Below, piece by piece: positions 1 to 64,000 of a stretch of DNA of 64,000 nt. The notes beneath the pieces are model-generated. The model did no database searches. It was given only the letters and a program-made list of their open reading frames with translations, and had not been told where the DNA came from. This DNA is from Takakia lepidozioides. Its lineage: Eukaryota; Plantae; Bryophyta. The stretch is from positions 20,398,001 to 20,462,000 of the forward strand of contig CM060733.1 of assembly GCA_030704615.1 (NCBI GenBank), given 5' to 3'. The number at the start of each line of letters is the position of its first letter. The stretch's first letter is position 1. The position numbers and the translations under genes were made by a program.

Positions 1-3000
1 CGTAGTGTCTTTCATCTTGTCTGAATCTTGCTTTGGCTTCTTGTTCCACTTCAATCCAGCCCCTCTCGCACAAAGAAAGTGTTTCTCCTTCGGAACGCTC
101 TTCGTCAAGAAATCAGCAATCATTTCAGATGTTGGAAGATACTCCAGTGTCACTTCCTTCGACTGGACCTTTTCTCGTATGTAGTGATACTGGATGTCAA
201 TATGCTTACTACGAGCATGAAACTTAGGATTTGCAGATAGCGCTATTGCACTTTGATTATGTGCATAAATTATAGTAGCCTTCTTCTGAACAAATCCCAA
301 GTCTATCATCAGACTCCTGAGCCACACTGCCTCTGCTGCAGCCTTTGATAAAGCCATGTATTCGAATTCAGTACTTGACAAAGCCACGGACGTCTGCTTT
401 TTGCTTGACCAGCTTACTGCACCACTGCTAGCTTGAAGCAAAAACCCGATGTTGAACGTCGAGTGTCTATGTCTCCAGCCCAATCCGCGTCTGAAAAACC
501 TATTAGGGTTGCTCTTTTGTCCGATTTACAATACTGAATTCCAATGTGAAGAGTGCATTATATGTACCTCATCACCCTCTTTGCTGCTTGCCAATGAGGC
601 TCTACGGGGTTCGATAAAAATTGAGCAAGACTACCCACTGCAAATGAGCAATCAAGTCGGGTGTTGACAACAGCATGCATCAAACAACCGACTGCTTGTG
701 AATAAGGCACTTCTTTGCATCAAAGCTTTTCCATATTCAGTTTCTGGGCAATCTGACTTTGTTAGCTTCTCCCTGGTCTCCATTGGGGTGCTAAGAACTC
801 CAAGCAAATACCTTTCTTGCAACAATCTGATCCATCCTTCTCCCCTGTTTCTTGAAATCTGCATCCCAAGGCAGTAGTGAATCTCCCCCATATCCATCAT
901 TTCAAATTCAGATTCGAGGAGCTTCTTGATCTCTTGCAAGAAATTTACATCATTGCTAGCCCTCAACATATAATGCCAGAATAAGGTAACTCGTGTTCTT
1001 CCGCTGCACGTAGACGTTCGAATCAGCTACGCTTTGATCAAACCCTATTGTCATCAAATAGATGTCAAATCTTTGGTACCATGCCCGTGATGATTGCTTG
1101 AGCCCGTAAAGTGATTTGTTCAGCTTACAAGCTAAACCAGATTTGCTCTCTTGTATGACTCCTTCTGGGAACTCCATATAAATGTCTTCTTCTATGAAGC
1201 CATTCAAGAAGGCAGTCTTAACATCAAGTTGTTGAACTTCCAAATCAAACTGAGCCGCAAGCGCAAATATCACTCGTATAGATGCTAATTTGACTACTGG
1301 TGAAAAGGTCTCTGTATAATCTAGTCTAGATATCTGTGAGTATCCTTTTGCTACCAATCTTGCTTTATAGCGATCCACATCTGCCCGAAGTTTTACTTTG
1401 AACAGCCATTTACAACCTATAGGTTTTCTATTCTCTGGTAGCTTCATGACTATCCATGTTTTGTTTCTTCTTAAAGATTCCAGCTCAGAATCTATAGCAT
1501 TCTTCCATTGTTCCGTTTCGGAACAGGATAAAGCCTCCTTCAAGGTAACAAGTTCGTTTACAGAAGCTTGTGTCAAAAGTGCTCTCCAGGGTTTCCTACC
1601 TTCTATACTCTCAATCAACCTATCAGGTGGTTTCTTGATTCTAGTAGATCGTCTATTTCCTGGTGAGCTTGATGTCTCTCTCCTAGCCTGTCTTGAATCC
1701 CTCCCTGCGGTGGGTGAGGTATTTTCTCTCATTATATCCTCTATGTCATCATAAGGCTGATAAATTGAACCTGTGCTCAATGGTGATGGTAGTGCTCCCA
1801 CTACTTGACTTGGCCTAGGAAACTGAGAGGGTATTTGAGAAGGTTGCACACTTGGACTTGTGTGAGTGTTTTGTGGTACTATGTGAGTGCGAGGAAATGG
1901 TAAATTATTAGTGTTTGCATACTGCTTAAAGAAAGATCGATCTAATAGCATTGAATATTTGTCTGCTTGTGTTCCTTCTTCTATAGCATCTCCCACTGTG
2001 TCATTACTATCCTCATGGAATATCAAATCTCTAGAAATGATAATTGTCTTTTGTTTGGTCATTAATCTGTAACCCTTAGTCTGTTTACTATAGCCCAAAA
2101 ATGTAAAATGGAGGTTTTTGAGTCTGGTTTGCATCTATTATCCTTCTGTACTAGTGCAAAGGCTCTACATCCAAAGACTTTCAAGTGTGATATATCAGGT
2201 TTCACACCTGTCCATAACTCTATGGGTGTTTGTTATTCTGCAGAGCTTTGGTTGGTGACCTATTCTGTAGGTATGTGGCAGTCATAAGAGCTTCACCCCA
2301 ATAGACATTTGGTAAGCTAGCATGGTGTAGCATGGAAAGTATTGCTTCCACTAAGGTCCTATTTTTCCTCTCAGACACCCCATTCTGTTGTGGTGTTCCT
2401 GCTACAGTAAACTGCCTCTTTATGCCACTCTCTTGACAGAATAAATTAAACTCATTAGAAATGTATTCACCACCCCCATCAGCCCTTAGAACCTTGATCT
2501 TCTTACTTAGCTGATTTTCAACCAGTAACTTATACTGTTTAAACCTCTCAAATGCCTCTGACTTTTGTTTTAATAAATAAACAACAATAAACCTTGAAAG
2601 ATCATCTATAAATGTGATGAAATACTTAAACCCGTTGTGTGTGAGAGTTTGCATCGGTCCACAAATGTCAGTATGTACGAGGCCTAACAGTTCAGTAGCT
2701 CTTGTGCCTCCCTCTACAGGGAATTTCTCTCGGTGCTGTTTTCCTGAGATGCAATCTTTACATAATGTTAGTTTCCTAACATCTACTGAATCCAACCCTC
2801 TAACCATTGAGTTAGTTTGCATCTGATGCATTCTACCTTGGTTCATATGACCTAATCTACAGTGCCATAGGTCTGCCTTGTTAGTCTCTAAGACAGTTGG
2901 CATTGCCATGACTTGTGAGTTTTGTAATGCAGTTCCTAGCTTATAGAGTCCGTTCTCTATCTCATATTTTGCTATGAGATTTCCATTGGAATTCTTCAGG

Positions 3001-4650
3001 TTACAACAACTTTATGTTCATCTCTCCCCCAGCTAGGTCTAATTGCTTAACAGAAAATAAATTCTTCTTGAGACCTGCTATTTCATGTGTTGAGTCATCC
3101 CCTAAATAGACAACCTGTCCCTGTCTCCACTCTTTGTATGTCGCAAAAGTGTGTATGTCATACGTCATGTGTTGTGTGGCTCCTGTGTCCACATACCAAG
3201 TTGAATCTTTCCCTTTACTTATGATCATCGCTGCTACATAGAGCTGATTGCCTTCGACTGCAACATGTCTTTGTGTTGCTTGTTTGTTTGCTGCTTCAGC
3301 TGCAATCCTCTTCCTACAGTCCTTAATCATATGTCCAAACTTCTTACAGAAAAAACACTTGATTTGCTTCTTCTTTCCTTTATTTGAGTTTGATCTTTCG
3401 CCATCCTCCTTCTTGACACTACTTTTGTCCTCATTTTGCTTCTTCCTATTAAAACTATTATATGTACTAGACTTCTGTCCAGAATATAATGCAGTTTTTG
3501 AATCTGTAGCAGGTCCAAGACTCATCATTAAAGTTTCCTCCTGTATTAAGTCTGTAATTAAAGACTGTAGACTTATATTCGGCTGTCTCCTAAAAGAGCC
3601 TATAAATGTCCGATAACTCATCGGCATACTCCTTATTAGGGATAAGACAACATCCTCGTCTGACACAGGGGAACCAGCAGCGGAAAGCTGTTCTCACAAA
3701 GGTCTGAAGACATGTATATGCTTGGTGACATTTTCATTCTCTTTCATTTTTAAAGTTTGAATTTTGTCTTTAAGGTACATTTTGGTTACTGCATCCTTTG
3801 ATTCATATAACCTTGTCAACTCTCGGTATGCTTCAAATGTACACGACTGTACATGTGACACTACACTATTGTCCAAGCAGTTATTAATTATGGTGAGTGA
3901 GAGGACATCTCTCTCTTCCCAATTCACTATACTCCCAACACCTGTGGCTGGAAGCGCTTGCTGCCCAACAGCGATCTGTGCTGCCGTGGGAGCCACTGGT
4001 TTTAACTCTGTCCCTACGACTAGAGCCCATAGTTTTTCTGCTTTTAACAGTAGTGTTACTCTATGCTTCCACACATGGAAGTATGTGCCGTCAAACTTAG
4101 GAATATTGCTCACATCTACTCTTTGAGCCATTCCAGTCTCTCAATCAATTATCATTTTCCAAGAAAGCATGAACATCACAGAATTCAGGCCATGTTAGAA
4201 CTTGTGTTCTTCTATACGAAACAAAATTCTTCCACGCCGATACATCGTGGAGAATTGTGAGTTCTCTCCTCCAAACTCTATCGACTCATTTTAATTTCAT
4301 TGTGTGTCTCGAAATTATTAGTTCGTTCTCATTAGTGACACTCTCTCTCCCGAGCCACAACCATGGCTCTGATACCATGTGAAAACATCTATTCTATCCA
4401 GAGTCAATCACACACATAATCGTGTAAAACATAGAACTAGATTAAATAGATCTTACATCAAGAGAGAAAGTGTTCACAAGAGATATCTGCACTCCCTGTG
4501 TCTCGGCTGAGTCTGGTGGTTCTACATCTACTCAACTGTTGAGCTCTGTACCGTTCCACACTCCTTGGTGACTTCAACCACCTAACCACTTCAGATGTAA
4601 GACTTGGATGTAACTGCACATCCTTAATCTATAATCTAGTACATCCTACA
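1..4650 (-). mobile_element. Ty1/copia LTR retrotransposon, frameshifted; 3' LTR lies outside the window
   Basis: Minus-strand order is gag (3694-4131 KFDGTYFHVWK), CCHC knuckle CFFCKKFGHMIKDC and protease WYVDTGATQHM (3001-3666), integrase LWHCRLGH/VHTDICGP/QQNGVSER (2220-2909), RT YKARLVAKG/LDVKTAFLNG/LYGLKQ (956-2134) and RNase H DNQSAI...KHIDIQYHYIRE...ADFLTK (about 90-260). Integrase precedes RT, which is the copia order. The 5' LTR abuts the PBS at 4378; its outer boundary (about 4650) is approximate. Confidence 0.95.
4365..4377 (-). promoter_or_regulatory. Primer-binding site (tRNA-iMet) of the copia element
   Basis: + strand GGCTCTGATACCA reads TGGTATCAGAGCC on minus, directly next to the LTR end (TG on + at 4378). 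Confidence 0.9.
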
Positions 4651-6150
4651 CTATACACTGTTGCGGCACAGCCCCCAAGGATCAGCAGGCGCCACCACAG
4701 TCATGTAGTTATTACTTGAGCAGAGCGTTGGTGAAGGAAAAACGATGTGTAGTCGATTTCAACGTCAATTGTGTTGAAGATTTGCTACTTGTTACATTTC
4801 CAATTCTGTTCGTAGAATCACGTCAAACTTATTTTCTTTCATAATTTTCTAGTCATGGAAATTATTTTTTGGTCTTTTTATAAGCATGCAAATGCTTGAT
4901 GATGTCCTTGTTTTAGCTTAAGATTTTGTTTGATGGGTAACTAAATGTAATAGGGGAGAGAGGGGTAGGTATGGAAAGCTGGTAGGGTAGCTAGTTTTTG
5001 CCTCTACATGACAACATCACATCATGTGTGCTAAAACTGAGGCTGCAGCTACATACTACATACCATTATCTGTTCTCAGTATGACACAACTGTAGAAATT
5101 GACAGATCTTTTTTTAGCTGAACTTAACATGGATTCTGACAAAGACATTGTTGCTAACAATTGTAGGGTTACCACAATGATACATGGATTTAGTCCGTGC
5201 AATCCAGCCTGTCCTTCCTCTCTTTCTGTACAACTACACCACCCACCAGCTTCACGGGATTTTTGAGGTATGCTGGAGTTTAAGCTTCAATCAATATCCC
5301 TTGTAAATCTTTGTTCTGTGTTCTGTGGTTCAGGACAGACTGATTGTTTCCCATCCAGGGTGGGGCGCACTTGTATATTTCCTCATGTTGCTACCTACAT
5401 CACATTTGGGACTCTCAGGTTTGGTGCATCCTATATCTGTCATCCTTGATCTGTCAGGATGGTGAATTGTTACTTTATTTTCTTCCAGTTTAGACCTGAT
5501 CCAAGAAACGCGGTGCTTGGGTGTGATTTTGGCAGCTGCCATGCCACAAATATTGTCCCCAAGCAATCTTGGAAATGATTTACCAATGACCACCGGACAA
5601 CTACCTAAAAACCTGTCAAGTCCTTAACCCTTAAACGCCCAGTAGCCCGTTTTGGGCCTTTGAAATCAGGAAATTTGCAATAACTTCACAGGATCTTAGA
5701 ATTTTTTTGAGTTTTGGATATGTTATGCCCAGCCACCTAGGCTAATCTGAACCGTTGGGCGATTTTCCCTGATCAAGGTTAGGGTTCCGGAATTGTTGTG
5801 AGAGTGGTGGGGGGTCAGCTTCCGCCATTTTGCTTCTCTCTCCCAAACACTGTGCTCTGGGTCCCGCACTTTCTGAGTTCCTTGCGCGAGTTGGAGGGTG
5901 CTTGCAGGTGGCCGTTTGGATTCCTTGCAGGTTGCCGTTGCGTTTCCTTGCTCTTGTCTCCTTCTATAACTGAAGCTCCCGTTGTCGCTGCATCAAGAAG
6001 CTCTTAGCATTCAAGGCGTTGTTGGCTCATTGCGGCTGGTATGACACCTCTCTTCTATTGCCTGTCAACAAGCTTTGTTTCTTCATGTATGTTGTAGATA
6101 CGAGCTTCTTCTTCCATTGAAGGCTTTGCTTCATTCCTGTAGGCTTGCAG

Positions 6151-6624
6151 GCAGAGGAACTTAGGGAGACAAGTTGCCAAGATTCCTTGTTGTCATTGAA
6201 GGAGAAAGAAGGCCCATTACTGGTGACTATATAGGAGAGGAAACATGGGTTCTACAGACATGCCTCTAGCAGCTTCTGCGCATTGCTAGAAGAGTCTCTT
6301 GTTATTGGCAATTGGGCTCGCGCTTTGGGCGCCTCTCCAGAGCAAGTCGCCCAGTTGATTGGGTGTTTGAATGAGGATTATCTTACGTGCTTGAAGAGGC
6401 CCAAGCGGGTGAAGTGGCCTGCATTTCCAAAACCAGCCAATTTTCGGTACCTATTTCGTCGTCAGGCTGCGGAGATTCTCGGGTGGGTTGATCGTAAAGA
6501 GGAAGGTGATCCACATGGCTTTTCTCCTGAGGTAAATGAGTGTTTGAGGCTATCTGTGTGGCCTGATTTTGATGGATCCTCATCTGCCACCAACGATGAG
6601 ACTGAAGGTAGTAGCAAGGTCTAG
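6151..6624 (+). other. Probable second (accessory) coding region inside the piggyBac element, function unknown
   Basis: The frame is open from about 6121 to 6624 except for one TAG at 6232-6234. The C-terminal part is protein-like (PANFRYLFRRQAAEILGWVDRK...EVNECLRLSVWPD). A possible 3' splice acceptor lies near 6142-6150. Confidence 0.45.
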
Positions 6625-6819
6625 AGGTAAGAACAATTTTGGGCATGCGAGACTTGATGACATTGCGAGTTCAATTTCTGGTTTGATTCGGGTCTTGCAT
6701 ATTCTCTGCGTAGTTCTCAAGTTGCTAGAGATGTCGCAGGTCATAGCCAATCTTGGGAAGATCTAGGGGTGCTGGGATCCACTGTAAAGGTTGCAATGAA
6801 CCATTTGTACCTGCCTAAC

Positions 6820-8731
6820 ATGGCTTCTTCTTCCAACGTCTAAGAATTTGGTTATGGTACTGTCGTGGACAAGTCGTGGGACATTGTGAGTGCGTCTGAT
6901 ACATATGTTGTCTCCTTCTTTGCTGGGCTTGGGGTGCATACCGTGCCCTCTCATGTTTGCCTTCCTGTGGACCTTGACGAGCCTATGCCAGTTACAGTAA
7001 GTGCCATGCTTGGTTTGGATGGTGTTGTTGAGAACACGGTAGGGTCTGAATCTCAGACAGAATGTGACTCGGACTCTGACTATGATCCGGTAGAGGAAGA
7101 GAGAGGTAATCCAGATGCTGGTCAGGATCCAGACTTGTGGGATTACTGTGTGGACACTGGAAATGCGGCCCATGAGCTCGGGCTTTATGATTTGGCTGAA
7201 TCTTGGCGTGAATGGCCACCGAAAGATAAATTCGCAGATGACATATGGAATTCACAGTGCACAGAGCTGCCTCAGGTAACGTGGAGTGGGGGGGAGACGG
7301 GTCCTAAGGTGCCTTTGGATAATAGTGCTCTCCCTGTAGATTTTTTCAATTTGTTCTGGCCGGCACCTATGATGCGGAAAATCTGCAGAATGACAAACTT
7401 ATATGCCCAGACCTTATATAGAAGGGGGCAAATGAAGGGGGGAGAGTGGTGGTATCCTGTGAGTGTTGTGGAATTGAAGGCGTGGTTGGGAGTTCATATT
7501 CTCATGGGAATCAAGAGATTGCCCAACACAAGATGTTACTGGAAAGGTAACAATGAGTTCTTCAAGTGTCCTTCCATTATGCGCATCATGAGTCGCAATA
7601 GATGGGAAGCAATTTTGAGGTGTTTGCACCTAGTGGACAACCGGTTAGTGGAGGTGGATAAATCAGCCCCTGCTTATGATAAAATTGCAAAGACCCGTTG
7701 GTTGTTAGACCAGCAAAATGACTTGTATGCTCGCTACTGGCAACCCGATCAGAACCTGTGTGTGGATGAGATGATGGTGAAGTACAAAGATAAGTACTCT
7801 AACCTGCAGCAGTATATGAGCAAAAAACCAGTGAAATGGGGTATAAAGTGGTGGTGCTTGGCTAGTGCCAAAAGCCGATATGTTCACAAGATGGAGGTGT
7901 ACCTTGGCCGTGATGATGCAATTGATTTGACACACGGGCAGGGATATTCTGTTGTAACCAGACTGTTGGCTGGTTTTGAGGGGAAAGGGCACATAGTGAC
8001 CATGGATAATTTCTTTACTAGTCCTATTCTTTTCTATGACTTGGCTGTCCAGAATATCTATGCTACTGGTACTGTGAAGACAACTCGGGTGGGATTCCCT
8101 TCATGTCTTGATTTTGGAAAGAGAGGAGAGAGAGACACTATGCAGTACCGCATGCATAGATCTAACAAATTGGTGGCACTCTCATGGTTTGACAACAAGC
8201 CAGTCACATTGTTGAGCACTGCTTGCAGCCCTGTGGGGGCAGATTGCTTCATTGAGCGGTGGCACAACGGTGCTTGCCGCAAGGTCCCCACTTCCCCCAT
8301 TGTGAAGCACTATCAAGAACACATGAGGGGGGTTGATGTGCATGATCAATTGAGGGGCTACTACAGTGTGCAAACGCGTGATCACAAGTGGTGGCACCGC
8401 TTGTTCTTTCATAGCATTGACACATCGCTGGTGAATTCTTATTTATTGTATTTGGCTTGGATGAAAGAGAAGGACAGGAAGCCGCGGTCTCATATGCTCT
8501 TCAACATTCAAGTGGCCAATGGGTTGATTGCCGGGTGGGTTGCTCCCATGAGAACTGTCTTGGAAGGGGCTTTTGTTCCAAACCCGGGTGCACTTCACTT
8601 CTCCCAAAAAAAGTGCTAGGAGAAGGAAGTGTGTCGAGTGTGGTGCCCAACAAAGGTCTTTTTGTGCCTTGTGTGGAGATGTTAGCATCTGTTTGGGGAC
8701 TTGCTTTGTGAAATGTCACAGCCTGGTTTGA
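6820..8731 (+). pseudogene. piggyBac transposase with two lesions (stop at codon 8; +1 frameshift before the cysteine-rich domain)
   Basis: ORF 6865-8619 has motifs LCVDEMMV, KPVKWGIK, VTMDNFFTS, ATGTV and YQEHMRGVDVHDQ (DDD triad). An in-frame ATG at 6820 (MASSSNV) is followed by TAA at 6841-6843. Removing one A from the A7 run at 8606-8612 restores ...KSARRRKCVECGAQQRSFCALCGDVSICLGTCFVKCHSLV* (stop 8729-8731). Confidence 0.9.
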
Positions 8732-11025
8732 GACAATGTCAGTTGGAATTCATGGCTAGAATTCATGGCAATGTGAGTTCATGGCTGCAAAGAGGTGGTA
8801 GATTGCTTTAGTGGTTAGTCCCCTTGCCAAGTGGGGATGCACACAAGGGGGGGATCCTCCCCGTTGTGTTCATGTGTGAGCTGCCAGTTGGGGCAGCTTA
8901 GTGGGTTCAAACCCTACTCACACATTGTTCCTTGGTGTGAGGAGGGTAGGAGTGGGGTGGTGGGATATCTTGCTTTGCAAATGTCAGCAGCCCATTTTTT
9001 GTCCAAATTGCATTTTGTTTTCTGCAATGGATGTGAGATCCCACCAGGATGAATGGGGAGCAGAATCAGCTCATTTGGAAATCATCCCGTCACCCATTTC
9101 TGCAAATTACTCATTCTAATTTACAATTTTGGTATGTGGGTCCCAAAAAAGGGCCCCAGTCTCAACGGTGGCATTTTCTGGATTTTCATCTGATTTCCCT
9201 CAAAATTGGCATGTACCTGCAGCAAGTAGGTACGCTTATAGTTTGCGATCAAAATTTTCAAATTCCAAATTTTTCAAAAATTACACCTGTTTTTAGCACC
9301 AGGGGTCAGGTTTTTGGAAAAAGTAAAAAATAAATACTGGGCGTTTAAGGGTTAAGCACCTATTGGCAATAAACACCGTGTGATCATTTTTTAGAAAGGT
9401 AGCAATTAGGAGCAATTAGGAACTTAACTCTCCTTGTATTTGATTTGTATTTCTATCATGGAATACCGCTCATGGTATCGTTATTACGCGCAACAGGGAT
9501 GTCAAGTTTATGTTAGCTCACAACGGCATGCATGACATGTGCTTAGAGCCGGATTCCATGGGCACTCCCAAACGTCCCCCCAAGCAAGCGCCCTAGGAGG
9601 GAATCGCCCCTAAAAAATTTGAGGGGGTGGTTCCATGGACAACTTTCCATTCACCCCTCTAGAAATCTTTGGCACCAATTGCTGTGGGGTAAATGACAAT
9701 TAATATCAGTTTTGGATGAAAATGTCAAAAATCATTCCCTCTCCTAAAATCTAACTTACTTTGGATGAAAATCAATAATATTCTGTAAGGCTGCGGGCCC
9801 CGCTCTTGGATGAATCTGGACCTCTATCCTTGGTCCTTCAACTATCCATGTCTATGTACAAATCATGAATACATCCTGAGCCTTGCTACTAGGCAGCTGA
9901 CACCGACGACATGAAGTTCTTCCAGCAAACATCCCAATCCTACTTATTACAATAGTTTTAATTCTGAATTGCATCTACTTCTCTCTGTAGTCCAATAGAC
10001 ACTCACTTTTTTGTCTCCATTGTCCCACCATTGACTGGGGTCGGAAAAGTGTTCATTCCAAAGCTTCTCCTCATCTCTGTTATCTGTTTTTGGATACTAT
10101 TCTGCTGCAACATTGGAAGTAACTTGCCAAAGTCACTCCAAACCACCACAGATCCACCCAACGAGCTAACTTACAAAATTCATATGCATCTCAGGGCTGA
10201 GTCAGATGAGAGGTCAAAACAAGCTGAAATAGGTCGAAGAAAAAGGTGCCCTCACCACATTGTCCTTGACCTTGTATCGTGACCCATTAAGGATTTGACC
10301 GACCATCAACCCAAAATGACCTTTTGTGTGTGCTGCTTGTGTCTGTAATCAGGTAATGTTGGATTGGTCTGTGAGAACCACCACGGTGTAGCTGAGCAGG
10401 CAGAGATTGAAACACGACATGCTAAGACCAAGCTGACTTTCCCAAGAATTTTGTAAACATCAGAAAGAATAGCAAATCATGGTACTAAGAGCCCACATTT
10501 GCAGGATGGACAGACTTCTTCAAATCGTACATTAAGAAAAAACCACACCTTGCGATTGCGGTTGTCCCACCATCGTGCAAATTCCAGCTGTGAGAGCTCC
10601 TGCGGTGTACTCATAATCTGCAAATATCCCCCTCTGAGATCGGTGTGTGAAACCTCTCTGCGCTCAAGCACGCGGGGAAAGACCAAAATACACATTCCAC
10701 ATTGTCCGTTTAGGAAGTTCAAGAAGTTCAAGAACCGGACAATCCGGGCAGGCTCCAAAAAACTTGGCGCGACGAGTTTTTTTGGGGATTTTTTGGGATG
10801 GGCAGTCCGGACAGATATAAAAAATTTACGACAATGATGACATTGCGACAAAACGTGGAACTATGGCACCCTATTCCTGCTCTACGCTAACCGACGTTCA
10901 GTCATCACTAGAATAAATAATGGAATAGCCATAGTAATTTTGATATAATAACACTTATTGCATGATTCACATTTAAACAAAACTTTAAACTAACAAAAGA
11001 TTATAATAAGAACCAGCATTCAATG

Positions 11026-11633
11026 AATGAGAACAGTTGAAAGTATAATGACATCTATCAAATGCTCATAAAATTAAACCGATCAGAGCCACACATTGAT
11101 TAAATAAAATAAAAATAGGATATACAAGAACAAGGCTTTGAAGACATTTTATACTTCAATCATTAACTATAATTTAACTATGCCAAGCTAGAGAAAAAAA
11201 ACCCAAATGAAAACAAAAAGTTTCAATTGGTTTGGGATATATGTGCCATACAATGTATGTAAAAACAAATTTTCGAGATGCGTATTCTAAAGTAGTGGAA
11301 TCTACTTTCATCCATAATAAACTTCAAATTTCATCCATTTAATTTTCATAAGTTGTTCAATAATAGAGATATTTCTACCTGGAAAAGGCACATCAGAGAA
11401 GTAAGTCTTCCGGAGGAGAGGAGGTAACACTTGGGGGAAGGCACAATAGGCGCTTAGCGATCCTTAATTTGTGACACTGACGCATAGTCTAGTCTTTAAA
11501 ATAAAGAGAAGCCAATAAGTAACATAACAAATTTGTTCCAATGCCTCTTGAAAATCAATTGTTGAAGCCCAAATGGGAACGGTTGAAAGTATAATAACAT
11601 CTATCAGATGCTCATAAAATTAAACGGATCAGA
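11026..11633 (+). repeat. Dispersed approximately 60-bp direct repeat pair in AT-rich DNA
   Basis: GAAC(A/G)GTTGAAAGTATAAT(G/A)ACATCTATCA(A/G)ATGCTCATAAAATTAAAC(C/G)GATCAGA at about 11031-11087 and about 11577-11633. Confidence 0.75.
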
Positions 11634-12497
11634 AGCTGATATATTGCACATATTCCCCGGTCCCTTGTCTGCAATTTTTGATTTGCGGGCCGCAAGGCCT
11701 TAGGGACTGCAAGCTGTAAGCAAATCGGCGTGCAGACTTGAACGTGAATTTGGAAGCTATTGACAAATGTCTGCAGCTCTTTTAGGGACGTGCATAAGCT
11801 GGTCGCTTTGGGAAGACCACGCATTCACAATGAACTAGAGTACAATCACAAGTTGGCTGAGAGCATTGAACTTCTGGAAAGTTACACTAGTGTAACTCAT
11901 GATGTGGTCTAAAGATAGTTTGGGGGCCTGGTTATGCGAGCAAGTAAGTCATTCCATCCCAAGCTAACTTGACATTGACCCTGTTAATAGTGCTTGACAT
12001 GCTTGAAAGGAAAATGATCCATGTCTTGGTACAATACACTGGCAAACTGAAATCTGGTGTACTGTATTCTACTGTCATGCAAACAAGGATCTAAACTACG
12101 TGCTAACAACAGCTCCCTACAGCTCATATAGTCCCTTTGAACGATGGTTCAACTTCTGTACCTCCCTAGCTTATTTCAGATCCATGTCCTAGTCACATCT
12201 CCAAATCTTCGTGGGAGCTTTTGTGGAGGTACTAGTCTGTAAGTTGACCATGTGCCACATGGAAGGTGAGCCTTGTAGCATGGTTCCAAAAATGACAGTT
12301 CCATTGCTCACCATGGACATTGTGGTCTTTTCAATTACTGTTGTGGCTGCCACAACCTAAACACCACTCCCTTCTGTTGTCTTTTTTTCCCCAACAGAAG
12401 GTAATCACTACCGCATTAAGCTTAGGGTTTAAACATTGATCGTGTACTACACCACAATGAAGCTGCATTGGTGTGTGCTTGTAAGTTAATGTGTTTT

Positions 12498-12703
12498 CCA
12501 CTGGCGTGTAGTCGGGCTAGGGATTGAACCTAGAACCTCCCCCATTCCGGTGGGGTGCTCTACCACTGAGCTACCCATCCTGTTCTGTTCTCATAGTACC
12601 GTGCAAGGGCTATAATCTTGACACTCCAACACTCCCCCTCAAGGCATAGCCCTTATAGCTAATGCCCACCCATTCTAACCACCGCCCCAACCTTGGCTCT
12701 GAT
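12498..12703 (-). mobile_element. Inverted partial copy of the same TRIM (truncated PBS, internal region, PPT, one LTR)
   Basis: The reverse complement reads ATCAGAGCCAAGG...GAGGGGGAG-TGTTGGAGTGTC...GGTAGCTCAGTGGTAGAGC...GGTTCAATCCCTAGCCCGAC. It is joined head-to-head to the + copy at 12703/12704. Confidence 0.9.
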
Positions 12704-13079
12704 TGTTGGAGTGCCAAGGTTATAGCCCTTGCACGGCGCTTTAAGAGCAGAACGGGATGGGTAGCTTGTGGTAGAGCACCCCACCAGAATGGGGGAGGTC
12801 CTAGGTTCAATCCCTAGCTCGACCACACGGCAGCGGTTTTCCAACATGGTATTAGAGCCAAGGTTGAGGCGGTGGTCAGAATGGGTGGGCATTAGCTATA
12901 AGGGCTATGCCTTGAGGGGGAGTGTTGGAGTGTCAAGGTTATAGCCCTTGCACGACACTTTGAGATTAGAATAGGATGGGTAGCTTAGTGGTAGAGTAGC
13001 TTAGTGGTAGAGCACCCCATCGGAAAGGGGGAGGTCCTGGGTTCAATCCCTAGCCCGACCACATGCCAGTGGTTTTCCA
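12704..13079 (+). mobile_element. TRIM (non-autonomous mini LTR retrotransposon) with tRNA-derived LTRs, Helenus/TRIMp3-like
   Basis: 5' LTR 12704-12846 (TGTTGGA...TCCAACA), PBS TGGTATTAGAGCCA 12847-12860, about 50-bp spacer, PPT GAGGGGGAG 12914-12922, 3' LTR 12923-13079. Each LTR carries an A-box-like TAGCT(C/T)AGTGG (one base deleted in the 5' LTR), a B-box GGTTCAATCC and a TTTT terminator. Confidence 0.9.
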
Positions 13080-13140
13080 GTGTGTACTGTAAGTTTTGTG
13101 TCTTGTTTGCTGTTGTGAATAGAAAAGAGGTCTGAGAATA

Positions 13141-13214
13141 TACTTTCTATTTCTCTCACATGTGGACATGGTTGCAATACTTTCTATTTCTCTCACATGT
13201 GGACATGGTTGCAA
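13141..13214 (+). repeat. 37-bp tandem duplication
   Basis: TACTTTCTATTTCTCTCACATGTGGACATGGTTGCAA x2. Confidence 0.9.
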
Positions 13215-13267
13215 GTGCTTGATTGTTCACAGTATATTAGTGCTGTTCACGCTTTGTAGACTGGCCA

Positions 13268-13764
13268 ATGTATGCCAGGGCCTCATGCAACTTCCATGGT
13301 TGTGAATGGTATAGTAGTCTTTCCCTCCAACTGGAAGGTGCAGGGGAAGAGGAAAGAACTTCATATGGACAAATCTGTTTGTTGTTTCGAGCCAATGTGC
13401 ATACTGCGGACACTATCTGCAAAGTCACAAAGAATTGACTCTTATAAGGATGTATCTTTCCCTCCAACTGGAAGGTGCAGGGGAAGAGGAAAGAACTTCA
13501 TATGGACAAATCTGTTTGTTGTTTCGAGCCAATGTGCATACTGCGGACACTATCTGCAAAGTCACAAAGAAATTGACTCTTGTAAGGATGTATCAACATG
13601 TTAGATTCAATCAGACAGTAGATTGTCCGGAACTTCGGTGGTCACAGTCAAAAATTTCTAGTTCCTTCATAGTGGTAGATACACACTCGATTCTGAGGGC
13701 TGTGCATGTTATTCCTCATTTTATGAGGGATGACAACTTTTTTGTCAATACCTTCAAGTTTTGA
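13268..13764 (+). pseudogene. C-terminal remnant of a Plavaka-like transposase, containing a 137-bp tandem duplication (13318-13592)
   Basis: Translates as YARASCNFHGCEWYSSLSL...SYGQICLLF...LVRMY...DCPELRW...VVDTHSILRAVHVIPHFMRDDNFFVNTFKF*. This resembles the C-terminus I recall for Plavaka transposases (RAxxxFHxxxWxS...HxIPxF...xFVNxFxF). Confidence 0.6.
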
Positions 13765-16268
13765 ACAACTATGTAGTCATGTCCAATTTCATGATAGAAT
13801 CACAGCACATGATCATGAAACAAACATTAATGTGGTTTGGAAGATTGGTGTGTGCAGTCGCTCTAAAGCACATGTTCGATCTCTTTTTTCGATCTCGTGC
13901 ATTGAGCAGTCTAAGTTTTTGGTGTTGGGCTTCCTAGTAGTGGGATAGCGTTTGACATGTTTGGTCGCCTCTAGTGTTTGCATAGATGCCCATGTCTGTA
14001 ATGGGCAGCAGAGTTTGGTAGTTGCTATAGAGCAGCGGGGGATGGGAGGGTGGAATCAGTAGCCTTGTGGATTGTGAACTGGGTCTGCTTTTTATGGTCC
14101 GTAGGGGCAATGGTCAAGTGGGCTACCTGCATTTTGACACGGCCAAAGCATCTGAGGCAGCTCTGGGCAAAGCTCTCTTTCTGAAGCTTACAAGAGTGGC
14201 TTGGTGAGACGTGAATAACTATTTATGTGTGGGGATAGGGGGAGTGAGGGGGGGGGCATGCGTGTGATTATGTTTCTCCAGATTTTCTTAGGAAAGGAAT
14301 GATTCATAAAATCACCTCCAAGTCAATGCTCTTGTATAACCAGATGAATGCCCTTGACCATTGACAGAGCTCAGTCATGAATAGACTACTATTTAAACAA
14401 TATCTCCAGCTTCTCTCTCTCGTCATCTTTCTTGCTTACTCGCATGCTCTTTCACCAGTCACGTCTAAGAAACACTAATGTCCAGCCAACTGAAGGGCAA
14501 TAAGCACAACTTTGAAAAAGAAAACACAATCTCTTCCACAGATGGAGGATGGAGAATGGAGAATGAACAGCTTTGTCTGGCACACAAATAAAAAGGGGCA
14601 TTTCACGATTGAAGGTTTGCTTGGTGACAAAAAGTAGGGTAGTGCACCCTCACAACTCGACGGTGGCACAAGATCTATAGGGCACACTTGGGCAGAAGTC
14701 AACATGCTGGTGTAAATCTAGCACCTGAGTTTGAAATTTGCCACTCGCTCCTTGTCTTTTTGTTTTGTACAGCTGCCAACCAGCTTCAAGCATGCCCTTT
14801 GTGCTGCTCAGACAACTACTCCAGTGCCGTAGCAAATGCTTCTAGCTGCAACCCATGCACCTGCATTCACTGGTACTTGTCAACCGTAACCTCTGTATAC
14901 CATCCCTGCCACCTGTGCAATGTGCCTTCACACTAGACGTGCAACCTGCACAACACTACCAGTTGAATGATGTCAACCAAACAGATAAGAAAGATGTGAT
15001 GGAATACCCTTGAAAGACTACAATATAAAGCATTCGTGCTAGTTACTGCTCTGACTTCTGCAAAATGTCTTGAGCTTCACACTGGAAGTGCCTGATTCAA
15101 GCAGCTGTACTACCCCTGCTTCCAGTTGATCATTTACCCATGGAGGCTTCTTGTAGCCATCAATCCATAGAGTGTCATTGGTACTCTTGTACTTGAAATC
15201 TGGTCCCCTAGGATGGATCTGCACCCTTAGTTCATTCCTGCCTTCCTCAGCTATCCTTGCCTCCACAACAGAACTGCATAGATCCCCTGACAAAAACAAC
15301 TGTGAGCAAACCACCCCTACCGACCAAATACTACCTCCCATCCCAAATTGGTGGCAGGACTGCAGAAAAGTGTATGAGAAGGGAGAAAGAGAATGTCATT
15401 GCCAGTGTAGGCTCCAGCTTAGCCATATAGGACTAATCCCTCCTGGAGTGCTGAACTTTCCAGGTCGGTAGTGGGCTTTCAACCCACCAGGGTATAGAGA
15501 AGTATGCAAAATAGTCTCACTGCCAGTCCACACCCAACTGAACAACCTGACAACCAGGGATGCAGTGTCCACTTAAATCCGGTATTGACATCCACAGGGG
15601 TCGACAGAGATTGGCCAAGGAACAAAATGGTGTGTGGGGGGGTTGAGAGCCGAGAGAGATAGAGAGAGACCCTCATCATTACCATTAATTTTCCCAGAAC
15701 TTTTGTCAAAGCATTTTGTTGTCTGCTTCTGCTGTAAGATAGCGAGAAATCACCTTATTACCTCAATTATCCCTCCACTGACTAGAGTCTGCAGGATACT
15801 TGTTCCAAATCTTCTCCACGTCTATAATTCGGCTTTTTGGACAACTCCATCTGTGGCCTCCTTGCTCATTCCCCCCTCCATAAGGTTCCTCTGCTCTCCA
15901 TTGCCTAGCCATGGATATCCAACTGTTTTAACTCAAATCTCAATGCAACGCGGATCGAAGACTGCACAGTGTTCCCCAACAGAGTGTACAGGCCACCCCT
16001 TTTTGAATCTCTTAGGACAGGCTAGCAAGCAGTATAGCCCAGGGGAAGCATGTCAAGCCACCCCAGGCCTCCTCCAGAACATGTCGGAGGACACCCCGGT
16101 GGCTTATGACTGCTCCTTCCCATTACAATTTGCCACATCTATCTTTCGAAAGAGGAGCGAGAGAGGGAGTCGACAACAAGTCTTCTCACACTTGTGGGGA
16201 TGTGAGAAAATCTGGAGAGAGATGGGACAGACAGATACAATAAAGCTGAGGGGGAGAAAAGAATATAA

Positions 16269-16606
16269 TGTACTCATAAGACGTTATTTGCCATAGCCTT
16301 GTGATGATTGACTCCACGCCCCCTTTTAGCGGAACACAAAGGCACAGAAACTACCTTTGTCAGGGGCTGACGCCAGTAGTATGAGTTACCTTGGAACAGA
16401 CTGATCCTCGAGTTTCCAGATATCCTCTAGAAATCCATTTTTTACAAGCATCAATCTACTGTGTGTGATTTGCCCAATAACTGGGCCCCAAAAAGGCCTG
16501 GGCTTTTGGCTCAGCCTCGAGATTTTCAAAGTTAGTAAACAGAGGTACAGGAACAAATTTCTTGATGGAGAAAAATAGAATGTACTCATGTTGTTTGCCG
16601 TGGCCT
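16269..16606 (-). mobile_element. Two 5'-truncated 3' ends of the RTE-X-like LINE family (about 300 bp plus an approximately 30-bp tip)
   Basis: Highly similar to the 3' ends at 37952-38250 and 60856-61150 (TGTACTCATAAGACGTT...GATATCCTCTAGAAATC...GGCTTTTGGCTCAGCC). A second tip TGTACTCATGTTGTTTGCCGTGGCC lies at 16581-16605. Confidence 0.85.
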
Positions 16607-17423
16607 GGAGGAAATAATAGAAACTGAAGGACAGGGTAAGTACCTTCTCAGGCCAAAATTGAGTAACAGAGATGATGTAGAGGGGGTTTTACTGACCGAA
16701 CCAGGGGCAGCGCCTGCTTGCCAGAGGTTATGAAACGATCCACATCTCTGCAAACCAATGCCCAAAACCAAAATCACGTAGACTCCGTCCTTCCTCTGAC
16801 TGGTCTGTAATATGCCAAAAACCCCTTGCTACCTACACCACATTTGTCTGCATCTCCAAATCCCCTAGCAAGTTACCTCTTCAAGTCTTCACAGCTGAAG
16901 GCCAAATGTAAGATGCAACAACAAGCAAATTAAGCTAACCTGGCTAGTTGGCAAAATTGGATATGATCACATATTCCTTGACTTCCAGCGGAGCTCCGAG
17001 CCCTACAGCAGCACAAGCTCATGCAGTCCTGTTTCAATGCCAACTTGCTTACTGTCGATTTTTGCGTTTTCCACCTCCTCGGTGAAAAACGGTAATACGC
17101 CCTGATGAATTTATCGAATACATACGGACATGTAGAAAGTTGAATGAACACTTCAAGCTTGCTGAAAAAAAAAGATGTGTCTGTAATACATCATCATTGT
17201 CTTTTCAATCTCTTTGCCAAGTAGGCACAATTACAATGTTGGGTCAATGCCAAGCACGAGGAGATAGCAATGATTTGTCAGTAATAAAATACATGTTTGT
17301 TCCATGGCCATTGACAATGTGCCAACTAAGCCCACCCCCAAACGGGCCAGTAGTCGTGAGAGGAGTGGCTCTTAGTTACGCCGGATTTCGGCCGGAGACT
17401 GAAGATGATGAAACCTTGTACAG

Positions 17424-18100
17424 TTTTTTTTTTTTTTTTTTTTAAAGGAAAGGGAACTGAGCCCTTTTAATCAAATTGAGAAACGAGGAAAAAATAATCT
17501 CGTGGAGGCCATTAGGCGTTACAATGGGGGGAACCTCCCTAAGCACCACTATGGGGAGCTAAAAAAACCAGTCATGGTTTACTGAGTGAATCAGCAGCTT
17601 GGAAAACCAGACCTTAGAACCACGCACTTGCGCATAAATCTAAGAAAGAGGGTTCTACCATCTATGCCTGAAGCGAAACAGAGCCCCACAACGGGGAGCT
17701 AAGAGACCAGTCATGGTAAAGCTTTATTTACAAACTGATATGAGGTAACTGTACAAAGGATGGAAAGTTCCCATAGCAATGGAAGAGTTAACATAAAGAA
17801 ATGAAAAATAAAAACGTACATAACTGAAGTAGCACTGTTTCTCAATGTTGTTGTGTTAGCACTGAGTAGGTCCCTGGTCAGGGGGGGTCCAAATGTTAGA
17901 TGACAGCTTACCATGTCAAGTCAAATGGTTTAATAGGCCGGTCCGACGTTGGTCCAACAGCAATATGACCAATGTAATGTGGAGGCTTAAGGGCAAGCCT
18001 CCGAGTACCGAAATGAGCCCCACCATGAGGCCGAGTGGTGGGCCGAGTGTAGGTAATCCCCCGATACAAGGAGGCTTACCATAGGGACTGTTGTAATGCA
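17424..18100 (-). mobile_element. Probable 3' end of a poly(A)-tailed (L1-type) retroposon
   Basis: T20 at 17424-17443 is a poly(A) tail on minus, preceded on that strand by ATTAAAA. A Trp-rich degenerate frame lies upstream. No TSD was identified and the 5' boundary is approximate. Confidence 0.45.
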
Positions 18101-21100
18101 CTGGCCAGACTGGCGCATAAATAAATTATAGGACTCTGATCACTGGGACAGCCTTGGGCGGTGGATTCACAGGTTCAACCCTTAAGTGTCAAACCGACCC
18201 GTTTTGGGTTGATCAGGTTTCTTTAACCATCCAATTCTTACTGGGGTTAACTCTAATTTGAGTCAAATTAAGCTCATTAGGTGAGACAAAAATTCTTACA
18301 CACAATAGCATTGACCAATCTTCAAAAAAAAAATATATACATGGAGTGAGACCCCCCAATCCGGGGCTAACTCAGCTTTTTTTGGCATATTTTGGCCGAG
18401 TCATCTTGCCCGAGTTGCTTACATGGCAACCACGGTCACCGGTTTCCTTCGAGGGAAAAAAGCTTATACATAGTTCTTCACGAATCAACAATATACCTGG
18501 CCCAGGGTCGATATGATGCTGGGCATGTGGGAAGTGTGCAATGGTTGGTCGGTTGTCCAACTTGGAATCGCGGGCGTTGCTAAAGCGGGCGAGCAGCCGC
18601 GATAGTGCAAAACAGCCAAAATGAAGCGATCCAAATAATTATAGACGGAATTACAGGCCAGTCATCGCGACTCTTCTGCGCGCATTCATTTCAACCCCAT
18701 TCAATGCGCGCTCTTACTCTGGCGCTAATTATGTGGCGCCAAACCCCGCCCTGCCATTGGGCTGCCTCTAGCCCATAGCCGTGCCCTGCCGCATACGGTG
18801 CCTGCTACGCTCCTCTCCGATACCCGTCGCCGCATCAACGCCAAGCGTAGAGCACTGTAGAGGAAGGGAGGGAGAGAGAGGGGAAGGTGCGAGGGGCACA
18901 GAGGGGGCGGCCAAATTTACGGTGCAGAGGGAAGTGATAAGATAAGATAATTTCCTACTGCTCAACAATTCAATTCCTTGTTCTCTGCCTGCACCGCTGA
19001 GGTTTTTGTTGTCGTTTCTATAGTCTTAATATCCAACGCTGAAAGGCCAATGGACAGTTGAAGGATTGAACCCAGGATCAGCCAGGTTATGCACAGGCAG
19101 GGCACAAATACACAACCAGTGGGGTAAGTACCTGGTCGAGTGCGAGAGAGAGAGAACGGTAAGAGCGGCAGGGAGAGCTGTGGCATACTGACAGAGAGCT
19201 TCTGGCACGCACGCGTGCGCGCAAGAAGAGTAGTAAACAGAGGAGAGAATAGTTTTGTGAGTCGAGCAAGTGATTGAGGCGGACTGACACCTCCATGCCC
19301 TGTCGCTCTCGGCGCCAGCCCCGTCTCTCTGCGCTGTGGCGCTGAGCCACAGAGTGTTGTACTACTATTCGTATGTGACTAACTATAGAGAGTCGTGCCT
19401 GTATGCTTAAGCTACTCTGCAGCTTTGACCAAGGGAGCGGAAGCAGAACCGGCCGGAATTGAAACTTTCACCCCCGTAGTTACAGCGAGTCTTGCTCCCT
19501 TCAGCTTTGTACTTTCTACAGCTTTCTCTCAGGATTTGAAACAAATTACGTAACGACTCCTTCCATTTCTGTGTCGATCGTATGATCCTTCAACTTATTG
19601 CTCGTTGTAGGCTGTCAAGGGACGCAGTGGTCCCAACTTCCCAGTTGCTGAGCTAAACTGAGCCTTACTGACACACCGGTCTCCCAGCTGGACTCTCTCG
19701 AGTCCCAGCCGTTGCTTAGCCTCTGCGCAGGGACATACGGCTCCATCACCATTGACTCGTTTTGAGTGTGCTTCATCAAGCCTGCATTGCTCTGCTCGTC
19801 CAACTTTCGTTTCCAACTTCAGAGTTCAACTCGGCGGAGTTGCTGTACGGCTGTGCCGCATGAAATCTTCAGTCCGTTATTACGAGCTTCATGCTCTCGA
19901 TGTTTTGCAAGGCTCCGGACTTGATATCATTGTGCTCTCTAGATCAAAAGTACTGGTTTGCAAGTCTTCTCAAGCAGGATTCCAGAATCGATGTTGTTGA
20001 CTGTCTCCGAAAGAAGTCTCTGCAGCAAATAGTTGCCAACAAGCTATCTCCGCAATTGATCCCTGGTTTCGCTATTCGGCCTCTCTAAGTCTTTGTACAA
20101 TCTGCGGGCCCAATGTCCAAGTCCCGGGGGAACCATCTATGACCATTTCGCATTCGTTCGGAGGCTGGTGAGCATTTAGGTGGTGGCCAGCATTTCAGTC
20201 CAATGAGCATCAGGTATCTTTTCAAGTCTTTTTGTGATTCACCACCATTTGTGAAGGCGGGGGTGGTTAGCGCCGGGAAACAGGAGCTCGGTGTTTCTAG
20301 ATATTGATGGCCATGTTAGGAGTCTGGTCAGTAGCAATTTGGCATCAAAGTGACCCTGGAAACGGTCTGTTCAATCTTCTTGATACACCACTCTCTGCAG
20401 ATCGACTTCCCAAAAGTGACAAGTACAGAGGTACTAGCTATAGCTATAGTCCGGGTAACTTCAAAGCTGTCGTCGGTTTGTAAGTCACTGCAGGGAAGCT
20501 TTTCACAGGAAAGCTAGAAAACATCCTCTCAACGTGTGACTCGTCTTCGAATAAAATTGTGCAATAGAATCTAGCCAACGCTCCCATACAATCCAGTTCC
20601 CATGGAATCATCGTTAGTTGGTGTGAATCTATAAAATGTTGTAACTATTGAGTTAGAGCTCAAGCTTATGCCTGTGAAAGATGTTGTATAGAACCTTTGA
20701 TTGTCAAAGTAAGGATTCTTGCTACGCGCTTCGAAGCTCACGGAATAACATCTCCGTGGGATCTGCTCAGATTAGGCCTAAGGCTTGAGGTGCTTGAACC
20801 TTTGGTGCTTGAAAATGAAATGACAGGAATATGACTGCGCTTGCTCTTAGGCAGGTGCCTTCTTAGTGAACTAATCCTTTGTTCCTAAGGTGTTTATCTT
20901 GATCAGGCTCTAGAGCTGGCGATTCCGATCTCTCTTTCGGTCACTTCATGCACTTGTTGGTGTCAGCGAGTATCTAATTAACTCTGCATGGCGATGTTTG
21001 TCGACAGCTTTATTTCAGTTTGGTGTGGATCTGAGATGACCACTCGAATCCTTATGTCCAAGACCTCTAACAAGGAGAAGTTCTTTGCCACACGCTTTCC

Positions 21101-21193
21101 CTCTGTTCACCCCGGGAGCCGATAACAGTGAAGCTTCGTTTGCTATACCAGGTTCGGTCCAGAACAACCAAACGGTCTCTTGAGTCAGTCTAT

Positions 21194-24100
21194 ATGGCAT
21201 ATATGGCCCCTCCCTCAGACCAATCATCTTTGTCTGGAAACTTCAAGGGACTTGGTGGATCAGGCTACATGCAAAGTTCTCCCAAGAGTGGGGTGTTGTC
21301 GCCCTCTCAATTGCCAGTCATCTCTCCCAGCAGTAACGGAATGCCCTCCTACTGCACCTCCGTGGTCTCTGAGGGACAGACATCCCTTTATGCAAGGACT
21401 CATGGAAACAGCCCTTCCTACCAAACGGCTGGGTCACCTTCGGGCTGGCAGACTTCAAATATGCATGGTCTTGAGAATTCCATGCAAGGGACCAGTGGAG
21501 CGTCAATTGAGCATTCACTTTCTTCTCTCCACAACTCTGACTGCAACATCAACAGAGGGAGTATCTCTAAGAATCCAGTCTCTTCTCCAGAATTGCTTGG
21601 TTCTGCAATGGCGAGTGGAGAATGGCAACAGATCATGGACTCCAACATGCACTTTTCACACCCCATGGTCTCCTTGCTCACCACATCAGGCAACCCTGTC
21701 TCATATCCATCTCGAAGAGGCAACCGGGGGGGGATGCTAGACGGGTCCATAATGCAGGAGATTACTGGGAGGTTGGGTGGCAACCTTTCCGGCAAGGGTG
21801 TGCCTCCTCTGGGATTGTCCCATGCAGCAGGGCGTCAGCGTCTTGCCTCGGGGCACCCGATGGAGAAGCCTCCAACGACGGGGAATAGTTGGAGCGCCAT
21901 GAATGCAGCTAGCAATCTTGGCCTCACTATGGACTCTTCAAAAGGCCTTGCCACGTCCCACTGCCTGGCGCAATTCTCGTCAGATCCAGGATTTGCTGAA
22001 CGAGCAGCAAAATTTTCATCCTTTAGCAACAGCAATTACTCCCAGCTCTCCAGGCCTTCACATCCTTTGACTGAGGGGGGAAAGTCACGCACAGTATCTG
22101 GAGCACCCCAGCCAGCGGACAACGATGGCAATCATTCCAAGTCTTCCAGCTGTTCCCGCCTTGTAATTCTTGGGGCTAGTACTGGGGCTGCGGGAGTCTC
22201 CACTGGGAAAAAGGCAAAGACCGCGGAGGATGCAAATGACAGTGACGGGAGGGAGGGTGATGACCCTAAGCCTGACGGATCTGCAAACTTTCAATCTTTG
22301 GAAGCCATTGAGGGAGATACTGGTGCGGTTACGAAGGAGTATGATGAAACGAAGGAATGTGATAAAGCGGATGGCCTAGACACTTCATCTTGTCATGAGC
22401 AAGTTGACGGAGCTGGGAGTTCTCAGGGTGCACAAAGTGGGATTGTATGTCTCGGGAAGCGGAAGATTTCACCTGAGGAGAAAGGCAAGGATACCTCTGG
22501 TACTGTAGCTTCCCCTGGTGCAACAGATGGAAAGGTATTCGCTTCATCCTGGGCAAGAATCTCCTGAAACAGCCAACCTTGATAGTGTGGTTCATTTTGC
22601 AGTTGCTGATGCAAGGCTTGCTCAAAGTTGCTGCCCTTCCGGTCTGCCCCTATTTTTTCTCCCGCCTTTTTTCTATCCTTCATTCGTGTTGCTTGATGGA
22701 TTTTTTCTTGTTTCCCTTGCATTCCTTTGGCCTTGCGTCCAATTTCAGAGGTCCTCTGTGGAGGGAATGCTAGATGGTAGACTTCTGACTCTTGAATGTG
22801 AAATGCCTTCTGAGGTTGGCCATTTCTTCCAATGCAGGTTTTGGAAAGTGATGAGGCAAAAGCAAAACGCCACAAGGGTGGGGAAGGCAGCAAGGAGAGA
22901 GAGGATGTGAAGCCTAAGGCAGAGAGGACCTTCAGTGAAAATTCAGGAGACTCCAGCCCCAGCTCAATGAAAGAGAGCCCTAAGCCACAGGAGCCACCTA
23001 AGCAAGACTATATTCATGTGCGTGCAAGAAGGGGGCAAGCGACCGACAGTCATAGCCTTGCTGAGAGGGTAACGTATATTCAATAGCAAAACTCACTTCC
23101 TGATGGTTAGTTTGTCGTGAAGGCTATCCCGCCCAGTATGTATCCTGCAGACTGCAAGTTCATGATTTTAGGCAATTTGAAGATTCTTCAATCATCTATG
23201 TCCACATTTTTTCCCAGTTTCCTTTCTTTCATCTACCTCGTGACTCTGCATCAGTTTTAGCTCATTTCCGTGTGTGCATATATATATGTATAAATATGAT
23301 TCATGAAGATGGTGATAGAATGTAGTGGGCCTTCTGAATTCTAAAAATGGTTGTTGGATGTGCTTGTGGCTGCCAGGTTCGCAGGGAAAAAATAAGTGAA
23401 CGCATGAAGTTTTTGCAAGATCTTGTGCCAGGCTGTAGCAAGGTGCATATCTAACAGACAAGATCTAGGACTGAGTTGATGGTTTGATGTCTGCCTTAGT
23501 TTCCCTCATCTTCTTCCTTGCATCATGACAATGTAGATATGTTGCAGGTTAACTGAGCACTAGTACTGAGCCTTTTTTGGTAACTGAACCATCTGCAGGT
23601 TACAGGGAAGGCTGTGATGCTGGATGAGATAATAAACTATGTTCAATCTCTTCAACGTCAAGTGGAGGTACATTTATCTCACTGCTCCTGCCACTTGGTT
23701 TCCATAACAATCTGCATTTGTACTTTGTGCCTATTGCTGGTTGACAAGGATCTGCAGCAAACAGCTCTCTAGAAACAGTGATCGGTTTACTTGGATAGAA
23801 TAATCAAAGTATACCACCCTTACCTTAGACTTACCATTTGCTGGTTCTATGCAGTTACTGTCCATGAAGCTGGCAGCTGTGAATCCTCAAGTGGACATCA
23901 ACTTGGACAATTTTCTCACCAAAGAGGTGTGATAGCATGCACTCTTATAATTGTTGCCCTGTTGAGTGGTGGTGGTTATAGGACTGGGAAGTGATTAAAT
24001 AGGACCCCATGTCATCAGGCAAGTTGGTATACTTTGCTTCATTTATCATTCTTTGCAATTTCAACTGTTTGTACAAGAGTGGCTTTAGTCAAGTTTCATT

Positions 24101-25038
24101 GCCTGATTGTCTTTTATGTGCAGATGGTACAGTTGCACTCGTCGCTACCTGCAACGCCAATGGTCCCAGAGATACCCTATGGGCAACTGCCAGCACAACG
24201 ACAACTGCCATTGCAATTGGGTGGGCCTTGTGGCGTGGATTTCAGTTCTCTTGAGATTTCATCTGAAGCAAAGCTAAGACGAAGCATCAGTGCCCCAGTT
24301 ACTGCTCCAATGACCTGTCTGGATGCTCTCAGAGATACTCTCTCTCAGGTATTTGAACAAGTTGCAATGTCATGAGAGAGGAGAGGGAGCCCCAGTAGTG
24401 ATCACTGAGCACTTTCACCTAGCCTGAGATGAGTGTGGATATGGCTATTCTCCTGTTATTACTCTGTTCTCCAGTACTATCACCCGATACATACATGCTG
24501 CTATAAACACATTCATCTTAAATATATGCCACATGCATGTACATTGTAATGCACCTACACTGCAATTCATAACTTATCTAAGAGTAATGCTCTGATGTGA
24601 GTTTCTGCAGACATCAAGCTTATGGGATGGTGAGCTCCAAAGTATAGTCCAGATGGGCTTTACTCAAGGCACACCATTATCCTTGACATCGCAAGGACCA
24701 CATGGTGCGTTCAGCCTGACCACTTGCTTCCTTGTCACTGAATAGTTTGTGGAGTTTATATCTGGCGTTGAATAGAGAGGAGGGGCCTTCTTCACCTTCC
24801 CCAATACTGCACAAGCACGAATATGCATAAATGCAGCTGTATCCCATTGATGCATTAAAATTGTGAGGTTGTTGGAGTCTTTGTCAGACAAACCATTCAA
24901 TTGTTGCCTGGATTGTTCAATCCCCCCAGTTGTCATTTTGCCTGCTTTGAGGAGCGTTTTGCTGAAGTATCCCTGATGATGAAGCCTGCTGTGGACACAG
25001 GTCAATTGCCAGGGGGCCACATGAAGGTGGAGCTTTGA
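21194..25038 (+). CDS. bHLH transcription factor, subfamily XII (CIB/BPE/bHLH49-62-78-like), 8 coding exons
   Basis: Exons 21194-22534, 22838-23068, 23377-23442, 23599-23667, 23855-23926, 24124-24348, 24611-24704 and 25001-25038, all GT-AG and in phase. Motifs [79 protein letters not shown] and C-terminal HMKVEL*. Confidence 0.93.
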
Positions 25039-26240
25039 AGGAACTACGAATGTTGGTTTTGAGCAGTGTACCTTGTACTTCCACGGTTCCTTCTCCAAAG
25101 TCTGCTCTCAAGTCGTCTTGTCTTCATACCTGACAGTTGAACTACTTATCCTTGAAAATATGGCATGTGGTTGCTTGCCAAATGTCGTTGTTTAATTCAC
25201 ATACGACAGCAGGGATCGATGTTCTGGAGCCATGCTGAATCATCAACAGACAACATGGACACCTTACAACAAAGAAAGCTGCTGCTATGAATGTACAAAT
25301 ACTGGGTGCCAAAGGGCGCACAGATTACTGAGCAAGTATGGGGATCCAATGAACGGGGAAACAAATCGTACTGGCATTGCGAGAAGCCCCTGTGAGTGGG
25401 TTCCATAGTGGCGTGTTTTTTTTCAGAGGTTATGGGTGGTGTTGTGTTCATTCTAGTCAGGTGTTTGTTTCTTAAGAGGAAGAGTTGCATTCACAAGTAG
25501 CAGTTTATTGTGGAACTTGCCAAGTGTTGATAGTGTTTGATTACTTAGTCACGAGAAATTTGGTGAATGCACGCCATACTGTGGAGTTACCTACTGGTAT
25601 TTGGTGTATGGGTTGGCCTCATCAACTGTTATGTATCACTATTTGTTACAACTCTTTAACACGCATGACAAGAAGAGGGGAAAACAGGCTAGGGATGTGT
25701 TTGAAAGGCTTATATGTATACAAGTTTGCCACTCAGTTTCACTAAACTTTTGAGCAAATTTCCACTTTGGCCTTTCATGAACTCCTGGATTTTTGTTTGT
25801 CTCTCTACTATTCCTATGCCATTAGGTCATTCTCTGTGCATGTCAAACTGAATATGGAGGCATTCAGGGTCAGAATGTGAAGAGGTAACAAATAACGAAA
25901 GTGCTCTGGAATGTTCTAAGAGATTTGTGCAGAAACAATGAAAGGCCAGAATCAGTTGACCACACTTCTCCGCATACTGCTCGGTGAATTAAACACAAGA
26001 CTCACCAAAAAGGTTGTCTCACATCACAATGCCATGGCAAACCTCTTTCTCTTCTCCCCCACCTTCCATGCTCCATCCAAATCTGGCCTACCACAATCCC
26101 CATCACTACAGGCAATCCAAGTCTTATAGCTGCAATGTGCTGCCATGGACCAGTTTGCTTTGCAATGAATCAAACAGAGCTTGTTACTTCCAGATGGACG
26201 GTTTGGTTTTCTGATGAGTGCTTACCATGCATCCACTACC

Positions 26241-26362
26241 TTACACATCTAGTGACAAGGAATTGACATGTGGGCAGGTTTAATAACTTGGACTTCCTTG
26301 TAATTACACATCTAGTGACAGGGAATTGACATGTGGGCAGGTTTAATAACTTGGACTTCCTT
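26241..26362 (+). repeat. Approximately 60-bp tandem duplication (period 63)
   Basis: TTACACATCTAGTGACA(A/G)GGAATTGACATGTGGGCAGGTTTAATAACTTGGACTTCCTT x2. Confidence 0.9.
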
Positions 26363-27569
26363 CGTCCAACCCAAAAAGTAGCTGCCAGCCACCTCTGCAC
26401 CCTGTCAGGTATTCTCATTAATGACTGGAAGCAAACAGACCAAAAAAAAGCCTGCTGGAAGAGGACTGATACTCACCTCTATTGTGCACTGTCACAGATT
26501 CTCTTGTTGGTATTCTGGACTAGTATCTGTTATGATCAAGATCTGCGGCAAGGTCCTATTACCTAATCAATGAATGCCGAGTGTCTGAATGGGATTGCAG
26601 TGTCCACGAGACTGACAAGAATCATACTTGTCTCTCAGCCTAACTTAGCTGGGCTTTGAGTGCGCTAGGATTGGAGTGGACGGCGACAACATGTGGGTTG
26701 GAAGCTCGCTGCCTGACACGCGCACCGGTTGAAGACATTTATGGGTGCTCACTGCTAATTTAAGCGCTTAGTGGGGACATGTGACACACCGTCTGGTATT
26801 TTCCATTTTGGGAATGGGCTTCCTAGTGTGGTGCCTCCGGCATGGGCACCCTTTGGCCAATTGGACGAGGCCTTCCACTCTCATCCCAACATTCATTTAT
26901 AGACACCCGAGGAATGCCTTCCCCACGGAGAGCCTCCCCATTGGGGAACCACCTGTCCGCGTGCCTATCCTTTAGGAAACCAGGCTGTTTTGTTGCCCCA
27001 TTGGATGATCCCTAAGCTACATCCTCTAATCATAAGCGATCCAAAATAGTCCCGGAAAGTCATCCACCTTTTCCACTCTCAACATTGGCTACATACCAAA
27101 GCCATGGTTTCATTGACCAAGGTTCGGATAAGTGGCATGTGGGCCTTCCCAAATATAGTGGGCAACTGAAAACTGGACCAATTCAAAGAGCTCTGCAAGG
27201 GTAGCCAACGGCATGGGTTGCTTGGAGGCCCAATGAAACTGAGCAGACAGACTGTTTAGAACTGTTAAGTTTGTCCCTAAATTTGTCCCTAGAGCCTCCC
27301 TAAAGTTTAGAGGTTGCGGTGACCAATGAGGGCAGCAGTGATTGGGGGATCGAGACCTTTCCTGCATCCCTTTATGGTTCCTGCACTTGTACACCCTAAT
27401 TCCCGGCTTTTGTGGTGACACTCGGTGGGCACGTGCCATTGATGCATGAATGTGGATGTAGGGAGACGCACGCACACATTCATTGGATGAGTAGGGCGAG
27501 CGAGAGGAATATAGGTTTTAGGGTCTGATATACACTGTACATAATACATTTCAGTATATTAACAGTATA

Positions 27570-27675
27570 CGTATTACTGAGGTGAGTGCTCAGTAACTCA
27601 CCGTATTTTTGCCTCCTAGGTGGATTGAACCCACAACCACTTAGGTGCCCATTACTACTGGGCTACAACTTGGTT
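27570..27675 (-). mobile_element. tRNA-derived SINE-like head related to the SINE at 55385-55559
   Basis: Minus strand AACCAAGTTGTAGCCCAGTAGTAATGGGCAC...GTGGTTGTGGGTTCAATCC contains A and B boxes and aligns by eye with the head of the 55.5-kb SINE. Confidence 0.6.
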
Positions 27676-28950
27676 CATATAGTGACAATCGCAGTCTCTG
27701 TAATCAGCTTCAAACTCCCTTGCGCCTTTCAGTGTCTGTTTTTTGTGAGAAGTTTTGAGACATCTCTGAAATTTTATTGAGTGTTCGAATCAATCTTGGA
27801 GGAGGGAAGTTGTGTGAAACAAGGGTGAGACTTGCTTTGGGCTCTAGGCTTGCCTTTGTAAAACCCCTTCCTCGGGAAGAAACACGAGGGTAAATCCATT
27901 AGAAATGAGGGCGGAAGACAAGATTGGCAGTAAAACTACCTACATTGAAAAATCTCTTTTGTCTGGCCTCTCCTGGTGTCTGTGTGGTCTTCTAGTGCTG
28001 ACATTGTGTCGATTATGGCCACACCAACGTATGAGATACAGTTGAAGCATTGGATCTCACAGTGATATCATGATAGCCTGTGAATCGACACTAAATTCTC
28101 TATAGTTGAACTGTCGTCAGCCCGCATGGCCAGTATGTCTATTACAGGTTGGGTGTAACAACCGGAGGTCCGGATGGGTTAAAATGCAACAACCACTCTG
28201 GAAAAGGCAGTCACTATTCTGCACCTTGAAAGGGTACATCAGTGCCAATATTCAAAGGTAGAAAGACCATCTCCCTCACATCCTGTATATGTTGGGAGCC
28301 GATAAAAAATTCAAGGTTTTAAAGGAAGAAGGCCATGATATTGCTTGCCTGAAGAGGCTCTGTAACTGGTCGCTGGAGGGAGGCAAGGGCAGCCACACTG
28401 TTTGCTTGGCAAATTCTTCCTCCTACTTCCACCAACTCACTATCCCTTTCTTGGTTTCCCAGATGTTCCATGGATTGCCTCCAAATTTTCCAAGTGAAGG
28501 AGACAGGTGAGCACACAATATGCTATCAAAGTTTTGAAATTCTCATTTCCTGGAAGTCATTTCGATTTTTTATGCGGGGGTCTCATGATGACACAATCAG
28601 GGACCTGATATTCCACCTCTGGCACTTTCTGGCGATTTTTCCGGATTTTATGCCCCATAATCCCTTTGTACAAGTAGCTGACCCATTTTCCAGGTCAATT
28701 AAATCGCCAGTTACAATGAACACTGCTTCAAAGACAGTCTGCACTTTCCTTCCAACATCTGATGGAACCCTCCGCATAAGACTGATACACTTTTACTTGG
28801 CTTTGTTAACTTTAGAGTTAAGACTATAAATAACTTAAACTGATTCCAGCCCCACTTTTTATCGTCTCAATGGAGATGCAGACTGAATCCCTTACAGTAC
28901 CAAAAAAATTATTTGTGGCTAGACATAAGTGCAGAAGTCGCGTAGCTTAG

Positions 28951-31900
28951 CTAGATAGCTTCTCCAGGTGGCAACTCAGCAATTTTAGCCGGCATGCCCA
29001 GCACTCGTTCCATGTCATATCGCACTTCGATGTTGCGGATGCTATAACCAACTACCATTAGCCAATACAACAGCTTCGCCAGTTCCGCAGCTGTTGTCTC
29101 GGTTGCTGCCCTCTGCCAACCAGAATGAACTTCAGTAAGTATAACCTTTGACATAACATAGCCCAGTCCGGCATTGCCACTGCCATTTCAGCTGTTTCTA
29201 CTGGTTGAAACTTGAAACATCCTTAACCAAATCTACAAAAGCCCAATCTGTCAATCCTTCCCAAGAAATCATTCCTGACAAAGCACCTGTCACCTATGTG
29301 GATGCATTGTCCCGCTTGATTGTTCTAGGCTGGGCCTTGTAACCAGGGATCCGCAATCGATTTTCACATTGCTGAGCAGAGAGAGAGGGGTTGGAAGAAA
29401 AACTGAGGAACAGAACCTTAATTTGGGAAGAGTCAGCAACACCAAGCAACCGCTGAATGAAGGTGTTCATAGCCTCCAGTGCATCCTCCCCAGCACTTGT
29501 CGTTAATTCCTGCTACCCCATCCCACCATCAGATTTTGGAGGCAAGAGAACTGATTAGGAAAGTAGTGGAAGAGAAAGCACACTGTCAAGAAGTCAAAGA
29601 GACTGACAATTGGTCCATGATTTCGATGGGCGCCACTTACAACCATCCTGGCTGTGGTCATATATTCCTCATAATAAAAAGTCAGCATCTGTTAATCAAT
29701 CCTTGAGACGGATATAAATCAAACAAAATGGTGACATTAAACCATCCCTGCCATATCTCCCTTTAAGCCATTTTCCCCATGACATACATCCAGGCTCAAT
29801 CAAGGGTGAGAATGACTGTCTTTTGAGTGTTAACTACCTGCAAAATGTATCCAAGTTGGGGTTACTCTGTTACTTCACAGATGAGCTGCACATCCATCTA
29901 AAAATGCAATATTTACCAAGATAGATCTTAACCTGTATGTTCTGGGGCTGAAGAGATTTGAGGTAACCCAGGAGCTCGTTGCGACCACCTGAGGCCCGCC
30001 CTCTTTGCTCCAACTGCTTTTTCAATTCTACAATCTCTGATTCAAGCAGCTCTATATACTCAACAGCCGCCATGGTTTCAGCCCCTTCCTCATTATGCCA
30101 TCTGACCACATCTCCACTAACCCTTGTCTTTTGAACCCCTGGAGCATACCTTGTATTGAACTGCAGCCATCAAAAAACACATATATTTGGATTCACCATT
30201 TTTGGAGATTACAATCAGTAGACTCTTAACACAAACAAGGTAACTACAGAGAAAATTAGATCACAAGAGATGACACAAAAGGTTCAGCCCAGCAGCATCC
30301 ACAAAACATGTCACAGGGCTATATAAGACCCTGCTGGTGCTGCTGAGCCATCATAGCAGGTCTGCATGACATGGAACTTGCCTCTTGAAAGGAGGTGGGT
30401 TTGAGAGCCTTTGCTCTAGTTCAGCTAACCACCCTACATGACAGATTGCAGATGTAGGGCATGCAACCTCAAGAAATGATGCAACCTACCGTGAGTTGGT
30501 TAGATTCAGGAAGAGCTGCCTGGGCTAGACTGTTTTGCAAATCAAGCCGATATTGTGCATTTCTAAACATGTAGCCAGTCATCATCACACTGTACATGAG
30601 CTGCGCCAAGTTTTCTGCTACCTGCATTTCAACCCCCAGCAACCAAAGTAGTTGCACAACAGACTGAGTCAGGTGAACTTTGAGCAGGAGATCGATAGAT
30701 TTACAAAGGAAATATAAACACAAAGCCAATTGATATGTCAAAAGAGGTGCACACATACAGTGGAGACAGTGACATCAAAAAACTGTGGAGGTAGGGTGCC
30801 GAGCATGTTGGTAACTGTCTGCCGCATCGCCTCCACCACCTGCATCATACTCTCAGGCAATGTGTAAAAGCTGAGTCATTAGGCAAGGTGGGGCCCTTGA
30901 GAAAATTGAACTGCCCCATTTCAAATGTTTCCAGGAATGAGAATTGACCAGGCCTTCCAAAAACGAACCTGATACCTAGCATATACCTTTCTGCAGAGCT
31001 CAACAAATAACTTTGTAGTGAGTTCACGAGTGCATGGACTTTTCGGGTGAGGAATCAGTGTGTGGAGATTCTTGTATGATTGGTATATGAGTGTCATAGA
31101 CGACAGAAGAAACCTGGTCGGGGGCTCTCTTGACAAAACGTTCCATAATTTCAGGTTGCACATTCTTTACATACTCCAACAGCATTTCCCTCCGACTTGC
31201 GTACTGCAGTTTCTCCACATACGCACACAAAGTCTAATCAAATTATATGATGGATGCCAAATTGTTTGAATTCAACTGTGCAAGTACACACACACAGCCT
31301 CACAAATCAAACATTGCAGCTCACATTACAGCTGAGTCTCATCTGAAACGAAAAGTAGCAGCTAGTGAAGACAAAGTGAACACAGGGCACTCACTGAAAG
31401 AACAGCAACTGGGAGTCCACGGATGAACAAACCCTAATTGAGAGGGTTAAGCAAACGAACTTTCAAATGTGTCCCAAGTTCAATGAGTGAAAACATACAG
31501 ATCATAAAAGTATCAAGAAGGGGAAGAGTACTTTCTAGAGTTTCACTTAAAGACTCAGCGGAAGCTATGTCTACACAGATACGCACTCCTCCGTCCTTCT
31601 GTTCAGATTGCCATTTATAAAAATGACAACAAACGTCGTGACGCACCCACATTGAACCATGCGGACGAATTACTAGCAAAAACCCACATGGACGTCTTGG
31701 AGGAGACAGAGAAAGGGCGTGAGGGTCATTACACCTGAGGGGGCGGAGCTTTCAACAACTTGCGAAGTGAAAACAAAAAAGAAGATAAGCGTTACAGAAC
31801 CACGCACTAAAGGTCGATCAGGAGACGCTGTCGTGCCATCCCCAGAAGCTCCATTGCTGCTGCCATCAGCCAACGCACAGGCCACTCGACGCTTTCTTTC

Positions 31901-32101
31901 CCTTCTTCCCAAAACCCTAGACCCACCCTTCAAGTCAACCCATGTAGACGGACTGACTAATGAAGCGCTGACATGATTTGAAAATCTGGGAAGAAGCAAT
32001 GAGCACGACTCGGACGTGGACGGCTGGCAGGCAGAGGATTTGGAGACAGGAAGAGACGAAGAGGGTGGCAGGGGCAGACGGAGAGAGAGAGACGCTGCCA
32101 T
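28951..32101 (-). CDS. DUF760 family protein (UV-B-induced At3g17800/At1g32160-like), probably plastid-targeted, 7 exons
   Basis: ATG at 32101 begins a Ser-rich transit-peptide-like N-terminus. Exons at about 32101-31808, 31203-31114, 30839-30759, 30621-30490, 30161-29933, 29509-29417 and 29112-28951. Motifs LLEYVKNVQPE, EAMRQTVTNMLGTLPPQFF, ENLAQLMYSVMMTGYMFRNAQYR, NELLGYLKSLQP and LAKLLYWLMVVGYSIRNIEVR. Confidence 0.9.
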
Positions 32102-32236
32102 GCCCACCTAATGCAAGCTTCTTCTGCCGTCTCTAACAAGATGGGTCATAAGCGCAAGCAAAGATCTGCACTACTCTCTTCCTCCTCTTCTATATTTTTT
32201 CTCTCCCTCTCTCTCTCTCTCTCTCTCCCACCCCAA

Positions 32237-35200
32237 TTTGGATGAGAAAAGGACCCCCGTTGGGACAAAACGATCCCTTTTGGGACTTCTCATCCAAAAA
32301 GTACGATGAGCGGCGTCGCTACCAGACCTCGGCGAGGCCTGCAACGCCGCCAACTTAGTGGAGGTGTTGGTAGTAGCGACAGCGGTAGCAGCGCTAAACG
32401 AGCAAGCGTCCGCTGTGCAACAATGGGCTCCACGCCGGTCAACAGTGGGCCCCACGCCGGTCAGGCGGCCTCGATCGGCTCGTCCCTCAACTTGTTCAGC
32501 CCCCCACGCCGTTCAGGCAGCCAACTCCAGCCCTCACCACAACCCCTCTAGTGCCTACTCCACCATCCATGGCAGTTCGCTCCTCAGAGCAACGAGAGGT
32601 GCTGAACACAGCCGCAACTGCTCCTACTGGAAGACCTGCTCTTTTTGGAAGATCCCAACGCCAACGTACCCCTACCCCTAGCTCACACATTCCTGATGCG
32701 CACCAGAGTGCAAGCTCCAGACACCAAGTTCAAGAAGAGTCGTCATCTTCACAACGATCTTTTCCACCGCTGATTCCAGGTTTTTCCATTGGCGCCCCAC
32801 CGACCGAAGAACTCCCACAGTGTCTGTTGAGCCTTCCCCCACTGCGCCTCTCAGGTAGGGTTCGAGGTCTCACACCAGTCACTTCTCCTCAGGTTCTCCA
32901 TCCCATTCTCGGCAGCGGCTTCAAGGCAACCCAACTCCTCTTGGTCATGAGCTTCTCCACGTGCCTTCTTCTCCAGTTGTGCAGCCTGCATTGCCGACCC
33001 CATCACTCTTACCCCAACAGCAGGCGCCTCTCCCATCAGACCGTACCCCATGCCCAGCTTGCGGTCGTCTTTTTGCGCGCATCAGAGGGCTTGCGGGACA
33101 CCAGCGCACGTGTGCGGCTCTTCATCAGTCCTACACAAATGGTACTTCTCCATTTCAGCCCAGTGTCTTGCACGCGCCACCTCCTGCCTCTGCTTGGCAT
33201 TGGCTTTCAGCGTTAGATGTTCTGGGCGCATTTCAGCTAGGACTGCCAAGGCCTCGTCTTTATACAAGAATTCTGGTGGCACTACGTCATGAGGTCCAAC
33301 TGGTACTCCGTCTACCCTTAGACAGGCTGGCTCGTGATCCTGATGATATACCAGCATGATATCTTTTCTTGTTATTTCCTCAGTGGTGTTTGGTTTTGCC
33401 CCCTCGTGGCGGTCAGTCAGGGCACAGAGAGACGCGCATCCGTCTTCGGCGTTTTTTATCTAGAGATTGGGAGAGTTTGCAAAATGAGCATCAATTACGG
33501 GCACTAGCCCTTGCGGCACATGCCCCTCCCGCTTCCTCCACGCATCCACCCTCATCGGCCCACATGCGACTTTGTCATAGTCTCATGTTAGGCCGCGTTG
33601 GCGAGTACTCACGCGCGGCCAAGGCTTTAGCACCTCCTCACCAAGCGTCTCCATCACCGGATACTGTCAGTGCCCTCGAAGCCCTTCACCCATTAGCTCA
33701 GGATATTCTGCCGCTTTTTGTTGAGGACTTCGAGCCAGACTAGGATCTCAAGCTAGATCGGGAGGTCTTCACTCAGGCCTTCACGCGTAGTCCCCAACTT
33801 GCCTTCCGGTCTCCTGTATGAGCACTTACGCGACTGTTTCTCTCCACATGACTCTGCTAGTGGCTTCTCTCAGCTATAGATTTGCTCTTTTATTGCTGAT
33901 GGCCGTATCCCTGCCCCAGTGGCCCGTCTCCTTGGGGCCTCCAGATTGTTGGCTATGAGCAAACCCTCAGGTACTGGCATCCGCCCTATCGCAGTTGGAG
34001 AGGTTCTTTACCGGCTTGTCAGCCGCTCACTTTGTCTTCAGTTTCGAGATGCTTTCTCCGGACACCTCTTTCCGCACCAGTTCGGGGTCGCCACTCTAGG
34101 CGGTTGCGAGGCGGTGGTTCAGGGGATTCGTGCAGCTCTTGATCTTCATCCGGATTGGGTGGTTCTCCAGGTCGACGTCACCAACGCTTTCAACACTGTG
34201 TCACGAGCGGCTATCTTTCAGGTACTCCGTTCAGCCGGAAGAGATTTCCACCAGCTCATTCCGTTTGTTCGATTATTCTATGCATCCACCACTCCCCTAT
34301 ACTACAGTCATCATTCTCGCCTAGATGAGTGCTCCATCATTCAGTCCGAGGTTGGGACCCGCCAAGGCGACCCTTTAGGAGGACCTTTGTTTGCCATGGC
34401 TCCTATCCGCGCCCTCACGGCTTCTGCACAAGTTCACTCATCTTGTCTTTTTCCGTCGGTGGCAGACGACGCGCACATTGTAGGCCCTGCCTCACAAGTA
34501 CTTTTAGCTTACTATCATTTTGTCACCCAACTCTCTGCCGTGGGCCTTTCAGTGCAACCTCACAAATGTGCGGTGTGGTCTCCGTCCGGCCTCCTTGCAG
34601 ATTTTGTCCTCCCTGCTCACTTCATTGCTCCGCCCAATGACATCAGAATCCTGGGAGTCCCTTTTGGCACCACCCAGTTCACAACGTCCTTCTTGGAAGA
34701 TGCACTCCACTAGGATGCCACCCACGCCGATCTTCTTCCTAGGCTCGGAGATGTACAGGTAGCATATGGAATCTTGACCAAATGTTTCTTTCAGCGTCCC
34801 TCATATCTCTTACGCACTGTTCCACCCAGCCCAGATTTCCTACATCTTTTATCTGGGTTTGATACTACCATGATGACTATCTTCGGGAGATTGTTAGGAC
34901 CAGGAGCTCTGGAGGGTGCTCAGGGACTTTTGTCACGACAGCAAGCCACCTTGTCCGTCACTTCCGGTGGTGTGAGTCTTTTGTCCACTGTCACTACCAC
35001 CTCGTCAGCTTTCCTCGGCAGTTGGGCATTAGTGGCGCCGGGCCTCGCTTCATGATTTCTCTATGACCATTGTCCCATCCTTATGGACGCCGTTGCACAT
35101 GTCGACAGTGGCATTTTACCCTTCCAGCAGCATCTCCGCTCTGCACGAGATCTTCTTCCGGCACCGGCGCGAGCATGTCTACCACCATTTGAGCAGTTGG

Positions 35201-36365
35201 TTGCTCAAGGCCTCGACCATCTTCAGGAGTCCATTTCCGAGTGCGTGCACCGTCATTCCTTTTCCGGCATGCTCTCAAGTGCTTCTTCTGAGTTGCATCG
35301 AGCCCGACTTCTATCATGCACAAGACCCCGAGCAGGGGCATGGTTGACAGCATGACCCACTATCGCACATTTTCGCCTCTCATCCCCTATTTTCATTACT
35401 GCGCTCCGCCTTCGACTCGGTTTGCCTCATCTTTCGGCATTGGGCCTTCAGCGCTGCGTCTGTCTTCAGCCCATCGATGACCTTGCCATCCATCTCCTCC
35501 GCTGTCCATGTGGTGGTGAGCGCACTGCGTCTCATGATATGGTTCGCGATGCGGTGGCAGCTATTGCTCGGGAGGCAGGGTATCATGTACTGCGTGAGCA
35601 ACCACATCTACGACCCACATTCACGTCCCACACTACACGCCGCCGTGTTGACATCGTCCTATCTAGAGATGGTTTGCGTACCTTAGCAGATGTCGTTCTC
35701 GACAACCCCACTCGAGCGGATCTGCTATCTCGCGCAACTACCACATCAGGCATGGCAACCACTGTAGCAGCCCAGGCCAAGGAGCGCGACTACAGCGATC
35801 GTCACCCCACCGACACATTTCTTCCACTGGCAGTCGAAATATTTGGCTCATTGCACCGGCACTTCGACAATTTCCTTCGGACATGTGCACATCATGCAGC
35901 CAAGAGCGGATCCACTGGCATCCCACATGCCTCCGTCCTTGTCGCCTACTATCGACAACGTGTTTCAGTTCTTTACAGAAAGCACAAGCTATCTCTATTT
36001 TGCATCGGGCTGATGTGGCTAGCTCTGCGTCATCTCGTCTTCCGCCTCTGCCTGACACTTTGCCTATCTCCTTGCCTGATCTCCTCCAGGCTGTTGGCTG
36101 GGAGGGTTGCTCTGCTTGAGTAGTTTACTATAGCTTCTGTTTTTGTCATTGATTGAGTAGCTTATTATAGCTTTTGTTTTTTTCTCTAGCTGAGTAGCTT
36201 ACTATAGTTTTTTGTTTTCTTCTATTGTTTCTTGTTCCTCTCCCCCCACCTTTTTTGAACTTCACATTGTATGCACGTTCACCCATTGTACACGTTGTAA
36301 ATAAAGTCTTACAGGGTTTCACAAAAAGTCCCAAAAGGGGTCCTTTGGTATGGAACATATATTCC
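32237..36365 (+). mobile_element. CRE-clade-like non-LTR retrotransposon (zinc finger, RT, restriction-like endonuclease), near full length, decayed
   Basis: One ancestral ORF from about 32306 to 36119, broken by stops and frameshifts. It has a zinc finger CPACGRLF...GHQRTC, RT motifs RPIAVGE, QFGV...GGCE, VDVTNAFN, QGDPLG and ADD, a CCHC motif CVC...HLLRC...SHDMVRD, and RLE motifs RRVDIV...ADVV...AKERDY...PLAVEIFG. Ends are approximate. Confidence 0.88.
36117..36218 (+). repeat. Three 37-bp-period repeats in the 3' UTR of the CRE-like element
   Basis: TGAGTAG(T/C)TTA(C/T)TATAG(C/T)TT..TGTTTT starting at 36117, 36154 and 36191. Confidence 0.8.
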
Positions 36366-36690
36366 TTCAGGAGTGCAAGGAGTGTGCATGTGAGGGAGAG
36401 AGAGACAAACACAGAGAGGGAGAGTGTGGGTGAGAGGGAGACATGGTTGCTGTAACCAGCAAGAGATTTCGAAAGATGGGATTGTTTGGAGGCTTAAGAC
36501 TCACCGCGGAATGTTGGGTGGCAATGCAACTATGGAGTACCAGCTAGAAAAGGGAAGTCCAGTTCTGTATAGATACCGTGGTCTTTGTCACCCGGAGGGG
36601 GCCAGAGCTTGAGAGTAGCATGGTGCGGTGGAAGGAATTGAAAGAAATGTTGGCGAGCGGTGGTGTTGTGTGAAGGATAGGGGGAGGAGA

Positions 36691-39600
36691 ATGGCCACGG
36701 TGCGGCAGCGGTTCAGCTTGGCCCAGGACTACGGCGGTGAGCTAGGGCTTGGTACTGTCACGTTGCCCACCCCCTTGGGTCCTCCCCCATGGCGACGCAG
36801 TGTTGAGAATTTTCTGTGGCTGGCAGCTGCAGCGTTTGCGATTTACTATGGAGATTCACGCTCGCATCTTTTGGCTGTCTTGTTCTATGACCCTCGTATT
36901 CGCAGGTAAGAGCCATGCAATGTGTATTTTATGCCTGTTTCTTCTTTCATCGAGGGACAAGTTTGTTGGCTATGAAACCAAAGTATATTTTCCTGTCCCC
37001 AACCCGGAAAGGGAATTTGAAATCCTTCCTCACGGTTATTTTCATGCTGTATATTATTGCTGCTTTGAAGCCGAGGTGTAACGGTCTCCCTTAGAAATGG
37101 CCGTAGGCAGCTGGAGAAAACCCATTCAAATTTGACCATCCTCAACTCGACCGGAGTGAGCCTTCTCTTTTCCTCTGCCCTTGTCTTTGTGGCTAGCTTT
37201 GTTTAAGAGATAGAACTCGGGTTCCAGCATAATTTGGGCAAAAGACATTTGCAATCCGACACCGGTCCTGAAGAGCTACAATTTTCTGCTCCTAACCGTC
37301 ATGTTTTGCAAGAGGCTCCAATCGAACAGTCAGCCTATACTGCAAATACTAGTAGTGGACATGTCAATACGCAAGTGCCGCCTTGAGCCTCGATTTCCTT
37401 GACGGGAATGTCAACAGACTTTTTCTTTTCTTCTATACTTTCCTTAATTTCAGTCCAGTAAGGCTTTTTGCAGTGAACTCACATTGTTGATTTGGATTCT
37501 CGAGTTTTTTTTACCTGTTCTGAAACCAGAAGAAGAGTCAGGAAGAGACTTGATACCCCATTTTCTATCTATCGTTCATGAACTAATGAATATGCATGCC
37601 TCATCCTTTCATGTCTTACATGCTCACTTTCCATAAGAAAGAAGAGAACCAAATGCACAATCTGACAAACCCTTATATCTGTGCTGTGGTTGCAGGATAC
37701 CTTTCAACCTGGGATTAGCCTGTCTAGCTATTAATATGGGGATTTTCGTGTACTTAGCAGTCTGGCTCCGCCATGTTATCAAAACTGAGGAGAAGTGGGA
37801 GCTTATAGCGCCTGCTGCAATTCCTACTGCCAGCCTTCTTGGATTAGCAACCTTTTTTTTGTGAGTTTCTTTTTCATGGTTTGAAGCTTGTGAATTGTTT
37901 ATTTACATTCATTGTCATTCTTTGTGCAGTAGGAGCGAGGCCAAGAGAGAATGTACTCGTAAGATGTTGTTTGCAGTAGCCTTGTGGCCATTGACCCCAC
38001 ACTCAGTTTGAGCGGAACACAAAGGGACAGAAACTGCCTTTGTCAGGGGCTGACACCGGTAGTATGACTTACCTTGGAACAGACAATTGATCCGAGTTTA
38101 CCAGATATCCTCTAGAAATCTCTTTACACAAGCATCAATCTGCTGTGTGTGGTTTGCCCAATAACTAGGCCCCAAAACGGCCTGGGCTTTTGGCTCAGCC
38201 TCGAGACTTTCAAAGTTGGTAAACAGAGGTACAGGCACAATTCCCTTGATGGATTTGAAGAGGAGGTCTCTCTGGTGAGAGTACCCAGGAGAATGAATCA
38301 GAAAGTGAATATTGACTTCAAGTTGCCCACACAGCGGGCATTTGCAATCCCCCTTGCCTCTCTGCTTCTGTTTGCTGTTCAAAGTAGGCTTTCCGCCCTG
38401 AGTTTAAATTTCAGTCTAGTGCCGAGGGTGGGTAAACCCTTGAGGTCATCCATGATGGCCTCTCCCATGGACATGTCACCCAAAGCATGTCTCCCATGTC
38501 CCATGTCACCAACGAAAGGGGATCATTTCAGTCCTCCAGATAAGGTTAAATAGAAGTACAAGGGCCTCTATCATGGAGTCGCCACCGTGCTTGATAAGCT
38601 CGTTGACCATGCCATCTGGTCCACCAGCTTTAGATCTGTTTAAATGCTCAATTCCTTCCACAATCTCAGAAGAACTAATGGGAGCGTTGTAACCCTTTGA
38701 GATGTACTCCAGTTCATCAGGACTGTCTCGAATCATAGGAACAGTTTTTTCAACTGTGTCCTTCCATACTTCAGAAGACCCTTCACTGTTAGACCTAGAA
38801 TTTATGCCAAGGATACTGTAGTGGGTTCCAAACGTTTTGACAATGTCAACCGTTGAAGTCCTCAGCGCGTGTACTTGCTGACAATTTTTCGGCCTGTATA
38901 GACTTTGAAGGGCCAACCAGGATCTCTTGTCATCACCACTTTCACTGTATAACTTGTCCCAGTATAATTCTTCTGAGACCTTACAAGCTGATTGATGTCT
39001 TTGTGGATCTGGTAGTACCTAGCCCACAATTCTTTGTTGGCTTACAAATTGCAGCACTCTTTATAGAGAACTCGTCTCTCGGCTATCCTGAGTTTGATCT
39101 CATTGGTCCACCAATTAACAGCTCTACCGCAAACAATTAGTTTCCTCCCATGATCTTGTCAGCCAGAGGAGACAAAACTCTCCCCAGAATCCGCTGCTCT
39201 TTCGACTTCATTTCTTGCATTGCCAGAGCGAGTGGACAAATCTCCTCACTCGGCAACCTATGAAGGATCGCAACAGTGTTGGGGTGGTGAAGTTTACCTG
39301 GATACTGAGCTCTTGTCTATGAAGTGTTTGTCATTGACAAAGTTATAGTAAGAGCACAGTTGACAAGGATGCCACCGATTGCTATGATTTTGACAGTGGA
39401 CACAATTAAGAGAAGAAATTGGGGGAAAGGAGGTCTAGTTGCAGGTTGGAGTTCTTGATTTTCAGAGTTCAAACATAGCCCTAAACTACCCGGCAACCTA
39501 TGAAGGATCGCAACAGTGTTGGGGTGGTGAAGTTTGGGGAGATGGACCGCGATTGTGTGCTTGGGCATGGAGCTGCAGCCACCCTGCAAGAACGCTACTT

Positions 39601-41980
39601 TCTTGTTTCTGATCCATACAAATGTTCAATTTGTTCAATTGGTGTTGGGAAAACACTTTTTGATCTCAGTCCAAACCAGGAAGTGGTCATAGGTACCAAT
39701 ATAAGTTCTGTCGATCAACACATTGGCACTCTGGGGAAACAAATTCTTGTCCACTATCATATAGTCCACAATGGACCATTCCCCAGTTTGGGCTTTCCCA
39801 TGGATCCACTGCACTTGGTCTCCTTTTGACCTATTATTCAATGTCAAAATCTGAAGTTCTTCCAGATAGTTTATTAACAATCTTCCATTAGAATTCAGCT
39901 CATCCTCACCAGAAAGCCCAATGGTATCATCCTGATGAAGACCTTTGCCCACCCGGGCATGGAAGTCACCCAATTAGACCACCGGACCTTTAGCGACAGT
40001 CCAGCTTTACGTCTTCGAAGGCTTTGTCTGTGTCAGCAATAAGGGTCCCCTCTGTGGGCATGTAAACACAACCCACAAATAGGTCCTTCGTACTCAAGCC
40101 ACCCTTCAAATTCAATTTCAGCCAGATACTGTGCTCGTACCGCAGACCCTGGTTGATAATATCACAAGTGTCACACAAGAAATCACGGATAAAGAAGCCA
40201 ACACCTTTTTGACCACGCTTGGCAGAGGCTGCCTCAAGTGCACACATCTTACCAAACCATTTATACCCTTTGACATCTCCAACTAGTTTGTCCAAGGTTT
40301 CCCATGTCTCTTGCCCTGCGCAGATATGAATACCATTTGCCTGGAGAGCTTGTCCCACTTCAAATTGTTTCCTTTGGTTAGTCAGCCCTGAGAAGTTGGA
40401 AGTGTCCAGCCGCAAGCCAGCCCTTTGCATATGGATTGTTTGCCGTCTAGGTAGCCTATGGTTGCTCCTGGACGGCCAACCGTTCTGCAAAGGGGGGACA
40501 ATTACCCCGTATGTAGATTTTGCTCATCTTGTGTAAACTTTAAGGATTGGCAATCCATTCAGAGTACCATATCCTTCAGTCACATGACGCTCAGGCTCAG
40601 CACACTTAGGACCAGCTTGTCTGTCTGGCTGCTTGGTATCTAACCTCATCCAGGGCATCAAACTGGTCAGAAACTTAAGTTGAAGTCCCCACCCTTGGTT
40701 GTCTTCCTAGAGCGCCTCATTGTCACCAATGTCTAAGACCGCTCTCCAACCCGTCAAGGGACGAACGTCTTTGAGCTTGATTTGATGTGAGACTCTATTT
40801 GTAGCATTTTTAGACATTGCAACCTTCAAAGTACCTCTGTTATCAAGTCTCAAGATGGAGTCAGTAGCCACATAATCCAAGCCTAGGCTGGAGCAGATAG
40901 TTTTAAAGGACACAGTCCATCCTGGGATTCACCCCAAAAACTACACATGAAGCCCTAGATTTGGCAAGTAACCAATTCCCAGGAATCACCCTGGGAGTGT
41001 TGTTATCGACACGGTATGATGTAATGATTGATTTTGCAGGCTATAAGTTTAAGCACAAGGACCAACCCTAGCCCAAGTGCCGAGCATGCTAGACAGAGCA
41101 TACAACTGCCCATATTGGGCGGAAGGGCTGCCCCCAAGCGGTAGGGGTCCGCTTGTTACCATTCAGAGATCACACTCCAGGGAGCTGTAGGGAATGGCCC
41201 GTGTAGACATATTCTAAAGAGGTAGAGGCCCCAAACTCTCCAGCTAAATCCAGTGCTTTACCTTACTTGAAGCAGATTGTTTCAGGTAAAACAAACAAAG
41301 ATACGAGGTCACAAGGCCGGCGTTTTGTCACAGACATTTATCTACATTATCAAGTCCACCCAATGGTAATAGGCTTCCTAGAGGAGAGGGAGAAGGAGGC
41401 AAAGAGAGAGATAGGGGGGGAGGGGGGAGAAAGGAGGGAGGCACAAGAAAGAGGGCAATGTGGGGAACAGACAGACAGAAGTTGTGGTAATTGGGGTGGA
41501 CATACATTGCTGGTGATATCAAGTCTGAAATGTGCATCACTGGCACTCTGAATTCATGTTTCTGTGACTGACTTGTTTGACAGATTCTCGGTTGCCTTAT
41601 GGCCAATATGGGGGTTTCTGACACTACCACTTCTGGTCAGTTCTTTCATTCTTTGGATTAGTTTCTGCGCTTTTACTTCTAAGATGTTTATGAGGCTTAT
41701 GCTTCTCTCAGAGACTACTGATTCCCTTTGCTGAGATTTTATGATTATATAAAATTCCAGTTTCTGCTACATGTAAATTTAATCGCATACAAAATCCTTA
41801 CATAGAATGTGTAGGAGAGTTAAAGGTAGAGCAAAGCTAGTAGTGCTAGTTTGATCTGACTCAAGGTGTACCTGTCTGTGAGCTGGCCAGCAGTTCACTC
41901 TATTCATGGCATTTGTTGTCATCTCTCCCTATCTTCCTCCTTATGCAAAGGACGATGGGGAATCACTGCGCTCAGATTGA
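36691..41980 (+). CDS. TMEM128-like small multi-pass membrane protein, 4 exons
   Basis: Exons 36691-36905, 37696-37860, 41584-41635 and 41894-41980 are GT-AG and in phase. They give ...VENFLWLAAAAFAIYYGD...IFVYLAVWL...WELIAPAAIPTASLLG...ALWPIWGFLTLPLLFTLFMAFVVISPYLP, the TMEM128 pattern. Confidence 0.85.
37952..41380 (-). mobile_element. RTE-X-like LINE, long copy with the RT core deleted, antisense in intron 2 of the TMEM128-like gene
   Basis: APE motifs (39990-40490 NFSGL...GQETW, GVGFFI, VGCVYMP; 39635-39973 GDFHARVG...VDYMI...DHFLV), RT N-terminus KAGGPDGMVNELIK, C-terminal CPLC...HFLIH. Flanks GAGGCCAAGAGAGA and GAGGCAAAGAGAGA look like a TSD. Clade assignment is tentative. Confidence 0.85.
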
Positions 41981-42815
41981 GGAGTTTCGTAGAGGAGCAG
42001 ATCTATGCTGCAACTGTTTTTGGACCACCATTACTACCATAACAAGAATTTGCATGCAAGGGGCTCAAGCCCATATGATCTGCTTGGGAGACAAGAAGGC
42101 AAGGTCTACATGTGCACCAGAGTGGCTAAAAGAAAGCATCTGAACAGGTGGGCAAAACAGAAAACCCTTTTATGCCAAGAAACATGAAACACATGTTCTT
42201 TAGCAGCATAATATACTCGAACTTTGAAACTCATTGAAGTGGAGGATTAGTATTCTTTGATGACCGAGAGGGTTTGATGTCCTATTTCTGACAACTCCTT
42301 GTCCAATTCCTTGTTTTGACAACTCCAGGTGTGTTTTAGATTGTAGCCCTTTTGTCTTTCAAAGAACCCACCCCTAAACAACTTTCAGCACAGGTGCTTT
42401 CTAATGGGGACCTAGCCAGCATGCTTTAATATTTCCTACGAGCACTGAAGGGAAATGTATTTCGGGCTGGATCAAAATCCATCTTCACGTCACCTTGTTG
42501 CCAGAAAGGTTAAATTTAGGATAGATGTGAAATTTGTATGAATGATCTTGAGACTGAATGAGTTCTTCCTTGACTAGTGCTTGTTTGCAATATTGTCGCA
42601 CTCAACAACTGCTTCCCTCTGACACTGAATTGTGAAGTTTAGGATCAACCTGTATAGAACCGCATAGCAACCTGTATTTATCAATGTAACTTTATTTCAA
42701 ACTTGCATAGTCACAAGAAAGACACCGCCAACTAATTACCAGTCCATAAGAGAGCCTCAAAAAACGAGGTCAGAATGTCAGAACGTCAGCACTTCAGTAG
42801 ACATACACATCCACA

Positions 42816-43092
42816 CAGCGTTTTTTTGGCTGGCGAATTTTCGCGAAGTTTCGACCTCAGAAAAGCAAAAAGGAATATTTTGTCAAAAATTCCCTGTTTT
42901 TCCATGGATGAAATCGCCAAATTTCTCCAAATGAAAAATAAATTATGGATGAATTCTCCAAATATGGATGATATAAATACGGAAATGGATGATTCTGTCC
43001 TAATTTCAATGGATGAACAGAATGTATGGCTATTTTTCGCCAAACTCTGTAGCCACTCGCGCTTGTTTTCAAATTCCAGAAAAAAAACACTG
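42816..43092. mobile_element. MITE (277 bp) with CAG-type, hAT-like TIRs
   Basis: Left end CAGCGTTTTTTTGGCTGG and right end CCAGAAAAAAAACACTG are imperfect inverted repeats. There are five internal ATGGATGA motifs. No convincing 8-bp TSD. Confidence 0.65.
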
Positions 43093-45160
43093 GTTCCTAA
43101 TTTCCTAACTTCCCGGATTATTGTCAGATGGCTTGCTTCAACTTTCTTACTGCCACTACATATTGATGGCTGCACAAAGTCAGGCTTTTTAGCTTGTAAT
43201 CAATCACCATTTCCAGTGACACCCAATTTTGCTTGACAAGATTTTGATCAAAGGTTATAATCTTGGAGTGCCACTGTGGACCTGTTGTGTTTGTTTTTGC
43301 GTTGGGTGCCCATAGTGAGTAGGTCGGTATCCAATCCGTCTCTGGGGTACTGTTTTCAGGGGGTTCCGCCCTCCCTCCCTTCCACCCTCCCGTTGGCCAA
43401 ACCAGGATGGATTCTTTTTCAGTATGAAGTCCGATGTCCTCTCCCCCTAAATAGAAGTATGTAGTGAACTGCGGTGCAGAAACAGGGTTGGTAGGTATTT
43501 AAGTGCCATGCACAGTATCAGAGGTTTCCAGTACTGCAGGGAGGTGAGTAATGAGTTGGGCAGCTCATGTATGACCCCTGCCTTCAATGCCTTCAATGCT
43601 TGCATGTTGCCTAGGCGAAGGTACAAACGAAAAAGAGGGAAAGGAAGGAAAATAGCGGAGAAATGGGATGAGACTCACCGAAAGATGCGAGAGAAGTCGC
43701 ATTGTCAGGACACTTATCGATGCACAACCCTTTTTCAGCTATAGAAACATAATGCTCACCAGTGCCAGCAATAATCCGATTCAGCTCCACATCGAATCCT
43801 ACTATTGCACGGAAAACAACTATCTAAAGTAAACACTTCTATTCATGATGGTGGTGGTGAGCTCTAATAATTTAGATTGCACCGAAAGTGTCACGGATCA
43901 ACATCTTGCATCTTTGATACACTTATATCTGCTTGTCATTCTGGATTTTCCTTAGATGTTGGGGGGTAGAGTATCGCACCCAACTAACTGATTTCTCCAC
44001 ATGATCGTACTCTCCTCACAACACGAACTTATCAGGGGTTGGGGGCCTCGAAATTCTGCTATCTTGTTCTGTGTCGTATGGTTTCGTGGCCAATCGGTCT
44101 GGGGATTTATGTTTGCCTCCATTGATGGCTTATGGGGGTTAAATTTTTCCCTCATCTGTGGCCTAAATTGTGAGCTGTTGTTCCCTTTTCGAAATGAATT
44201 TCATAAAATCTAATGGGTCCAGTATGGAAGTTAGGCCCAGTTGGTACTAGGTGTGGGGCTATTTCCTCAGCTCTCACAGTTTGGCATTCACGGTCTAGGC
44301 ATAGTCTCTGTTAGTTTCGAGGTATCATCAATCTCTGCAATCCAGAAACGAAACCACGTGAATCTTTGGACCCAGCAACATTTTGGAGCACACTAGCAGG
44401 TGCGTTACGTCCTTGAGACATCTGGAACAGCTTGCGTGCCCTCAGCTCTGAACAAATCCGAAAGGCTTCACACTTAAGAGGGTGAGATCACAGGAAAAGC
44501 TCAACCCCCAACGATATCTCAATATTGACACTTCCATCTCTTACACGCCAGATTCTAATTCGCAAAGTCGATTGCAAGCAGGAGAGAGAACCAGAGCAAT
44601 ACTGCCCAGAATAACAAACAACTACGCAAAGTACTACAAATAGAGAGAGAGAGAGGGATCAGAGGACACAATGAGGCAACAAGAAGGTACATATGAGAAG
44701 GAGCTGTGACATTGGGTGGCAGCCCCAAGAGTTCCAGCGACTCAATGACTTCGAGGTCCAGGTGTAGCAAATCTCTTCATCATCTAGAGATAGTCCTTTC
44801 ACATTAGCTCAATTCCTGGCTCCCAAGCAGAGGGATTCAAACGATTACTGCAAAATAATTGAATATATACTGGTATGTTATAAAACAATCAAAGTTGGCA
44901 TTGGCATTCTTTGAGTTGGATGAGCTGACCAGTGTTAACTAGAACTTAAGTTCTGCAGGCTATCGAGGAGCTCTTAGTGGTCTGACCAAATGTAGATCTG
45001 ATCACACATCCACAACAGCTACCAATGCCAGGTTCTTTCCTCCAAATCGACTTGGAGAATAGATATCGAGCTACCTTTCAAGCAATTGCTCTTGAACACG
45101 ACTTCCTCCGAGTGGTTGCGATGGTAACTATGTATAGGGGCTAACAGGCTCAGGCCCGTG

Positions 45161-46762
45161 CTACTCATATAAAGATTCCCCGAACTTCTTCATAGCAGTT
45201 GTAGTCGGAAGTCCTAGCAGTACATTGACACTCTTGCGGTCCTTTCCAGAAGACGTTAAGAGGACCACTTCCTTGTCAGGCAAGCTGGCCGGGCTCATGC
45301 AGATAGGTTGTCCCCACCCAAAATCTGTAGTATGGAAAGGAAGTCTCAACCATGTCGTAAGAAGGAGAGTGGCCACAAGTTGGGGCCGGGCACGGGTCAC
45401 CTCGAAGTAATCGATGGCTGATCTCATGTACTTGTCTGTAATCAAAGCAATGGCCTCCTGAACGAGCTGGACAGCATGGGATAACGGCTTCTCTGTTAGA
45501 TCAGAGGCCGTCGTCATTGCAAAAGTAAGTACAATACCATTTCCCATGTAGTACTTGGGAAGAGGGGGCTCAAACTTCGATCGGCCATCAACTGCGAAGA
45601 GGATTCTTGATTTCTGGGAAGGTTCCATGTCCAATGCTTTGGTCCGTGCCCGCCAAGCTAGAGCTGTCAAGGCCTCAAATGCGGTGACTTTACTCACAAC
45701 CTTCTCGTCCAATATCTTTTTCTTAAGAGCCTCGACCTCGTTGGGCTCCAAGGTAAAGGAGTTATACACCAGATTTTCTCCGAGCAACAGATCTTTGTTC
45801 ACAGAGAGATCCTCGATTTCATCAAACTCATGGTGAGGGAAATCGACTTGGGGCGGCGAGCGGTGTTTCAAAACCATCCGATCGAGGTAAGGGGGGTTTG
45901 AGACATCCAAGCCACGAGCGAGCTCTCCCCATGCCAGAACAAACTGATTAGCGGAGAGCCCATCCATCATGCAATGGTTGTTGTTGATACCCAACACAAA
46001 ACCCCCGCATTTGAACTTTGTCACCTGCACACGAGACGAAACATATTTAATGTACAATGGCTGCCACTGCCTGTTCAGCTCAAATGGCGAAGAAAGGAAG
46101 CAACGGACAAAATGGAGAGAAAGGAAAAGGAAAAGGAAGGAAGATAGCTGAGACGAATATTTTCTTCTGCAACACATTACTACATGTACAATATCGGCTG
46201 CAGACACCGGTTGAGAGAAACCATTGGCATTGAGCTTTGCACCGCATGCTTTGATGAACACAAAACAAACTTTCAGAAACTTAAGGAAACGGATAAAGAA
46301 ATATGCCTCACTCCTTACCTGAACAAGCAATGGAGGAATTTCTAAAATGTTTCTGGCGTTAGGCTGGTCATAGACAAGCTGTTTCATGAAGGGAGCCGGC
46401 CTCGAAAGCTCTCCCAACTCTGCAATGTGATGATCTGCAGATGCCTCCACAAACACAACTCCTTGTCCGTTACAGTCAATCTGCAGTTTGAAATCTGGGC
46501 TTAGGCCCAGTCTTCCAGCCATCGGAGTAAAGTGCACGAGGAGTTTCCGAAGAGACTCTCTAATGACATCCACGGGATCTTCGTTTTTCTTGTCCTCTTG
46601 CGCATTGAAGAAATATACTGTCCGCATTGTAACAGCGATGTTTTGGTCAAGGTTGGAGAGATAGAAGACATTGTTTTCGACGGGCTCCGCAGAGAAGACC
46701 AATGTGGGTTCCTTCACCGTAATATTGAGCTTCAGCGGGGGTGCATCGTCACCACCTGGCAT
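45161..46762 (-). CDS. BAHD acyltransferase, clade V (omega-hydroxyacid/fatty alcohol hydroxycinnamoyl transferase-like), 2 exons, about 435 aa
   Basis: ATG at 46762; exons 46762-46319 and 46024-45161. The intron sits at the conserved LLVQ|VTKFKCGG position. Motifs YLSNLDQN, HCMMDG (HXXXD), YMRSAIDYFE and DFGWG. Confidence 0.93.
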   Translation of the reverse strand: MPGGDDAPPLKLNITVKEPTLVFSAEPVENNVFYLSNLDQNIAVTMRTVYFFNAQEDKKNEDPVDVIRESLRKLLVHFTPMAGRLGLSPDFKLQIDCNGQGVVFVEASADHHIAELGELSRPAPFMKQLVYDQPNARNILEIPPLLVQVRSEAYFFIRFLKFLKVCFVFIKACGAKLNANGFSQPVSAADIVHVVMCCRRKYSSQLSSFLFLFLSLHFVRCFLSSPFELNRQWQPLYIKYVSSRVQVTKFKCGGFVLGINNNHCMMDGLSANQFVLAWGELARGLDVSNPPYLDRMVLKHRSPPQVDFPHHEFDEIEDLSVNKDLLLGENLVYNSFTLEPNEVEALKKKILDEKVVSKVTAFEALTALAWRARTKALDMEPSQKSRILFAVDGRSKFEPPLPKYYMGNGIVLTFAMTTASDLTEKPLSHAVQLVQEAIALITDKYMRSAIDYFEVTRARPQLVATLLLTTWLRLPFHTTDFGWGQPICMSPASLPDKEVVLLTSSGKDRKSVNVLLGLPTTTAMKKFGESLYE

Positions 46763-48230
46763 TGTTGCTGGCCAAGGTCTCTCACAGGCAGCACCTAGGA
46801 AACAAATCCTCACAGCTAGGAAAGAACGAGCACCCACAAACACAATGCACTTCAGATTAAGTAGGCAGCAGTCTAAAGAGTCCCTCACCTCACTGTGGAA
46901 CAACTGTAATAACTCCCACTCAGGCCCAGCTCACAACAACCCAAACAGCATTTCTCACTAAGTTCTACTTAAAGCTAGTATGCTGCAAAAGCAAGATTGA
47001 AACCCACTCCGTAGCGCGCTGAGCAAAGCTTGCAGAAAGCAGTGCTTCAAGGTCAGCCGGAAATCAATGCAATTGTGGCAGACAATAACATGGCATCAAC
47101 TGCATGCTGCAGCAGCCATAAATGCATGCCGGCCTTCTCCCGTGCAATTCTCCCTGTGCCACTCACCCAAGTGCTGCCGTTACTTTACATTCCATACATA
47201 CCCATCACGTTGGCCCTCATCACACTCTGTGCATTCATGGCAACCATCTCGCAAAATGGTTGCGATGCTGGTGGCTGGACTCTAACTTAATTCCGTTCTC
47301 CATGTCCACAATCACAGTCGTGCATCGCGGCCTCAGAGGCACACGCTTTGTGACTAAGTTATGATGCCACAGTACCAAACAAACTATTCTTGTTCTTCTG
47401 GAATACATGGGAAAGAAGAATTGCATTCTTCATGATGTTACAAAACCATGGGAAGCCATCAGCCAGTAGGCTATACTTTAGAAAGAGAAACACAATTCAA
47501 TGAGAATGCAATTGAGGGAAACATGATCTCTTTGATTCATTCTCTTTGATGGGCAACAGTGCAATAGCAGCAGAAACAAGGCTCCAACATCTTATGTATT
47601 TGACTCATCAGCCTACAGTAGAGCTCAACTACTTGGTCAGAATGGTACAAATCAAAGAGAAAAAGCTGACATAGCAACGCCAAGCTATTTATACATTATC
47701 CATGATTGTCACTGAGGCTGATGTGTAAGGGGTCAGTAACTAACAGAAACCTTGACTGGCTTAGATGAAAGGTTACACAGTAAACATCCACATCTTTGTA
47801 AGATGTCCAGCAATTTATCACAAATAGAATCCCTCCATGGTGAAGTTGCTCACCCATTGACCTGGAAGGTGAGGGACTGATATTGTTGTTCAAGCAGGGA
47901 TGACATTTTCCTGTTTCCTTGATTACTCTGTTGCAGCAGTATGTTCTGTGGCTTCCGATTCCTTGTGTTTGGTGTTCAATTGTGGAAGATCAACCGGTGC
48001 AAGGAAATCTTTTGCAGTAGCTAGCCCACGGAATAGTTGTCTCCTTGTTGATGTCAAGGATTGATTTTGGAAATCCAGACAGTCGATGTCAAGTGATACT
48101 TGGAGTACCCTCTCAACACAAACAGCGGTTGTGAGTTTGGACTCTTATGCAAAATCTTGGTTCAATCTTGTTATCAATGAATATTTATGTGTAAAAGCAC
48201 ATCGTGTATCCTCAAAACAATATGCGTGGG

Positions 48231-51200
48231 TCAAAACCAGGCCATCCACCAGATATACATTTTCGCCAAGTTGCTACGTGACACTGCTTCTTCAATGAGG
48301 CGATGTGCCTGGCCTTCAACCGACAGAGGCAATGAAGGGGCTGCCCCTACTCCAACCACCACTCCTTGTAAGCGGGCCTCTATGTTGGCTATGGCGCGCT
48401 GTACCCAGGTACCCCAGAATACACAGACAATGCCCATATATTTAGTCTTTCCAGACCTATCCCTCTCTCGCTCTGGGGTTATGGTGAATCTTATAACGTT
48501 TCTTTATGTCTTCCACAAGCAAAGGGTGAGGAATATGCTTTATATACCACCACAAGAAAGACCACCAATACATTTGAGCCCATTTCCTAATTTCACTTTC
48601 AGACATCCTGTAAAACCAACTAAGCAAAAAGAATTAACTCTGTCATGCTGCAAGCCATGAGGAGCAAAGTAGAAGGGAATGGCGTACCTGAGCGTGGGGG
48701 TTTTGAACCTCCACTTCACTTGACTTGTGAGATTTTGTCCATTCCACTAGAGGATCGTGGATGAAGGTCTCCAACACACTCACAAGTGTCTCCCGGTGTG
48801 CTCTCAAGACACTCAAGGTGATCTCACATACACGTGAGAACACACCTTCATACCCTGTAATTCCCAGGCCATCGATCATGTTCTGCAATAACAACCTCAA
48901 TATCATGTTCTGAAGATCCTGTGGACGGGAATTCACATATGTAAGTAATATGATCATGACCAAGTGCGCAACTTGTGTCGTTTAGGAGGGCTCTTGTGCA
49001 CATTTAATGTAACATTGTGCTCTATCAAACTGTCGAAACGAGGATGGCATCTGTTATTACCTGGGTGAGGCGGAATGGCACCACCTCAGGTTTTTCCAGT
49101 GCAAGTCCCTTGTCAAACAGGCAGCTGAAGTCCACATGCACACAGTCCCCCGTCGTGGAATCAAACAAAATGTTTTCCCCATGTCGATCTCCCAGTCCCA
49201 CAATGTGGCCTACCATTGACCAGACAGCTGTTGTATGTGCATAGGCGACACGGGCCCGGAACCAGGCAGCTGGCTCTGGAAATGTGTTTAGAAACCACCG
49301 GTGAAACACTGGTGGGAACATGTGCAGAAGCTTGGTGTGGAGAATCTCCTCACCCTGGGCACCTTGCTGCTCATACAGACGCTTGATCAAAGGATTTGTT
49401 TTCTGGCGATCAAACTTCCCAGTAGTCACATAAATGTCTTGCAAGATGTGACGCAGACCCCGGGTGTGCAAAACCCACTCAATCATCCCACAGTCCTCAG
49501 TAAGTGGAATGACAGCAAATGTACGAATGTAGAGTTTTCGACGGCGGCTTTGAGGGTCCTTTGAAAGCAGGCGGTTTATCATGGTAGTGAACTCCATCAT
49601 ACGAGCATCCTTTCGCAAGTCATCCTTTGGCTTGCACAGAAATGGATGTTCTGCCCCATCACTCCCTACCAGCACAACCTACAGCCATATCCAGAATGCT
49701 CCTTATCACTTTCTGGCAGGAAGAGACTGAGGCACACTTGGCTGCTCTAACACCGAGACCATTTCACTTTCATCTTAGTGCCTTCCACATGAAAGATCAC
49801 TTAGTTCCCTACTCATGCCAACAGCCTTCTGCTTAGAGTCCATACTTCACTTGAATTTGGGCACAGCTGTTTTGACTCGAGAGCCTGCGGTTTTACGAAG
49901 CATGAACAATGAACCAGCTGAAACCTCATAAACTACTGAGGCTCAGAACATGGACCTTTTTTCTTAATTAGTCGCTCTAAGCAATGCTTAGAGCCAGTAC
50001 GGATAATTCAGTTTTTAAGAGCAACTGGAGTAGTGGCATTCATGAACAAGGTCCAGACCCACCTTTTTGGGACGCTGCAATGATGCGAGTATCTCAACCT
50101 CATCCGTGATCCCACAGATAGTGGCATAATCTCCAGTAGGAAATGGGTTGTAGTCAACATTGGAGAGCCCGTCTGCTGGAAGAGTAACTGTCAAAGCCTT
50201 TTGAAGGGGCATGATAACACCTACAGGCATCATCCGCTTCAATCCACTAAACTCACTTTGTATATTTACCGTGCGGGCCTTCGGCTGGCCTGGATAGAAA
50301 GACAATTTGATCATTTGGTCTATCAACCCTGCAAATTGACAAAACAGAGCCTTATGCCTGTCTTGTCGTGCCTCTTTGTCGTTCCTCTTTGCTTGTTGGA
50401 TAATTTCTGCTGCAGCTTCACGCCTGGCAGCTACTGTGGACTTCGACACTGCTGCCATTGTCCAGAGAGCTTGTTGCGGATAGACCTGCAGCATACATTT
50501 TACCGTGGGATCAGAAAGAAGAAAATGTCTTTTTCCAAATGCCTTAACTCTACCCATTTTAGTAGCTTACCAAGTTTCATCGAAAAACCTCAAACTTCAC
50601 TGCTTCCACAACTTTAAAAATCAACTTATGAGCCCGACGTGCATTAGAACACATAATGAGAAACAGTAACACCATGAAGTAATTCATGACAGGTATACCA
50701 CAAAATTCAGGGGCAGTGATGAAAGAGAGTGTTCTAGTAATCCACCTGATGCTAACTTTACATGACAGGTAGAATCAACCTCGAGGAAAAAATACTACCT
50801 GTAATACAGTGGTAATGATGCGCTTAACCAAACGCACCAACTCCTCATTCTGATGGCAGATTCGAGACACCAGCTGTGACAGTGCTGTCAGCCATTGATA
50901 AGTAGGAAGGTCCTTGAGACACCCCCTCATGATGCCCATTGTCTGTTGTTGAGATAAACAAGACATCAGGTTATCTGTATGCATAGAAGCAGAAGATACA
51001 CTGACATTCAGGGCAACACAGAACCAAATTGATCTATCATATTACTGGGTTCTATTCTATCATAGATTCTAAGCACACATTCCGTTAAGTTCCTAAAGCA
51101 CCAAGAGGCACCCTCACAATCAATTGTACTCTCTCCACACAGTAGTCCCATTCTATCCCATCCTGACAACCAGCAGTTACTTTTCACAGATATTCCAAAA

Positions 51201-54200
51201 ACAGTATGCTCTCATCAAGTCTGAGAGGTAAGGACACACTCTTGTATGCACTGCTTTCACTCCTGCATTGGACGCCAGAGCTTCCCCTCGGTAAATAGTG
51301 CCGAACTCAAACCACAGAGTGAGCAACCGAGGCATCGCCTGAAAGAGTCGGCGATGGCCTTTATGCAGGCCCTTAGCATAGAAGATGAGAGCATCCGGAA
51401 GGTAGCTCCACCAGGGCTTGTCATCCACAGGAGGGTGCCTCCGATGCCTGCCAGGCTGGAGACAGATGCACAGTATGACCTCACACATGCATTCAAATTT
51501 CAAGTTCTTTCACAGGATAGCACTTCTAATGAGAATAGTCTGGGTCACGAGGCTGGATGCTCACCTGAAGTGAATCCTTGGCTCCATCTAAACTTTCTTC
51601 CTGCCTTCGTCGTGCATCGACAAGTAAGTCATCATAGTACTTGGCGACGAAGAAAAAGCCCTTTTCCCAGTGAGGCTGCAGACTGCGAACCTGGTGGTAT
51701 AAGCTTAGTACATCCTTTTTCTGCTTTTGTCCTGTGTGGTGAACCCAGCGGGCCAGGAGGAGAAGGGTTTTTGCCACGTCATGGTCTTTGTCTCTCCGAA
51801 CCTGTGTGCTGTTGACTACTCGACTTGCACTCGCAGAATTTGTGGATGTTCCTGGTGCTCCTCTGGGAGCTGCTGATTGAGTAACCAAAAGACCACCAAT
51901 TGCTGAAACTGTCGCCTCACCAAGGACCTAATGGAGCAATCAAGCTTTCAGAGGTGGTTAGATACATGGTGGTTGCTTAAGTTGGTATATTTCCCCAATG
52001 AATCTTATGCACACACACTTGACAAGCTGGTAGAATAATGTTAAGCCCAAGCTTGCTGCAGCTGAAAAGATACTAGCATCTATGGGCTTGCCTTCCAAGA
52101 TAATGAACCAGAAATAGTCTTACAACAAACTGAGACCTCTCAAGGGGACACACCTGTTGAGGCACATTGGTGAGAGCTTGCTGAAGCTCCGCTATGGCAC
52201 GGTGACTTCTCTGTGTGTCCCAAAGCAGCTTTGCCATTTCCATGTGAGCATTGGGAGCTCCCACAGATTGTGCCTGCAGGATCGCCCTGTTGGCTGTTTC
52301 ATAGTGCCCTGCTGCTCTACACAGTTTCGCATACTGCAGCCAGCATGCACCCACTTCAGCTTGCAAGTTGCTCGCACTGAAGACCAACCTCCGGAGTGCC
52401 AAAATTGGTTCACGCGTCCACAGTGAGGGCTGCATGTATTCAGGCATTTATTGATTGTCACGATAATGTTGGCCACTTCAGCCTTGAAGGACAAACAAAA
52501 CATTATTGTGAATAATGGTTGCAAGACACTTAGTTGCTGAAAGAAGATAGCACCTGGAAGTAGGAGCCCTTTTTCTTGTGCCCCTTTACAACAGAATCTG
52601 TGGCACAGGAAAGTCTACTCTGTGTAGATTAGTTGGGCCCAAAATACTGAAATGTATAATAGGCTTGAGATCCCCCCCAGCCCACAAACCTGTGTGATTT
52701 TTAAGCGACTCTCCCAGTCTTCAACTAACTGCACCATCCTCACATGGGGTTGGACCCTGTGAGGCTCGCCTGCTTTACCAGACTCTTCACCATCCATAAA
52801 TGCTAGAGTACTGAAGTCTTCCAACTCCCGTAGCATATGCAACTTGACAACAAACGGGTAGGCACGAGTATACGACTCCATGCTTGCTGCCGCCAATGGT
52901 GCAAGGAGAGTCTGCCGAGAATACATAAGCTGTTCAGCAAATAGATCTTGGTCCCTCTTCTGAAGAGCTTGTAGGACCTTGCCCAAGCTAATATCAAATG
53001 CTGAATTTCCATCCGAAGCATTTGATAACAAACCCTCCCCATCAGCCCCCCTCACATACTCTTCCAGCAGATCCCATTGCCCAAGGCGCCATGCTGCTTG
53101 TAGCCCTCTGGTGCTCCACTCTTTTGTGTGGTTGGGCATCCGTGAGATCAACCCGTCAACATGAATCACCATAGCCTGTGTGGTCACATCAACCAACATG
53201 TTTTGGTATTTTAACGTTCACAAATGTTTCTCACCTCAACACTTGTTCGAAATACAGCACCAGGCTTTACTCACATGAACATGCTCACTGAAAGAATCAT
53301 TTGAACAAGAATAATAACACCGAAACTAGAATACACTATCAGGTCTTCAGCCAAAAATCTGCACCAGCTTCTATGCTAACAAGTGTTGGAAAGTCACCAC
53401 CCAGACGTTCCAATCGCATGACATGTAGGATAGCATCAACAAGCTTAACTCAATATTCCAAAGAAGAGCTCCAGGAGTTAAAGCCTGACAGGAAACTACA
53501 ACCACCAGAACTCAGCCAGGCGACCTACATATGGTTCTGTAGACATGTCACCACAGATTTCAGTAGATTTTGTAAATGGTATTGGATAGACCTGCAAATG
53601 ACCCATATTGAGCAGGCAGTCAAGAACCCCTAGATGTCGTGTCACACTGTTGGGTTCCATTTGAAGAGCTTGTTCACAGCATGTGAGTGCTTCTCCCCAG
53701 TTCCCTGCCTTCTCATTGATGAGTATTTGGTCCTGAAGGCTTGCAGGTTTGCAAAGACGCGAGAGCCCTGAAAGCCCGTCAGGCTCCTCCAATCCACTGT
53801 AAATCTCCAGCAGAAAGGTCACATCCTCATCTGTAAAGGCTCCACTCGTCCCAGCAGCAGGATTCAATGCACCCGACTTTTCATGTACATGAGACTCAAA
53901 GTAGAGCAAAGAGCGGGCATAGGCTTGGCACCGGAAGGAGGCCCCTGCCAAGGCTTGCTTTGGAATTGCAGCTAACAGCTGAGAGACATTGTCAATGCGC
54001 CGTGCAACCTGGTTAGCCTCTTCCACTTTAGTACTTCCCCGTGTTCCTCTGCTTGGTATATTAACTGGTATTGCCTGACTGGGGGCCACTGATCCACCCC
54101 GCTTGCAGTCATCCAACCATTTCCCCAGATTGTCTAATAGAGTGAAGACAGTTTGAGTGCTTACTTCACTTGGACCAGACCAGCTACGTGAGGAATTGCA

Positions 54201-57200
54201 GATCTCTTCATCTGCAGCCACTGCAGAAATTCCCCCTTTCAGAAACATTATCCAAAATAAAACTAACGCAAACAATGGACATCTGTAACAAGACGTCTGA
54301 AATCTCATTCAAGGCTAAAACATGAGGTTTGTAGACGTGCAAGCTGGGGAGCCAAAAGCCTGATCACTCCTATTCGTTCTATAATGCTCAAAGCCTGCAG
54401 GGAAGTTCCAGATATTAGTGACATTCTCGCATTGACAATTTGCTGCCATGTAAAAGTATAGTGGCCAATGATATGTCATTTGTTACCAGTTGAAGCTGTT
54501 TCAGACAGCACGTTCAAGATTTCCTCCGTAACACCAGTGCGCGCCTCTTCCGATCCATCACAAACTACGTTGAGAACCAGGTAAGGGAGGAGGTAGAGTG
54601 CAGTGCCCATGTCATGCCTCACCACTCCTCGGCAAGCTGTAAAAATGTCAGCCCTCTGCCCTGTGGCTTGTGACACCAACCGTCGAATCCAAAGATACAT
54701 CCACCGTCTGAAAGACATACCAGGCTGGAGAAGTGGCCCAGTGGGCATCACAGCACCTGATTTTTTAAGAAGATACTTGGAAGTCAAACAAGGAGTAATA
54801 ATTTCTTTCACGTCATCTGAAAACCTTTGCCAGAGACGTTCCCCACTCTCATTTGTTCTCGCAGCAGCACCCAGTATAGTTTTATCGCAATCTCTGCCCT
54901 CAAAAGACCGCAGATTGGAAGCAACCATCTTTCCAGATCTTGAACCTGAGGTCCTCCCAGCCCAAGCCAGTGCACCTCGTCCAAGCTGGGCTGCCCGACA
55001 CCCACTGAATTTCAACAGCTCCTGAATCGCCAAGGCAGCAGTGTCTTGTATATCTGTATCAGAAGCTGCCCTGAGAACCGGGGCTAGGTGCTCATTTATC
55101 AGCTCAAATACAAGATCGTCATCGCTGCGCTCGATTCTTGAACGGCAGCGAAGGTCCACCTGCTGCAGGTTTCTTGTGATTCAATCATGAGAACAAAATA
55201 ATAGCAGGCTATTGCTTAACACAGTGGGTGAATAATTCAACTAGCATGGCTAGTGGGTGGATTCATCTACTGCCTGATCCCTGCAATGCAGACGTGAGAA
55301 TATTGATGGGACGTCCAGTACATTGCTATTGTGGTTTGAAGTGAATTTGTACTTAACCCTCTTATTCTGAAAGCAGAGGCAGAAACAAAGTATGACGCCT
55401 CCCGAAGGGAGCGTAACTTATGGTGTCACTTCACCACACGGGCTACTGCCTTCCAGCTGAAAGGTGGACACCTTCATGACACACCAGACCGTGGTTTGAA
55501 CCCACAACCACATCCAACGTGGTATGTGCCCATTACCACTGGGCTACATGCTGGTTGTCGCAGAGGCAGAACACTATAATAGAACATCCAAATTCGCAAA
55601 TCAATACATGCAAAGGCATATAATTGACATTGATCAACATTATGTCAATAAAAGTTGGGGAGCATGGTACACAAGTGTCGTTTCTAGAAGTAAAGCAAAC
55701 TGACCTGCAACTTCACAGGATCAACTGCCCCAAGCTCTCCCAAGCATTCAGCACATGCAATCTTCAACCTCTGACTCATGGCCGTGCGAGATTCCTCTGC
55801 ACATCCGCGCATAAGGGCGGTGATTAGACAGCTTATGACATCCGCATCCAAGCTCGCCTCTCCAATTAACATTGCCCCTATATCTTTCCTTTTCAAGCGC
55901 AAGACTTTGTTTAATTCACTAGCTGTCATGTATCGCACACTCAAGCTTTCATGCCGTAACCCATCAGTGGCCTGCCGCAGTTGGTCACGCAAACTCAGGA
56001 GTCCATGAGCCTCTTGAAGAATTGCATTTACCCCTTCCAGGGCAGGAAGGCTAGGAAGAAGGGGGAGCTCTACTGCTTGATCTTCCAAGACACTTCTGTT
56101 CTTTACGACTAACTCCTCCAGTATTTCCACAGCTGCGGTCAGGTGTGGGGCTGTCTGCTCCCCTGACTGCCTCTCGAGACATGGCATGAGTGAAACCACA
56201 ATCTGGCTGGCTACATTTTTCAGGTTTGTTGGAGACACCTGGCATAATTAATCAATTATAGGGAAAACAGTTAGAAAACAAAACCTGCTTGCAACCAAAT
56301 AAACAACTAGTAACAAACACATCTGGTGGCAATCTCAACTAGACCAGAACATTGGTGGGAGCCTACTGCAAGCACTCCATGCACATCTTTGTGGTGCATG
56401 GCACTCCAGTTTGCAAACATTGAGGGCTGGTACACATAGAAGCTCGAAAACTGATGACCAAGGAAACCCCACAACAATTCGATAAATAGCATATTTGACT
56501 TAGTATACCTGCGCAAGCGTCCGCACAAATGACAGCCATGCTTTCAACCCTTCCCCTCGCAAGAGAGGCTCTTGCAGTGCCTGGGTAAGCAAGGCCATAA
56601 TCTTCGGAACGAATGCGCTGAGATGTGGACCAATCATGTCCATTAAGCGCTCAATGCATCGTAGCGCCTGTCTCTGAGAAGCAATGTCCACTGCACGTAG
56701 CAGCTTCCGGTCGATGCTGTTGAGAAGGCCTACAAAGTGTGTCCGTAGAAAGGTGGGCAGATCATCGGAGCCAGTGACAATACTTGCGACTTCTTGAATC
56801 ATGGGTGCAACCCTTGCAGACCTGAAGCACAGGTAACCTGAATCAAATATATAAAACCTTTCTCTCTCTCGTTATCAAGTACCATTTCATTTCATTTCTC
56901 TCACACAAAGAGGTGAAAGGCTGCCTATCTACACAAGGCACTCAGTCTTTCAGGTCTACAGCTATTCTGCCGCTCCAATTGTTGCTTTCTTTCTTTGATG
57001 CACTCTTGTCCCATGAGATCTTTTAGTTTCTTCCAGGCAATCTTCTAAAATATCTTTCTCTATAATATTTTCTGTCTCCAAAATAAATGCAAATATACAT
57101 AGAAAGTGTTTCTGAATGCCTTCCCTTAGTCCATAAGCTCTCCAACCGTCTCCTTGGCATTATAAAGTTTCTTTCTTCTCCCCGTTTCCTTCTCCGAGAC

Positions 57201-60200
57201 AAAACACTTATGAATGTTGAATGTATTTGTGAAACCCGTGGATGTGCACTTTCAACATAAATTGTAGAGCTGTAAATTTCATATGAAAAGTGCCCAACAG
57301 ACACATCTACCTCTTTCAGTGAAGTGTGGTGAAAGAACATTTACCTTCGAAGTCCATCTTCATTGTCAATATCCCCAAGAAACCGAACCAGTTCGTCAAG
57401 CAGAGCTGGCAGCACTGCTGCAAATATTTCGCGAGGCTCAGACCCTGTTTGTGCCTCGTAGAATTGTAAGGCAGCCATAAGCTCTTTTCCATCTGCCCGC
57501 AATAGAAGCACTGATAACACTCGGTGACACCACTCAAGCAAAAGCAGGGGCAACTCGGTCTTCAGCTGTTTGGCCAGCTCTTGCAAGGCTACCAATGCAG
57601 GCTGGCTGTCCTGCTGCTTCAGGACAAGCTTTGGAAGGACAATTGGGACCATTTGCTTTATGAGTTCCTCCATTTCAATGCACAACACTGCTTCAGCAAA
57701 TTCACGTACCATGTGGGGACGGCCCACAAGACGGCCCACCAAGTACTCAAAAAGCTCCTCTCTAATGCTGTCCACCATAGCCTATAGGCGACAGAAACTT
57801 GGGTTACTCACAACTCTTAACATTTCAATTGCACAATGGTTTCAAGTCCTCTGCTCTATACTCTTCACTACATGGCAAGGGCATGATCCAGCAAGTCGCC
57901 ACGACACTTCAAGGTTTCAAGAACCACAAGATTGCCAGTTTACTGTGTATCTCAGGCATTAGATTGTTGTGAATATAATTACTTGCCTGCATACTCCCAG
58001 TCCCACCAGTCGGATATCCATGGCTGGCAACCTTGTGTATTAAACTCACGCTCATCACCCGCAGGGACACCTCTCTGTTATCCAACTTCTCCAAAAGCAA
58101 GACGAGGGAGAAAAATAGCAGTTGCTGGCTGCGGCAAGCAGCCTTGGCAATTTCAGCAACACTTTCCAACAGTGTTTCAGTCATTTCAGGATCTTCAGTA
58201 CCACATAGTGCGTGCCGGAACTTATCCAACATTTCAAGTTCTCGGTCTGTGTCACTACTGCCTTCATCCTGACTGCCCAACAACCCTGTGAGCACATGTT
58301 TCTTGATGAAGCCATGGATCTGAGTGCAGAAAGCCTCACGCACACCTCTGTGCTGATGGAGAGGAAGAGCGTCAAGACAAGTTAACCAATCTCCTCTTGT
58401 GAAGGTGAGTTCGTCGGCTGATGCATGTGTCAACAGACGTGACATGCTGCTGACCAAAGCCACCTGGACATGTTTTCAAGTGACAGATTGATCAAAGAAA
58501 TCATTGGATACTACACACAGAACACAAACAACTAGGACATTGATAATAAAACAGAGAATGCTAGGGAGCTGATGTCCAGAAAGTATTATCAGCCAGCTGT
58601 GGCATATTGCGACAACATGCAAACAAATAACCGGAAAATTCACCTTAAAAAAACCTACGAGAGTTTGTTTCAAACATTGGTGTGATCTAGAACTGTCTGC
58701 CATGGAACAGAAAGTTTGCAAACGTCACTGGAATGTCTGACAAAACGCACTCCTACTTCTTTGGGGTTCAATTCTCCATGATAAAAGGATTCTGATGAAA
58801 CCGACAAAATGGATTACCAACCTGTACATGCTCGGATGGCTCATTGAAAAGTAGCTTTGCAAACAGAGGTTGCCAAGTAGCAAGCGGAGTCAGTTGCTTT
58901 CTGTCCCTATCACCATACCCCGCAATCTCCTGGCAGTTCTGAAGGCTGGTGTCAACTGACGCCAAGTTACAGGCCCCTCCATCACATAGTGGACATGCAA
59001 ACTCTGCCAGACTTCCAAAAAAACAACCCGCTCTCCTTCCTGCAACAGATTCCAGTTGGGCTGGGAGACTTGAACCCTCGGTCACTGAATTTGTTGAGCT
59101 GCAGATGCATGCCAGTGCTCCTAGAGTCTGAGCAACAACCTCCCGAACTTGTTCGGCCTTATCGTCTCCCAAGCCCCTGCGGAAATTTCTGTTGACTTCA
59201 GATTACGTTGTATATGCTTAAACGTGCTCTCAATTGAGGCATAAGTATCATTATGTCCCTTGACAGACTCACACCCATACCCTGGTAATTCCACCGACTT
59301 GTGTCAACCCAGGAGATACCAGGGTAAAAGAGGATCATTGCAGCCAAATATGACAGAAAATAACAGTTTGATGAAGTTCCCACAGCAGCCTGAATCAGGC
59401 AACCAGGACAGAGAGTCCAATAATTGTCAAATATATACGCCTGTACACTAGTTCAGAACAGAATTCTCTGTCCTGAGCACTGGCTGGAAAGACAAAGATT
59501 AAGTGCTCACCCAATTACTTCACAAAACTTGTGTAACCTACTGGGGCTCGACCACTGGACCAGGACTGGCACCACGCCAACTGCAGTTGCCCGTACACGG
59601 GCATCGTCATCCTTAAGAGCTCGTTCCACTACTCCATCAAATATTAGCTTCTGGGATTTCCCACCCAACTTTGCAGCTAGTCCCACAGCTCTTGACTTTG
59701 TTTTCCAAAAACTGTCAGCTTCGCCGACTTCCAGCAGAGACCAGGGAAGTGACAGGATCTCCAGCACAGCTACTGGGTCAAAGGAGGAAACAGAACAGAA
59801 AAGATCCAGATTGCTGTATTCACCATCAGGTGCACTTTCTTGTACGAACTGGCGAACTCCCTCGTTATCACCTACACATTTAGGTGATCACATCAGAAAG
59901 TGAAGATCAAAACCAGAAAAAGGGCTCCGGTTGGCCCACAGAGCCATTTGCCACAACCCTAAGCCCCACCAGATGTAACTCCCCATCCCAAAAGCAAAGT
60001 GCTGATCAAGCTACCAAAGAATGAAATGACACTTTGTAACACCCACGGAAAGCTCAAAGAGCTTCTGGAACAAGAGAAAACAGGAAAGAAACAAGCAAGA
60101 GAGTGGGGCCCATGAGGCCAAAAGCAACGACTGTTGATTAAGGGATTGTCTGAGATGTAACAACTCATGCAGATTGCTGCATGAGAAACTTTATAATGTC

Positions 60201-63200
60201 CACACAAAACAGAGAGCTTGAGACAAAGAAAAGACAATGCAAGAAAAATGATGGCAGCACCGAACTAGAAGGGCCATCAAAGATCAAACAAGAGCAGAAC
60301 CTACCACCATGTTGAGAAAACAACCATTCCACAGCTTCAAGAAACATGGACAGCTGCATCCTTGTAAGAGTTCCTCCTTGTCCCTGAAGAGCCATCAAGA
60401 GCAGCAAGACTTCAGCCAGGGTTTATAAGAATTGTACACAAATGGACAATGAGCAGAAGCAGTTAAAATGTATACTATGGCCTTCTGTTAAGGGGCTGGT
60501 TTCATCAATTGCTCCAGAGGTACTTCCATGTACCTCCTACAGTTGTGAGTAAGCAATTCCCAATGTCTACAAGGGCCCAAAGGGCTCTTGGGACACGGTC
60601 GTACAACAAAGTAGAACAAGACCAAATCCAACCCCATCCCTTGCACAAAGGATGAGAGAAAGGAGCTAAATAAAAAAACCCACTCGAGGCCGAGAGAACC
60701 AATGGGACAGCACAACAACACAACAGAACTACTGAAACCGAAGAATAAATCAAGCCCCAAAGGTGTAGTGCCTTATGCAGGTTAGCTGGTATGCACTTTT
60801 GAGATCGAGAAGGAGAAGAACACCTAAAAGAGCTACAGAGAGAGAATTGATAGATTGTACTCATAAGACGTTGTTTGCCGTAGCCTTGTGGCCATTGACC
60901 CCGCGCCCAGTTTGAGCGGGAACAAAAGGGACAGAACCTACCTCTGTCAGGGGTTGACGTTGGTAGTAAGACTTACCTCCATATAAAGAATTAATCCGGG
61001 TTTTCCAGATATCCTCTAGAAATCCCTTCACAAAAGCATCAATCTGCTGTGTGTGATTTGCCCAAAAACTAGGCCTCAGGAGGGCCTGGGCTTTTGGCTC
61101 AGCCTTGAGACTTTCAAAGTTGGTAAACAGGGGTACAGGCACAATTCCCTTAATAGATTTGAAGAGAGCGTCTCTTTGGTGAGAGAACCCCGGACAGTGT
61201 ATCAGAAAATGAATACTGTCTTCAGATTGCCCACACAACGGGCAATTGCACTCTCCCTTTCCTCTCTGCTTCTGTTTGCTGTTCAAAGGTAGGCTTCCTG
61301 CCCTGAGTTTAAATTTCAGTCTAGTGCCGAGAGTGGGTAGACCCTTGAGGTCATCCAAGATGTCCTCCCCCATGTCACAGACTGGAAACAAGTTCAGGGA
61401 AGTTTTCTGCCTAACTTCATTTTCATCAGACAATCTCATGGCAACAGACATGGCTGAGGACACTACAGCCTCTAAGTCAGATTTATCCAGCAGGGTCAAG
61501 ACTTGCGGATCCAGGTCCAGGTCCTTGAGGATCTCTTCTACTCTCTTCTGCCAGGACTTAGCCTGTTTGACAGGGCGTCCTGTTTCCAAGATATAGAGTC
61601 GATTAATTTAGGATATCTGGTGTTGGGCATATGTTGCAGCTGACCCCACCATCTGACCTTGAATTCATCTCGTCGGGAGCTTAAGGACGGAATGCCAAAC
61701 TCACCCCGAACAGCCACATTGGCTGTTTTGGAGCATGCTGACATACACTCCTTAAGCACCCCCACTTGAATGGATTCTAGAGACTTAGCCTGGTTGAAGT
61801 CATCAACCCATATAGCAGATCCGTACTCCAAGGCAGGTCTAATAACGCAACAAAGCATGGTTTTCTTAACCTCAGAGTTGACCCCTCTGCAGTGGAAAAA
61901 TTTAGTGAGCCCCAGAGCTTTGCCCTTGCCAGTTTGAACAACTTTCCGGATATGTGCATCCCAATTACAATTGGAGGAGAACTCAACGCCCAGGTAAGTG
62001 TAGGAAGGGAGGACCGGGATCTCTTGGCTACCCCACTGCCACTTAAGATCACTTCCTCCCTCTCCTCTGTCGTTGAATGCTACCACTGCACATTTGCTGA
62101 CATTAGCCTCTAGCCCCCAAAGATCAAAGTATCTCTTCGCGCAATCAATCAACTCCTGGAGATTGGTTGGAGTCTCCCCTATGCCTGCGAAGTCATCCGC
62201 AAACATAAGGGCTGGTATGGTGGTATCACCCACCCTTAACCCAAATCCCTCACTTTCCACATCCTCGAGGAGTTGATTGATGAAAACATTGAAGAGCAGA
62301 GGGGAGAGAGTACATCCTTGAGCTACACCTTGGTCTATGTCAAAGAAGTTGGACTTCTGTCCGTTAACAGTGACACAGCTTTTGGTGTGAGCATACAAGT
62401 TGTGGACAACTCTCCACATCTTTCCCTTGATCCCACAAGACCAGAGGCGGAACCATAGGCCATCTCTCCACACTGTGTCATAAGCCTTTTTGACATCCAG
62501 GAAAAAGACATAAGTGGGTTTCCCTTCTTTTTTCCTTCCCTGGATAATCTGGGCTTAGAGTGAAGATATGATCCACACAGCCCCTGTTTCGCCGAAAGCC
62601 AGCTTGGCCTTCGTGGAAACAACCTCTAGACTCCAGATCAACCTCGAGACGAGTACTTATAACTCTGCAGAATGTCTTGCCAACAGCATTGAGGAGCGTG
62701 ATGCCACGGTAGTTCCCCGGTTCTTCTCTGTCACCCTTCTTATATAGATTGACAATGACCCCCTGTCGCCAGCGAAAGGGGATCATTTCAGTCTTCCAGA
62801 TAAGGTTAAAGAGGAGAACTAGGGCCTCTATCATGGGATCGCCACCGTGCTTGATAAGCTCGTTGACAATACCATCAGGTCCACCAGAGAGAATAGAGAG
62901 AATAGAGAATAGAGAATAGAGAGAGACTCTGGAGTGAAACCACTGGCAGCTTGTCGAATCCACTTGACATACCTTATCATGCATCCAAGGTATCCAATCA
63001 TGCAATATCTGGATTAACCGCTGGTTACAAATAGTCTTGGGAAACTTGGCAAAAACCCGCACGAGCACACAAAGTGCTGCTAACTTCCCTTCAACACTTG
63101 AGATCTCTGCCCCCACCCTCTCTAAGGGTTGCAAGGTGTCTGTCATTTGCATCACCTCCTCATGGATAGAAGCAGCTGATGCAGATCTCTGCTGTTCTGA

Positions 63201-64000
63201 TCTGAAGCTGGAGAGAAAACCAGCGATGCATTCACTGCTGGCACCCAGAACAGCTGGTTCTCCCTCAGTCTGAACATCTTTCATGGAGGTTTGCGGAGGC
63301 CCATTGATGTTAGAGTGCGAAATTGAAGCATCTACCTGCACCACTGCCAACCCTGTTCTTTGAGCATTCCGTCTCCGCCGTTTGGACTGTGAACTCTCAT
63401 CCTCTTGGCTACTTCCTGCTGTGTCTGAAAAGTCTGGCTCGAGCAGAAGAGGCCAAGTGTGACGGGGCGAATCAAGTCTCCTGCAAATGCTGTCCACTGG
63501 GGCTTGCCTTACCTCTGAGGATTCCTGGGCAAATAGCCCCCCGAAATTGGTAGCTGTACCTCCCACCTCATTAGGGCCAAGTGTTTCAACAGCCAGTTGG
63601 ATACAGCAACTCAGAGGGGAAACAACTTCAGGGATGAAGGCTAATTGGAGAAGAGAGCACATATGCTCAGAATACGAAGGGCACTGTTTGATGATCATCA
63701 CAAAGATATCGCACATGGCTACCTGAAACAGACATATAACAAGTCGTATTAAGAGAGGGAATTGCTTGGTCTTGTTCTGACATACTTCTTCAAAGAAACT
63801 TTTTAGAAGATCAAGAGATATCACCTGAACGGACTATGTCCAGACTACTTGGTCAATATGGCACCCTTGAGATTCCCTGATTACATAACTAGAGAACTAT
63901 CCCACACAACCTGAGAGCCTTTCACCAATCAAGAGGCAACTAAAAGCAGAAAAGCGAGAAGCTCCATGGCAGCAATGAGAGGGGAGGCATCCAGACAGAG
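48231..64000 (-). CDS. ATR: Serine/threonine-protein kinase ATR (PIKK), multi-exon, 5' end outside the window
   Basis: FATC LAKMYIWWMAWF* (stop at 48231). Kinase motifs LCKPKDDLRKDARMMEF, GLGDRHGENILFD, VHVDF and PEVVPFRLTQN. FAT region (QAAWRLGQW, MPRLLTLWFEFG, WLTALSQLVSRICH). UME/HEAT-type exons extend to about 63823. About 20 exons are visible. Confidence 0.96.
55385..55559 (-). mobile_element. tRNA-derived SINE in an ATR intron with a 12-bp TSD
   Basis: TSD GCAGAGGCAGAA at 55373-55384 and 55560-55571. The minus-strand head has an A-box TAGCCCAGTGG and a B-box GGTTCAAACC. Confidence 0.85.
60856..62886 (-). mobile_element. RTE-X-like LINE, 5'-truncated (RT plus C-terminal Cys/His motif), co-oriented inside an ATR intron
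   Basis: GPDGIVNE, NYRGITLL, QAGFR, FLDVKKAYD, QGCTLSP, FADD, YTYLG, CPLC...HFLIHC. Two frameshifts (about 62550 and about 61590). Flanked by GA-rich, TSD-like CAGAGAGA sequence on both sides. Confidence 0.92.

What the first reader, a model, noticed from the sequence alone, without database searches (positions are those of the whole stretch)
5624..9355. Complete piggyBac transposon integrated in a land-plant chromosome, two edits from an open transposase ORF
Seen: TTAA-CCC...GGG-TTAA ends, perfect 17-bp TIRs and an intact DDD triad. Only two visible lesions exist (TAA at codon 8 and one extra A at 8606-8612); repairing them gives a 636-aa ORF (6820-8731) with a complete C-terminal cysteine-rich domain. 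The start (aacATGGCT, MASSS) looks plant-like. Established: piggyBac is common in animals, fungi and protists but is generally regarded as rare or absent in land plants, and insect piggyBac is imported into plants for seamless excision. Inference: this is a plant-resident piggyBac lineage, either ancestral or horizontally acquired, recently active and potentially resurrectable as a native tool.
Basis: partly seen in the sequence, partly recalled or inferred. Interest (0 to 1): 0.82.

Follow-up and report, generated by a model that had tools for sequence, protein, structure and literature searches.

The report
Decayed two-gene piggyBac in a moss-like plant
This is a real, complete-ended piggyBac jumping gene sitting in a land-plant (probably moss-type) chromosome, but it is a slightly decayed copy of a multi-copy family, has more breaks than the two first seen, and piggyBacs in land plants were already reported in a 2025 survey.

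Summary
The element has TTAA at both ends, perfect 17-bp inverted ends and a 584-codon open stretch that is a piggyBac transposase with the catalytic DDD triad intact. There is a stop at 6841 and an extra A at 8606-8612, in front of a cysteine-rich tail.

The host is a land plant; the best match of a neighbouring gene is a moss.

Contigs of the same organism's DNA runs show this is one copy of a multi-copy family. It differs by about 1.7% from the majority sequence, mostly by C-to-T decay at CG and CHG sites. The majority lacks both lesions. It also carries one extra T after 6282 and one after 6681, and C instead of T at 6622.

So this copy has about five frame-relevant lesions, not two. The transposase probably starts upstream, at ATG 6572 (about 719 aa, like its relatives), not at the 'MASSS' ATG.

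The element also carries a conserved small upstream gene (6245-6630). Two distant relatives have the same gene in the same position. One tRNA-like fold lies behind the transposase.

A 2025 survey already reports piggyBacs in land plants. This scan has about 155 piggyBac notes in this genome, including a copy an earlier follow-up called complete.

The parts
5624..5627 (.). left TTAA target-site duplication
   Evidence: Read directly. Part of inverted pair I1.
5628..5644 (+). left terminal inverted repeat, 17 bp, begins CCC
   Evidence: Perfect reverse complement of 9335-9351. No further subterminal similarity between the two ends.
5645..6244 (+). 5' non-coding part, with a 23-bp unit repeated 2.2 times at 5901-5951
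   Evidence: Contig depth is highest at this end, which fits deletion derivatives that keep the ends.
6245..6630 (+). upstream accessory gene (ORF1), broken here: the ATG at 6245 is out of frame with the body 6283-6621, and TAG at 6622
   Evidence: - The majority of family contigs has an extra T after 6282 and C at 6622 (frames).
- Homologues lie upstream of the transposase in L002 (E 1.5e-9) and L005 (E 4e-19).
- A profile search finds 236 clusters at E <= 1e-3.
- No Pfam, PDB-sequence or fold match.
- The model is helical, pLDDT 86.
6572..6843 (+). probable N-terminal part of the transposase gene, overlapping the end of ORF1; broken by a missing base at 6681/6682 and by TAA at 6841-6843
   Evidence: - Frame 2 is open from 6548 to 6681, with ATG at 6572 and 6596. 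Frame 1 is open from 6682 to 6840.
- The majority has an extra T after 6681 and C at 6841.
- The resulting length, about 719 aa, fits relatives of 711-751 aa.
- Similarity of this piece alone is not significant.
6844..8616 (+). transposase core, open frame, DDE_Tnp_1_7 domain with D at codons 7765-7767, 8005-8007 and 8335-8337
   Evidence: 44-45% identical to L001 and L003 over about 600 residues. The N-terminal piece from 6844 matches the relatives' profile at E 4.6e-4.
8606..8612 (+). run of seven A that shifts the frame in front of the cysteine-rich tail
   Evidence: Family contigs in X1, X3 and X5 have one A fewer. Homology continues in the shifted frame.
8630..8731 (+). C-terminal cysteine-rich domain (C-x2-C-x7-C-x2-C-x5-C-x3-C-x3-C-H) and stop codon, in the shifted frame
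   Evidence: Pfam PF13842 does not match it.
8874..8925 (+). 52-nt tRNA-like fold without an anticodon arm (acceptor stem, D-like hairpin, T arm with a UUCAAAC loop), preceded by a hairpin at 8840-8870
   Evidence: Fold z-scores are -3.2 and -3.1. The Rfam tRNA-Sec match, 15.7 bits and E 3.5, is not significant. Contig depth peaks here. Earlier scan notes describe such units in other copies.
9335..9351 (-). right terminal inverted repeat, ends GGG
9352..9355 (.). right TTAA target-site duplication
   Evidence: A 356-nt contig of runs X1 and X3 spans 9304-9659 with no difference, at flank-level depth.

Best explanation
The stretch 5624-9355 is one mildly decayed copy of a multi-copy, autonomous-type piggyBac DNA transposon family living in the nuclear genome of a land plant, most likely a bryophyte.

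The element has the canonical cut-and-paste anatomy:
- TTAA target duplication.
- CCC...GGG inverted ends.
- A DDD transposase with a cysteine-rich tail.

It also has two non-canonical parts:
- A small conserved helical-protein gene in front of the transposase, overlapping its probable start.
- A tRNA-like fold behind the transposase.

Shown: after insertion this copy accumulated about 1.7% change. Most of it is C-to-T at CG and CHG sites.
Inferred: the copy was methylated and silenced.

The changes include two stop codons (6622, 6841) and three single-base length changes (after 6282, after 6681, in the A run at 8606).
Shown: the frames are broken.
Inferred: the copy cannot make either protein, but it could still be moved in trans because its ends are intact.

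The family majority lacks all five lesions. The family also has internally deleted derivatives. It was therefore active recently and may still have working copies (inferred).
For: **Ends and target duplication:**

**Transposase identity and triad:**

**Tail and frameshift:**

**Plant context:**

**Multi-copy family:**
- Exact flank contigs have depth 34-72. Interior contigs have depth 331-550 and differ from this copy by 57 changes in 3,270 bases.
- A contig bridges the right junction without a difference.
- Joints 5660>9163, 5924>9010 and 6425>7750 indicate deletion derivatives.

**Decay spectrum:** 26 of the 38 listed differences are majority C/G to this copy's T/A. Eight are at CG and nine at CHG, against 10% and 17% of cytosines in those contexts.

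**Relatives:**
- Relatives at 41-45% identity lie on plant-like contigs. One sits next to a CACTA transposase, another next to F-box and FBA_1 genes.
- They form one clade with the window's protein, SH-aLRT 100.

**Accessory gene:** it is conserved in position in L002 and L005.
Against: - The runs laid are assembled contigs, not raw reads, and may be the data the window was assembled from. Depth is only a rough guide to copy number, and the junction support is not independent.
- No listed contig bridges the left junction, and no empty site was seen.
- The upstream start at 6572 rests on open frames, the majority's extra T and the length of relatives. It does not rest on significant similarity.
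- No intact copy was seen directly here.
- The host is coded, so 'moss' rests on one BAHD gene at 69% identity and on earlier unchecked notes.
Confidence: 0.85

Rival explanations
1. One reading: a single-gene piggyBac whose transposase starts at ATG 6820, is 636 aa long, and is exactly two changes away from an open, functional gene.
For: - Both lesions are real and private to this copy.
- Significant homology to relatives begins just after the stop at 6841.
- The upstream piece has no significant similarity on its own.
Against: - Relatives have about 79-115 more residues in front of the homologous point and are 711-751 aa long.
- The family majority carries an extra T after 6681. This joins an open frame starting at ATG 6572 to the transposase frame, giving about 719 aa.
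- The conserved ORF1 is also broken in this copy.
Confidence: 0.2
2. The family reached this plant lineage by recent horizontal transfer, rather than being an old resident of land plants.
For: - The 2025 survey reports widespread cross-group sharing of piggyBac clusters.
- The nearest named relatives are cnidarian PGBD4-like proteins at 33-35% identity.
- No close relative was found in the metagenome contigs.
Against: - The nearest relatives of all, at 41-47% identity, sit on plant-like contigs and form one well-supported clade with long internal branches.
- Scan notes report several divergent piggyBac lineages in the same genome.
- Composition and CpG depletion match the surrounding window.
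Confidence: 0.15
3. The element is a contaminant or an assembly artefact, not part of the plant chromosome.
For: piggyBac is far more common in insects. The left junction was not seen bridged in the listed contigs.
Against: - The right junction is bridged by an exact contig at flank depth.
- The element lies within 64 kb of plant genes and plant retroelements.
- The decay is biased to CG and CHG sites, as expected for plant methylation.
- The family is multi-copy in the same organism's runs and also appears in a separate 'plant metagenome' run.
Confidence: 0.02
4. It is a domesticated, host-serving piggyBac-derived gene (PGBD-like).
For: The catalytic residues are intact.
Against: - Both inverted ends and the TTAA duplication are kept.
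- The family is multi-copy with deletion derivatives.
- The frame is broken in this copy.
Confidence: 0.01

Closest known systems
piggyBac superfamily DNA transposons (type element from Trichoplusia ni; solved transposases 6x67 and piggyBat 9c0f)
   Same: - TTAA target duplication.
- Short inverted ends beginning CCC.
- DDE_Tnp_1_7 core with the DDD triad.
- C-terminal cysteine-rich domain.
- Size of 3-4 kb.
   Different: - The sequence match to the solved transposases is weak (phmmer E 1e-24 and 1.5e-19).
- The best named relatives are about 30-35% identical.
- No subterminal repeats were detected.
- The tail is not recognised by Pfam PF13842.
- It carries a second conserved gene upstream and a tRNA-like fold downstream.
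'Group 4' piggyBacs of fungi, land plants and algae in the 2025 genome survey (PMC13461360)
   Same: piggyBac transposons with ends, found in land-plant assemblies. This shows that plants do host the superfamily.
   Different: The survey's sequences and species lists were not available here, so membership in Group 4 is untested. The text read (the passages found) mentions neither an accessory gene nor bryophytes.
Unnamed relatives on plant-like contigs (P0001/L001, P0185/L003, P0187/L002, P0003, P0004, P0009, P0016)
   Same: - One clade with the window's transposase.
- Same core and cysteine-rich tail.
- L002 has the ORF1 homologue in the same place.
   Different: - Only 41-47% identical.
- No TTAACC/GGTTAA pair with matching inverted ends was found in L001-L003.
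- L001 and L003 show no ORF1 homologue within the DNA held.
Cnidarian PGBD4-like proteins (Acropora, Rhopilema)
   Same: Closest named proteins, 33-35% identity over about 75-80% of the query.
   Different: They fall outside the plant-contig clade, and these clusters carry the Pfam PF13842 tail.

Membership tests
piggyBac superfamily transposon | TTAA target-site duplication flanking the element | tested here: met
   TTAA at 5624-5627 and 9352-9355.
piggyBac superfamily transposon | Short terminal inverted repeats beginning 5'-CCC and ending GGG-3' | tested here: met
   17 of 17 bases match. The window holds 2 matches against 0.04 expected.
piggyBac superfamily transposon | Transposase with the DDE_Tnp_1_7 (RNase H-like) domain | tested here: met
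   PF13843, E 4.2e-81, covering profile positions 2-349 of 349.
piggyBac superfamily transposon | Catalytic DDD triad (D268, D346, D447 of T. ni piggyBac) | tested here: met
   D301, D381 and D491 of the 584-aa ORF stand in the aligned motifs VDE, MDNFFTS and GVDVHDQ against 6x67.
piggyBac superfamily transposon | C-terminal cysteine-rich (zinc-binding) domain | tested here: met
   A pattern of 7 Cys plus 1 His at 8630-8728, homologous to the tails of L001, L002 and L003. It lies in a shifted frame in this copy, and Pfam PF13842 does not match.
piggyBac superfamily transposon | Precise excision and TTAA-specific reinsertion | not testable with these tools
   No empty site or excision product was seen. 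This needs an assay or population data.
Group 4 (fungi, land plants, algae) of the 2025 piggyBac survey | Placement inside that group in a tree with the survey's sequences | not testable with these tools
   No supplementary files are held.
Domesticated PGBD-type host gene | Loss of inverted ends and target duplication, single copy, intact conserved frame | tested here: not met
   The ends and TTAA are present, the family is multi-copy and the frame is broken.
Two-gene piggyBac lineage noted earlier by this scan ('KolX/P2X7-tail-like helper') | Conserved small ORF directly upstream of the transposase, overlapping its start | tested here: met
   ORF1 homologues lie upstream of the transposases in L002 and L005. 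ATG 6572 lies inside the end of ORF1.
Two-gene piggyBac lineage noted earlier by this scan ('KolX/P2X7-tail-like helper') | Helper protein related to the P2X7 receptor tail | tested here: inconclusive
   There is no Pfam or PDB sequence match. The best fold match is Z 5.9 to unrelated helical chains, and P2X7 is not listed. The model covers only the 113-aa piece of this broken copy.

The most novel reading that the evidence does not exclude
The family is still mobile in this plant. Its conserved helper gene and tRNA-like 3' module are working parts of a plant-adapted piggyBac system that no paper found here describes. A naturally intact copy would then give a native plant piggyBac for seamless insertion and excision.
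Probability: 0.3. Interest if true: 0.6.

Novelty: new variant of a known kind. Interest (0 to 1): 0.33.

Why it matters
piggyBac is a main tool for scar-free gene insertion and removal, and plants currently use the insect element. A young, multi-copy plant family whose majority sequence is open would be a source of naturally plant-adapted transposases.

The conserved upstream gene and the tRNA-like fold hint at requirements or regulation that the insect system lacks.

This particular copy adds little. It is a decayed member, land-plant piggyBacs are already in the literature, and the scan has better copies of the same kind in this genome.

Tried and rejected
- **Second copy or empty-site paralogue in the window:** none. 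The flanks and the element match only themselves.
- **Protein-based scan of metagenome contigs for close relatives:** nothing.
- **Exact 21-base end pattern in metagenome contigs:** one hit, L006, in a marine contig. It shares only 23 bases and nothing else, so I treated it as chance.
- **TTAACC/GGTTAA inverted ends around the relatives in L001-L003:** none convincing.
- **Pfam at E up to 10, PDB sequence search and three fold libraries for ORF1:** no meaningful match.
- **Pfam PF13842 for the cysteine-rich tail:** no match.
- **Significance of the N-terminal extension piece 6682-6840 against relatives:** not significant on its own.
- **Rfam on the 3' part:** only a weak tRNA-Sec-like row.
- **Yuan and Wessler 2011:** could not be read.
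- **The careful tree:** did not finish, so the quick tree is reported.
- **Mended or consensus sequence:** none was built. Broken frames were read in pieces or with X at the breaks.
Full report
**1. What is in the sequence**

The stretch begins and ends with TTAA (5624-5627 and 9352-9355). Immediately inside lie perfect 17-bp inverted repeats, 5628-5644 and 9335-9351. The left one starts CCC and the right one ends GGG. The 17-mer occurs only at these two places in the 64-kb window, against 0.04 matches expected from shuffles. No further subterminal similarity between the two ends was found.

The long open stretch 6865-8619 (584 codons) matches Pfam DDE_Tnp_1_7 over the whole profile, with E = 4e-81. 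It also aligns to the solved piggyBat and T. ni piggyBac transposases. In that alignment the catalytic aspartates D268, D346 and D447 correspond to D301, D381 and D491 of the ORF, at codons 7765, 8005 and 8335.

Behind the A run, in the shifted frame, lies a tail with seven Cys and one His. It matches the tails of three relatives directly behind their cores (E 3e-10 to 2e-4). Pfam's PF13842 model does not recognise this tail.

**2. Where it sits**

The window also holds:
- a Ty1/copia retroelement at 956-4131 on the minus strand;
- RVT_1 reverse-transcriptase fragments;
- an ATR kinase exon;
- a BAHD acyltransferase ORF.

All of the listed hits of the BAHD ORF that carry an organism name are land plants. 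The most identical is the moss Ceratodon purpureus, at 69%. The element's G+C content and CpG depletion (observed/expected 0.42) resemble the window as a whole (0.45).

The runs that hold this DNA carry a coded species label ('organism A'). One separate run is labelled 'plant metagenome'. I therefore accept 'land plant'. 'Moss-type' is likely but rests on one gene and on earlier unchecked scan notes.

**3. One copy of a family, and how it differs from the majority**

I laid the contigs of four runs on 4900-10100. They are assembled contigs, not raw reads, and two of the runs may be the data the window was assembled from. They show presence, not absence.

Depth and divergence:
- Exact contigs on the flanks have depth 34-72.
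- Contigs inside the element have depth 331-550.
- The interior contigs differ from this copy by 57 changes in 3,270 bases, about 1.7%.

The interior contigs thus represent the collapsed majority of several copies.

Junctions and derivatives:
- A 356-nt contig spans 9304-9659 without a difference, at flank-level depth. It bridges the right junction.
- No listed contig bridges the left junction.
- Joints 5660>9163, 5924>9010 and 6425>7750 indicate internally deleted relatives that keep the ends.

At five positions the majority differs from this copy in ways that matter for the reading frames:
- an extra T after 6282;
- C instead of T at 6622;
- an extra T after 6681;
- C instead of T at 6841;
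- one A fewer in the run at 8606.

They are private to this copy. No other length differences appear in the contigs that cover most of 5760-8862.

**4. Gene models**

*Transposase start.* Homology to the nearest relatives begins directly after the stop at 6841. The piece from 6844 matches the relatives' N-terminal profile at E 4.6e-4. Those relatives carry about 79-115 more residues in front of that point and are 711-751 aa long.

In this copy frame 1 is open from 6682 to 6840. Frame 2 is open from 6548 to 6681, with ATG at 6572 and 6596. The majority's extra T after 6681 joins these two frames.

The upstream piece alone shows only a collinear, non-significant motif. I put about two to one on an upstream start rather than the 'MASSS' ATG at 6820.

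*Accessory gene.* A second gene lies upstream. With the majority's T after 6282, the ATG at 6245 reads into the open stretch 6283-6621.

- Its product has homologues directly upstream of piggyBac transposases on two unrelated contigs: L002 (transposase 41% identical to the window's) and L005 (34% identical).
- A profile of five members finds 236 clusters at E <= 1e-3 among 1.84 billion representatives.
- None of 44 members has a meaningful Pfam match, and no PDB sequence matches.
- A confident all-helical model (pLDDT 86) finds no convincing fold relative. The best is Z 5.9.

Earlier scan notes suggested a link to the P2X7 receptor tail. I could not reproduce it.

The function of this gene is unknown. 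My best guess, at low confidence, is a transposition helper or regulator, because its position in front of the transposase is conserved across distant elements.

*tRNA-like fold.* Behind the transposase, 8874-8925 folds as a 52-nt tRNA-like unit without an anticodon arm, preceded by a hairpin (z about -3). The Rfam match is not significant. Earlier notes of this scan describe such units in other copies. I did not test covariation here.

**5. History of this copy**

Of the 38 differences listed individually, 26 are majority C/G to T/A in this copy. Eight lie at CG and nine at CHG sites, although only 10% and 17% of the element's cytosines are in those contexts. Over all differences in run X1 the same two classes make up 66 of 118.

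This is the expected mark of deamination of methylated cytosine in a plant genome. Both stop codons (6622, 6841) arose this way. The inference is that the copy inserted, was methylated and silenced, and has since decayed by about 1.7%. Its ends remain perfect, so it could still be moved by a transposase supplied in trans.

**6. Relatives and origin**

The best protein match is only 45% identical.
- The seven closest clusters are unnamed. Two lie on plant-like contigs, one next to a CACTA transposase and one next to F-box and FBA_1 genes.
- In a quick maximum-likelihood tree these clusters form one clade with the window's protein, SH-aLRT 100. Internal branches are long (the careful search did not finish).
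- The nearest named proteins are cnidarian PGBD4-like, at 33-35% identity, and they fall outside this clade.

This fits a plant-associated lineage of some age better than a recent transfer. The hosts of the relatives are not identified, so I leave 0.15 for recent horizontal arrival.

**7. Novelty**

- A 2015 tabulation lists piggyBac in all groups studied.
- A fern repeat table lists it.
- A review lists piggyBac MITEs in angiosperms.
- One liverwort assembly reports none.
- I found no paper describing a bryophyte piggyBac family, a small accessory gene in piggyBac, or a tRNA-like module.

Within this scan, about 155 notes mention piggyBac in the same genome. They include a copy that an earlier follow-up called complete and two-gene (s1-460191), as well as reports on the accessory gene and the tRNA-like units.

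The claim that piggyBac lives in a land plant is thus known. This copy is not close to function. The two-gene and tRNA-like architecture is the unusual part, and the scan has already reported it elsewhere.

**8. Verdict**

This is a real, well-bounded piggyBac. It is a decayed member of a young multi-copy family in a bryophyte-like plant, and interest is modest.

No mended or consensus sequence was built. Broken frames were read in pieces or with X at the breaks.

Noticed in passing
window 9770-10100 and beyond: Contig depth rises from tens to about 17,000 and then 220,000-460,000 in the organism's DNA runs. A very high-copy dispersed repeat therefore starts about 400 bp to the right of the element. 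No tandem structure was seen.
   Followed up: partly
window 12508-13062: Three tRNA-like genes within 560 bp, two of them with odd anticodon loops (ARAGORN and Rfam). This overlaps another first-stage note about a small LTR element built around tRNA-like units.
   Followed up: no
window 956-4131 (-): A Ty1/copia retroelement with gag, integrase and RVT_2 pieces in separate frames, so it is itself decayed. It lies about 1.5 kb to the left of the piggyBac.
   Followed up: no
window 45161-46903 (-): A 579-codon BAHD acyltransferase ORF with two Transferase stretches. Most hits cover only half of it, and a few long hits look like fusions, so it may be a partial tandem duplication.
   Followed up: no
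window 53496-54308 (-): An exon encoding the M-HEAT region of the ATR checkpoint kinase. This is a host gene in the same window.
   Followed up: no
window 5265-5627, run X7: A contig of a run guessed to be RNA skips 5266-5533 with GT..AG ends, and its match stops exactly at the TTAA/element boundary (5627). It is about 91% similar. It may be a spliced transcript of a paralogous, uninterrupted locus.
   Followed up: no
L002 8972-12652: On a 284-kb plant-like contig, the ORF1 homologue, a 186-aa ORF and an 883-aa transposase follow each other with overlapping ends. This is the same overlapping layout as inferred for the window's family.
   Followed up: partly
window 8728-8901: Contig depth over the tRNA-like region (about 960-1,740) is two to three times that of the transposase body. 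More elements may therefore carry this module than carry the gene.
   Followed up: no
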